A stretch of 38,812 nucleotides of DNA, from IMG/VR virus record IMGVR_UViG_3300014656_000011, positions 1-38,812 of that record. One strand, written 5' to 3'. How positions within the stretch are numbered: the first letter of the stretch is position 1; each line of letters opens with the position of its first letter. Under the pieces are notes generated by a model. It saw nothing but the letters and a program-made list of their open reading frames with translations, had not been told where the DNA came from and did no database searches. Shown piece after piece: positions 1 through 38,812 of this stretch. Origin of the DNA: a virus. Taxonomy: Duplodnaviria > Caudoviricetes. The position numbers and the translations under genes were made by a program.

Positions 1-112
1 AAGCTAATTGGCTGTCATCACCACTTGAAGCTAGTTTGCTGTTATAACCACTTGAAGCTAGTTTGCTGTCATCACCACTTGAAGCTAATTGGCTGTAATC
101 ACCACTTGAAGC
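1..112. repeat. Terminal direct repeat (assembly overlap), left copy; indicates a circular or circularly permuted genome
   Basis: 1-112 is identical to 38701-38812, and a coherent ORF reads across the join. Confidence 0.9.
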
Positions 113-139
113 TAGTTTGCTGTTATAACCACTTGAAGC
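1..139 (-). repeat. 27-bp coding tandem repeat (8 units when joined with about 38633-38812)
   Basis: Unit GCT TCA AGT GGT (T/G)AT (A/T/G)AC AGC (AAA CTA/CAA TTA); no spacers between units. Confidence 0.9.
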
Positions 140-496
140 TTTTCTTAATATCTCTTTTGTATTTTCTAATAATCCTTTTTCGTTACACTTTTTCCACAAG
201 AAATCAAAAGAAGCTTTAATAAACATTGGTAAATCTATCTTACTATTTATTTTAATCTTATCTGTTACTATTTTTTTATCATCTGATTTAGTTTTCCCAA
301 TTGCTTCTACTTCTGCAAATTCACTTTCTGTTAAATCATAAAAATCAAGTATATCTAAAGGATTTTCACAAAAATGAAAACCTTTTTCACAAAGTTCAAT
401 ATCTCCATTGTGTTTATATTCTTTACCTACTTCAAATTTAAAACCACGACAAGTTAAATTTTTATTGAATGCTTTATATCCTTTTATTTTTTTCAT
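1..496 (-). CDS. 5' part of an origin-spanning phage protein (DUF7666-like N-domain plus ASSG 9-aa repeats); continues at 38700..38447, about 249 aa in total; absent from the ORF track
   Basis: ATG at 496: MKKIKGYKAFNKNLTCRGFKFEVGKEYKHNGDIELCEKGFHFCENPLDILDFY..., then ASSG(Y/D)(N/Y/D)S(K/Q)L repeats. Confidence 0.85.
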   Translation of the reverse strand, partial: MKKIKGYKAFNKNLTCRGFKFEVGKEYKHNGDIELCEKGFHFCENPLDILDFYDLTESEFAEVEAIGKTKSDDKKIVTDKIKINSKIDLPMFIKASFDFLWKKCNEKGLLENTKEILRKASSGYNSKLASSGDYSQLASSGDDSKLASSGYNSKLASSGDDSQLA

Positions 497-505
497 ATCT
501 CTATT

Positions 506-838
506 TTATAAATTAATAATAGCTTCTACAATTCTTCTATCTTTTCTAAAATCATTTATGAATGGTAGAGGTATATGTCGTTCTAATTGAACTCTTATAC
601 TACTTACACCGTTTTCTGTCGTTAAAACGGCTTTTTGCCCGTTTAACAGTATGTCCTCGTGTTCAACTCTACTGATTTTGTGTAATTCCTTTTCATTCCA
701 AGCTTTTAGTTCTTGTATCTGAAATGTTCCTGCAAATACTCCTGTAAATACTATTAAAGCTAAAACATATCTAAAGTTGTTTTGTATGAAGTTTTTTCTT
801 CTAAGTCCTTTAGTTAAGTGGTTTTTCAACATAATCAT
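506..838 (-). CDS. Hypothetical protein with one transmembrane helix
   Basis: Hydrophobic stretch YVLALIVFTGVFAGTF; collinear with neighbours. Confidence 0.65.
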   Translation of the reverse strand: MIMLKNHLTKGLRRKNFIQNNFRYVLALIVFTGVFAGTFQIQELKAWNEKELHKISRVEHEDILLNGQKAVLTTENGVSSIRVQLERHIPLPFINDFRKDRRIVEAIINL

Positions 839-1091
839 ATTTATTAACTAATAATTGTTTTCTATACCATTCGTTTTTTTCTTTATTGCTTTTAAACTTT
901 GGTATATCAAACTCATTTTCTAAATAGTCTCCTAGGAATCCTATTATTTGATTTTGTTGTGCTATAAATGCTTTGTGCCGATCTATGTTTGTTTCTTTAG
1001 TAACTTCTTTGTAAAGTTCTTTGGCAGGAGTATCTATTATTTTTTTTAAATCTTCTACTTGTTCTTCTAATCTTTTTGCAAATGCTTTCAT
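810..1091 (-). CDS. Hypothetical protein
   Basis: 93-aa ORF with the genome's typical A/T-rich start context. Confidence 0.7.
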   Translation of the reverse strand: MKAFAKRLEEQVEDLKKIIDTPAKELYKEVTKETNIDRHKAFIAQQNQIIGFLGDYLENEFDIPKFKSNKEKNEWYRKQLLVNKYDYVEKPLN

Positions 1092-1269
1092 AATTATATT
1101 TATTTTATTTCCAATAATTTAGTTAATAAAATTCTACCTTCTTCTCTTTCATTTTCATCATCATAATCTTCCCCATTACCCCAAGTTCCTCCTGTTCCAT
1201 AATTAAAATCTTGTATAAAATGTTCTATTAAAATATCTAATTCTCTTTTTGTTAATTTCTTATTCATAA

Positions 1270-1449
1270 TTATTTTAATTTAGGAGTAATACCGTATAAA
1301 AAGAAAAGTCTATTGTGATTTCTTATTAATCTTTTTCTTACTGCTTCTTTTGTTTTTTCGTGTTTTGCTTCAAATAACATATCTCCTAGGAAGCTTGCTT
1401 TTTTTTCTAATTTCTCTATTTCTTTATTTTGTTTTATTATTGTTTGCAT
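1270..1449 (-). CDS. Hypothetical 59-aa protein, first gene after the 1481-1509 promoter
   Basis: MQTIIKQNKEIEKLEKKASFLGDMLFEAKHEK...; below the ORF-track cutoff. Confidence 0.6.
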   Translation of the reverse strand: MQTIIKQNKEIEKLEKKASFLGDMLFEAKHEKTKEAVRKRLIRNHNRLFFLYGITPKLK

Positions 1450-1480
1450 AGTTTTATTTAATTACTTTATTAATATCTCT

Positions 1481-1509
1481 ATTGTATATTACTGTATTGT
1501 ATAATGCAA
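1481..1509 (-). promoter_or_regulatory. sigma70-type promoter TTGCAT-17-TACAAT
   Basis: Canonical spacing; spacer plus -10 matches 8744-8766 at 22 of 23 bases. Confidence 0.75.
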
Positions 1510-1547
1510 CTATGCAAGATTAATATATTGTGGTGTAACTATGTTAG

Positions 1548-1811
1548 CTATTTATCACTCTTTTCCTCTGGTCTTATAGTAATATGTAAACTAATCCAAG
1601 TATCGTTTTTGTTTTCGTTGACTGACTGTGGGTATTTTATTCCTATTTCTTTTCCAACTTCTCTAAGTGTCAACCCAGACTCATAAAGTTTCTTTGCTTT
1701 TTCACCTAGTTCACCGTATTTGGTGTTACGATTATATACTCTAGCAAAACCTGTTCCACCACATCTTGGACAAACTGTATTTATTTTTCTTATTTTACCT
1801 TTATTAGACAT
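1548..1811 (-). CDS. Small protein with a CxxCxGxG knuckle and a helix-turn-helix-like segment
   Basis: CPRCGGTG; LYESGLTLREVGKEIGIKYPQSV. Confidence 0.6.
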   Translation of the reverse strand: MSNKGKIRKINTVCPRCGGTGFARVYNRNTKYGELGEKAKKLYESGLTLREVGKEIGIKYPQSVNENKNDTWISLHITIRPEEKSDK

Positions 1812-1985
1812 ATCTATATTTTCATAATTTTATAATTGTTGTTTTTAATATAGCACTTGGAATTGGAGCAAACATTTCTGCTTTTTCAAAATTTGAATAT
1901 AAATTTCTGTCATCTTTAGGAGATTTTTTTAATCCTTGTATTCTCCACATTATTTTTATTTTTGGTTTTTGTTTTTTCATTTTAT

Positions 1986-2123
1986 TTATTCTTCTAACCA
2001 ATTTATAAAATCTTGAAATGTTGGATGTGTTATTGAATTATAAATACCATTTAAAACAGTTCTTTTATGGTTTGTTTCTAGTAAAAATAATTCTATTATT
2101 GCTTTCAAATCTTTTTTATACAT
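1986..2123 (-). CDS. Hypothetical 45-aa protein, probable paralog of 36089..36271
   Basis: MYKKDLKAIIELFLLETNHKR...HPTFQDFINWLEE. Confidence 0.6.
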   Translation of the reverse strand: MYKKDLKAIIELFLLETNHKRTVLNGIYNSITHPTFQDFINWLEE

Positions 2124-2124
2124 A

Positions 2125-2325
2125 TTATTGTTTATACCACGTTAAAATATCTGCTTTCCCTATTAAAACTAATAATGCTTCCTTAAATCTTATTACCCAT
2201 TTATACCAACCCTGAAAACCAATAGGTCTCGCATAAACCCATACCCCTTTTATTATTTCTTTTGTTTGTATTTCTGTTGTCATTGAATGACCTTTGTTTA
2301 ATAAATTATCTATTTTATATTCCAT
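2125..2325 (-). CDS. Hypothetical protein
   Basis: 66-aa ORF containing WVYARP...RFKEALLVLIGKADILTW. Confidence 0.65.
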   Translation of the reverse strand: MEYKIDNLLNKGHSMTTEIQTKEIIKGVWVYARPIGFQGWYKWVIRFKEALLVLIGKADILTWYKQ

Positions 2326-2364
2326 ATCTCTATTTTATTAGTTTATAATTGTTTTATTGTTCTT

Positions 2365-2610
2365 TTAATCTAATCTTCTAATAACAAAGGCTGTTTTTGA
2401 CATTGTAACTTCAAAGTCTTGAAATCTCTCTTTATCTAAAGCTAACCAGTTAGCGAAGCTTTGGAGTGCTGTTTCTTCCTTTTTTATGTTTAACATCTCA
2501 TCTTTATCAAGATTTTCTTTAAGGTGTTTTTCACAATATTTTGCTATAAGACCATTACCTGTATAATTTATACAACCACAATCTTCTATTTGTTTTTTAT
2601 ATTCTTTCAT
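2365..2610 (-). CDS. Hypothetical protein, possible metal-binding motif
   Basis: CGC...YCEKH. Confidence 0.6.
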   Translation of the reverse strand: MKEYKKQIEDCGCINYTGNGLIAKYCEKHLKENLDKDEMLNIKKEETALQSFANWLALDKERFQDFEVTMSKTAFVIRRLD

Positions 2611-2625
2611 AATTCTTTATTTAAC

Positions 2626-2799
2626 TTATAATGTTTTTAATTCTAAACACTCTGTGCATATCATTGATTTAATTTTATAAGTCTTTATGTAATTTCTAAA
2701 CATACGATGTTTAAAATCATCTTGCTCTAATGTTCTTATTTCTTCTGTTGTTGTTTCAAAAGGAATAAAATTATGTTTGTGTTTAAATATTGTTTTCAT
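2626..2799 (-). CDS. Small putative zinc-ribbon protein (57 aa)
   Basis: MKTIFKHKHNF...MICTECLELKTL; HxH plus CxxC. Confidence 0.55.
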   Translation of the reverse strand: MKTIFKHKHNFIPFETTTEEIRTLEQDDFKHRMFRNYIKTYKIKSMICTECLELKTL

Positions 2800-2917
2800 A
2801 ATATCTTTTAATTATTTTATCTAATAATCTAATAACTGTTGTTTCTTCATCAAGGGCTTTTTGTTTTAATATCTTATAAGTTTCTTTATAAACTCTTAAT
2901 GTTTTGTATTCTTTCAT
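2783..2917 (-). CDS. Ribbon-helix-helix (CopG/Arc-like) DNA-binding protein, 44 aa
   Basis: MKEYKTLRVYKETYKILKQKALDEETTVIRLLDKIIKRYYENNI: alternating beta strand followed by two helices. Confidence 0.6.
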   Translation of the reverse strand: MKEYKTLRVYKETYKILKQKALDEETTVIRLLDKIIKRYYENNI

Positions 2918-2941
2918 ATTGTGTAATTGTGTAATTGTGTG
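2918..2941 (-). repeat. Three 8-bp direct repeats abutting the RHH start codon (candidate operator)
   Basis: + strand attgtgta attgtgta attgtgtg. Confidence 0.6.
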
Positions 2942-3221
2942 CAATTTGTTTTTTTAGTTCCTTTCCCCTTATAAGAGGTTGTTTATTTTTATGTCATCAA
3001 ATAATATTTTAATTATATCTAGTGTAGTTTGATTACTACTTTTATATACCTGTCATATACCCCAACTAGCATAATAAAATAAGTGGTTTCTTATAAACAA
3101 AGGGGATTGGTTGACAGGAATTAGTAAAGAGTTATTTCAAACAATCTACCTTTATTTACAAGCAGAAGATAAAGTTTTTCCAGAGATTACCTTAAAGCTC
3201 TGTATTTGAATTTGTAATGAA

Positions 3222-3566
3222 CTATAAACCTTTTCCTAAAAACTTCCCTAAATCAAATCTTGTCATATTCTTCCAATTTCTTTTTTTAGGTTTTACTTTG
3301 TTCTGTTTTATAAACTGTTCTGTTGCTGTATAAATATTTACTTTCTGCTCTTTACAAATATTATGTATTTTAAAATGACATTTTCTACAAAGAGGAATTA
3401 AGTGATATTTCTGATTTTCATTTCCTAATTCTTTATAAGTCTTGTGATGAATATCAATTTTCTTTGCATTGCAAACATAACATCTTTTTCCGTGCCAGTA
3501 TTTAACTTGTTCTCTTTTCTTGAACCAAGCATCACTTTTTAAATATTTTTTATAATCTATAAACAT
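3222..3566 (-). CDS. HNH endonuclease (likely start MFIDY at 3566)
   Basis: YLKSDAW..KR, CYVC, IHHKTY, LIPLCRKCHFKIH. Confidence 0.85.
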   Translation of the reverse strand: MFIDYKKYLKSDAWFKKREQVKYWHGKRCYVCNAKKIDIHHKTYKELGNENQKYHLIPLCRKCHFKIHNICKEQKVNIYTATEQFIKQNKVKPKKRNWKNMTRFDLGKFLGKGL

Positions 3567-3622
3567 AAGCAGGGATTTAGTAAGAACACAAACAGATGTT
3601 CGGTTAATTGAAAACAAAATAT

Positions 3623-3729
3623 TGAGTAGCAAAGGATTCGAACCAGTATTCTTGCTTTAAATTATATCAACCGATATCAATTGTATAACCTCTAGATAAC
3701 AAAGTATTAACCAATTATACTAACTACTC
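3623..3729 (-). ncRNA. tRNA-like RNA with an expanded anticodon arm
   Basis: Acceptor stem GAGTAGT/GCTACTC, T8A9, D-arm GTAT-AATTGGTTA-ATAC, T-loop GGTTCGAATCC; about 40 nt sits in place of the anticodon loop. Confidence 0.6.
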
Positions 3730-3814
3730 AATATTTCATTTTCAAAGAACCTTTAAGGAGATGTTTTTTTAACTGTCCACACCCTATACGACAGCAAGAT
3801 TGAATTGTAAGTCT

Positions 3815-3984
3815 TATTAAAGACTAAAAAGAGATAGTAAGCTCAATTTAGGTTAAACAACATAGTTTAGAGGTTGAATCTGTCCGCTATTGTCAGCACC
3901 ATTATACGTTTGGTGGAGCTTTAGAATATCGGTTAACTCCTGCTAGAAGATAAAATCTTCACTATCTCTTTTTAATTTTCAATA
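3815..3984 (-). ncRNA. Candidate multibranch structured RNA
   Basis: 24-nt closing inverted repeat (3815-3838/3961-3984) with G-U pairs on the minus strand; internal hairpins GAAGAT-TTT-ATCTTC and CACCA...TGGTG. Confidence 0.5.
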
Positions 3985-3999
3985 TACTTTCCTATTAAA

Positions 4000-4063
4000 A
4001 ACAAAAATAGCCACACAATTTGTGCAGTTATGTGGCGGTTTTTGTTCACTATATTAACTGCAC
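4000..4063 (-). terminator. Terminator-like hairpin with competing leader pairing
   Basis: AACAAAAACCGCCACA...TGTGGCTATTTTTGTTTTT; the loop TAACTGCAC is complementary to upstream GTGCAGTTA. Confidence 0.55.
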
Positions 4064-4101
4064 GAAATATAATGAAATCAGTCTATTTAATTGTTCTCTT
4101 A

Positions 4102-4129
4102 ATTATATACCTTTTAAAAATAATTGCAA
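4102..4129 (-). promoter_or_regulatory. sigma70-type promoter TTGCAA-16-TATAAT upstream of the ncRNA cluster
   Basis: Consensus -10 and near-consensus -35. Confidence 0.6.
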
Positions 4130-4141
4130 GCTTTTTAATAA

Positions 4142-4311
4142 TATTCTAAAAGAGGATAGTTTATCTAGCTTCGGTCTTGGTGTGATTCCGATACTTTTGT
4201 CATTAAAGAGCGAGGCAGTAATGAATACTGCACTTTTTTCAATAAACTTTCTTGATATTCAGACTTGCAACACCTTATTTGTCTTTCGTATCAATATCCT
4301 CTTTTAAAATA
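4142..4311 (-). ncRNA. Candidate multibranch structured RNA with a kissing-loop pairing
   Basis: 17-nt closing stem (4142-4158/4295-4311), several internal hairpins, loop GGTGT complementary to loop ACACC. Confidence 0.5.
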
Positions 4312-4575
4312 CTACTCCTTGCTTAGTTTTTTCATTACATCATAATAATTCTTTACGAAAAGTTTAGCTCCTATATCTAGTCTTTTTTTTATTTCTTTTT
4401 TTGATAGCTTTCTTTTCATATTATTCATTCTTAATACTAAAACGACAATGACATAAATCTGCTACTAACCAACTATTTTTAATAGTTAGGTTATATATTT
4501 TAGTATCTCCTATGTAGTATTTTATTAGTTGGACTGCTGATGATTTTATTGTATTCATATTATATATTATATCAA

Positions 4576-4869
4576 TTATTTTGCTTTAAGGCTAGCCCAA
4601 AAACACCCTGTAAATGTCTTAGCTTGGCAACATTTCTTATAAAAGAAATGTAAATCAAACTCGTCTAAATGTCCTAACTTTATGGCAACTGTTCTTGGTT
4701 TTAATTCTCCCCATTTAGTGCCTTTTCTTTCTTGGTTGAGTCTGTCTGTGAAGTCTTTGATTATTAGTTGTCTAGAGTTAGTTATATTATCTGTTCCTTT
4801 CTCTACTTTGAATAATCTGTTTTGTGTTATTTCTGAAATACTCTTAATATCACTTGACAATTCTTGCAT
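4576..4869 (-). CDS. Hypothetical protein
   Basis: 97-aa ORF; no motif recognised. Confidence 0.65.
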   Translation of the reverse strand: MQELSSDIKSISEITQNRLFKVEKGTDNITNSRQLIIKDFTDRLNQERKGTKWGELKPRTVAIKLGHLDEFDLHFFYKKCCQAKTFTGCFWASLKAK

Positions 4870-4949
4870 ATTTGTTTTAATTATATTAATTCCATTAATT
4901 TGGAAGAATTATGTGGTTAATCCACTTCTGTTTTAAATCAGTATAAAAA

Positions 4950-5378
4950 TTAACTCAAATTTGATTTCAAAACAACTCGGTTAGCTACTGGGTTGTTTTT
5001 ATTTGTATATACTTTCTTGTAATCTGCTTTTTGGCATTCAACTGTGCAATATTTTAATCTTCTTCCTTCAAGTTTTTTACCACAATATTCACAATGGGTT
5101 ATTGTTCCTGCAATTTTATGTCTTATAATACTGTTTTCTGTGTTTATTCTTAATCTGTTTTTAACTCTATACATTTTTTTATGGTATCTCCTAGAACAAA
5201 TAATATTACAAAAGAAATGTCTTGAATTTTTAGGTTGGAATAACATACCACAACATCTACAACGGGTTTTTTCAAAATTACCGTTATTACAAAGATTTAT
5301 TGTTACTGTAGCTATAGGATAACCGTCTTCATCTACAAGTGTTAAAAAATCTCCTAGTTTTCTTTTCGTTTTTTGCAT
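4950..5378 (-). CDS. Cys-rich zinc-finger protein
   Basis: CRCCG..F.....FFCNIIC and CEYCG......KYCTVEC. Confidence 0.7.
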   Translation of the reverse strand: MQKTKRKLGDFLTLVDEDGYPIATVTINLCNNGNFEKTRCRCCGMLFQPKNSRHFFCNIICSRRYHKKMYRVKNRLRINTENSIIRHKIAGTITHCEYCGKKLEGRRLKYCTVECQKADYKKVYTNKNNPVANRVVLKSNLS

Positions 5379-5534
5379 AATTCTTCTAATAATTTACGAG
5401 CTTTTTTCTCTTGCTCAATTTTTAAATAATCTTTATACATCATTTGTGGTGCTTTTATTTTACCTACGAAGTTTTCACTACCTGTTGGGTTGTTTTTTCT
5501 GTGTTCTATGAGTTCTTTGCTGTATTTTTTCATA

Positions 5535-5999
5535 TTAAAATGCTGTTACTTCGTTATTTTTATTGTCAGGATAATCTATTTTAGGTGTTTCTTTGATTTG
5601 TTTCTTTTTGCTAGGAAATTCAGGTAAACATATCTCTCCGTCTGTTCTGTCGATTAAAAGTTTATTTAGATTATCGTAAACATAGTCTATCTCTCCGTTT
5701 TTTTCTAATTCTGTTGTGCTTTCTTTTAAGAGTAAATGTTTTTGCATTAACTTCCAAAGCCACTTTAGATTTTGTGGTGTTACTTCGATAGGGATATTAT
5801 CTTTTACTAAAACTCTCATATCAATTCCTTTCTCAACACATTCTGCTGATGTATCTGCAAATATTTTATGAAGTGAATTATTTTGACTTGGTGTTCGTTT
5901 GTTGTCAACTTTTAAGCCTTTGAATATATAAAACTCCTTTGTTAGATTTAGTTCAGGAAATTGTTTTTTTAATTCATCTCTGTTTACTTCAAATTTCAT
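5535..5999 (-). CDS. NinB/Orf-like recombination accessory protein
   Basis: KRTPSQNNSLH and ESTTELEK motifs, FP near the C-terminus; lies in the recombination module. Confidence 0.6.
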   Translation of the reverse strand: MKFEVNRDELKKQFPELNLTKEFYIFKGLKVDNKRTPSQNNSLHKIFADTSAECVEKGIDMRVLVKDNIPIEVTPQNLKWLWKLMQKHLLLKESTTELEKNGEIDYVYDNLNKLLIDRTDGEICLPEFPSKKKQIKETPKIDYPDNKNNEVTAF

Positions 6000-6055
6000 A
6001 GTGTTATAAGTTATGGTGTTTGCTATTAAAATCGTTTAGAAGCTAGTTTTGAGCC

Positions 6056-6367
6056 TTATATAAACTTAAATTTAATGTATTCTTCTCCTTTTTTAACAAT
6101 TTCTTTTTGTATAATTAGATTTTTTAAATCCCTATCATTAAAACCGTATTTCTTTTGAAGAACATCAATAAACGGTTTCACTGGATTATCTAAGTCTGAC
6201 AGCTTTGAAGAAAAACCAAATTCTAAATGTAGAGTATTTGTTATCTCAACTTTTTTTGGTAATAACAAACCTAAATCAATTTCATACTTTTTATAATCAT
6301 CTGTTTTAAACCTTTTGCCTTTCCAAGCTGTATTAACCGACATTGGCTTTATATTTATTTCAATCAT
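6056..6367 (-). CDS. rusA: RusA-like Holliday junction resolvase
   Basis: KPMSVN at the N-terminus; catalytic SDLDNPVKPFIDVLQ...FNDR. Confidence 0.8.
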   Translation of the reverse strand: MIEINIKPMSVNTAWKGKRFKTDDYKKYEIDLGLLLPKKVEITNTLHLEFGFSSKLSDLDNPVKPFIDVLQKKYGFNDRDLKNLIIQKEIVKKGEEYIKFKFI

Positions 6368-6654
6368 AAATATTTTCTATAGTTAATAACCTTTGAATAA
6401 TAATCTAGTTCTTCTTCTGTCATTCGTTGAGCCATTATTTTATTTAGCTGTTCTTTTACTTCGTGGGTTATTCCTTTGTGATATTGATGTATGTCGTTAT
6501 GGACTGGTAAGATAGCGAATTTCTCATTTATGTTTTTGCCTTGCCACGACATATTGTGATGAAAGTCGATTTTTCCGTCTGTTCTTCCAGTTATGCAACA
6601 TCGTTTCATAAAAGGGTCTTGGCTTAATTCTTCTCTTAATAGTGGTGGAATCAT
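6364..6654 (-). CDS. HNH-like nuclease-fold protein
   Basis: CCITG...DFHH...ILPVHNDIHQYH. Confidence 0.55.
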   Translation of the reverse strand: MIPPLLREELSQDPFMKRCCITGRTDGKIDFHHNMSWQGKNINEKFAILPVHNDIHQYHKGITHEVKEQLNKIMAQRMTEEELDYYSKVINYRKYL

Positions 6655-6663
6655 ATTACTATT

Positions 6664-6885
6664 TTACCACAAAGTGTCCTTTCTTTTAAGTGAATATTTA
6701 CAGTTCTTATGTCCTTTTGTTCCTATATACTCTGTTTCAATATCCATTCCTTCTTTTCTTAACTCACAGATTAAAGCACCTAGTCGGAGTATATATAGCT
6801 CGTGAATAGCATATAAGTTGGTTATGTAACCTTCTCTTTCTAAGTGTTTTTTTACTATTGTTTTCTGTGAAATAGTTTTTTTCAT
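6664..6885 (-). CDS. Winged helix-turn-helix protein (phage HTH_39-like)
   Basis: SQKTIVKKHLEREGYITNLYAI...RLGALICELRKEGMDIET. Confidence 0.75.
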   Translation of the reverse strand: MKKTISQKTIVKKHLEREGYITNLYAIHELYILRLGALICELRKEGMDIETEYIGTKGHKNCKYSLKRKDTLW

Positions 6886-6886
6886 A

Positions 6887-7195
6887 TTAAAAAGGGATAT
6901 TTGAATCAGGGTCTTGTTTACTTACATCAACTGAAAATGATTTGTCATCTTCAGGGTATTCGTCTGTTGATTTTTCTTTGTTTGGTTTCCAAGTATTTTC
7001 TTCCATATAGCTTTTACCTGCTTGGCTAACTTTTAAATCAAGATTATTAATATATCCGTTATTATTTACTGGTTGTTGTTGTAACCATTCGATAAAGTCT
7101 GCTTTTTTGATTGATACACTTCCTTTTACAAAGTCAGGTGCTTTTTCGTGTGGTTGGTTAAAATATATTCCTTTTGGAAAGTTTTTTTCTGTCAT
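6887..7195 (-). CDS. Putative single-stranded DNA-binding protein
   Basis: KAPDFVKGSVSIK; acidic tail ending in IPF; adjacent to the exonuclease and SSAP. Confidence 0.7.
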   Translation of the reverse strand: MTEKNFPKGIYFNQPHEKAPDFVKGSVSIKKADFIEWLQQQPVNNNGYINNLDLKVSQAGKSYMEENTWKPNKEKSTDEYPEDDKSFSVDVSKQDPDSNIPF

Positions 7196-7196
7196 A

Positions 7197-7808
7197 TTAT
7201 TTTAATTTATTTTCTATTGATTTAATAATTTCTTCTCCTTTTGCTAAACCTATTTTAAACTTCTCGTGTAACTCTAAATCTTGTTCTACTAATTGCCATA
7301 TAACCGGTTCTTTCATATCTGAATTACCTACAGCATACCAACCTTTCTTTTTCTCCATAATCATCATTTGGTATTGTATTTGGTCATAATACTGTCCTTC
7401 AATTTCAAATGTTCCTGTTTCTTTAAATTCTGCTAAAAGTTTTAAATATTTTACTTTACCAAAACTTTTAACTTCGACAGTTTCTTCTTCTGTGTAACTA
7501 TCAGGACTTGCTCCAGCCAGTTTATATTTATTGTTTGTTACAAAACCAGCCTTTTTTAATTCAATACCAGATTGTAACTCAAAAGAATTAAGTATAAGTG
7601 CTTCTTGTTCGTTACCTCTTTTCATTGCTTCGCTTTCAAAATTATCTCTAACATTTGAAAGTCTTTCTGCAACAGATTGCCAACATAATGTATCTAATCC
7701 AGCTCCTGCTGTTTTAATTGCTGTTGCATTACTAGCTGTGAAAGGGTGTTCATTTCTTATATCAAACCACTCATCGCTTTTTTGCTCAATATCGTGATAT
7801 TTAATCAT
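7197..7808 (-). CDS. YqaJ / lambda-exonuclease family nuclease
   Basis: EQKSDEWFDIR..FTAS, AMKRGNEQE, GASPD, VEVKS, YYDQIQYQM. Confidence 0.9.
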   Translation of the reverse strand: MIKYHDIEQKSDEWFDIRNEHPFTASNATAIKTAGAGLDTLCWQSVAERLSNVRDNFESEAMKRGNEQEALILNSFELQSGIELKKAGFVTNNKYKLAGASPDSYTEEETVEVKSFGKVKYLKLLAEFKETGTFEIEGQYYDQIQYQMMIMEKKKGWYAVGNSDMKEPVIWQLVEQDLELHEKFKIGLAKGEEIIKSIENKLK

Positions 7809-8412
7809 TTTCTTTTTTTAATTCATTACCCTTATCTGTTATTAATTTTTCTATTTCTACACCTAAACCTTTATTTTTTATATAATATGTCCTTAATGTT
7901 TCTACATCTTTTATCTCAAGTAACTCTTTTATAACTCTAGATTTTTCTATTTCTTTTTTGTTTTGTGCTTTTTCTTCTGCTAGAGTTTGCACATATTTTT
8001 CATCTTCCCACTTACCTAAAAATACATCTGCATTAAATCCAAGTCGCGACAATTCTTTTGAAAGAGTATTAGTCATTAGTTTTTTCCTATAATCTTCATC
8101 AATTACTATATAATTACCCTTTGCCATATAAGACATTTTCATTGAGTTTCCTGTTGCTACTTCTCCACTTGGAGTAAAAAATATAGCTGATAGTGTTGCA
8201 AGTTTTGTATCTCCAATATCTATCATTCCCCATTCAATATCTTTCAATCCCCACTTTCCACCATATTGTCCGAATTCTCTTGTGGCATTTTTTAATTGAT
8301 ATTGTGGGTCAATGGCTGTTATTTTTCTTTTACCTAAAGAAGCATCTTTAACAAAGTCTGGGTCTGTTTTTTCAACTCTTTCCCATAAATCTAAATTGTT
8401 TTTATTTTCCAT
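7801..8412 (-). CDS. Single-strand annealing protein (Rad52/Sak-like)
   Basis: W..VEKTDP, TAIDPQY...ATREFG..G..WG, KKLMTNTLSKELSRLGFNADVFLG; paired with the exonuclease. Confidence 0.7.
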   Translation of the reverse strand: MENKNNLDLWERVEKTDPDFVKDASLGKRKITAIDPQYQLKNATREFGQYGGKWGLKDIEWGMIDIGDTKLATLSAIFFTPSGEVATGNSMKMSYMAKGNYIVIDEDYRKKLMTNTLSKELSRLGFNADVFLGKWEDEKYVQTLAEEKAQNKKEIEKSRVIKELLEIKDVETLRTYYIKNKGLGVEIEKLITDKGNELKKEND

Positions 8413-8413
8413 T

Positions 8414-8701
8414 TTATTTATTTTCTAATTTTTCTAATGCTACTAACTTTTGGATATAGTCTAGTAATCTTTCTTTTGTGATGTATTTTTTACCTCCGAC
8501 CTCGATAAACATTTCACTCTTTTTTACTTTTTTTCTGAAAGTATCAATGTGCATTCCTACCCAGTTTAATTTTGTGTGTTTTTTATCTGCAAGGTATTCA
8601 TTACAAATATAAGTGGGTGTGAATGTTTCCATTGGACTTCCGTCTTTGTTTGTTGATGTTTCTATTTCTTCTATGATTTCATCTATTTTGTCTTTTAACA
8701 T
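8414..8701 (-). CDS. Hypothetical protein, possibly DNA-binding; first gene of the recombination operon
   Basis: 95 aa, directly after the 8744-8772 promoter. Confidence 0.6.
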   Translation of the reverse strand: MLKDKIDEIIEEIETSTNKDGSPMETFTPTYICNEYLADKKHTKLNWVGMHIDTFRKKVKKSEMFIEVGGKKYITKERLLDYIQKLVALEKLENK

Positions 8702-8743
8702 ATTTTGGTTTTTTATTATTAAGCTACGACCTTTGTTATCATT

Positions 8744-8772
8744 ATTGTATATTACTCTATTGTATAAATCAA
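8744..8772 (-). promoter_or_regulatory. sigma70-type promoter TTGATT-17-TACAAT
   Basis: Near-identical to 1481-1509. Confidence 0.75.
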
Positions 8773-9178
8773 CTTCCCCTTTTTATATTATTATGTTTTA
8801 ATAATATCTATCTTTTTAAAGCCCCCTCCCTAAATAAATAAAGTTATCGTCAATATGTATAAATAATAGAATGATAAAATATAGTATTACTCCCTTGTAT
8901 ATCTTATCTTTAGAGTAATTAGATGCAAATTAAATGGCTCGGTAGGGGGTTCTTCCTTTGGGCGAGTTATTCCTATTTTCCAAGCTGTATTTCATTTGAA
9001 CCCAATTAGTCCTTGAGTTTAAAAGAGCTGTTTTACTACAAGCCCTTAGATGTAGGTTTTATTATTTAGTTTTAAAAATTTGAAAACATTATATTGGCTA
9101 AGATTTTATTAATTTTTTGGGGAGAGACGAATCGTCGCCGAATACCTCTCCCACCAAAAGCGACCATTCTTTTAATAA

Positions 9179-9994
9179 TTATCTACCTAATTGAATAAAA
9201 GGTATAGTTGAACCAGGAACAAATTGTGTAGGTAAAACACCATTCCATTTTTTAGCTGATTCTAATGCTGCTTCAGCATAAATTTTATCTATAACCTTTT
9301 CTCCTTGTTGTGAAGCTAAAGCCTGTGCTTCAAGTCTAGTTTTTTCTGAAAGAGCTTGTGCTTTCAAAATTTCTTGGTCTTTTTTCTCTGATTCAGATTT
9401 TGTAATGTTAGCCTGTTTAAGTGCTTCTTGTTCTGCTACTTGTTTTTCTCTAACAGCTGTTTCATAAGCATCATCAAAATCTAAGTTTGTGATTGATACT
9501 TCTTCAACTCTTACACCTCTTACTGATAGTTGTTCTGTTAAAGTTGTTTGAATATCAATTCTTACTTGAGGTCTATTATCTAATAAACCTTGTGCTGTAT
9601 ATTTTGCAATAGTTGATTTTATAACTTCTTTTATAGCAGGTGTAATTATGATACTTTCATAATCTTTCCTTACTTCTGTAAAAACTTGTTTTACAAAAGC
9701 TGGCTCTAAAGAATAATTTAATGTAACTGCTGCATCAACTATTTGTGCATCTTTTGAATATGATAATTCTGAAACTTCATATTTCTTTATCTTAATATCC
9801 ATTTTGTTTACTTTTTGTGCGATTGGAACTCTTATATGTAATCCTTCCTGCATAATTTCATCTTGAACTTTACCCCAAGTTGTAACAACTCCTCTTTCTC
9901 CTGACTCAATCTGAACAAATGGGTTAAATATTAAAATACCAAATAAAATTAATACTACACAAATAATTATTGTGATAAATTTTTTATTACTCAT
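9179..9994 (-). CDS. SPFH / Band 7 / prohibitin-family membrane protein (likely start MSNKK at 9994)
   Basis: N-terminal TM helix, GERGVVTTWGKV, EGLHIRVP, SKDAQ, coiled coil, KWNGVLP. Confidence 0.9.
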   Translation of the reverse strand: MSNKKFITIIICVVLILFGILIFNPFVQIESGERGVVTTWGKVQDEIMQEGLHIRVPIAQKVNKMDIKIKKYEVSELSYSKDAQIVDAAVTLNYSLEPAFVKQVFTEVRKDYESIIITPAIKEVIKSTIAKYTAQGLLDNRPQVRIDIQTTLTEQLSVRGVRVEEVSITNLDFDDAYETAVREKQVAEQEALKQANITKSESEKKDQEILKAQALSEKTRLEAQALASQQGEKVIDKIYAEAALESAKKWNGVLPTQFVPGSTIPFIQLGR

Positions 9995-10124
9995 AGTTTT
10001 TTTACTTAGCCAATATAATGTTTTCAAAGAACCATATATAAAACAAATCTCGCAAGACGATGAAGCGAATTGCGAGATTTATCTAACAGTTGCTTCATCA
10101 ACTGATTTATTTTGTTGTAGCTTA

Positions 10125-10152
10125 ATTATAACAAATTTTACAATTAATGCAA
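10125..10152 (-). promoter_or_regulatory. Promoter TTGCAT-16-TATAAT with extended -10 (TG)
   Basis: TTGCATTAATTGTAAAATTTGTTATAAT. Confidence 0.65.
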
Positions 10153-10345
10153 ATGTGATACAATTAAAATATCTACTAATAGTGGCGAACCATAAAAAGA
10201 CAAACGAGATAATAATTTATATATAAAGTCTTAACGCCTTTTTTATTACCCTATACAAATGGATTTAGAAAATAGAGAACCTACAATTTAATATTACTCA
10301 ATACATATAGAAATAAAAGACCACTCCTGTTCTCTATTTAATACG

Positions 10346-10377
10346 AAAAAACCCACTGCTTATTTACCAGTGGGTTT
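10346..10377 (-). terminator. Intrinsic terminator after the lysis genes
   Basis: AAACCCACTG...CAGTGGGTTTTTT. Confidence 0.7.
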
Positions 10378-10465
10378 CTCCGTTATAGACCTATGGGTTA
10401 ATAGGACTATCAAACGAAATTATTAGAATTTCTAATAATCCTCTTAAAGAGGTATTTGCATTATA

Positions 10466-10696
10466 CTATTTTTTTATAACAAAAGCATAAACTGTTGAAG
10501 CTGATACTAGCACTCCTAAGATTGATTCCCACAATCCTGTTTGTGATAACCACCAGTATAAACCTCCAACAATTATTGCTCCTACTACTGTTGCTATTTT
10601 ACTTCTAGTTGAGTCTAATTTATTGGTTGAATATTCTAAGAACCAAGATAGTAATCCTCCAACGATAGCTAAGTTTAAAATTTCTCCTAAATTCAT
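10466..10696 (-). CDS. Putative holin
   Basis: 76 aa, three hydrophobic segments, basic C-terminus, next to the endolysin. Confidence 0.7.
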   Translation of the reverse strand: MNLGEILNLAIVGGLLSWFLEYSTNKLDSTRSKIATVVGAIIVGGLYWWLSQTGLWESILGVLVSASTVYAFVIKK

Positions 10697-10698
10697 AA

Positions 10699-11175
10699 TT
10701 ATAATATTAATCTTCTAAAATAATAAATGGGATAATTTCCCCGAATCTTGTAACGACTAGTCCAAGATTCAATCGTGTAATTTTGTAAAAACTTTCCTGT
10801 GTTACTGTCATTAGACATTATAGTTCCTTTATCTCCAATAATACCTACGTGTCCGTTTCTTATACCATTAGCACCCCCATATCCTGTCGGAGAAAGGATT
10901 ATATCCCCTTTAACTGGTATCATAACCTTAACAAATTTAATGTTGTTACGGATTGAATTATACATTCTATAAGTTGAAATGTCTCCACCTGCATAATCTC
11001 CAAAGGCACTATAAACTATATCATTAATAGTTTCAGCACAACCATATTCATCAGGTGCTTTATCGTTAGGTGAAGCATCAATTCCTAAACACCCATAGGC
11101 AACTTTATAAAGTTTCTCTCCTGCTGGTGTTCCGTAATTAAATGTTTGGACTAAAAATTTAAATAAATTATACAT
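10699..11175 (-). CDS. Endolysin, NlpC/P60-CHAP-like cysteine peptidase
   Basis: YGCAETIN (catalytic Cys), KGDIILSP, GHVGI (His), SN. Confidence 0.75.
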   Translation of the reverse strand: MYNLFKFLVQTFNYGTPAGEKLYKVAYGCLGIDASPNDKAPDEYGCAETINDIVYSAFGDYAGGDISTYRMYNSIRNNIKFVKVMIPVKGDIILSPTGYGGANGIRNGHVGIIGDKGTIMSNDSNTGKFLQNYTIESWTSRYKIRGNYPIYYFRRLIL

Positions 11176-11299
11176 ATCTTTTATTTAATACTTTACTTTT
11201 TGGGGATTCTTTCTTTAAAGATTCTTTCTCTACAAATCTTATTGTTGGTTTTTTAGTTTTGCTCGGTTTTCCAACAACTCTAATATTAATTTTCGTCAT
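11168..11299 (-). CDS. Small very basic protein (43 aa)
   Basis: MTKINIRVVGKPSKTKKPTIRFVEKESLKKESPKSKVLNKRYV; overlaps both neighbours. Confidence 0.55.
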   Translation of the reverse strand: MTKINIRVVGKPSKTKKPTIRFVEKESLKKESPKSKVLNKRYV

Positions 11300-11639
11300 A
11301 GCTTATTTGTATTTCATTATTATTAATTTTCTTTTCTATTAAACCGATTACTTGGAGTTCGACAACTTCTGGTAATCTGGCAACTGTTACATACATATTA
11401 AATAGTCCAAATACACTAGCAATAAAAAATACTCCTAAAACAAGCCACATAGCATTTATTACAGCTTTTCCTCCGTCAATTCTTAACTTCCATTCTTCTA
11501 CTTTTTTTAACCTGCCATTGTGTTTTTCTAAAACACCTGTGTTAATTTCTAAAGTCTGATGAAACAACTCAAACTTTGTATGCAATTTGTTTAAGCAAGT
11601 CCCTAGATTATCTATTTTTTGTTCAAGTTCCTTTTCCAT
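11286..11639 (-). CDS. Coiled-coil plus TM membrane protein (lysis-associated, holin-like)
   Basis: KHNGRLKKVEEWK followed by a single TM helix. Confidence 0.6.
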   Translation of the reverse strand: MEKELEQKIDNLGTCLNKLHTKFELFHQTLEINTGVLEKHNGRLKKVEEWKLRIDGGKAVINAMWLVLGVFFIASVFGLFNMYVTVARLPEVVELQVIGLIEKKINNNEIQISYDEN

Positions 11640-11658
11640 AATTAGTGTTAAATAAAAA

Positions 11659-12063
11659 TTATTTAATTACTTCTTCTATAACTGGTTCTTCTATTACTTC
11701 TGCTTCTAATTCTTTAGCTAACTTATCTGCAACTATCTTATCTTTAGCTATTTTTATATCTTCTACTTTATGTAACTTTTCAATTACTTCCTTTCTTTCT
11801 TCTTCTTTTAAAGGATAATTAGATGGTTGTGGTCTTGTTGCTATATGATTTTCTAGTTTAAGTTCTGCCTCTGCAAAACATTTCTCTAGTATTGGTTTAA
11901 GATTAGCCTCATCTAATAAGACTAAATCCCTATCTTCTGAAGATAACCAATGTTCGTAATAAGTTCCTTCTTCTCCGTCTTGTATTGATACTGCCAAAAA
12001 GATTGAAGTTATATTTCCTTCGTGGTCTTTGTTTTGTTCGTATCTTGATATATTGTATTCCAT
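11659..12063 (-). CDS. Hypothetical protein, possible fibre-assembly chaperone
   Basis: Acidic; lies directly after a C1q/BclA-C-like fragment. Confidence 0.45.
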   Translation of the reverse strand: MEYNISRYEQNKDHEGNITSIFLAVSIQDGEEGTYYEHWLSSEDRDLVLLDEANLKPILEKCFAEAELKLENHIATRPQPSNYPLKEEERKEVIEKLHKVEDIKIAKDKIVADKLAKELEAEVIEEPVIEEVIK

Positions 12064-12083
12064 GTTATTGTATTTTATTAAGT

Positions 12084-12566
12084 TTATAATCTATGTAAAT
12101 TAACATTTGCGTGTCTTACTGTAATATCTGTTGTGCTTGTTTGGTTTTGTGTTGAAAGCCAAATTCTATCTCCAGCTACTATTGTAACTAATCCCGAACA
12201 CCCCATTGAACCATAATCAGTAGATGCAAATTTTCTTGTTACTGCTATGTTGTCTAAAGGAGTTAATCCTTTATTTAATTCAAATTGAATGTCTTGTAAT
12301 CGTTTTTCTGAATCAGTAACACTTTTTTCTAAACCAGATTTTTTTATTTCTAAATCACTTACAACTTTAGATAAACTATCGTTAAGAGTTTGCTGGTATT
12401 CACGGTTTTTTTCAAGGTTAGTAATTTCTACTTTCTTTCCTCTAATACTTTTTTCGTGGATTGATATTTCAGTCTGTAAATTAACTAATCTACTTTGAAA
12501 TTCTTCTAGTTGTAGTAATTGTTCTACTGATAATTTAACATTGTTTTTTGGTGTTTTTGTTGACAT
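12084..12566 (-). CDS. Chimeric-looking protein: coiled coil fused to a partial C1q/BclA-C-like beta domain
   Basis: Heptad-like N-terminal 95 aa, then SMGCSGLVTIVAGDRIWL...ANVNLHRL. Confidence 0.55.
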   Translation of the reverse strand: MSTKTPKNNVKLSVEQLLQLEEFQSRLVNLQTEISIHEKSIRGKKVEITNLEKNREYQQTLNDSLSKVVSDLEIKKSGLEKSVTDSEKRLQDIQFELNKGLTPLDNIAVTRKFASTDYGSMGCSGLVTIVAGDRIWLSTQNQTSTTDITVRHANVNLHRL

Positions 12567-12593
12567 ATTTTTTTAATTAATTGTTAATAATCT

Positions 12594-12905
12594 TTAAGGT
12601 GCTATTTCTGTTACTACACATCTAGGAGATGTTCCAGCAACTGATATTGCTCCGTTATAAATTGTTCCAGCTTCCATAGCAGTTGAACCTCCTGTGCCAT
12701 CGTCATTGGCTGTTCCAGCTTTTAAAACTACGTGAAATACTGATGTTGTTGCTCCTGCTCCGAGTTTTACAAAAAGAGGGTTTTGACCTAAATTTTGTAT
12801 CATCCACATTATTCTTGCCGGGTTAGAAGCAATTACAGTATCCCCAGTAGTTGGAGAAAGAATTGCTGGTGTGTTTATATTTTTTGTGCTAAATGTTCCA
12901 TCCAT
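12594..12905 (-). CDS. Small virion structural protein (beta-sandwich)
   Basis: ASNPARIMWMIQNLGQNPLFVKLG...YNGAISV. Confidence 0.6.
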   Translation of the reverse strand: MDGTFSTKNINTPAILSPTTGDTVIASNPARIMWMIQNLGQNPLFVKLGAGATTSVFHVVLKAGTANDDGTGGSTAMEAGTIYNGAISVAGTSPRCVVTEIAP

Positions 12906-13002
12906 TTTTTTTTTTAATACTGATTATTTATTTTCAATATTATTGTTAATTTTTAATAAACTATTTTTAAAACTATATATTTATTGCACTTGTTTGATTT
13001 AT

Positions 13003-13031
13003 TTGCATAATTTTGTTTTTTATTTTATAAT
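13003..13031 (+). promoter_or_regulatory. Plus-strand promoter TTGCAT-17-TATAAT
   Basis: Near-consensus; ATG lies 7 nt after the -10 box. Confidence 0.7.
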
Positions 13032-13038
13032 ATTAATA

Positions 13039-13116
13039 ATGATACAACTTATATTAGCTTTTATAGCTTTCGCTATATTCGTAAAATTCCTTGATTATAT
13101 CGGTACTACTGATTAG
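13039..13116 (+). CDS. Antisense-oriented 25-aa membrane peptide (moron-like), probably leaderless
   Basis: MIQLILAFIAFAIFVKFLDYIGTTD, with its own promoter; converges on the ejection gene stop. Confidence 0.55.
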   Translation: MIQLILAFIAFAIFVKFLDYIGTTD

Positions 13117-14698
13117 TCGCACTTGGTATTAATCCAGCCCTACTTGTTACTGGGGTTATTCCTTTTGAAGCAGTTTGTAATCCCTTAGCTAATCCAAACT
13201 GAATAGCTGGGTTTTCTGCTCCTCTAATTAAACCAACAGTTCCTATTCCTGCAGCTGGACCACCTGCCGAAGAACCTATCATAAAAGGTACAATGTCTCT
13301 CCACCTAATTAAACTACCTGATTGTTTTGAAGCTTTAGTAACTGCTTGTTTGATTGCATTTTCTTTTGCTAGTTCATTAAATAAAGGTATTGTATTAGGG
13401 TTTACTTCTTGGATTGTTTCTTTAATTCCATTGTAAAATATATTAGCTATCTCTTTACCTGATTTTTGTTCAGGTTTTAATAATCCTTCTACTAATTTTG
13501 ATACATAAGTGTTCTTACCTAATGCTGTTTTTAATCTGTTTAAATCTGTTAGATTTAATCCTTCTGTAAACAGTTTATCCACAAGTCCACCTTTACCTGA
13601 AACTGTACTTAGTTTTTTAGATAATTGAGGTAATGTCAAACCTTTATCTTCCAATGCTTTTATAAGTGTTGGATTTTTTGCTAATCTTTGGAATATATCT
13701 TGTTCTGTTAACAGTATATCTTTAACAGTTGGTGATTTTAATTCATTTCCTAATTGTTTACCTAAAGTTTGTAATGAAGTTTTACTTTGATTTAATATAC
13801 TTTGAGCTGTCCCTATTGTTTTTGTTGCTAAAGCTTGTTCTACTTTATCAGGTGTTAGTCCTTTAAATGCTGATGAGACAAGACTTTTAGGCATCATTTC
13901 TAATACTTTACTTATTCCACCACCTGCTAAACCTGTAACTGAACCTATCAATCCTCCTTTAACTGTTCCCTCTGCTGTTCCTGTTTCTTCTAACCCTGCA
14001 CCTGCTCCTGAAACTGTACCCATTTTTACTGCACCTCCTAATGTCCCTACTGGCATACCTAAAGCAACTGTTTGAGCTCCTCGTCCAATATCTTTAATAA
14101 CATCTGCACCTGTTTGTGGAACATCTAATCTTCCACCCTCCCCAAAGAAAGGCACTTTTGCTGATGCTTGATTTACTTCTTCTTCTGTCTTTCCTAAAAG
14201 CCTAGCTCCTAATTGAACTGGTCTTGCTAACATAGTAGCTACTGGTTGTGTAATTCCTCTAGCTAAACTTTTAACTATTCCTTCCCCTTTTGGTTCTTCT
14301 TCTGTTGATTGTTGAGCTGGTTGAGAAGTTACTTGTTGATTTGTTTGTTGTATTGGTTGTGAAGATTTATAACCCTCTGCATTTGCGACTGCTTCTGCCC
14401 ATTTTCCTACATCTAAAGAATCCAAAGTTGCATCAGGTCTAACTTTCATATAGTTAGCTATATTTGCTGTATATTGAGCTGGGTTATTATTATCAGATTC
14501 AGGAGCATAAACTTTTGCAAAGTCTGCTAATGTGCTACTAGGACCTACTCCTGTTGTTGTAGTTCCTGTTTTCTTTGCTTGTAAGTCATTTAACAGAGCT
14601 CCGTATCCTTCTTGTGGAGATGAGAACTGCCTAAAAGTCCCTGTTTTAGGGTCTTTTAAGTTTCCTGGGTTATTGTTTCTGTTTGCTAATGTATCCAT
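13106..14698 (-). CDS. Internal virion/ejection protein with an N-terminal lysozyme-like domain (likely start MDTLANR at 14698)
   Basis: RNNNPGNL...F.SPQEGYGAL...YAPESDNNNPAQY; Gly/Ala-rich helical remainder. Confidence 0.75.
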   Translation of the reverse strand: MDTLANRNNNPGNLKDPKTGTFRQFSSPQEGYGALLNDLQAKKTGTTTTGVGPSSTLADFAKVYAPESDNNNPAQYTANIANYMKVRPDATLDSLDVGKWAEAVANAEGYKSSQPIQQTNQQVTSQPAQQSTEEEPKGEGIVKSLARGITQPVATMLARPVQLGARLLGKTEEEVNQASAKVPFFGEGGRLDVPQTGADVIKDIGRGAQTVALGMPVGTLGGAVKMGTVSGAGAGLEETGTAEGTVKGGLIGSVTGLAGGGISKVLEMMPKSLVSSAFKGLTPDKVEQALATKTIGTAQSILNQSKTSLQTLGKQLGNELKSPTVKDILLTEQDIFQRLAKNPTLIKALEDKGLTLPQLSKKLSTVSGKGGLVDKLFTEGLNLTDLNRLKTALGKNTYVSKLVEGLLKPEQKSGKEIANIFYNGIKETIQEVNPNTIPLFNELAKENAIKQAVTKASKQSGSLIRWRDIVPFMIGSSAGGPAAGIGTVGLIRGAENPAIQFGLAKGLQTASKGITPVTSRAGLIPSATNQ

Positions 14699-14709
14699 AT
14701 TATTTTTAA

Positions 14710-16182
14710 TTAAGCTGGTATCCAATTTCCTTGTGCATCTTGTTTAAAGTTATATCCTCCTGCTGTTGTTGAACCTCCTTTTGAAGTTCCTACTGATTGT
14801 CCAGGATTGCTAAGAATATCTTTCCTTGCTTGTCCTAGAGTTTCAAAGTTATGTCTAATCGCTATCATATCGTTAGGTGTTGGTTCATCAGGTATTTCTG
14901 CCATTGCTTGTGCATTGAAATCTGCTGGAGTTCCACCTTTTGAAGCTGCAAGTAAGTCTGAATAAGCATTTCTTAATGTTTGAACTGCTCCTGTCATAGC
15001 TCTTGTTTGTTCTGAACCTATTCCAAATTGAGTTGATACCCAGTTAGCTGTTTTGTTTATAATTGGTATATTTGTTGTCTGTGAAGCTCCAAGATTATCC
15101 ATTATAGCTTCAACACCATTCAAAGCATTATTTGCTATATCATATTTAATACTTACTGAACCTTGCTGACCTGCCATTTCGTTTGATTGAGCTATATTAA
15201 AGCCTTCTGGTAATGATTGTTGCAAAGCATTTAATCCTCCTTGTCCGTATCCTGAAAGAGCATTTACAGCATCGCTATATGTCATCTGTCCTGTTGTTAG
15301 TTTATCTACAACATTATTTACAGCATCTTGTAAGCTTCCAGTAGTTCCTGTTGTGACCTCTCCTGTTTGTGGATTTACAACTTGGTTAGAATAAGGAACT
15401 TGAATTGGTGAAGCTAATCCTGCAGCTGTTCCTAGTCCTGTTTGCTGTTGTTGTTGTCCTGTAAGTTGTTGTCCTGTTCCTGCTAATTCTGCTTGTTGAC
15501 CTGCTGACAGAGCTTGTTGTTGAGCTGCGGTTGATTGAGCGATTACAGCAGCGTTTCCTTCTGCTACTGGTGTAGTTCCTGTAGTTAAGTAACCTGCCTG
15601 TGCTCGTGCTCCTCTTTGCCCTACATCTGCTATTTGTTGTCCGTATCTTTTACCTATTTCAGCAGCTTTATTTCCTATATCTTGATTTCCTTGAGAAGCT
15701 GTTACTAAGTTTCCTATAAGTCCTGAATAAGAAGTATCTTGTGGGTTATTCACAGGAGCATCTTGAATTGTATTAGTGTAGTTAGGAGCAATCATACCAT
15801 TAGCCATTTGTCCTGTTTTTGGATTTATTACTCTTGTAGGGTCTGTTTCTGCATAAGTCTTTGTTTGTTCTGTTGTAGAAGCTCCTTGAGTAGTTTTAGG
15901 TTGTTCTGTAGTTGGGTGATATGTTTGTGTTATTACTGTTCCATCAGGATTTGTTGTGCTATGTGATTTAACAGATTGATTTGATGGAGCTGTTAAAGTT
16001 GGTGCTTGAGGTTGTTGTTGAGGTGTTGCTACAGCACTTTTACCACTTAAAGAATTAAGAGCTGATGCCAATGGATTTTTATATGATGAACCAGCCCCTT
16101 TATACATATCATAACTGGGTTGTGTCCCAAAATTATATTTTGGTTGTGTTGTTGGTCCTTTATTTGAAAAAGCTAATGTCAT
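14710..16182 (-). CDS. Internal virion / DNA ejection protein
   Basis: Q/T/G/A-rich low-complexity 490 aa at the podovirus ejection-protein position. Confidence 0.65.
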   Translation of the reverse strand: MTLAFSNKGPTTQPKYNFGTQPSYDMYKGAGSSYKNPLASALNSLSGKSAVATPQQQPQAPTLTAPSNQSVKSHSTTNPDGTVITQTYHPTTEQPKTTQGASTTEQTKTYAETDPTRVINPKTGQMANGMIAPNYTNTIQDAPVNNPQDTSYSGLIGNLVTASQGNQDIGNKAAEIGKRYGQQIADVGQRGARAQAGYLTTGTTPVAEGNAAVIAQSTAAQQQALSAGQQAELAGTGQQLTGQQQQQTGLGTAAGLASPIQVPYSNQVVNPQTGEVTTGTTGSLQDAVNNVVDKLTTGQMTYSDAVNALSGYGQGGLNALQQSLPEGFNIAQSNEMAGQQGSVSIKYDIANNALNGVEAIMDNLGASQTTNIPIINKTANWVSTQFGIGSEQTRAMTGAVQTLRNAYSDLLAASKGGTPADFNAQAMAEIPDEPTPNDMIAIRHNFETLGQARKDILSNPGQSVGTSKGGSTTAGGYNFKQDAQGNWIPA

Positions 16183-16210
16183 AATTTTTAATTTATAATG
16201 TTAATAATGT

Positions 16211-17317
16211 TTATCCGAAATTCTGACCGTAAAGGTTAGGATTTCTTGATAATGGTCTTCGACCCAAGTTTACATTGATTGTTTTACTTCCTGCGTATTC
16301 GTCTAGTTGTTTTAACTTTTGATTATACAATCCTTCAAAGTTTTTAAATTTCTGTGGGTCATCTACTATTGTTGACCAATAAAACATTAAAGGCTTCCAT
16401 ATAAGCATATCTTGGAAATCTTCCATTAACAAAGGCATCTGTCCTATAGTATAAGAACCTCCTGAAACGTCTATGCCTTGATATGGTTGGTATAAAGTTA
16501 AAGTTCCAGCTGCACTTATACTTTCAATTTGATACCATAAATTATCTCCTTTTGATTCTGATATTTTAATCCATCTTGATTCTAATTGTCTATTTGTTGT
16601 AGGTGTCCAAACTGTTGTAGTTCCTGTTATGGTTTTAGAACCATTAGTTACTGCAACTGTGCCTGTTGTATAATCAGCAATACTTAAATCTGGTATTCTA
16701 AATTTATAGTTATAGGTTATGGTATTTCCTGTTGTTGACGGTATCGGCCATATTCCTACTTGACCCCCTTTATCTCCTCCAGGATAAACAAAGAAGTTAT
16801 TTGGAATATCTGCATAATAAGGAAAGACATTTAATTTGTCCCATTCTTCCCTTGATAGAACTTCTGTTGGTGTCCATTTTAAAGCTCCTATTGTTATAGT
16901 TACTGTTTTAAGTTTAGAATAATTTGGTGGTGTTGGGTAGAACTGACAACCTCCTACTTCTAATACAGTTGTTGCATCATCTGAAAGTCCTACAGCCCAA
17001 GTCATTGTAGTTGAACCTGCTGTGAATTGAACTTGTCTAACATCTCCATTTGAAAAAGTAACAGATGTAACTGTTGTATGATATAGCCAAGCTGTAGAAA
17101 GTGTTGCTGATTTATCTCCTGATGATAAAGCTCCTGTTGAAGCTAAAGTTTGTTCTCCTACTGTTGAGATACTAAAAGTTCCTTCGTTATTAAAGTATTT
17201 TTGTAATAAATATCTATGTTCTATATTAGCTAATTTACTACCACGAGTAAGATTATCACTAGATTTATTTAGTGAAAAGTCTCCGTAATTTGTTTGTTGT
17301 TCTCCGTATGAAATCAT
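16211..17317 (-). CDS. Head-tail adaptor / tail tubular protein A-like, with beta-domain insertions
   Basis: YPTPPNYSKLKTV, GIWPIPS...ITYNY, PLLMEDFQDMLIW...Y; helical C-terminus. Confidence 0.65.
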   Translation of the reverse strand: MISYGEQQTNYGDFSLNKSSDNLTRGSKLANIEHRYLLQKYFNNEGTFSISTVGEQTLASTGALSSGDKSATLSTAWLYHTTVTSVTFSNGDVRQVQFTAGSTTMTWAVGLSDDATTVLEVGGCQFYPTPPNYSKLKTVTITIGALKWTPTEVLSREEWDKLNVFPYYADIPNNFFVYPGGDKGGQVGIWPIPSTTGNTITYNYKFRIPDLSIADYTTGTVAVTNGSKTITGTTTVWTPTTNRQLESRWIKISESKGDNLWYQIESISAAGTLTLYQPYQGIDVSGGSYTIGQMPLLMEDFQDMLIWKPLMFYWSTIVDDPQKFKNFEGLYNQKLKQLDEYAGSKTINVNLGRRPLSRNPNLYGQNFG

Positions 17318-17322
17318 TTTAT

Positions 17323-17838
17323 TTAATATTTAATAGTAATAGTTATTGTTACATTTTCGACAGATGTAGGTGTCCCTGTTAATTTTAAAGCAAGTCTATC
17401 TCCTGCTTCTAATCGTGTATCTCCTATTGATTCGGTTAAACTTCCGTCTAAAACTGTGTTAATTGTTCCTTTTAAGTCAAAGTCTGATGTTAGAAGTTCT
17501 ATACCAGAAGCTGGGGCAGTTGTTCCTATAAGCTTTTCTACATTCAAAGTAACTGCTCCACCGTCTGTTCCTAATACTGTATGAACTTCTGTAATCGTAT
17601 TTATTGTGAAAGCAAATGGAGCTGTAAAGAATACACTATAATTTCCTGCTGTTGATGCCTGTGTTCCAAATAATGTAAATGAAAGTGTTTGTTGTTTCCC
17701 TGATAAATTTTCAAAAGGTATTCTCGGACTATCTGAATTATTATGAGTATGGAAAGGTGTTTGAGCCACAGCAAATTGATTGACAGAATTATTGTCATCA
17801 ATCATTTGTTGTATTTCTTTTTTTAATTCTTCGTTCAT
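17323..17838 (-). CDS. Virion structural protein
   Basis: HTHN motif and beta-rich C-domain (LEAGDRLAL). Confidence 0.6.
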   Translation of the reverse strand: MNEELKKEIQQMIDDNNSVNQFAVAQTPFHTHNNSDSPRIPFENLSGKQQTLSFTLFGTQASTAGNYSVFFTAPFAFTINTITEVHTVLGTDGGAVTLNVEKLIGTTAPASGIELLTSDFDLKGTINTVLDGSLTESIGDTRLEAGDRLALKLTGTPTSVENVTITITIKY

Positions 17839-19964
17839 ATAATTTTAATACTTTGTAATCTAACAAAGTCTGCATTTGCACCTGAACCATTTGGACTTAA
17901 TGTAATCTGTAATTGTAACCATTGTCCTTTTTCAAATACTGATGAAAAGTATCCTGATAATGGGGAAGTTTCTGTTACTGCTGTCCCACAAGTTACCCAA
18001 GCATCTGTTGAATTTTGTCTATATTTCATTGTAACTGTTCCAACACTTAATATTGTGCTTAATTTATATTCAATCCTTGAAAATGTATGTTTATCTAACA
18101 TTGACCCTGTAGGGATTAAATCTGTTTCAATAACACAAGGTGTAGAGATAGTTTGGTCGTTTCCGTCTATTCCATACAAAGGAGAACTTACATCTGAATA
18201 CCAACCACTAAAGTATTGTGGTCCTCTTTCTGTTTGAGTTTCCGAAGGAATTAAAACCGAAGCTGCACCATTATAACTTCCGTAACTATTTTGGTTCTCT
18301 ATTCTTAAAGATAAACCTGTATCTTGTCCGTAAAAGAAATTCTGTGAAGGAACAAATGACCATACACCTCCACAGTTTCCTGCTTTAGCTGGGAATGGAG
18401 ATTTTGCTGCAACTTGGTCTTGTATTGAGAAATATACTCTACCTCTTAAATACATAGCATCTCCCCAAGTAAAATAAGGGTCAATATAAGTTTGTGGAGA
18501 ACCTGCTATACCTGCACAATAATCAGGCACAGTTAGAACCAATGAAGCTGTTGAGCCATTAGTTACATAAATATTTCCTTTGTTTCCTGCGAAGACATAA
18601 AGCATATTGTTAACAGTTACCATATTTACTGCCATATTTTCAGGTAAAGGAATTATATCACTTGGAGTTACTGATACTTGATTCCAAGGATAGAGTATAT
18701 TTGATTCACAACCTATTATTACATTGTTTCCTATTTCTCCTATTACTGTGGCTATTTCAAATGTAGGTAAATCTAATCTTTGAGGTGTCCAAGTTAGTGT
18801 TGCTTTTCCACCTGCTGATATAGGATAAAAAGTATTAAAGTATTGGTTACCTGATGAACCAGTAGCTATGTCTAAAGCTGAACCTCCTGAAATCGCTGCA
18901 TAAACTCCAAATTTTCCTGTTCCTGCTGCATATTCTATATAATAAACTGTTCCAACTGTCAATGCTGTTGGTTTTGTATCGTCTGTGAAAAATACTGCTG
19001 GTATTCTTAATGTACTTGTTCCTACTGTTGGTAATGACCCACTAATAAGAGTTGCAATAGTTCCTGTTGTAGTTACTGCTGTATATTTACAATATGATTG
19101 AATATTCGGTCCTCCACTTAATAAGGAAGTATTAGGGAATAACGAACCTATAAAGTTAGTATCTGTATAATAAAGTTTTCCTTGATGTCCTACAAAGGCA
19201 AAGTTTTTATTTGGAGAGGAAGCAGGAGTTAATAATAAACCAGAAGCAAACACTGTATAAGAACTTGTAAGAATACTTGTTGATTTACACCAAATTGTTC
19301 TAGCTGTTGCTGGGGAAGTATGATTGGCAAATAACATAACCCAACCGTTTAAAATAGCTAGTCCTGTCGCATTTGTATATAAAGTTGTATCGGGTAAAAA
19401 CCAAGTTAAGTTTATAGAAGCATCTACTGTAGCTGTATCATAAACCCATACTAAGCCTTGATTATCTAAAATATAATACCTGTATTGTTTATTTGTTCCA
19501 TCGCTGTAAAATTCAGTTGCTTTAGCTATTGGTTTTCCTACATCTCTAGTATAAGTAAAACTAGCTGTGCCAGAAGCTGTGAATGTTTCAACACTTCCAC
19601 CTAGAGTTGTAGATAGTTTTAATACATTACTAGAAACATTTACTATGTAATAAGTTCCGTCTGCTAATCCTATTATAGAGCTTCCTGATATTGTAATAGG
19701 AACTCCTGAATTAAATACACTCACTCCTGTCATTACTGCTTCTAATTCAGTTGTGCTTGTAGCTGTTAATGTTCCTGTTCCTGCTCCAGTTGCTTTAACA
19801 GTTGTTTGCAAAGCTCTGTCAAAACTAGCCATAGCTTCCCCTGATATGGTTGAAATGTTCCCTGCTTGTATATTAGCTAGTCCTTTGTGTGGGGACATAC
19901 CAATACCATTCTCCCAGCCAGAGATTGTTATTGTTTTTTCTTTTTTATCTATTTGATAACTCAT
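17835..19964 (-). CDS. Tail hub / tail tubular protein B (P22 gp10-like beta-propeller) with inserted beta domains
   Basis: 709 aa, beta-rich; C-terminal IETD...KHTFSRI...GQWLQLQITL pattern. Confidence 0.65.
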   Translation of the reverse strand: MSYQIDKKEKTITISGWENGIGMSPHKGLANIQAGNISTISGEAMASFDRALQTTVKATGAGTGTLTATSTTELEAVMTGVSVFNSGVPITISGSSIIGLADGTYYIVNVSSNVLKLSTTLGGSVETFTASGTASFTYTRDVGKPIAKATEFYSDGTNKQYRYYILDNQGLVWVYDTATVDASINLTWFLPDTTLYTNATGLAILNGWVMLFANHTSPATARTIWCKSTSILTSSYTVFASGLLLTPASSPNKNFAFVGHQGKLYYTDTNFIGSLFPNTSLLSGGPNIQSYCKYTAVTTTGTIATLISGSLPTVGTSTLRIPAVFFTDDTKPTALTVGTVYYIEYAAGTGKFGVYAAISGGSALDIATGSSGNQYFNTFYPISAGGKATLTWTPQRLDLPTFEIATVIGEIGNNVIIGCESNILYPWNQVSVTPSDIIPLPENMAVNMVTVNNMLYVFAGNKGNIYVTNGSTASLVLTVPDYCAGIAGSPQTYIDPYFTWGDAMYLRGRVYFSIQDQVAAKSPFPAKAGNCGGVWSFVPSQNFFYGQDTGLSLRIENQNSYGSYNGAASVLIPSETQTERGPQYFSGWYSDVSSPLYGIDGNDQTISTPCVIETDLIPTGSMLDKHTFSRIEYKLSTILSVGTVTMKYRQNSTDAWVTCGTAVTETSPLSGYFSSVFEKGQWLQLQITLSPNGSGANADFVRLQSIKII

Positions 19965-19968
19965 AATT

Positions 19969-20667
19969 TTACATAAATTGGAAGAATCCTGTGTTTGTTA
20001 CTCCAGTAAAAGGAACATCTGTGCTAAATACTGCTGAATTATTATTTGTTAAATCATTATTATTAGATGTTTCGTCTAATAAAGAGTTGTTTAATTTCCA
20101 GTATGCTACAAGGTTTGCTTCATTACCTACTAGTTCTTTATTATAGTTATTTGATATTTCTGTTGGTGTTCTTATATCTGACCATACACGGACATCATCT
20201 ATTTTTCCATCCCAGAAAGCATCGGGATTTGATGTTGTATTTAAAAAAGAACCAATCAAAAAAGGAGCAGAACTATTAAACATTGATGTAGCTAAACCTG
20301 TTAATGTATCTACACTTGAACCATTTATGTATAATTCTGCTGTTCCTGCACTTGCATCATAAGCTATAGCTATTTGATACCAAGTAGCTAAATCAGGTGA
20401 CCAAACAGAACTATCACTTGATACATTAGCTCCGTCACTTGAGTTATAAAAAACTAAACTTGTGCCATTATAAAGAAAATTCCAAGAACGATTTGTTGTT
20501 CCGTCATATTTAGATAAAAGTATTTGTGTTCCAACAGATTCAAAATTTACCCAACACTCTAAAGTCATATCTCCAGTAATATCCAAACCAGTTTGTGCTG
20601 CATCTGTTATACTAAGATATTGCGATGATGTTGATTCTAAATCTATTGAATGCGTGTTTGTTGACAT
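19969..20667 (-). CDS. LamG / concanavalin-A-like domain protein (putative receptor-binding)
   Basis: MTLECWVNF, TWYQIAIAYD, LYING, GKIDDVRVW...RT..EI, NLVAYWKLN. Confidence 0.9.
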   Translation of the reverse strand: MSTNTHSIDLESTSSQYLSITDAAQTGLDITGDMTLECWVNFESVGTQILLSKYDGTTNRSWNFLYNGTSLVFYNSSDGANVSSDSSVWSPDLATWYQIAIAYDASAGTAELYINGSSVDTLTGLATSMFNSSAPFLIGSFLNTTSNPDAFWDGKIDDVRVWSDIRTPTEISNNYNKELVGNEANLVAYWKLNNSLLDETSNNNDLTNNNSAVFSTDVPFTGVTNTGFFQFM

Positions 20668-20668
20668 A

Positions 20669-20764
20669 TTATTTATATAATTCGTCTATTTCTTTATCCC
20701 AACCAGTTATTAAACCAATTATGAGTAAAGGTATTCCTATAAAGATTGCTTGTAATGTTTTCAT
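20669..20764 (-). CDS. 31-aa single-TM peptide
   Basis: MKTLQAIFIGIPLLIIGLITGWDKEIDELYK; TAATG-coupled to the upstream gene and stops just before the next ATG. Confidence 0.55.
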   Translation of the reverse strand: MKTLQAIFIGIPLLIIGLITGWDKEIDELYK

Positions 20765-21894
20765 TATGCTTCTTCTACGGATGCAACACATCCCCACTTA
20801 CTTGTAACTGTGTCATAAATAAATCCGACAGTTAATACTTTACTTATTGTTGTTGTAGTTGGTAAAGCAACACCCTTTGCTTCAAATGAAGCTCCCCATG
20901 TAATTCCTCTTGCAGTTCCATCATCTTTTATTCTTATAATTAATTTCTGAAAGTTTGTAGGAGTTCCTGATAAATTTGTAGTCATTGATGTTATATCAGT
21001 AGCTATTGCAGTAATTGAATGTGCATCAACATTATCTGTATTAATTGTAGGTGTAGCACTTGAAGCTTCTGTAGAAACTCTTGGTGTAATTCTTTTATTA
21101 GTTAAAGTATTTGTAGAACTTATAGAAGGAATTACTACTCCCTCTACTGCTAATACTCCAGCAGCACTTCTTGAAAGTGTTGTATCAGAAGCATGTCCTA
21201 GTTCTATTGTTCCTACTCCTAAAGCAGTAGTTGTATCATCTACTAATCCAGTTAAAGGAAGTCCTGTACAATTTGTTAAAGTTCCACCAGATGGCGTTCC
21301 TAATGCACCTCCTGAATAAAGCAAAATAGCATTTGCATCTGGTAGTGTAAAGGTCTTTTCAGCAGTAGTTGGACCTGTAAATTTAGTAAATCCATTACCT
21401 GTTCCTCCGTAAGTTGAAGCAATTACTTGTGTTAGTGCAGCAGAACCATCGAAGTTATTACCATAAATAGCCCTAGCTGTTGCTAGAGTTACTGCTGTTG
21501 TAGCTGTTCCTGATGTACAAACTGTATTATCTCCTGTGTTAGTTCCTGAAACAGAAGCATCTAATGGAACTGTTAAAGTCTTTGATGTTGTTCCACCTGC
21601 TATTGTAAATCCATTAGTTTGTGCTGCTAAAGTTAAACCATTAACTGATGTAGGAGTAATTGCTCCAAGAGTTAATGTGATAGCTGGGGTTGTTGTAGAA
21701 GTTGCAACTGTTCCTGATATTCCGTTGGCTGTAGTAACTGACACAGATGTAACTGTTCCTGCCCCTGCTGCTAAATCAACTAAAAGACGATGAGTAGTGG
21801 GGTCAGCCCACAAATTTACAATAGCACCATCACCAGCACTTGATAATGCTGATAATGCTCTTCTACTATTTTGGTCTAATCCTGCTTCATTCAT
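20764..21894 (-). CDS. Tail fibre / spike-like protein
   Basis: Thr/Gly-rich; GTVTSVSV, LATARAIYGNNFDGSA, TLTNKRI, IKDDGTARGITW. Confidence 0.75.
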   Translation of the reverse strand: MNEAGLDQNSRRALSALSSAGDGAIVNLWADPTTHRLLVDLAAGAGTVTSVSVTTANGISGTVATSTTTPAITLTLGAITPTSVNGLTLAAQTNGFTIAGGTTSKTLTVPLDASVSGTNTGDNTVCTSGTATTAVTLATARAIYGNNFDGSAALTQVIASTYGGTGNGFTKFTGPTTAEKTFTLPDANAILLYSGGALGTPSGGTLTNCTGLPLTGLVDDTTTALGVGTIELGHASDTTLSRSAAGVLAVEGVVIPSISSTNTLTNKRITPRVSTEASSATPTINTDNVDAHSITAIATDITSMTTNLSGTPTNFQKLIIRIKDDGTARGITWGASFEAKGVALPTTTTISKVLTVGFIYDTVTSKWGCVASVEEA

Positions 21895-21900
21895 AATTTT

Positions 21901-22182
21901 TTATGCACTATCTATTAATAATTTATTGTTTGATACATCTCCATAAATTTCTACAATACTTCCGTCATCTGCTGATGAAAGAGCTGTAAATACTGGAACA
22001 CTATTTTCATCTAACATTGCATTATCTCCGTTATTTCCATTATCACTTCCAGTAGAAGCATCATTTACACAAAGTCCGTGTCCTGTTGGTTCTGCACATA
22101 TAGGGACAATCGTAACTCCGTCTAAGCTAGAAGCACAGATTATTGTAGGTCTTCCATTTGAATCGTGTTTTGCATTTGTCAT
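21901..22182 (-). CDS. Small structural protein made of two copies of a module also found at the fibre N-terminus
   Basis: A..D.N...SS..DG..IV...motif occurs twice. Confidence 0.65.
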   Translation of the reverse strand: MTNAKHDSNGRPTIICASSLDGVTIVPICAEPTGHGLCVNDASTGSDNGNNGDNAMLDENSVPVFTALSSADDGSIVEIYGDVSNNKLLIDSA

Positions 22183-22886
22183 TTCTTTTTTGTTCGAGCT
22201 ATTGCTCTTTCTAATGTTGCTCTTAAATCATTACACCTAACTCTATCTTCATCTAATTCCTTTGATAATAGGTTTAGACTTTCTTCTCTTTGTTTTAATG
22301 TAAACTCATAAGACTTAATACTGTCTTCTTTTATTGACAATTCTCTATTCTTTAAGTCAAATGTTCTGTCTTGATTATCTTTCTTATTTATAATTTCTTG
22401 TTTAGTCTTTTTAATAATTTCAAGGTCTTCTTCTGCTTCAAGATAAACTTTAGATAATTCTCTTTCTCTAACTTTGATATTATTTAAAATCTCTTTAGAT
22501 TTTTTTTCTCTTTCTACTGTCCTCTCTGCTTTACCCTCTAATTCGCTTGAAATGACCCCTAGCTCTGCTTTAACTTCCAATAAGCTGTCTTTAGCTGTCT
22601 TTAGTGTTTCCCACTCTAAATCAAGAGGTTTTACAAGTTCTTTTCTTTTTTCTTCTAAAACAATTAATTCTCTTTCTTTTGTTTGTATTTCTTGGAATAG
22701 TTTATCAGTTTTCTCTTTTAGTTCTGTTTCCATTCCAAGTAAGAACAAATTATGTTGTTTTTCTAAATCAGCTAACTTAATACGAAGTGCATCAACTTTT
22801 TTAGCTAATATTACTCCTTCATTGATTAGGTTTGCTTTCTGTTCTTCAACAACGGAGTTTACTTTTTTCTTTGACAATAATTTCAT
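22179..22886 (-). CDS. Coiled-coil protein
   Basis: K/E/L-rich heptads over about 230 aa. Confidence 0.7.
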   Translation of the reverse strand: MKLLSKKKVNSVVEEQKANLINEGVILAKKVDALRIKLADLEKQHNLFLLGMETELKEKTDKLFQEIQTKERELIVLEEKRKELVKPLDLEWETLKTAKDSLLEVKAELGVISSELEGKAERTVEREKKSKEILNNIKVRERELSKVYLEAEEDLEIIKKTKQEIINKKDNQDRTFDLKNRELSIKEDSIKSYEFTLKQREESLNLLSKELDEDRVRCNDLRATLERAIARTKKK

Positions 22887-22887
22887 T

Positions 22888-23376
22888 TTAGTTCATTGGA
22901 GAGTCTGACATTTGTCCTATTGATTCAGGCTCATCATCTTTAAATACTTGATTTAGATTATCTTTATCTGAAATGGCTTTAGAACCTTTAAATTTATTTC
23001 CATTATCTTTAGGTAAATCTTTTACTTTAGCTTTAGATATAGGCAAAGGAACTAAACACTGATTAATCCAATTTTGCAAAACTTTATCATCAAATGTTGG
23101 TGGTAAACCTCCCCCCATTTTAGCCATATCTTTATAAGTTTTACTTTTATAGAACTCTCTTATTGCTAATTTATAAGCAAATTTCTTTCTAATACTTTGA
23201 ATATTCTCTAATGATTCATTAGCGATAATCATAGGACTAGATGTTCCTGCTTCAAAAGTATATTCCTTGTTATTCCAAAGAGCTACGAAGTCTTCGTTGG
23301 TTGCATTTGTAAATCTAAATACTCCATCAAATTCATCGTTAATTCTAATTTCTTGTTCTTTATTTGTATTTTCCAT
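22888..23376 (-). CDS. Hypothetical protein in the head module
   Basis: 162 aa; no motif recognised. Confidence 0.7.
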   Translation of the reverse strand: MENTNKEQEIRINDEFDGVFRFTNATNEDFVALWNNKEYTFEAGTSSPMIIANESLENIQSIRKKFAYKLAIREFYKSKTYKDMAKMGGGLPPTFDDKVLQNWINQCLVPLPISKAKVKDLPKDNGNKFKGSKAISDKDNLNQVFKDDEPESIGQMSDSPMN

Positions 23377-23481
23377 AATAATTGACTCATTTCAGGTAGA
23401 GTAAGACCTTATTATTTATAATTGAACTCTTTCGGAGCTCATCTTTACCCCTGTAAAGGTGTAAAGGGATAAAGTGAACCA

Positions 23482-24315
23482 CTAAAGTGAAACGTTAATC
23501 ATATTATGTTTAGCGTCTGCTGAAGCAACTAAAGTTGTTCCAATTTTTGGACCTGTAGCTACGGCATAAGTCAATATTGACCCTGCTGTATCATCAGGAA
23601 CCATAACATCAAGACCTAGAGCTACTGTAGCTCCTGCTGCAACTGCAACTGGTCCTTTCGTTTGAACGTATCCGTATGAAAGAACTGTAGCTGATGTAGC
23701 TGGAAGTGGGTAAGCTGTTACTCCTAGAACTTGTCCGGTTAGGGTTGTAGCTGGACTAATGATTACACCGTCTGTTGTGTAGTCAGTTCCATTCTTTGAA
23801 CCGTAAGGATTAATTGTAAGAGTAAATCTTGAAGTAGTGTCTGTAGCTGTAGTAAATTGGTCTTCTAATACTACTGACATAGCAGAAGTAGTTGAAGCTG
23901 CAGTGTTGGATTCAATTTTCATTGTTTGTCCAAGACCTGTTCCTTCTACTACGTTTAGATAACCACCTTGGAATCTATTTACTAATACTGCTGTAGCACC
24001 TGTAGCAATTTGGATAACTTTACCACCTATTGAAGCCGCGATTGGACCTAATGATGCTGCGTATCCAGTTGTTGAGGTTGTAGCTGGAGAAAGACCAACT
24101 GCATTTGCTTGAGCTGCTGGACCTTGGACAACGTGTCCTTCGGTAATAGCAGTTCCACCTACTTGAACTAATGCGAACTCTCTACCGTCTCCAGTTGTCC
24201 ATCTTGAACCAACCATTGTTGCTAAAGAAGCATCGCTATTTATTACTGTTCCACTTGCTGTTGTAGTTGAATACACTTCAAATGGAGCACTTTTAAAACC
24301 TGTTAAATAAGTCAT
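23482..24315 (-). CDS. Capsid decoration / cement-like protein
   Basis: GSRWTTGDGREFALVQ...YGYVQTKGP; Ala/Thr/Gly-rich, downstream of the MCP. Confidence 0.6.
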   Translation of the reverse strand: MTYLTGFKSAPFEVYSTTTASGTVINSDASLATMVGSRWTTGDGREFALVQVGGTAITEGHVVQGPAAQANAVGLSPATTSTTGYAASLGPIAASIGGKVIQIATGATAVLVNRFQGGYLNVVEGTGLGQTMKIESNTAASTTSAMSVVLEDQFTTATDTTSRFTLTINPYGSKNGTDYTTDGVIISPATTLTGQVLGVTAYPLPATSATVLSYGYVQTKGPVAVAAGATVALGLDVMVPDDTAGSILTYAVATGPKIGTTLVASADAKHNMINVSL

Positions 24316-24369
24316 TTTCTTTTAATTGTTAGATTAATAATTTCTTTGTAATGTAATCCTTTCTAAAGA

Positions 24370-24924
24370 CTACATTAATGTTTGTAAGAATGAAACCCAA
24401 GTATTTGCTCCTGTGCAGACACTTGTAATAGTCATATGCTTACCTGTTGTTACTGCTGCAGTTCCACCAACTAAAGTATGTCCTGTGGCTGCTGTAATTG
24501 TAACTGTTTGGTCTCCGTCATTGTAGTAAGTCCACTTAATTGTAGAACCTACTGCAATTTCTGCTACACCTGCTGACATAGCTGTTCCTGTTGGAACGGT
24601 AGCTGTACCAGCTCCAGTAACAGATGTATGTATAACTATACCACCAAGAATCTGTGCAATTGTTGGAGTTGCACTTTGTGCATCTACATTAGTTATAGTT
24701 TGGTTAAATACAACATTTGGTGCTGTAGTTTCTCCAGTTACAGTTAATGTATCTGACATTGCAACAGCTCCTGATACAGTTTGTGCACCAGAAATTGTTG
24801 TCGCTCCTGACAAAGTTGTTGCACCAGATAATGTTGTTGCTCCTGATATAGTAACATCTACATCAGTAACAACTCCGTTATCTATAATTCCAGGTATATG
24901 TTGTTTCAATACGTCTATACTCAT
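24370..24924 (-). CDS. Virion structural (head-fibre-like) protein with hexapeptide repeats
   Basis: SGATTL SGATTL SGATTI SGAQTV SGAVAM, then a beta-rich domain. Confidence 0.65.
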   Translation of the reverse strand: MSIDVLKQHIPGIIDNGVVTDVDVTISGATTLSGATTLSGATTISGAQTVSGAVAMSDTLTVTGETTAPNVVFNQTITNVDAQSATPTIAQILGGIVIHTSVTGAGTATVPTGTAMSAGVAEIAVGSTIKWTYYNDGDQTVTITAATGHTLVGGTAAVTTGKHMTITSVCTGANTWVSFLQTLM

Positions 24925-24943
24925 AATTTTCTTTGATTAGCTA

Positions 24944-25969
24944 TTAAATACCTGTTACTCCTGTCAATTTACCATTTCTGAATGGGTTAGTTGAAATCAA
25001 CTGACCACCCATAATCATAAATCCGTTTACTGCTCCTTGGTTGTAAGCTTTAATCCAGTTAGTCCAAGTAAATGCTTTAGTTGCATTAGCTGGGTTGTAA
25101 GCATAGATGTTTCCTTGAATGTTCTTGTCAGCCAAAGATACAGCTTCTCCTTCCCACCAATTCAATCCGTAGAATTTCAAGTAGTCTGTATTCAATAGGT
25201 AGAAGTTACCTGTTAGACATTTCTTATCTTTGTAGATAGTTAGTCCGTCCCAGATTAAACCTTTGAAAGCATAACCTGTTCCTGAATCCATATTTTTGAA
25301 ATCTGTGTAAGTATTTCTTTGGAATGGTTGTAGTAATTGTTCGAAGTAAGCCCAAGTTGTATAGTCTGTCATTGCGAACGTAGGTGCAACTCTTCCGTCT
25401 GTGATTTCATTTGCTAATTGTCTAACTTTCAAAAGTGAAATTGTTCCACTTGAAGCTGTAACAGTAGCATTTAATCCTTCGTAAGTTGCTCTTGAAAGTC
25501 CTCCGTAGTTTGATGCTGTTGTTCCATCATCTACAATGTTTCCTAAACCTGCTGGAGCTTTTCCACCAAATGAAGTTCCATCACTTTGGAAGAAATTACC
25601 GATATCATCAGCTCCGTCTTGAGCTCTTGATTTCATCATTGTCTTCATAAGATTTAACTTCTGCATTGGTGTTTTGTTCACTGACAAGTCTGAACCTGCT
25701 AATGCAACGTTTGTAGCTACGAATGTAGGGTAGAAAGTCATATTAACTGATACTGGTTGTTGTGAAGTAGGAAGTTGGTCAAAGCCGTTGAAAGCTACTG
25801 AAGCAACACCTTTTTGATACTTAATTGGGAACAACATTTGTGAACCGTCCCATTTTGCAGTGTTTCCTAAGATTTCACCGAAAAAGAAGTTATCTTGCAA
25901 AACTTGGTCAACCCAAGCTGGTGCTAGATATTGGTTAGTCGTTGTTTGAATATTTATGTTTGGTTGCAT
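24944..25969 (-). CDS. Major capsid protein (HK97 fold)
   Basis: 341 aa after the scaffold; FNGFDQLPT, GLGNIVDDGT...YGGLSRATY, NPFRNGKLTGVT; visibly richer in TAC/TTC/AAC codons. Confidence 0.85.
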   Translation of the reverse strand: MQPNINIQTTTNQYLAPAWVDQVLQDNFFFGEILGNTAKWDGSQMLFPIKYQKGVASVAFNGFDQLPTSQQPVSVNMTFYPTFVATNVALAGSDLSVNKTPMQKLNLMKTMMKSRAQDGADDIGNFFQSDGTSFGGKAPAGLGNIVDDGTTASNYGGLSRATYEGLNATVTASSGTISLLKVRQLANEITDGRVAPTFAMTDYTTWAYFEQLLQPFQRNTYTDFKNMDSGTGYAFKGLIWDGLTIYKDKKCLTGNFYLLNTDYLKFYGLNWWEGEAVSLADKNIQGNIYAYNPANATKAFTWTNWIKAYNQGAVNGFMIMGGQLISTNPFRNGKLTGVTGI

Positions 25970-25996
25970 AATAATAATTTTTAATTTCTAATAATT

Positions 25997-26764
25997 TTAA
26001 CCTGATAATTTACCAAACCACTTTTCTACTGCATTCCACGATTTATCAGTGTTTTCTTGAACAACTGAAGCATCGTTTGAACGAGCTGAAGAACGATTGG
26101 CTAATTCTTTTGCACGATTTGGTTTAGGTTGTGCAGTCCCTTTTTGAATATCTTGGAATAGTTTAAATGATTCCTTTAGGTCAGGATATTCAGATACCTG
26201 TCCGTCTGCATCTTTAGGAGCAATTCTCTTAATGAAATCAACGAACTCACCTCTAGTCTTTTGTGCAATTTCTTTATCTGAAGTTATATCTACTTTGAAA
26301 GTATCTTCTATATCTTCAAATCCTTTAACAAGTTCATTGTGAGCTTCTTGCTCTGCTTGTTTTTCTTCGTTTACTCTTGCGTCAATTTCTTTTAGTGCTT
26401 CTGCTCTTGTATTAGTATCTCTACTATCAAGAGCTTTTTTGAAGTCTTTAATAGCTTGTATCTTTTCAGGTGTATCGTTTCCAATAACTCTGTTAAGAAC
26501 ATCTACTAAAGGGTCTTCTTCTGGTGTAACTTCTACTGGTTTTTCAATAGTAGGTTGAACCTGTGGCATTCTTTTTTCAATCTCTTTTTCTATAAATTTT
26601 TGAACCTTTGGGTCCTTATGATAAGGGATTTTTTCTTCTTCCACTTCTTCTGTCTCTACTACTGGTTCTTCTTCTGTTGTTTCCAACACATCAGGAGTTG
26701 CTTCAAAAGGGTCTTTTTCAACTTCTTTTAAATCTCCTAAAAAATCATCTAATTCATTTGGCAT
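25997..26764 (-). CDS. Capsid scaffolding protein (likely start MPNEL at 26764)
   Basis: Acidic N-terminus, IPYHKDPKVQKFI, helical; lies between portal and MCP. Confidence 0.75.
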   Translation of the reverse strand: MPNELDDFLGDLKEVEKDPFEATPDVLETTEEEPVVETEEVEEEKIPYHKDPKVQKFIEKEIEKRMPQVQPTIEKPVEVTPEEDPLVDVLNRVIGNDTPEKIQAIKDFKKALDSRDTNTRAEALKEIDARVNEEKQAEQEAHNELVKGFEDIEDTFKVDITSDKEIAQKTRGEFVDFIKRIAPKDADGQVSEYPDLKESFKLFQDIQKGTAQPKPNRAKELANRSSARSNDASVVQENTDKSWNAVEKWFGKLSG

Positions 26765-26862
26765 AATATTTTTGCAAGTTGTTTCAGGCACAATCAGGAA
26801 AGCCTATTATACTATTAATTGGGTCTTATTTAAGGTCCACTACCCTAGAAACGGACACACTT

Positions 26863-26970
26863 TTACTTCTTTTTATTTTTCATTTTTTCTAAAGCTTTTT
26901 CCATAGCTTCGTGTTTCATACATTCTTTATCTCCTTTCTTAAACTTAATCTTTTTGTTCATCTTTAACAT
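26863..26970 (-). CDS. Small basic protein (35 aa)
   Basis: MLKMNKKIKFKKGDKECMKHEAMEKALEKMKNKKK. Confidence 0.55.
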   Translation of the reverse strand: MLKMNKKIKFKKGDKECMKHEAMEKALEKMKNKKK

Positions 26971-26992
26971 AATTGATTTGATTAACTAATAA

Positions 26993-28792
26993 TTATTGTG
27001 GCATTGATGGTGTGCTTATCGGAACTTGTGATAAAGAAGCACTTGCTGGTTCGCTTCCTAATGTTTGGTCAACTGGTTGAGGTAATGGGTTCATATCTGG
27101 TGGGTTACCCATTTGTCCTCCTTGTTGCATCATTTCTTCTGGGAAGAACTTTGTCATATACATTGCTGGGTCTAGTTTAAATAATGTAACCATTCTTGCT
27201 GTTTCCATTGGGTCAGGATAGTTTAATTTCTTGAATAGATTAATTGGGTCTAGCCAACCTTTATTTGCTAAGTCTATAGCTAGGTTCTGTTCTGTAATCT
27301 CGTCTTTAGGTTGCATTGAGTTAGGAGAAACAGAAACAACAAAATGTCTATTCATATTACTCTTAACTAATTCTACAAACTCTACTGCTCTACCATTTCC
27401 CATAATAGCTGCAAAATGTGGCTCATCATAAAATACATAGTAAAGTTGTAACCACCAGTTAAATACATTGTCAGCTACTTGTTCTAGTGCATCTCCTATA
27501 CCTCCTCCTATTCTTGATGAGTCGTGAGATTGATTTAATATCATTCCTCTAGCTGTTGTATCTGTATCTGGTTGAGCTGTTAGTCCTTGAACACCGAAAA
27601 TTGACCTTAAAGATTGTTTATCATTCTCTTGTGCTTGGAATACTGCTACTGGAATACCATTTGCAGGAAGTCTTTTTATTGCATTATCCACTTGTCCATC
27701 AGGAACTAACACAGGGTTTCCGTCTTCTAAAGCTTGAGCTGCTTGTTTAGCTGTTTCAACATTAAATGAAATACCTGATAAAGCTATAGAATTATTACCA
27801 CTGGCTAAGTTTCTACTTATTTGTTCATCTCTTGCATTAATTCTATCTTGGTTTGGTATGTTCTGTTCGATTAAGTTAGTATCATCGTGTGGTTGTTCTT
27901 GAAATGAGAATACTGATAAGAATGTATAAGGCATTTTAGGGATAGCAAAGTGGTTCATTCCTTGTATTGCAGAGTCTCCTTCTCCTTCGTAATTAAAGAA
28001 CTCATTTTTATGTTTATCTAAAACTTTATCTTCATAAGTATAGAAACAATACTCATCTGTCCACCATTCTGTATAAATAATTTTTGTTCCTAACTTTCCA
28101 TCGACTTTTAAAGTAATATAATCTTTATGTTCAGGATAATCTTCTATAAGTTGTTGAGCTTTTATACTTCTCTTTTCTCCTAAATAATCTCCTATATAAT
28201 TACCGAACTCATCAATATATCCTTCTGGGTCTAATATGAAATTCTTTGGTTGTCTAATATCACATTTAATTTCTTTTGTTTTCTCGTCCCAACCGTGTTT
28301 AAGAACTCCTGTGAAGTAAACTGACCAATGTCTAACTAATACACCTAACTTCTTTCTAAGTCCAAGAGTATCAGCGTGGAATTGTAGCATTGTCTTAATA
28401 TCGTTTGATGCTGATTTTCCTTCATCTGTGTTGTCGGACCATACTACTGGTTCAGGGTTTTTCGATAAAGCTTGTGGAATAAATGTTTCTTCTGATTCAA
28501 ATATCAAGTTAGAAGATATAACATTGTCTGTATCTCCGTTATTGTTTTGTTTACCAAGATAATACTTTTTATTTTTATCTTGTCTTGGTTTTATTTTAGC
28601 AATGTAAGGACTACTCTTGATTTCCCATTTATCCTTTAAAGATATTAATTCTTCATCGGACATCTTCAGTTCAAGCTCATCAATAACATCACCATCAATC
28701 CCTTCTTCTGCAAGAGGTTCTGATTCTATTTTATTAGTGTTTGAGCCTACTAAGTCTCTTACACCATCTATATTTTGTTGAAAGCTATCCAT
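26993..28792 (-). CDS. Portal protein (P22-like)
   Basis: 599 aa after TerL; SNLIFESEETFIP...NPEP, GVLKHGWD, TTARG; Q/P-rich tail. Confidence 0.85.
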   Translation of the reverse strand: MDSFQQNIDGVRDLVGSNTNKIESEPLAEEGIDGDVIDELELKMSDEELISLKDKWEIKSSPYIAKIKPRQDKNKKYYLGKQNNNGDTDNVISSNLIFESEETFIPQALSKNPEPVVWSDNTDEGKSASNDIKTMLQFHADTLGLRKKLGVLVRHWSVYFTGVLKHGWDEKTKEIKCDIRQPKNFILDPEGYIDEFGNYIGDYLGEKRSIKAQQLIEDYPEHKDYITLKVDGKLGTKIIYTEWWTDEYCFYTYEDKVLDKHKNEFFNYEGEGDSAIQGMNHFAIPKMPYTFLSVFSFQEQPHDDTNLIEQNIPNQDRINARDEQISRNLASGNNSIALSGISFNVETAKQAAQALEDGNPVLVPDGQVDNAIKRLPANGIPVAVFQAQENDKQSLRSIFGVQGLTAQPDTDTTARGMILNQSHDSSRIGGGIGDALEQVADNVFNWWLQLYYVFYDEPHFAAIMGNGRAVEFVELVKSNMNRHFVVSVSPNSMQPKDEITEQNLAIDLANKGWLDPINLFKKLNYPDPMETARMVTLFKLDPAMYMTKFFPEEMMQQGGQMGNPPDMNPLPQPVDQTLGSEPASASLSQVPISTPSMPQ

Positions 28793-28865
28793 TATGTTTT
28801 ATATATAAAAAGCACTAGGGAGTTACCCTGTGCTTTTGGTTTGTGCCATTAAGCTAATTACTATA

Positions 28866-28894
28866 ATTATAACACTAATAAAAAAACAATGCAA
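28866..28894 (-). promoter_or_regulatory. Promoter TTGCAT-17-TATAAT (extended -10) for the structural operon
   Basis: TTGCATTGTTTTTTTATTAGTGTTATAAT. Confidence 0.75.
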
Positions 28895-28895
28895 A

Positions 28896-29093
28896 TTATC
28901 TTTTATAATGTTTTGTTATTGCTGTGTGTTGAATTATTCCGTTTGAGTCATAATCCATAGAAACATTACAATTTGTTAATACATTTATGTTTAGTTGAGT
29001 CATAACTCCTAAGATATGAGCTATTAGTTCATAGTGTTTTTGAAACTCTTTAAACAATAGTGCATCTTCATTTGTTAGTTCTACTTTAATCAT
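28896..29093 (-). CDS. Hypothetical protein
   Basis: 65 aa between TerL and portal. Confidence 0.65.
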   Translation of the reverse strand: MIKVELTNEDALLFKEFQKHYELIAHILGVMTQLNINVLTNCNVSMDYDSNGIIQHTAITKHYKR

Positions 29094-29095
29094 AT

Positions 29096-31414
29096 TTAAA
29101 AGTTTGCTTTAATTCCTAATCTCCCTGCTTGTATAACCCCTGTGCTACTTGAAGCTGTTTCAACTCCTTCCATAAAATTATCTTTTTTATTTATTATTTG
29201 TGCTAGGTCTTCGGAAAACTTATCCATTCCTACAAGTGCATAGATTAAACTCATAAACCAGTGGTCTGCTCCTTTTCTTTTCCATACCCACCTCCAACCA
29301 TATTGTGGGTCGTTCTCATCTTTACCACTAATCTCTTTTACTCTATAAACATTTAAACAATGTTCAAAGAAAGGTTGCCAATCTTCACTACTTCCATTAA
29401 ACATTATTCTTTGTTCATTTAGTTGGTCCACTGCTAACTGTATCGTTCTGTTTCTATCTACTAATACTTTTCCGTGTTCATCATTTTCCCCCCATCTTAT
29501 AAGTTGTTTGCTTTTAGTTTCTTTTACAAACCATACTAGGAATACTCTACCTTTATATTTAGTTTGTAACTTTCTAATTCCAATTAAGTCTCCCCCTTGG
29601 TCAGCTACAAGTATCCAGTTTGGATTTGTGTATAGTAACTTATCTATCTCATCATAAGGGTCATAGTCTGGGTCATTTACTTCTTGAGGACTTTGACAAT
29701 AACCGTGATAGAAGACTCCTTGCTTATTCATTAAAGTATAATATATATCGTGTCCTGTATCTACTCCAATAACTACTCTGTTTTCTTGTGAATTAGTTTC
29801 AGGAGTTAAACACTTTGTTAAGGCTAACGTAGAAAGCTTATCATTTGGGCTTACATAAGGTTCTCCTAACCATTTCTGTTTGTATAGAACAGGTCTTTTT
29901 AACTTATCATCTTCAATCTCTTTTTTAATAACATCAGGAAGAAATCCATACTTCTCTGCTATATCATAGTTAACATTAATGATTAAAGTATTAGGTCTTC
30001 CTTCTTCAACTAACCTTGTGTGAACTGGGTCGCTAACATTTAATCTGTTGTATGTGTAAATAAGTTGTGAGCCTACTTCACGGATTGTTGGGGTTAATAC
30101 TTCTAAACTTTTCTTAGTGATAGTTTGTGCTTCTTCAATCCAAGCTATGTTAATACCTTCAATAGATTTAAGAGATTGTTCATTGTTCCAAAGTCCTTTG
30201 AAGATAAAGTCTGAACCAGTAATCTTATTAGTGATAGTTTTATCTGTAATACTAAAGTCGTTTAGTCCATATTGTTTAATCAAGTCAGATAATAATTGAT
30301 GGGAACTTTCAGCAATAGAGTTTTGGAACTCTCTAAAACAACCTATTCTTATTTTCTTTTCTCTTGCTTTAATTAAAAGAACTCTCGCTACTGTGTGAGA
30401 TTTCATTGAGTTACTAACATTCACTCCATTAGCAAAATAGTTATGATACTTTTCAGTTTCAATACTCCAAACATCTACTGATTCATAGACTTTCTTAACT
30501 CTAATCCTACCTTTCTTGCTTCCTGTGGTGTTTGTTTCTTGTGAGGGTAATCTACCTGTAAGTGTTTCCAAGTTCTCCCACTTAGCAAATCCCTTATCCC
30601 ATCGTAATTCAATCCAGTCTTGTTCTTTAGAAGTTCTGCCATCATTCTTATTGGCATCTTTGGATTTTGTAAGCGAAATTGTAGCAATTCTCTGGCTTCT
30701 TTCTCTGTTATCTTCCTTAAATTCTTTCCCTGTGTAGATTGGTCTGTCCTTAACCCCGTCTTCCAAAGATGAATGGATTGTTCCTGTCTTGTCGCCCACT
30801 CCAAGTTGTTTACTCTGTTGTCTGTTTTTATTCCGTTTTTGTGATTGACTGTTTCCTTTTTCTTCAAGTTCGGAATAAATGTTCTTGCTATTATTCTGTG
30901 TAATACTTGAGACTTTCTTCCTACAACTGTCATTAAATAACCGCTGTGGTTGATTGATGGTTTCATCACTTTTGTTTTGTAACCACCCTTGTAACTCGTT
31001 GTTAGTATCCTCCCCATATTGCTTACATAGTAATTCAAGGGTTCGTTTTTGGCTTGAATCCATAATTCCCCAGACAAGCTGATAGATTGGAATATAGGTT
31101 TTCCCATTAAAGTATTTGTGGTCATAAGTAGTCTTAGTGATAGTTCCATTTATTTCTAATTCAAACATTGGTTTCGGTTCAAAGTTTGCTTCAAAACTAT
31201 CTATACTATTGACTATATCATAATCTCCAACCAAAGACAATACTTTATCCCCCACCACAATATCACTAATTCTTTTAAAAGAACCATCATACATTGAAAT
31301 TATTGTATCGCCATCAAAACAATATCTTCCACCATAAACGGCTGCTTCTCTCCAATCACTGTCAAACAGTCTCTGGTATTCTATTGGTATCTCCATTATT
31401 ATTTGCTGTGTCAT
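29096..31414 (-). CDS. terL: Terminase large subunit (PBSX/SPP1-type ATPase domain) with an intein; 772-aa precursor, 468 aa after splicing
   Basis: Walker A GGRY^SMKSH split by the intein; REFQNSIAES, KSIEG, Walker B AWIEEAQ, PTIR; nuclease VIGVDTG. Confidence 0.95.
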   Translation of the reverse strand: MTQQIIMEIPIEYQRLFDSDWREAAVYGGRYCFDGDTIISMYDGSFKRISDIVVGDKVLSLVGDYDIVNSIDSFEANFEPKPMFELEINGTITKTTYDHKYFNGKTYIPIYQLVWGIMDSSQKRTLELLCKQYGEDTNNELQGWLQNKSDETINQPQRLFNDSCRKKVSSITQNNSKNIYSELEEKGNSQSQKRNKNRQQSKQLGVGDKTGTIHSSLEDGVKDRPIYTGKEFKEDNRERSQRIATISLTKSKDANKNDGRTSKEQDWIELRWDKGFAKWENLETLTGRLPSQETNTTGSKKGRIRVKKVYESVDVWSIETEKYHNYFANGVNVSNSMKSHTVARVLLIKAREKKIRIGCFREFQNSIAESSHQLLSDLIKQYGLNDFSITDKTITNKITGSDFIFKGLWNNEQSLKSIEGINIAWIEEAQTITKKSLEVLTPTIREVGSQLIYTYNRLNVSDPVHTRLVEEGRPNTLIINVNYDIAEKYGFLPDVIKKEIEDDKLKRPVLYKQKWLGEPYVSPNDKLSTLALTKCLTPETNSQENRVVIGVDTGHDIYYTLMNKQGVFYHGYCQSPQEVNDPDYDPYDEIDKLLYTNPNWILVADQGGDLIGIRKLQTKYKGRVFLVWFVKETKSKQLIRWGENDEHGKVLVDRNRTIQLAVDQLNEQRIMFNGSSEDWQPFFEHCLNVYRVKEISGKDENDPQYGWRWVWKRKGADHWFMSLIYALVGMDKFSEDLAQIINKKDNFMEGVETASSSTGVIQAGRLGIKANF
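30410..31321 (-). mobile_element. Intein (304 aa, precursor residues 32-335) in the TerL Walker A motif
   Basis: Block A CFDGDTII, block B TTYDHKYF, blocks F/G VWSIETEKYHNYFANGVNVSN, +1 residue Ser. Confidence 0.92.
30475..31107 (-). CDS. NUMOD4-HNH-HTH homing endonuclease nested in the +1 frame inside the intein (start 31107, or up to 31149)
   Basis: ELW...YYVSNMGRI (NUMOD4), LHRIIARTFIPN...VNHKNGIKTDNRVNNLEWAT (HNH), KITEKEA...GRTWKHL (C-terminal HTH). Confidence 0.9.
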   Translation of the reverse strand: MGKPIFQSISLSGELWIQAKNEPLNYYVSNMGRILTTSYKGGYKTKVMKPSINHSGYLMTVVGRKSQVLHRIIARTFIPNLKKKETVNHKNGIKTDNRVNNLEWATRQEQSIHLWKTGLRTDQSTQGKNLRKITEKEARELLQFRLQNPKMPIRMMAELLKNKTGLNYDGIRDLLSGRTWKHLQVDYPHKKQTPQEARKVGLELRKSMNQ

Positions 31415-31835
31415 CTTTTTTATCTAAGAATTTAACTAGGACAGGAACAACTATATTAATTTTACTATTCTCATCTTGTGAGTATATTCCTTTTATCTTA
31501 TAAGCTGAATCTAAATATTTATGTCTAACAGCATAATCAGGTTCATAACCTACTTCTTCAACTTCTCCTGTTGAATTATTATTTTTAAATATAGTTTTTC
31601 CTGCATTTAATCCTTCTTTATGAACCTTTACTAAGTCTTCATCTGGTATCTGTTCTGCTATTGACATAATAGCTTTTTGTATCTTAGGTTTTGCTAAGTT
31701 TTCAACAGCCATAACACCAGCAACGTTTTCGCTTTTCGTATTATAGTTATTTAGAATAGATTGAGTTCCATTACCAGTCTTTATCCAATCTTTTACAAAA
31801 CCTTTTTCTTTTTTAGATAGTGTTTCTCCTTTCAT
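31362..31835 (-). CDS. terS: Terminase small subunit
   Basis: LSKKEKGFVKDWIKTGNGTQS...A..NLAKPKIQKAI; directly upstream of TerL. Confidence 0.9.
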   Translation of the reverse strand: MKGETLSKKEKGFVKDWIKTGNGTQSILNNYNTKSENVAGVMAVENLAKPKIQKAIMSIAEQIPDEDLVKVHKEGLNAGKTIFKNNNSTGEVEEVGYEPDYAVRHKYLDSAYKIKGIYSQDENSKINIVVPVLVKFLDKKDDTANNNGDTNRIPETV

Positions 31836-31972
31836 TATTTCTTCTTTATCTGTTTAAGTTCTTTAGCTTGTTTTAGTGCTTCTGCTTTTAATCCTTTCTT
31901 TTTAAGTTTAGGAATTATTCTTTTATGTTCCTCCAACATTTCTTTCTTATTTACTTTATATGTTTTTGCCAT
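31835..31972 (-). CDS. Small basic protein (45 aa)
   Basis: MAKTYKVNKKEMLEEHKRIIPKLKKKGLKAEALKQAKELKQIKKK; TAATG-coupled to terS. Confidence 0.6.
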   Translation of the reverse strand: MAKTYKVNKKEMLEEHKRIIPKLKKKGLKAEALKQAKELKQIKKK

Positions 31973-32159
31973 AAATTAATTTCATTAGTGTATATTCTGT
32001 TTCTTTTTCTACAGGGACAGAGTCTAGTAATAGTTTGTATTCTTCTTCATTTTTTCTTAAATTTAGTGATAGCATTCCTTTAGAAGTATTCACAATAGGG
32101 TGTGAGATATATTCTACTTTTAGTAATCTCATTATTTCATTATCTTGTTTTATATTCAT
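31956..32159 (-). CDS. Hypothetical protein
   Basis: 67 aa; ATGA-coupled to the upstream gene. Confidence 0.55.
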   Translation of the reverse strand: MNIKQDNEIMRLLKVEYISHPIVNTSKGMLSLNLRKNEEEYKLLLDSVPVEKETEYTLMKLIYGKNI

Positions 32160-32305
32160 ATTTTTAGTTTTTTAACTGCTCTAAAGCATTTACCACATAT
32201 TTGGCTTTTACTTGTTAATTGTGTGTTTAGTTTTTCATTAAAGAATGTTCTTTTTCTTATAAAAAACTTATTCTTTTTACATTGTGCACATTTACCGTAT
32301 ATCAT
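32156..32305 (-). CDS. Small zinc-finger protein (49 aa)
   Basis: MIYGKCAQCKK...QICGKCFR. Confidence 0.6.
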   Translation of the reverse strand: MIYGKCAQCKKNKFFIRKRTFFNEKLNTQLTSKSQICGKCFRAVKKLKI

Positions 32306-32306
32306 A

Positions 32307-33800
32307 TTAAAAAGGTCTTTTAGCTTGTAATTGCATCATTAATAATTCTTCTTCTGATTTTTTAGGAATACATACGACCACTCCACAGGTTAATATAGTT
32401 CCTGCAAGAGATACTGCATTTCTAACTGCATTTTTTATAACTGCTGATGAGTCTATAACATCTTCATTCCAGTTTGGTTCTTCTATATTCATATTCTTTA
32501 GGTTTTGTATATATGGAGCTTTTAGTGCTTTAGACAATATCTTTCCTGCTTCTGTATCTGGTAATGTATCGGCTACATTTAAAAGACAAACACCACCACC
32601 TTTAACTACTCCGTCCTTTAAAGCTAACATACTTGAATTGATAGCATCTTTTGTCTTTAACCTTATGTAAGATAATTCACTCTCGCTATTTGCTCCTAAT
32701 TTAAGTATAGCTGTTTTTGTCTGTAACCAAGATAATCTTAATTTAGAATCATTATCTTTATTTTCTTTTAATTGTGCTATATGTTCTGAAAAGTCTACAC
32801 TAGGGATTATTATTGTTTCGTCTTTATCTACTGTTATTTTAGCACAAGTTCCCAAATGACTTAATCCTAAGTTCTTAAAGTTTATTCCTGTTGCATCTTC
32901 TACAATAGTTGCTCCTACTACTTTAGAGAAGTCCTCAAATATATAATTTTTAAACAATACAGAAGCTTTGATTATAAGAATATTCATTACTTTATCTTTG
33001 TGAGCTTTAACCATAATAGAAGCTACTTCTGAATCCATATCATCTGTAAATATAACTAAGTCTTTTTTGCCTTGTTTATTTAGTTCTTCTATAAGTGGAT
33101 TTATATCATTTAAATGTCCTATCTTTCTTTTTGTTACTAAAATTGTTGGGTTTTCATATATTGCTTTTGTTTCTGTTTTGTTATCTTTTACTGCTTCTTT
33201 GTCGTGAACCATAGCTGGAGATAGAAAACCACAATCATTAAACTTTACTCCGTTTGTTATAGAGTATGTTGTTTCGTATGTTCCACTTGCTTCTGGGCTA
33301 ATTATTCCTTCTTTTCCTATCTTTTGGTAAATTTCTCCTATAAGATTACCCATTTCTTTGTTTTCTCCTGCTATTGTTGCAATATTGTTTACTTCTTTTT
33401 CTGTTATTGTTTGTTTTACTTTGTCTATTTCTTTTTCTACAACAGGGATTAATAAATCTAATTCTTTTTTAAGTTCCATTCCTGTAAGTTTAGATTTATT
33501 ATTTATTATCTCACTTGTAATAATACAAGTAGTTTTTCTTCCATCTCCTGAATCTTTGTCTTGCTTATCCATTAACTCTTTGATTAGTCCTAAACCTCTC
33601 TTTTGCACTGGTTCTTCTGTTTGTATAGCTTGTATAATAGTTTGAGCATCGTTTGCTATCTCGTGATAAGGGTAGTTTTCGTTTTCTACAATAACATTTA
33701 TTCCTTTAGCCCCATAAGTAGGCTTAATAGGGTCAATCGCAAGATTAACTCCTTCTATTAATAAATCTATTGCTTCTTGTCCTGTTTTTACATTATTCAT
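32307..33800 (-). CDS. groEL: Phage-encoded GroEL-like chaperonin (likely start MNNVKTG at 33800, 497 aa)
   Basis: TYGAKGINVIVE, ANDA, GDGRKTT, YENPTILVT, LKLGANSESEL...KDAINS...GVVKGGG. Confidence 0.9.
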   Translation of the reverse strand: MNNVKTGQEAIDLLIEGVNLAIDPIKPTYGAKGINVIVENENYPYHEIANDAQTIIQAIQTEEPVQKRGLGLIKELMDKQDKDSGDGRKTTCIITSEIINNKSKLTGMELKKELDLLIPVVEKEIDKVKQTITEKEVNNIATIAGENKEMGNLIGEIYQKIGKEGIISPEASGTYETTYSITNGVKFNDCGFLSPAMVHDKEAVKDNKTETKAIYENPTILVTKRKIGHLNDINPLIEELNKQGKKDLVIFTDDMDSEVASIMVKAHKDKVMNILIIKASVLFKNYIFEDFSKVVGATIVEDATGINFKNLGLSHLGTCAKITVDKDETIIIPSVDFSEHIAQLKENKDNDSKLRLSWLQTKTAILKLGANSESELSYIRLKTKDAINSSMLALKDGVVKGGGVCLLNVADTLPDTEAGKILSKALKAPYIQNLKNMNIEEPNWNEDVIDSSAVIKNAVRNAVSLAGTILTCGVVVCIPKKSEEELLMMQLQAKRPF

Positions 33801-34062
33801 AAGGATTATATTTGTATTCGTGATAAAAAAGTGGGTGTTGTGGTGGTAAAGCTTGTCTTCCGTGATACGAAAGATATTCCACATTGTTTACTCTACCGTC
33901 TGATACTTTGAAGAATTGTCTATCTCCACATATTTCGCATACTTCAACAACTCCGTCTATGTATTGTTTTTGTATTTTATATCTATGTAGGTAACTATTT
34001 AGACATATCGATTTTCCCAAGAATAAATCTTGAGTCTTCTGGTATGATGTAGTGTTTTTCAT
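33793..34062 (-). CDS. Zinc-ribbon-like protein between groES and groEL (start uncertain)
   Basis: C....LHRY...VCEICG; stop overlaps the groEL start. Confidence 0.6.
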   Translation of the reverse strand: MKNTTSYQKTQDLFLGKSICLNSYLHRYKIQKQYIDGVVEVCEICGDRQFFKVSDGRVNNVEYLSYHGRQALPPQHPLFYHEYKYNPYE

Positions 34063-34255
34063 CTTTTATGTTTAGTTTATTTATTCCCCATATAGTGTAT
34101 CCAATAATATCTCCTACTTCTACTTTCTCAACCTCATCTCCAATAGCTAGAACTTCTCCATATTCACAAAGTGTTCCTTCTGAACTTTGAAGGATAGTAT
34201 CAGTTACTTGTGGTTTTACTAATATATTATTTCCGAAAGGTGTTATCTTATTCAT
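33995..34255 (-). CDS. groES: GroES-like co-chaperonin
   Basis: ITPFGNNILVKP, GEVLAIG, VEVGDII, YIIPED..ILG. Confidence 0.88.
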   Translation of the reverse strand: MNKITPFGNNILVKPQVTDTILQSSEGTLCEYGEVLAIGDEVEKVEVGDIIGYTIWGINKLNIKDEKHYIIPEDSRFILGKIDMSK

Positions 34256-34359
34256 TTAAAAATTTATTTATTTTATCTTCTGTTTTAATAATAGTAGCCA
34301 TTCTTTTTTTAGGTTTTAAGTTTGGCTTGAAATCATAAGTGCCTTGTTCAATATCAAAA

Positions 34360-34587
34360 CTACTTATCTTCCAAAGGTTTTTTATCCTCTTTATTAGGTT
34401 TTTCATCTTTTTTCAAGTATTTAATATCTTGTAAATAACATACAACTTTATCAACAAAAACATCGTTACCAATATTTTGTTTTGATACTTGTGCAGCTGG
34501 TGTTAGTTCCAACTTTTTTAAAGCTTCTAAAGCTTCTTTTTCTCTTTTAGTAATATCCTCTATTTGTTCTTTAGTATAATTTTCCAT
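34360..34587 (-). CDS. Hypothetical protein, first gene of the chaperonin/packaging operon
   Basis: 75 aa after the 34622-34650 promoter. Confidence 0.7.
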   Translation of the reverse strand: MENYTKEQIEDITKREKEALEALKKLELTPAAQVSKQNIGNDVFVDKVVCYLQDIKYLKKDEKPNKEDKKPLEDK

Positions 34588-34621
34588 TTGTTTGGGTTTA
34601 ATTAATTATTAATATACCTAT

Positions 34622-34650
34622 ATTATACTAAAAAACCCACTTAATTACAA
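34622..34650 (-). promoter_or_regulatory. Promoter TTGTAA-17-TATAAT overlapping a terminator
   Basis: Canonical spacing. Confidence 0.65.
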
Positions 34651-34657
34651 GTGGGTT
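34630..34657 (-). terminator. Intrinsic terminator
   Basis: AACCCACTT-GTAATT-AAGTGGGTT-TTTT. Confidence 0.75.
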
Positions 34658-34701
34658 AGACTGGATACTTATATAGCTCGTCCAGTAGCGAGCTGTTGAG
34701 G

Positions 34702-34800
34702 TTAAAAACATCTTACGATTTCCAGTATATGTGCGATTAGTCCTGTAACGAAATACAGAACAACGACATAAACGATTGCCACAGCTGATTTTGTAAACAT
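34702..34800 (-). CDS. 32-aa hydrophobic peptide with a strong Shine-Dalgarno
   Basis: AAGGAGGCAAAG-ATG; MFTKSAVAIVYVVVLYFVTGLIAHILEIVRCF. Confidence 0.6.
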   Translation of the reverse strand: MFTKSAVAIVYVVVLYFVTGLIAHILEIVRCF

Positions 34801-34898
34801 CTTTGCCTCCTTTTAAGTTATTAGGGATTTCCTAATAACTCATTTTAAAGAACTGTAGTTTTAAAAGTTTTTAATTTTTAAAACCTTTTTTATAGCTT

Positions 34899-35040
34899 TT
34901 AAGGGCTAAATGCTATGTAGTGTCTAAATATCTTTCGATATCGTCCCGAAATGTTAAGTAACATTTTATTTTTTAGATAATTGTTATTATCCCTCTGAAC
35001 CCGAAGCTTTTCGCTCTACTACACAGCATTTAACTCTCAA
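34899..35040 (-). ncRNA. Candidate multibranch structured RNA
   Basis: 23-nt closing stem with three G-U pairs on the minus strand; four internal hairpins, one with a GAAA tetraloop. Confidence 0.55.
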
Positions 35041-35080
35041 TGAACTACAATTTAATAATTGAATAATTATTAAATACCTA

Positions 35081-35356
35081 CTACTTATCTTTTATTAATT
35101 TAATAAGTTTATCTACTTCTTCTTCTTTTCCTGTTGCTCCGACTATTTTTATTATTTTGGTTATCTCTTTAACCTTAATGTCTATTATCTCATCGAGCCT
35201 ACTTCTAACCTCACTTTTAGATAGTGGTTCTATTGATGTTACATCTCTTATAAAGCTGTCTTTTAAATCATTATCGTAGATTTCTTTAAGTTCTGGGTCG
35301 TTATCTACTTTGTCTTTTAGATATTTTAAAACATCTTTATTTGTTTTCATAATCAT
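35081..35356 (-). CDS. Hypothetical protein
   Basis: About 90-aa ORF. Confidence 0.6.
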   Translation of the reverse strand: MIMKTNKDVLKYLKDKVDNDPELKEIYDNDLKDSFIRDVTSIEPLSKSEVRSRLDEIIDIKVKEITKIIKIVGATGKEEEVDKLIKLIKDK

Positions 35357-35394
35357 TTCCCACTATACCTGTGGGGGAGGTTGGTTAGTTTTTA
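35350..35394. repeat. Cassette 3' boundary repeat, copy 1 (copy 2 at 36399-36443)
   Basis: 45 nt, 4 mismatches; contains a CCCAC-AGGTATA-GT(G/A)GG hairpin. Confidence 0.85.
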
Positions 35395-35534
35395 AGTTCT
35401 TTTTTTAATTCTCTTAAAGCATTTTTTGTATCACTAAAAAATTGTGGGCTTGATTTAACTCCTTCTGCCACAATAATCCCTTTTTGCCACTCTTTTATTG
35501 CTGTAATAGCTATTTGTATAGTTTGTTTTTCCAT
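35385..35534 (-). CDS. 49-aa cassette gene
   Basis: MEKQTIQIAITAIKEWQKG...ELKN; start and stop lie within the boundary repeats. Confidence 0.6.
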   Translation of the reverse strand: MEKQTIQIAITAIKEWQKGIIVAEGVKSSPQFFSDTKNALRELKKELKN

Positions 35535-35580
35535 ATCTCTATAACCTTTTTAAGTTGGTTAGACTGTTTTAATTAGTAAT
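35529..35580. repeat. Cassette 5' boundary repeat, copy 1 (copy 2 at 36599-36649)
   Basis: About 51 nt, identical apart from a 1-nt indel. Confidence 0.9.
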
Positions 35581-36023
35581 TCATAAAGCCAATTATAAAA
35601 TTCTTCTGATTGGTTGTTGAAGTCTTTATGTGGTAACCATTTTGTTTTTGCTGGGTGAAATACTCTATCATTTTTTCCTAAATATATTAAACAATGTTGG
35701 TCAATAAAAATATCAGTTCCAATTTTATTTTCAATCACTCTCAAAACATCAGCAAGAGTTATTGGGCGACCTATAATTTTAATACTTTTTTTATCAATAT
35801 CTATTGGGTCAACAATTATTCCTTCTGCATTATCAAACAAACAATAATAACCTTCGATTGGGTTATATTTGTTAGGGTTAGTATTATACTCAGAGTCTTT
35901 GTAAATAAACATAAGTTTTCCTAGATTAGTAGAAACCTCACACCCAAACTTCAACTCCAAAATTCCTGGTATCTCTTTATGGAATAATGCTATTAATTCT
36001 TCTAGTTGTTTTTGTTTATTCAT
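35559..36023 (-). CDS. Hypothetical phage protein
   Basis: ELKFGCEV...IIGRPITLADVL...W...QSEE. Confidence 0.75.
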   Translation of the reverse strand: MNKQKQLEELIALFHKEIPGILELKFGCEVSTNLGKLMFIYKDSEYNTNPNKYNPIEGYYCLFDNAEGIIVDPIDIDKKSIKIIGRPITLADVLRVIENKIGTDIFIDQHCLIYLGKNDRVFHPAKTKWLPHKDFNNQSEEFYNWLYELLIKTV

Positions 36024-36088
36024 AATATCTTTTAATTGGTTAAATGATAATAAGGTTTTTTATGTTATCTTTTTATGGTTTAGTTAGA

Positions 36089-36271
36089 TTAATAATCTTC
36101 ACCAATTTTACCATTCAACCAGTTAATTAAATCTTCTAAATCTGGTTTTCTTGTATATTTTTCTGTTTTTTTGGGCATATCACTTGAAAATTGCAAATCT
36201 CTTTCTTCTTGTCTATATTTATGAGTTTCTGATAAAAACTCATTAAGTAATCTTTTTAAATCATCTTTCAT
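36089..36271 (-). CDS. Hypothetical protein, probable paralog of 1986..2123
   Basis: KDDLKRLLNEFLSET...PDLEDLINWL. Confidence 0.65.
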   Translation of the reverse strand: MKDDLKRLLNEFLSETHKYRQEERDLQFSSDMPKKTEKYTRKPDLEDLINWLNGKIGEDY

Positions 36272-36433
36272 ATTTTTTTATAATAGTTTTTTTGTTTATC
36301 TTTCATAGTTGTTTGTTATTCTAGACATTGGAATTAAATTTTCCTTATTCTAGTTTAAGCCTTTAAATCATAATAAGGGTTTTTTTATTACTCATTATTA
36401 ATGATTTCCTACTATACCTGTGGGTGAGGGTGG

Positions 36434-36604
36434 TTAGTTTTTATAATTTGGATTTATTTCAACTCCAATAATTTCTGGTGCTGTATTTTTAGCAATTTCA
36501 TAAATTAAAGTATTCAACACAAACAAGTGTTCTCCAATACTTGTTTTCTCATTTCCTCCACCATTTAAGTATTTTTTTATATATTCTAAATCTTTTGTTT
36601 CCAT
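36434..36604 (-). CDS. 56-aa cassette gene
   Basis: METKDLEYIKKYLNGGG...NPNYKN; same flanks as 35385..35534. Confidence 0.6.
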   Translation of the reverse strand: METKDLEYIKKYLNGGGNEKTSIGEHLFVLNTLIYEIAKNTAPEIIGVEINPNYKN

Positions 36605-36807
36605 ATCTCTATAACCTTTTTAAGTTGGTTAGACTTTTTAATTAGTAATGTTATTTTTCTAAAATTTCTAATACTTCTAAATAAAAATCATCAACTCCTA
36701 AATTATAATCATTATTTCCTTTCATATCTTCTCTTACTTCTCCTTTAAGCATTGAGTCGTGTTTTTCTTTTATTTTTTTTAAAATTTCTTTACTCATAAT
36801 AGTTTAG

Positions 36808-37011
36808 TTATGGATTAATAATTTTTGCACTTAAAACTGCTGTAGCATTACCGAAGTATGGTTTTTTATATGCTAAGTCCGAACCTTCGTATGCACCTTT
36901 AAAATGAAAATAACCTCCTTTATATATACCAACAGAATAAGTTACAATTCTATCAGTGTAAGCAAGCCCTATCCCGCATAAATATTGTTTTTCATTTTTA
37001 AAATTTCTCAT
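36808..37011 (-). CDS. Hypothetical protein
   Basis: 67-aa ORF. Confidence 0.55.
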   Translation of the reverse strand: MRNFKNEKQYLCGIGLAYTDRIVTYSVGIYKGGYFHFKGAYEGSDLAYKKPYFGNATAVLSAKIINP

Positions 37012-37190
37012 AATAGTTTATTTGTGATTAATTTCCCAAAGTTCGATTTTATTTTTAATATAAATAATAATATTGTCTAAACTCCAAGCATTGTAATTTT
37101 TTTTAAATTCTTTATCTGTGTTTAGTTTGTTTTTTAAATATTTTTTGAAATCCATATTGTTTAGTTAGATTAATAATGTTGGTTTTATAT

Positions 37191-37220
37191 AAAGGGGGGT
37201 GGCAATTTGCCTCTCCCCTA
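37191..37220 (-). terminator. GC-rich hairpin ending the SD-led mini-operon
   Basis: AGGGGAGAGGCAAATTGCCACCCCCCTTT. Confidence 0.55.
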
Positions 37221-37238
37221 CCTATTTCTAGGATTTGT

Positions 37239-37427
37239 TTAGGAGGAAATACAATTTCTTTCAAAGTCTTTTATGCTCCTTGTGATTGAACTGATGACAT
37301 CTTCAATACCACTTTTGATTTGCCAATCAGTAACGTTTTTAATTCTGTTTTCGAGTAATCTTCTTTCCAAAGAAAGAATAGTGATAATCCTTTTACCCTC
37401 CTCGTTTTTGATGTCGTCCTTTTTCAT
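37239..37427 (-). CDS. Hypothetical protein (SD-led; likely start MKKDD)
   Basis: GGAGGG precedes the ATG near 37427. Confidence 0.55.
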   Translation of the reverse strand: MKKDDIKNEEGKRIITILSLERRLLENRIKNVTDWQIKSGIEDVISSITRSIKDFERNCISS

Positions 37428-37716
37428 TACAAACCCTCCAATCATTTAATTTAATCTTATGCCTTGCTTTTTCTTTTGAGCAAAACAGTTTAGCCCAACA
37501 GAATTTACAAAGACAAACATCTTTGTGGTAACCACCAAAAGGAAAACATCCGTGTTCTCCATTTTCTGTGATAAATGTTTGGTTGCAAAATTTCTTCTGT
37601 TTTGGTAATTGGTTCATTCTTTCTAAAAGCAATAACGCCAATTTATGTCTTTGCTCTGCTGTTAAAAAAGGTTGTTTTTTTAATCTTCTTTCTCTTTTTC
37701 TTTCTTTACGAGTCAT
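37393..37716 (-). CDS. Basic Cys/His-rich protein (SD-led)
   Basis: GGGGG upstream of the ATG; HGC...CLCKFC. Confidence 0.6.
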   Translation of the reverse strand: MTRKERKRERRLKKQPFLTAEQRHKLALLLLERMNQLPKQKKFCNQTFITENGEHGCFPFGGYHKDVCLCKFCWAKLFCSKEKARHKIKLNDWRVCNEKGRHQKRGG

Positions 37717-37724
37717 AAATCCCC

Positions 37725-37820
37725 CTACATAAAGAATAAAACTTTAAGACTTGCGATAAACACAAGAAAGATAGCCGAAATCGTTATCAAAACGATTATT
37801 TTACTTAGCGCTGTAAACAT
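37725..37820 (-). CDS. 31-aa hydrophobic peptide (SD-led)
   Basis: AAGGGGGAAATACA-ATG; MFTALSKIIVLITISAIFLVFIASLKVLFFM. Confidence 0.6.
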   Translation of the reverse strand: MFTALSKIIVLITISAIFLVFIASLKVLFFM

Positions 37821-37903
37821 TGTATTTCCCCCTTTGTTAAAGAACATTTCAGTTATCGAGATTTTCTCTGTAACCTACTTAATTATACCATATTTTAGTG
37901 ATT

Positions 37904-38095
37904 TTATCTTGCAGGACAATCGTATGAATTGTTAGGACATATACATTCAGGACACTCTTTTTCTCCTATAACTGTTTGTATTATTACTGGTCCTATTTTG
38001 TTTACTTCGTGTTTTAAATAGTTATTCGCTCTCTGTAAATTTACTACATAGAATATAGTTAGTAATGCTATTAAAATGTAGATTGTTGTTTTCAT
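37904..38095 (-). CDS. Membrane-anchored small protein with a CPECICP motif
   Basis: N-terminal TM helix and Cys/Pro-rich tail. Confidence 0.65.
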   Translation of the reverse strand: MKTTIYILIALLTIFYVVNLQRANNYLKHEVNKIGPVIIQTVIGEKECPECICPNNSYDCPAR

Positions 38096-38271
38096 TATTC
38101 AAGATTTTCTACAATATCATTTAAAACATCACTAATAATTTTTTTAATTAATTGTTTTACTTGTTCTCTATCAATTAAGTTATCTTCCTGGAATGTTTCT
38201 TCAATTCTTTCAATTATTTTATTTTCTATTTCTTTCTTCATAATACTATTTTATTTTTTTCATAATTTTAC

Positions 38272-38445
38272 TTATCTTTTAATAGTGCTTCGTATTTTTT
38301 CTCAACCAAAACAAACTTGGGTGAGTGCATCGTGAAAAGTAGAATAGATTGCTTGTTGTGTGTGTTTCCCTTCACAATTTTTTATATGTTTTCGCACATC
38401 TTCCTGTTTTTCTATATATTCATAATCAAATGTTATTTTTTTCAT
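38272..38445 (-). pseudogene. Small metal-binding-like ORF interrupted by an in-frame TGA at 38302-38304
   Basis: ...HDALTQVCFG*EKIRSTIKR*; the TGA sits where the second Cys of a CxxC would be. Confidence 0.35.
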
Positions 38446-38446
38446 A

Positions 38447-38700
38447 TTATTTTACTTCAACAAATTTATTGTTTTCTAATTTATAATAAATATTTTCTTT
38501 TATTTTTTTACCATCAATTTTAACTGTTTTTACATATTTTGGTTTATAATCATTATTATATTCAGCGAGAACAATCCAATTTCCTTTTATACCTTTTGCG
38601 ATATTCCCAATTCCTATTCCTGCAATAATACTGTAATCACCACTTGAAGCTAGTTTGCTGTTATAACCACTTGAAGCTAGTTTGCTGTTATCACCACTTG
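38447..38700 (-). CDS. 3' part of the origin-spanning repeat protein
   Basis: ...ASSGDYSIIAGIGIGNIAKGIKGNWIVLAEYNNDYKPKYVKTVKIDGKKIKENIYYKLENNKFVEVK*, in frame with 496..1 once the 112-bp overlap is removed. Confidence 0.85.
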
Positions 38701-38812
38701 AAGCTAATTGGCTGTCATCACCACTTGAAGCTAGTTTGCTGTTATAACCACTTGAAGCTAGTTTGCTGTCATCACCACTTGAAGCTAATTGGCTGTAATC
38801 ACCACTTGAAGC
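38701..38812. repeat. Terminal direct repeat, right copy
   Basis: Identical to 1-112. Confidence 0.9.

Follow-up and report, generated by a model that had tools for sequence, protein, structure and literature searches.

Organization of the terL locus

The window (the whole stretch of DNA analyzed here, 38,812 nucleotides of the Caudoviricetes record IMGVR_UViG_3300014656_000011) carries on its minus strand a continuous ORF of 772 aa (31414..29096), in which TerL and an intein share one reading frame. The features of the locus are as follows.

31362..31835 (-): terminase small subunit, upstream neighbour (Pfam Terminase_2, E 1.5e-9)
31322..31414 (-): TerL N-extein, 31 aa, ending in GGRY, the first half of the Walker A region (from the ORF list)
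30410..31321 (-): intein, 304 aa, in the TerL frame, with Cys1, block B TxxH (Thr65, His68), Asn304, penultimate Ser and +1 Ser
31064..31321 (-): N-terminal splicing half, about residues 1-86 (AlphaFold block of pLDDT 87-95 over residues 1-100)
31123..31149 (-): start zone of the HNH gene, with ATG at 31149 and at 31125; the corresponding 11 codons include an ATG in 40/40 family members
30475..31149 (-): predicted NUMOD4-HNH endonuclease ORF, +1 frame, TAG stop, 224 aa if begun at the first ATG, 216 aa if begun at 31125
30778..30846 (-): HNH active-site segment, with Asn94, His95 and Gln116 (numbering from the 31125 ATG) at the aligned positions of I-HmuI Asp74, His75 and Asn96
30512..31063 (-): intein-frame filler loop (residues ~87-270), for the most part predicted disordered; this is the DNA of the HNH gene read in the other frame
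30410..30511 (-): C-terminal splicing half, residues 271-304, blocks F and G (pLDDT 86-94; TIGR01443)
29096..30409 (-): TerL C-extein, 437 aa, beginning with SMKS (Pfam Terminase_3; TIGR01547, PBSX-family TerL)

Pfam analysis of the 772-aa ORF identified Terminase_3 (E 1.7e-30) and Hint (E 1.7e-5), and the intein C-terminus model TIGR01443 scored above its cut-off. The interval 31321..30410 (-) is stop-free over 304 aa, from Cys1 to Asn304, and is followed by Ser as the +1 residue; TerL without the intein, computed from the translation, comprises 31+437 = 468 aa, and the junction GGR[YF][SG][LM]KS is unbroken in intein-free TerL relatives. The features of a class 1 intein were found to be present (Cys1, block B TxxH, terminal Asn and +1 Ser), and C1, D67, H68 and N304 are invariant in 34/34 aligned inteins. 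A penultimate His is usual in class 1 inteins, being common but not obligatory; the residue is Ser303 in the window's clade and His in many other family members. The AlphaFold model is confident at the two ends of the intein (residues 1-100 and 271-304), its top Foldseek matches are Hint/intein domains (probability 1.0, E 5e-4 to 1e-3), and the pLDDT falls below 50 at residues 113-207, 219-235 and 254-270 of the filler loop.

The initial annotation had described a TerL intein with intact splicing blocks around a motif-less middle. Both parts were borne out, the former by Hint, TIGR01443 and the invariant splicing residues, the latter by the largely predicted disorder and a dN/dS of 1.5-3.1. 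TerL holds a 304-aa class 1 intein at its Walker A motif, and this intein is predicted to splice itself out. A split intein or fractured gene was also considered and is ruled out by the continuous 772-aa ORF, only the relative L002 being broken.

The NUMOD4-HNH gene in the +1 frame

When all three frames were scanned, Terminase_3 and Hint were found in the TerL frame, HNH_3 (E 4e-11) and NUMOD4 (E 7e-5), both above cut-off, in the +1 frame, and a third frame full of stops across the intein. In the +1 frame no stop occurs between 31149 and the TAG at 30477..30475. This HNH ORF is contained within the intein, as had been stated, yet it shares DNA with both splicing halves: it begins at block B or shortly upstream of it, and the final ~12 codons enter the C-terminal splicing segment. 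Helices at residues 141-215, near the C-terminus, are predicted with pLDDT 73-92, and the helix-turn-helix (HTH) assigned to this ORF is a weak Pfam match (E 0.02).

The best match of the ORF is I-HmuI (PDB 1u3e; phmmer E 1.6e-5, Foldseek E 6.4e-7), with no other significant match. The two proteins share NUMOD4 and the HNH fold, and of the catalytic residues D74/H75/N96 of I-HmuI (PMC12724721), His75 is kept, whereas Asp74 is replaced by Asn and Asn96 by Gln; the C-terminal part, DNA-binding in I-HmuI, is dissimilar (TM-score 0.40). Gln at the Asn96 position occurs in 7/36 aligned sequences, namely in 7/7 members of the window's clade. NUMOD4 and HNH_3 were both matched in 36/36 aligned family HNH frames (E<=0.01), and the EndoVII, LAGLIDADG and VSR families are absent from the Pfam matches of the window and family HNH frames. 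Neither long form of the ORF (from 31149 or from 31107) was found in a collection of 15 billion proteins.

Reality of the double frame

As a control for chance, 11 other genes of the window were read in the corresponding off-frame, which has a stop every 11.5 codons and a longest open run of 87 codons; by this measure the 195 open codons seen here have P about 2e-8. A contig of run X1 (depth 137) showed 0 differences over 29100-31900; this run may be the source sample and is thus not independent. The double-frame locus is real and is no assembly error.

I-HmuI nicks DNA and is encoded by a group I intron. HNH inteins with the nuclease in frame also exist, according to the accessible text of bioRxiv 10.1101/2025.01.02.630785. 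One reading of the locus would be an in-frame HNH intein of the usual kind, disrupted in the assembly by two compensating indels, or else an HNH gene within a group I intron. The probability of this is close to nil, and the homologues already refute it at the sequence level. In addition to the identical run X1 contig, the intein frame is open in 12 other TerL proteins (51-70% identity), and the +1 ORF is conserved with an equal frame offset in all nested copies, so the suspected indels and the suspected lack of conservation were both answered. As for an intron, the protein-splicing residues are invariant, and an Rfam scan of 29000-32500 returned one chance match and no intron family at E<=1.

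Selection on the two frames

Against six relatives, dN/dS was 0.10-0.24 in the HNH frame and 1.5-3.1 in the middle of the intein frame (Nei-Gojobori method, no overlap model, dS near 1). These values indicate that the HNH amino acids are under purifying selection. In all 21 pairs of the 7-member clade, identity is 68-97% in the HNH frame vs 46-88% in the intein frame, and the differences sit mostly at HNH third positions (0.41 vs 0.20 and 0.12).

Synonymous codons that would create a stop in the intein frame were counted as well. In the window 0 were seen vs 17.5 expected (40 sites), and in 37 nested copies 0 vs 521 expected (1453 sites); the free copy L081 has 14 vs 16.4 expected. By these counts the intein frame is kept stop-free by selection in the nested copies, and it is because of selection that both frames have been kept open in dozens of related elements.

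Start of the HNH gene

The initial annotation had placed a NUMOD4-HNH-HTH endonuclease at 31107..30475. NUMOD4, HNH_3 and the TAG stood, the HTH stayed weak, and the start did not hold, an ATG counterpart of 31107 being present in just 7/40 family members. An ATG was found at codons -10 to 0 relative to the block-B Tyr in 40/40 copies, and in 26/26 after thinning to <80% identity, where 17.7 of 26 would be expected given the open frame (P about 1e-5, for a zone picked post hoc and with kinship inflating the test). The ATG at 31125 spans the Tyr-Asp codons of block B (TAT GAC CAC), and 11/11 representatives without a block-B ATG have one upstream (Fisher p 0.007). The start is likely 31149 or 31125, not 31107. 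TTG in LSGELW was rejected as a start, since several members have TTA there.

Compared with the real starts of the phage, the ATG contexts rank at the 25th (31149), 3rd (31125) and 10th (31107) percentile. An SD-like motif precedes 1/42 window genes, and with almost no Shine-Dalgarno use in this phage a bare ATG may be enough for translation. A search for an ATG-hiding hairpin returned weak local folds near the start zone (-2 to -6.5 kcal/mol per 50 nt), and visual inspection of the stretch from PKPM to block B, whose synonymous positions vary, revealed no conserved DNA motif that would suggest an internal promoter.

A separate start or a +1 frameshift had both been proposed, and the separate start fits better: an ATG within 10 codons of block B in 40/40 copies favours an own start over frameshifting. 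It is improbable that ribosomes reach the HNH from the TerL-intein frame by programmed +1 frameshifting, which would produce an N-extein/IntN/HNH fusion. At intein codon 82 (CTT, then G or A) a +1 slip would land on a codon of equal or similar sense in 32/40 copies, the ATG contexts are weak, and in L002, where a deletion of 14 nt has put the HNH frame in line with IntC and the C-extein, a +1 shift would yield one contiguous precursor. However, the slip codon is missing in 8/40 copies, an ATG is present in every copy, and the +1 frame is open upstream of codon 82 up to the block-B Tyr in 40/40 (codon resampling gives 0.17-0.95 per copy); moreover, L081 is a free gene that overlaps the upstream stop and uses the block-B ATG position.

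Distribution and derivatives of the element family

The family comprises 40 distinct nested copies at the P-loops of terminases, helicases and an SMC-like ATPase. The element occupies the Walker A motif in several TerL types, in Pif1, in SF2 helicases and in the SMC-like protein. Its intein-frame signature also occurs in FtsK-, RecA- and DnaB-like hosts, known from proteins alone. Among cultured phages (50,697 records, tblastn, E 1e-3) the intein frame was unmatched; the HNH frame matched 1954 cultured-phage records, all at <60% identity, a comparison by identity and not by nesting. The family DNA pattern had no match in prokaryote genomes, and among the best 80 of 336 prokaryote HNH loci one (L111) is nested in a continuous intein.

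A total of 119/120 best C-extein relatives are intein-free with an uninterrupted site (GGR[YF]-[SG][LM]KS), in a search that left out proteins >765 aa and is therefore biased toward empty alleles. The closest relatives (89-92% over 185 aa) are all empty, and the next intein carrier ranks 54th. Carriers are patchy and scattered among empty alleles; the extein tree requires 5 gains or losses, of which just 2 are forced by well-supported branches. No near-identical intein was found in clearly different exteins. No decoy copy of the target was apparent inside the intein (best 14-17/24 bases in 12 elements, a figure without a shuffled control).

Three relatives, each known from a single contig, have other arrangements: L005 is a deletion derivative, L002 has the HNH fused to the C-half of the intein by a 14-nt deletion, and L081 is a free-standing copy that starts at the block-B position.

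Two other roles for the HNH protein were weighed. In the window's clade it might be made but no longer cut, Gln having replaced Asn96, and be kept as a DNA-binding protein or be slowly decaying. The Gln116 of all 7/7 clade members, the clade's long stem in the HNH tree (0.65) and the deletion derivative L005 elsewhere in the family are in line with such a loss. We regard it as unlikely, because His95, Asn94, Asn103 and the NLEW motif are retained, Gln shares the amide group of Asn and is the fixed residue in the whole clade, the HNH frame has a low dN/dS (above), and intein carriers are interspersed with empty alleles. The protein could also be a terminase packaging accessory and not a homing enzyme, as PMC4422536 suggests, in its accessible text, for an HNH overlapping terL in brucellaphages; lying within terL, it would be co-expressed. 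This is less probable still, because the same element resides in helicase and SMC-like genes, the HNH is I-HmuI-like while PMC12724721 gives the packaging role to a GVE2-like class, and the closest terL alleles lack the insert (a comparison of the terL alleles themselves).

Comparison with known systems

Published systems are described here from the accessible parts of their reports. In the TerL intein of Brucella phage Tb (GenBank JN939331, ORF07/ORF08; PMC4422536, 2015), as in the window, a contiguous intein in a phage TerL is accompanied by a same-strand HNH ORF offset by +1, the HNH start lying 823 nt from the TerL start. However, the Tb HNH is a Cys-rich PF01844 protein without NUMOD4 and with no significant similarity to the window HNH (E 0.08), and the Tb intein occupies a different TerL site (after GNRAD, vs Walker A). 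Neither selection on the frames nor the start codon is analyzed in the accessible text of the Tb paper.

Non-canonical inteins of actinobacteriophages (Gosselin, Arsenault, Gogarten; bioRxiv 10.1101/2025.01.02.630785), frequently in TerL, also have their nuclease in a frame apart from the intein and an in-frame middle without structure; they were proposed to have arisen when an intein was invaded by a free nuclease, and a shift into frame by an indel was predicted. Their out-of-frame types are endonuclease VII-like (frame 3), antisense LAGLIDADG or VSR-like, whereas their HNH type is in frame, and the term NUMOD is absent from the main text of that preprint. The cyanobacterial dnaX intein (Phillips, DeSimone, Gogarten; bioRxiv 10.64898/2026.09.14.751524) shares an overlapping '+2 ORF' nuclease, a disordered in-frame loop and a dN/dS below 1 for the nuclease frame but above 1 for the intein frame, and mini-intein and empty alleles coexist there. 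It differs in its LAGLIDADG nuclease, its one cellular host gene and putative SD motifs upstream, while the window family has NUMOD4-HNH, SD-poor phages, many P-loop genes and a start in block B.

Fractured genes with split inteins (Dassa et al., PMC2677866) likewise have a separately encoded nuclease between or over host-gene parts, but their intein frame is broken in two, whereas that of the window is continuous and complete. The hidden HNH of ShiLan (PMC11855218) is out of frame in overlapping frames, but has no splicing domain.

The initial annotation knew of no description of this architecture, a view overtaken by PMC4422536 and the two preprints: a layout with two frames has been published before with nucleases of other types (Tb HNH 2015, actinophage 2025, cyanobacterial dnaX 2026). 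What appears to be new, judging from domain content, is a NUMOD4-HNH_3 nuclease in this layout, different from EndoVII-like, LAGLIDADG, VSR-like and Tb-type HNH enzymes; a NUMOD4-HNH out of frame in an intein was not found in the literature listings searched, which covered openly accessible main texts.

Proposed mechanism and origin

The two-part element first proposed gains support from the Hint domain with its disordered loop, a +1 nuclease under purifying selection and many intein-free terL alleles. Most likely the locus is an intein with an own-ATG, +1-frame I-HmuI-like nuclease that splices out of TerL, cuts empty terL alleles and has its insert copied in. The intein would splice itself and the filler loop out of TerL, and the nuclease would be translated independently, probably weakly, from its own ATG at block B; it would cleave or nick the empty Walker A site of intein-free terL, and in co-infection the insert would be copied into that allele. 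The element probably originated from a free NUMOD4-HNH gene that moved into a mini-intein, at the place normally taken by endonucleases; such an entry would be tolerated because synonymous changes can clear every stop from the intein frame. The joint intein-HNH element would then have spread among P-loop genes.

More tentatively, one family may display a whole intein-nuclease life cycle, with an ATG in block B, a C-terminal half retargeted between Walker A motifs of unrelated ATPases, and exit by deletion toward a mini-intein (L005), by a 14-nt deletion giving a natural split intein with a nuclease-IntC fusion and a TerL trans-spliced from two frames (L002), or by escape as a free gene keeping a block-B-derived N-terminus (L081). 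These deletion, fusion and free forms fit the steps of intein nuclease gain and loss proposed in the accessible texts of Gosselin et al. and Dassa et al.

Implications for inteins and their nucleases

What looks like a degenerate or filler-loop intein can be a fully equipped mobile element, with a nuclease that gene calling in a single frame overlooks. The present family extends the two-frame layout to I-HmuI-type enzymes and many P-loop ATPases. How hidden HNH genes get translated is a question left open in the accessible part of the ShiLan paper (PMC11855218), and the ATG zone at block B, in phages barely using Shine-Dalgarno sequences, offers a testable answer.

Structure of the TerL intein and of the nuclease in its +1 frame

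The record (38,812 bp) represents a complete virus with direct terminal repeats, and three overlapping features on the minus strand were recognized in its terminase region:

31414..29096, minus strand: TerL ORF, 772 aa, PBSX-type terminase large subunit (ORF list, Pfam/TIGR profiles)
31321..30410, minus strand: intein of 304 residues without a stop, Cys1 to Asn304, followed by Ser
31149 to the TAG at 30475, minus strand: HNH ORF, +1 frame open throughout

Block B of the intein, the splicing block of TxxH form, comprises Thr65 and His68. An AlphaFold model with 34 family inteins as input was confident at residues 1-100 and 271-304, with pLDDT below 50 at 113-207, 219-235 and 254-270, and the top Foldseek matches of this model were Hint and intein folds. 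In the HNH ORF, matches to HNH_3 and NUMOD4 exceeded the Pfam cut-offs and the HTH match was weak; I-HmuI was its sole significant match among solved structures, by both sequence and fold. The two-frame picture of intein and HNH nuclease in the initial annotation was right. Its nuclease start at 31107 is actually the third ATG of a frame open from 31149, and the ORF is not confined to the loop but overlaps both splicing halves.

An indel artefact is very unlikely: a contig from run X1 (labelled as a groundwater metagenome and possibly the window's own source sample) spans 29100-31900 at depth 137 with zero differences. The intein frame was also open in 12 other TerL proteins (51-70% identity), the DNA relatives share the +1 offset, and no intron was found in the Rfam search. 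Just upstream of the terminase genes, region 32307-34255 encodes a GroEL-like protein (E 4e-68, below the cut-off) and a GroES-like protein (E 8e-5), and a YqaJ-like recombinase and an SPFH/Band 7 protein lie at 7197-7808 and 9179-10027.

The catalytic residues of I-HmuI, stated to be D74/H75/N96 (PMC12724721), align with Asn, His and Gln in the window HNH. The Gln at the N96 position is fixed in the window clade (7/7 members; 0/29 of the remaining aligned family members), which counts against nuclease activity there.

Identification, distribution and phylogeny of the family

Of 34 loci recovered from viral contigs with the HNH frame as query, 6 stood free and 28 lay inside an intein, in its +1 frame. 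A 23-base pattern derived from the NUMOD4 motif yielded 28 viral and 32 metagenome loci. After de-duplication, in which the window's own record was among those dropped, 41 distinct elements were considered, counting the window: the free copy L081 and 40 nested copies, of which 35 have both intein ends visible and which form 26 clusters at <80% identity. Hosts of the nested elements include several TerL types, Pif1 and SF2 helicases and an SMC-like ATPase, and the insertion site was the P-loop in every nested element with both junctions seen. In a profile search the intein-frame signature was present in 22 of the best 150 matches, among them P0145, P0148, P0150 and P0142, with inserts at the P-loops of FtsK-, RecA-, DnaB- and AAA-like hosts; these carriers, known as proteins alone, probably also have the +1 ORF.

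In the HNH tree (67 rows; L005, L055, three cut copies and 49/79 free genome HNHs omitted), 35 nested copies and L081 formed one group with support 92/84, under the starred level, a clustering partly built in by retrieval with a family-specific motif; subgroups track the host gene. One nested copy, L111, was found among the best 80 HNH loci of prokaryote genomes and fell outside the main group. This distant copy (L111:3694-5832) lies in a TerL gene whose contig was binned as Woesearchaeota, and possibly represents a second origin, because its HNH pairs with that of locus L113 outside the main clade.

Selection on the two frames

Selection was analyzed in the 7-member window clade over 174 HNH codons. 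In 21/21 pairs the HNH frame exceeded the intein frame in identity, and differences cluster at HNH third positions. Between the window and its 6 relatives, dN/dS (Nei-Gojobori, without an overlap term) was 0.10-0.24 in the HNH frame and 1.5-3.1 in the intein frame. At the 40 window sites where a synonymous T makes a stop in the intein frame, 0 were seen vs 17.5 expected, and in 37 nested copies 0 vs 521 expected, while the free copy L081 had 14 vs 16.4 expected. The intein-frame filler, with no stops and with such dN/dS values, is therefore selected solely to remain open. Stop avoidance would be expected if the filler is translated as part of an essential enzyme and later removed by splicing.

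Start of the nuclease gene

In all 40 nested copies the +1 frame contains an ATG at codons -10..0 relative to the block-B Tyr and then stays open as far as NUMOD4. The ATG spans the block-B TAT-GAC in 19/40 copies, 8 of which have no upstream ATG; the other 21 have TAC at the Tyr, and all 21 carry an ATG 7-9 codons upstream. Synonymous-codon resampling, given an open frame, predicted an ATG in 17.7 of 26 representatives vs 26/26 observed (P about 1e-5), and lack of the block-B ATG was associated with an upstream ATG as if in compensation (Fisher p 0.007), both P values being generous since the zone was chosen post hoc and ancestry is shared. In the intein-free L081 the start is at the block-B position, overlapping an upstream stop. 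Access to the HNH by +1 frameshifting from the intein frame, for which intein codon 82 is slip-compatible in 32/40 copies, is disfavoured by the universal ATG, and initiation within the block-B zone is preferred.

An SD-like motif was found at 1/42 gene starts of the window, with A-rich upstream regions; the phage hardly uses SD, and its absence at the HNH start is therefore no objection. Among the phage's real starts the contexts of 31149, 31125 and 31107 rank at the 25th, 3rd and 10th percentiles, low values which suggest weak HNH expression and slightly favour 31149. SD excess was small at nested-element loci (24 vs 16 in the control, of 117 genes) and amounted to 154 vs 20, of 354 genes, at free-HNH genome loci, a comparison confounded by host lineage.

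Mobility of the element

The site was empty in 119 of the 120 best C-extein relatives (450-481 aa) in a search limited to proteins of up to 765 aa. Empty alleles came closest (89-92% identity across 185 aa), the next intein carrier ranked 54th, and a quick extein tree needed 5 state changes, 2 of them forced by well-supported branches. Because one element occurs in unrelated ATPase genes, it must have moved laterally at some point in the past.

Derived and related forms

Three derived forms were each found on one contig. L005:3001-3492 encodes an intein of 164 aa that has lost the HNH core and in which a 71-codon remnant is open in both frames; we read this as probable decay toward a mini-intein. 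In L002:1549-3631 a 14-nt deletion near the intein 3' end makes the intein frame terminate at 302 aa and lets the HNH frame run on through IntC into the C-extein (open frame 611 aa). The locus may represent a naturally split intein or a frameshift substrate, or else a dead allele or an error of assembly. L081:706-1329 is a free HNH gene located immediately upstream of a terL that lacks the intein; its ATG aligns with the block-B ATG, and its former intein frame holds 16 stops. Its sister in the tree is the nested QGGT-terL group (99/92), a placement that by itself leaves the direction unfixed; escape from an intein is inferred because the N-terminal extension, an off-frame reading of block B, is retained.

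Related arrangements were also observed. In L113:2-2578 a primase-helicase-like gene (motif-named) is split within its intein; a NUMOD4-HNH ORF lies between the two halves and overlaps each of them, a fractured-gene layout with a NUMOD4-HNH nuclease. In L152:409-3233 a helicase-like gene has a split intein, with an HNH-like segment in frame ahead of IntC in the second part. Close to its C-terminus the TerL of L026:2607-6002 carries a second intein-like insert (observed in the duplicate L028), and the polar middle of this insert may hide another off-frame ORF. In L155:1817-3655 NUMOD4-HNH and a DNA-methyltransferase-like protein (motif-named) share one 613-aa open frame, which had no intein match.

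Comparison with known systems

An out-of-frame HNH has been annotated in the TerL intein of Brucella phage Tb (PMC4422536, 2015); its offset, computed here, is also +1, but the HNH is of a different, Cys-rich type and the intein site differs from that of the window. Gosselin et al. reported inteins with endonuclease VII-like (frame 3) and antisense nucleases and predicted indel shifts into frame (bioRxiv 10.1101/2025.01.02.630785), Phillips et al. (2026) a '+2 ORF' LAGLIDADG in a dnaX intein with per-frame dN/dS (bioRxiv 10.64898/2026.09.14.751524), Arsenault et al. an out-of-frame HNH without intein, leaving the translation route open (PMC11855218), and Dassa et al. the split form (PMC2677866). 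No NUMOD4-HNH in this layout was found in the literature searched; bioRxiv supplements and subscription papers, outside its scope, could hold one. By the features tested, the window element is an intein whose homing nuclease is out of frame, and we consider the corresponding mechanism probable. New here are the type of nuclease, its start zone at block B, the occurrence in many different P-loop genes and the three forms of exit.

Follow-up and report, generated by a model that had tools for sequence, protein, structure and literature searches.

The locus analysed here raises the question of how a phage gene can stay open over its full length while a second, complete gene is encoded within it in another frame of the same strand. 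The window (the whole stretch of 38,812 nucleotides that was analysed) is AT-rich phage DNA with 31% GC, with its genes on the minus strand. The original prediction placed an HNH gene at 30475..31107 under the intein frame of a terminase large subunit gene (terL). It proposed that a stop arises in the TerL frame whenever an HNH codon ending in T precedes a codon starting AA, AG or GA, and that C-ending codons at these junctions mark two real and long co-evolved frames from which stops had been purged. We found that the HNH ORF, whose 3′ end lies at 30475, runs on the same strand as TerL and is offset from it by +1 base, so that each TerL codon consists of the third base of one HNH codon and the first two of the next. 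The proposed stop rule follows from this geometry. The third reading frame across the HNH gene contains 27 stops.

The terL gene (29096..31414, minus strand) encodes a PBSX-type terminase large subunit precursor of 772 aa including the intein, with matches to PF04466 (1.7e-30) and TIGR01547 (above cut-off). The N-extein (31322..31414, minus strand; 31 aa) ends with GGRY, the first half of Walker A, and the C-extein (29096..30409, minus strand) starts with Ser-Met-Lys-Ser, the remaining Walker A, followed by the ATPase and nuclease domains. Between them lies a contiguous intein of 304 aa (30410..31321, minus strand). Its junctions are fixed by 16 intein-free terL alleles (L002-L017), which read GGR[YF]S[LM]KS uninterrupted and give an exact junction at the DNA level. 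Class 1 inteins carry Cys or Ser at position 1, a block B TxxH motif, a terminal Asn and Ser, Thr or Cys at +1, and a penultimate His is common in inteins, not universal. Here, C1, T65-H68 and N304 are invariant in 16/16 aligned inteins and the +1 residue is Ser; block B reads T65-Y-D-H68 (codons at 31118..31129, minus strand), the intein ends in Ser-Asn, and TIGR01443 matches above its cut-off. The usual penultimate His is absent, being Ser in the window's clade and His in many relatives.

The AlphaFold model places the two ends of the intein in a Hint domain (pLDDT 83-94 for residues 1-100 and 86-94 for residues 271-304) around a mostly disordered middle (pLDDT<50 at residues 109-233 and 242-268). 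A Foldseek search with this model returned inteins and intein-like domains as top matches (best E=4e-4). Judged by its motifs and the model, the element is a class-1-type intein inserted in the TerL Walker A, and splicing is predicted. A group I intron with an HNH ORF was rejected, with no Rfam match near threshold in 29900-31600 and intein motifs present; a host gene broken into two ORFs, as in fractured genes with split inteins, is at odds with the 772-codon open TerL frame. Cultured phage records contained no match to the intein.

Pfam recognized Terminase_3 and a weak Hint match on the long TerL frame, and NUMOD4 and HNH_3, both above cut-off, on the nested frame. The nested NUMOD4-HNH-HTH endonuclease gene (30475..31125, minus strand) encodes 216 aa in the +1 frame from ATG 31125 to the stop TAG at 30477-30475. 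Its NUMOD4 motif (30934..31068, minus strand; PF07463, 6e-5) shares its DNA with the structured end of the N-terminal splicing region of the intein and is followed by the HNH_3 catalytic core (30775..30903, minus strand; PF13392, 3.8e-11). Much of the gene lies over the TerL-frame linker (30518..30997, minus strand; intein residues 109-268), which is predicted to be disordered, and its last helix overlaps the first strand of the C-terminal splicing region (30410..30514, minus strand; residues 270-304). The host frame is contiguous, and a complete endonuclease ORF occupies another frame of the same strand between the splicing regions, which places the element among non-canonical inteins with an out-of-frame endonuclease (Gosselin 2025 and brucellaphage type).

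The HNH model reached a pLDDT of 85, and its only significant structural match was I-HmuI (PDB 1U3E, E=4e-7); the sequence match to I-HmuI had E=1.6e-5. In the alignment, H95 corresponds to H75, N94 to D74 and Q116 to N96. We take H75 of I-HmuI to be the catalytic His, and D74 and N96 to be metal ligands. N and Q at the latter two positions were also present in 32/214 scored non-nested relatives. The nested protein is likely an I-HmuI-like NUMOD4-HNH enzyme and a putative homing endonuclease, as suggested by sequence and model.

Where translation of the HNH would begin was judged from its relatives. The HNH frame has further ATGs at 31149 and 31107. An ATG was found 14-31 codons before a conserved E-x-W in 30/30 nested loci; it is formed by the block B Tyr-Asp codons (31125-31123 in the window) or, where these read TAC-GAC, by the pair 7-9 positions upstream (-28 to -30). 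The matched null for such an ATG is 0.48-0.55 per locus. The end predicted for the HNH gene, 30475, was right; its start was less fortunate, since ATG 31107 is common only to the window and L001 (2/30 loci), and from this comparison the start is more likely 31125. No Shine-Dalgarno motif precedes any HNH ATG, which says little because the phage's genes generally lack the motif, including the window's other genes. A promoter scan gave 7 promoter-like matches versus 4.3 +/- 2.3 expected, which is chance level. The missing Shine-Dalgarno motif and promoter signal would suit a different arrangement, in which both frames are real and ribosomes slip by +1 out of the TerL frame, yielding the HNH as an N-extein/N-intein/HNH fusion; the HNH frame is indeed open for 8 codons upstream of ATG 31125. 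However, the ATG is present in all 30 loci while exchanging between two positions, and no conserved slippery run was seen by eye from the upstream stop to the HNH core. We consider such a frameshift unlikely.

We then examined the codon statistics. Counted from ATG 31107, the HNH gene has 18 C-ending and 0 T-ending codons at risk junctions (before AA/AG/GA), and 14 C and 35 T at non-risk junctions (Fisher p=5e-8). All 17 C-ending codon pairs quoted in the original prediction were present; ATC-AGC is there too and had been missed, nor did that prediction mention that risk junctions also have 33 codons ending in A and 23 ending in G. In the window's 33 other coding stretches, risk junctions carry 871 T and 195 C (82% T), which differs from the HNH at p=1e-13. 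Within these stretches, T use did not depend on the junction context (p=0.10), which rules out a genome-wide bias as the cause. When the HNH was resampled synonymously with genome codon usage, the TerL frame received a mean of 19.9 stops (minimum 8) and was open in 0/20,000 sequences. Permuting the HNH's own codons gave a mean of 9.8 stops (minimum 2) and again 0/20,000 open frames. Neither outcome that would have refuted the original prediction, frequent stop-free shuffles or a genome-wide bias, was thus obtained. The same permutation in each of the 30 nested loci left 0-17/1,000 open, with none open in 24 loci.

In logical terms, the lack of T at risk junctions and the open TerL frame are one fact, and the count would be circular as sole evidence; independent tests were therefore sought beyond the window counts. 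What adds information is the reality and conservation of the HNH protein, together with the match of non-risk sites to the genome's T preference: the T share at non-risk sites was 16/25, versus 781/1168 in the genome (p=0.83). GC3 is 0.41 in the HNH versus 0.17 in the genome. In the intein, GC3 is 89/217 in the overlap compared with 18/86, a genome-like value, in the non-overlapping part (p=9e-4). Given the genome-like GC3 outside the overlap and the genome-like T use at non-risk sites, the element has lived under AT pressure with its risk sites staying C.

These data bear on whether the open frame could stem from a frameshift in the assembly, or from a GC-rich HNH that was imported recently and is stop-free by luck. 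The raised GC3 of the HNH and the few stops in GC-rich (>52% GC) non-nested relatives, with a minimum of 3.2 per 200 codons, would fit an import. Nevertheless, the own-codon permutation never left the frame open, and together with the genome-like non-overlapping intein it rules out donor GC composition as the whole cause; the non-risk T share is the genome's own, and 30 diverged loci show the same layout. Run X1 may be the window's source, and its independent assembly matched at 2,501/2,501 bases with no gap at a depth of 137; this identity and the diverged copies rule out an assembly error, as the original prediction had argued. For the present-day state, artefact or chance is refuted and retains a next to negligible probability; a GC-rich founder is possible for the origin only.

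To see how the two frames behave over time, we compared diverged copies. The HNH differs from that of L001 by dN 0.11 and dS 0.94, and the HNH frame is under purifying selection. A gap-free alignment of 205 codons was obtained for the window, L001, L027 and L029, in which HNH pS is 0.55-0.64 and pN 0.10-0.18. Among these four copies, 0/8 C/T columns varied at risk junctions versus 13/28 at non-risk junctions (p=0.03), and pairwise C/T differences numbered 0/59 versus 44/161. At 8 positions, T was seen only in copies whose next codon is non-risk. In a neutral simulation with 25 silent changes, the TerL frame stayed open in 116/20,000 runs. HNH pS was 0.14-0.30 in the first 40 codons, which overlap the structured intein, versus 0.64-0.73 in the rest. 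By this measure, both frames are constrained at the amino-acid level where NUMOD4 overlaps the N-terminal splicing region, and the TerL-frame linker mainly requires freedom from stops.

The reality of both frames is thus borne out by purifying selection and the I-HmuI-like model for the HNH, and by the Hint model and openness in 30 diverged loci for TerL. Long coexistence is supported by the near-saturated synonymous divergence and the genome-like GC3 outside the overlap. The claim that stops had been purged fared differently: the data show exclusion of new stops, not past removal of stops. Because GC-rich free relatives carry as few as 3 stops per 200 codons, past purging is not established, and the founder may have been nearly stop-free, from a GC-richer genome.

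A second possible signature concerns G-ending Lys, Glu and Gln codons, which make up 21/48 in the HNH versus 226/1,529 (15%) in the window (p=2e-6). This bias puts Glu, Asp or Gly in the linker, not Lys, Asn or Arg. The G-ending share was above the free-HNH regression in 16/16 loci; it was not above each locus's own C-extein (10/16, p=0.14). Support for selection on linker amino acids is mixed, and the codon counts are suggestive of it.

We further studied how the host frame behaves among relatives. A tblastn search over all fetched loci gave at least 286 distinct relatives of the NUMOD4-HNH, and all counts from it are lower bounds. Among the 286 relatives listed, 30 (the window included) have no host-frame stop over the match and all 30 lie in inteins, although they are not independent and represent roughly a dozen lineages; each of the remaining 256 has at least 2 host-frame stops, with a median of 0.13 per codon. 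An N-terminal Cys was found in 29 of the 30 stop-free loci and a C-terminal junction in 27 by pattern; the junctions of L289 and L029 were resolved separately, and L135 ends at a contig end. The pooled count of 0 T of 495 in the nested loci is circular, the class being defined by an open frame, and was not used as evidence. Nested loci occur at the Walker A of several terminase types, of RecD2-like and RadD-like helicases and of a Rad50-like ATPase. Moreover, a protein search added a helicase and 16 further TerL precursors (P0122-P0137) whose in-frame product is the same, matching at 48-74% identity; these are known from protein, and similarity of the in-frame product suggests the HNH frame in them.

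An intein profile run on the 256 stop-carrying loci found both intein halves flanking the HNH in four (L222, L240, L280 and L291). These four have the same frame relation, yet they contain 19, 26, 26 and 28 stops, and T is used at risk junctions in L222, L240 and L291. All three stop types occur across the four, which rules out an alternative genetic code; the loci are split, not recoded. The same enzyme family in the same place hence shows no stop avoidance when read-through is unneeded. In the split loci, the start codon of the C-half is an ATG that shares bases with the Trp codon at the end of the HNH. A start at this place would let the window's element, too, work as a split intein, with a C-half made from an internal codon and the open linker incidental; at the corresponding place the window has TTG (30571-30569). 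That the Trp forces this codon to N-T-G weakens the point, as does the occurrence of ATG there only in L047 and L048 among locatable contiguous loci, and true split loci hold 19-28 stops where the window has none. We regard a split intein in the window as highly improbable.

The distribution of the element is patchy. On a 35-row extein tree, intein presence requires 8 changes, of which at least 4 are forced by well-supported branches, and 11/500 shuffles needed as few; the pattern fits homing or repeated loss. In L103 the HNH centre is deleted in frame, as expected of decay. In L029, known from a single contig, a 14-nt deletion has put the HNH into one continuous frame with the C-intein and C-extein, and the host frame stops; a search for longer, in-frame forms among close relatives found only P0139, which is L029. 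The HNH is free-standing beside terL in L133, L137, L139 and L143. A 48-row tree placed 18/22 fused rows, window included, in one clade (93/91); 4 changes are required to account for the fused rows, and the data do not reject a single origin for them (p-AU 0.10). The 121-row HNH tree is a quick tree with weak support. In the splicing-domain tree, L280 stands beside L131/L209 (85/89), and the outgroup does not fall on one side of a branch.

The free-standing relatives next to terL genes also invite the view that the HNH in this clade is no longer a homing enzyme and has been kept as a helper of the terminase, in DNA binding or in packaging. The N and Q at the I-HmuI D74 and N96 positions would agree with such a role, and a terminase-associated role was raised for a brucellaphage HNH in the accessible portion of its description (PMC4422536). 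However, the element is also present in helicases and a Rad50-like gene, 16 close terL alleles do without it, L103 has lost the HNH centre, and the modelled fold matches an intron homing endonuclease. We consider a helper very unlikely.

We consider it very probable that the window carries a contiguous Walker A intein in a phage terminase, whose middle also encodes a +1-frame I-HmuI-like NUMOD4-HNH that is likely translated separately and is likely a homing endonuclease, and that the codon signature marks selection against nonsense in the terminase frame. Ribosomes from the terL start would read 772 codons; the intein ends would fold as Hint around a 160-residue disordered loop, splice out and rebuild GGRY-SMKS. 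The 216-aa nuclease would come from ribosomes that initiate inside this mRNA, with ATG 31125 as the most likely start. We infer that this enzyme would nick or cut intein-free Walker A DNA, and that repair would copy the element across. A silent C-to-T change in the HNH before AA, AG or GA would truncate TerL and be lost, for which reason the risk C's would stay frozen while other silent sites drift to the genome's AT bias. As counterpoints, the penultimate His is replaced by Ser, N and Q stand at the D74 and N96 positions of I-HmuI, and an ATG would be expected by chance in about 0.5 of lineages.

A broader reading is that one Walker-A-targeting NUMOD4-HNH lineage has been caught in every state of intein endonuclease capture: free (L133, L137, L139, L143), splitting an intein (L222, L240, L280, L291), dual-coded (the window and its relatives in terminases, helicases and Rad50), fused to the C-intein (L029) and decayed (L103). 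Dual coding would, on this view, be a lasting alternative to carrying the endonuclease in frame, with a start codon borrowed from block B and linker amino acids selected (Glu over Lys). This is possible, though we would sooner doubt it than adopt it; if true, it would make the models of endonuclease gain of Dassa and Gosselin directly testable. Whatever the history, the locus lets selection on an overlapping frame be measured cleanly in nature, and the same family, stop-filled when free or split, supplies the controls. With the split, contiguous and half-fused relatives, the passage from free endonuclease to intein endonuclease can be studied by experiment. As no domain is encoded in its in-frame middle, such an intein would be labelled 'decayed' by annotation pipelines, and mobile inteins of this kind are therefore likely undercounted.

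Among known systems, the enzyme is like I-HmuI in its NUMOD4-HNH fold and in keeping the His aligned with H75, and unlike it in the N and Q at D74 and N96 and in its C-terminal region; I-HmuI is intron-encoded. The brucellaphage Tb terL has an intein-encoded, out-of-frame HNH (JN939331 ORF7/ORF8; PMC4422536), and like the window it combines a contiguous terL intein with a same-strand HNH nested at +1 (3170-2347=823). Membership of the window in that family is ruled out: the brucellaphage HNH is of the PF01844 type and shows no similarity (E=0.08), and its intein follows residue 174, not Walker A. The accessible portion of that account (PMC4422536) contains no codon analysis. According to the available text of Gosselin et al. 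2025, inteins with an out-of-frame endonuclease VII have the endonuclease in a separate same-strand frame of a contiguous intein, often in terL, with an unstructured in-frame product and a patchy distribution, and the authors propose that such ORFs could come into frame through an indel. Their endonuclease VII lies in frame 3, with the second ORF typically outside the splicing domain, whereas the window's HNH overlaps structured splicing regions at both ends; the main text of that paper contains neither 'NUMOD' nor 'synonymous'. In the cyanobacterial dnaX intein described by Phillips, DeSimone and Gogarten (bioRxiv 10.64898/2026.09.14.751524), as far as the accessible text goes, a +2-frame LAGLIDADG homing endonuclease was analysed by frame-specific dN/dS. 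That system shares the overlapping frames, the disordered in-frame linker and purifying selection on the endonuclease frame, but has a LAGLIDADG enzyme in a cellular gene; 'HNH' and 'stop codon' are absent from that text, so it holds no stop-avoidance test.

Dassa et al. 2009 (PMC2677866) described, in the portion available, fractured genes and split inteins with free-standing endonucleases, GIY-YIG and Vsr-like, with HNH only predicted. L222, L240, L280 and L291 resemble these in their separate halves and in a C-half start overlapping the endonuclease 3′ end, and the window differs in its contiguous intein. The ShiLan domain of phage methylases (Arsenault et al. 2025, PMC11855218), in its accessible account, likewise hides an HNH out of frame within an open host frame; it involves no intein, and its zinc-finger HNH lies in frame 3. 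No published account of a NUMOD4-HNH intein family or of a stop-avoidance test was found in a literature search that covered subscription papers thinly and whose scope stopped short of preprint supplements. Taken together, the general layout is already published (brucellaphage 2015; Gosselin 2025; Phillips 2026), which limits the surprise, and what appears to be new here is the I-HmuI-like family with its free, split, fused, half-fused and decayed forms.

The window's intein, which interrupts terL at the Walker A motif and carries the nested NUMOD4-HNH gene, recurs in other forms among the relative loci. At L103 (2432-2680) the same intein is 164 aa long and has lost the middle of the HNH by an in-frame deletion; this copy is a decay product. 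At L029 (1549-3631, in reverse-oriented coordinates; protein P0139), a 14-nt deletion has joined the HNH in frame to the TerL C-intein and C-extein, and the host frame has no stop beneath the HNH and a stop after it. This locus may be a new split intein that relies on the HNH start codon; otherwise the gene is dead or the assembly is at fault.

Sister HNH genes were also found free-standing, abutting or overlapping the terL start, in L133, L143, L211 and L137. In L139 and L214, terL lies downstream of a free-standing HNH gene and its Walker A is interrupted: about 6 extra bases, directly 3′ of the HNH stop, contain a stop codon in frame. In L214 the terL start is present twice, the second copy lying upstream of the HNH. 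Bypass, read-through or self-immunity are possible explanations of this arrangement.

The nuclease domain at the TerL C-terminus (29096-29900 in the window) is not of the PF17288 type in the window, its close relative L001, P0123 and P0134, whereas most other carriers of this intein have that type; the terminase is therefore a mosaic. A helicase intein of the same family, P0138, has about 45 additional residues ahead of block B.

Elsewhere in the window, a GroEL-family chaperonin gene (32307-33884; PF00118, 4e-25) adjoins an 86-aa ORF (33995-34255) that appears GroES-like by eye. The leaders upstream of most window genes are A/T-rich and lack Shine-Dalgarno motifs, pointing to a host that may initiate translation without them.

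In L222, L240, L291 and L280, the NUMOD4-HNH gene is flanked by split intein halves, with an N-half of 95-101 aa and a C-half of 44-46 aa. The host gene is terL in L280 and, as judged by sequence inspection, a helicase or primase-helicase in L222, L240 and L291. These halves are candidate natural trans-splicing pairs.
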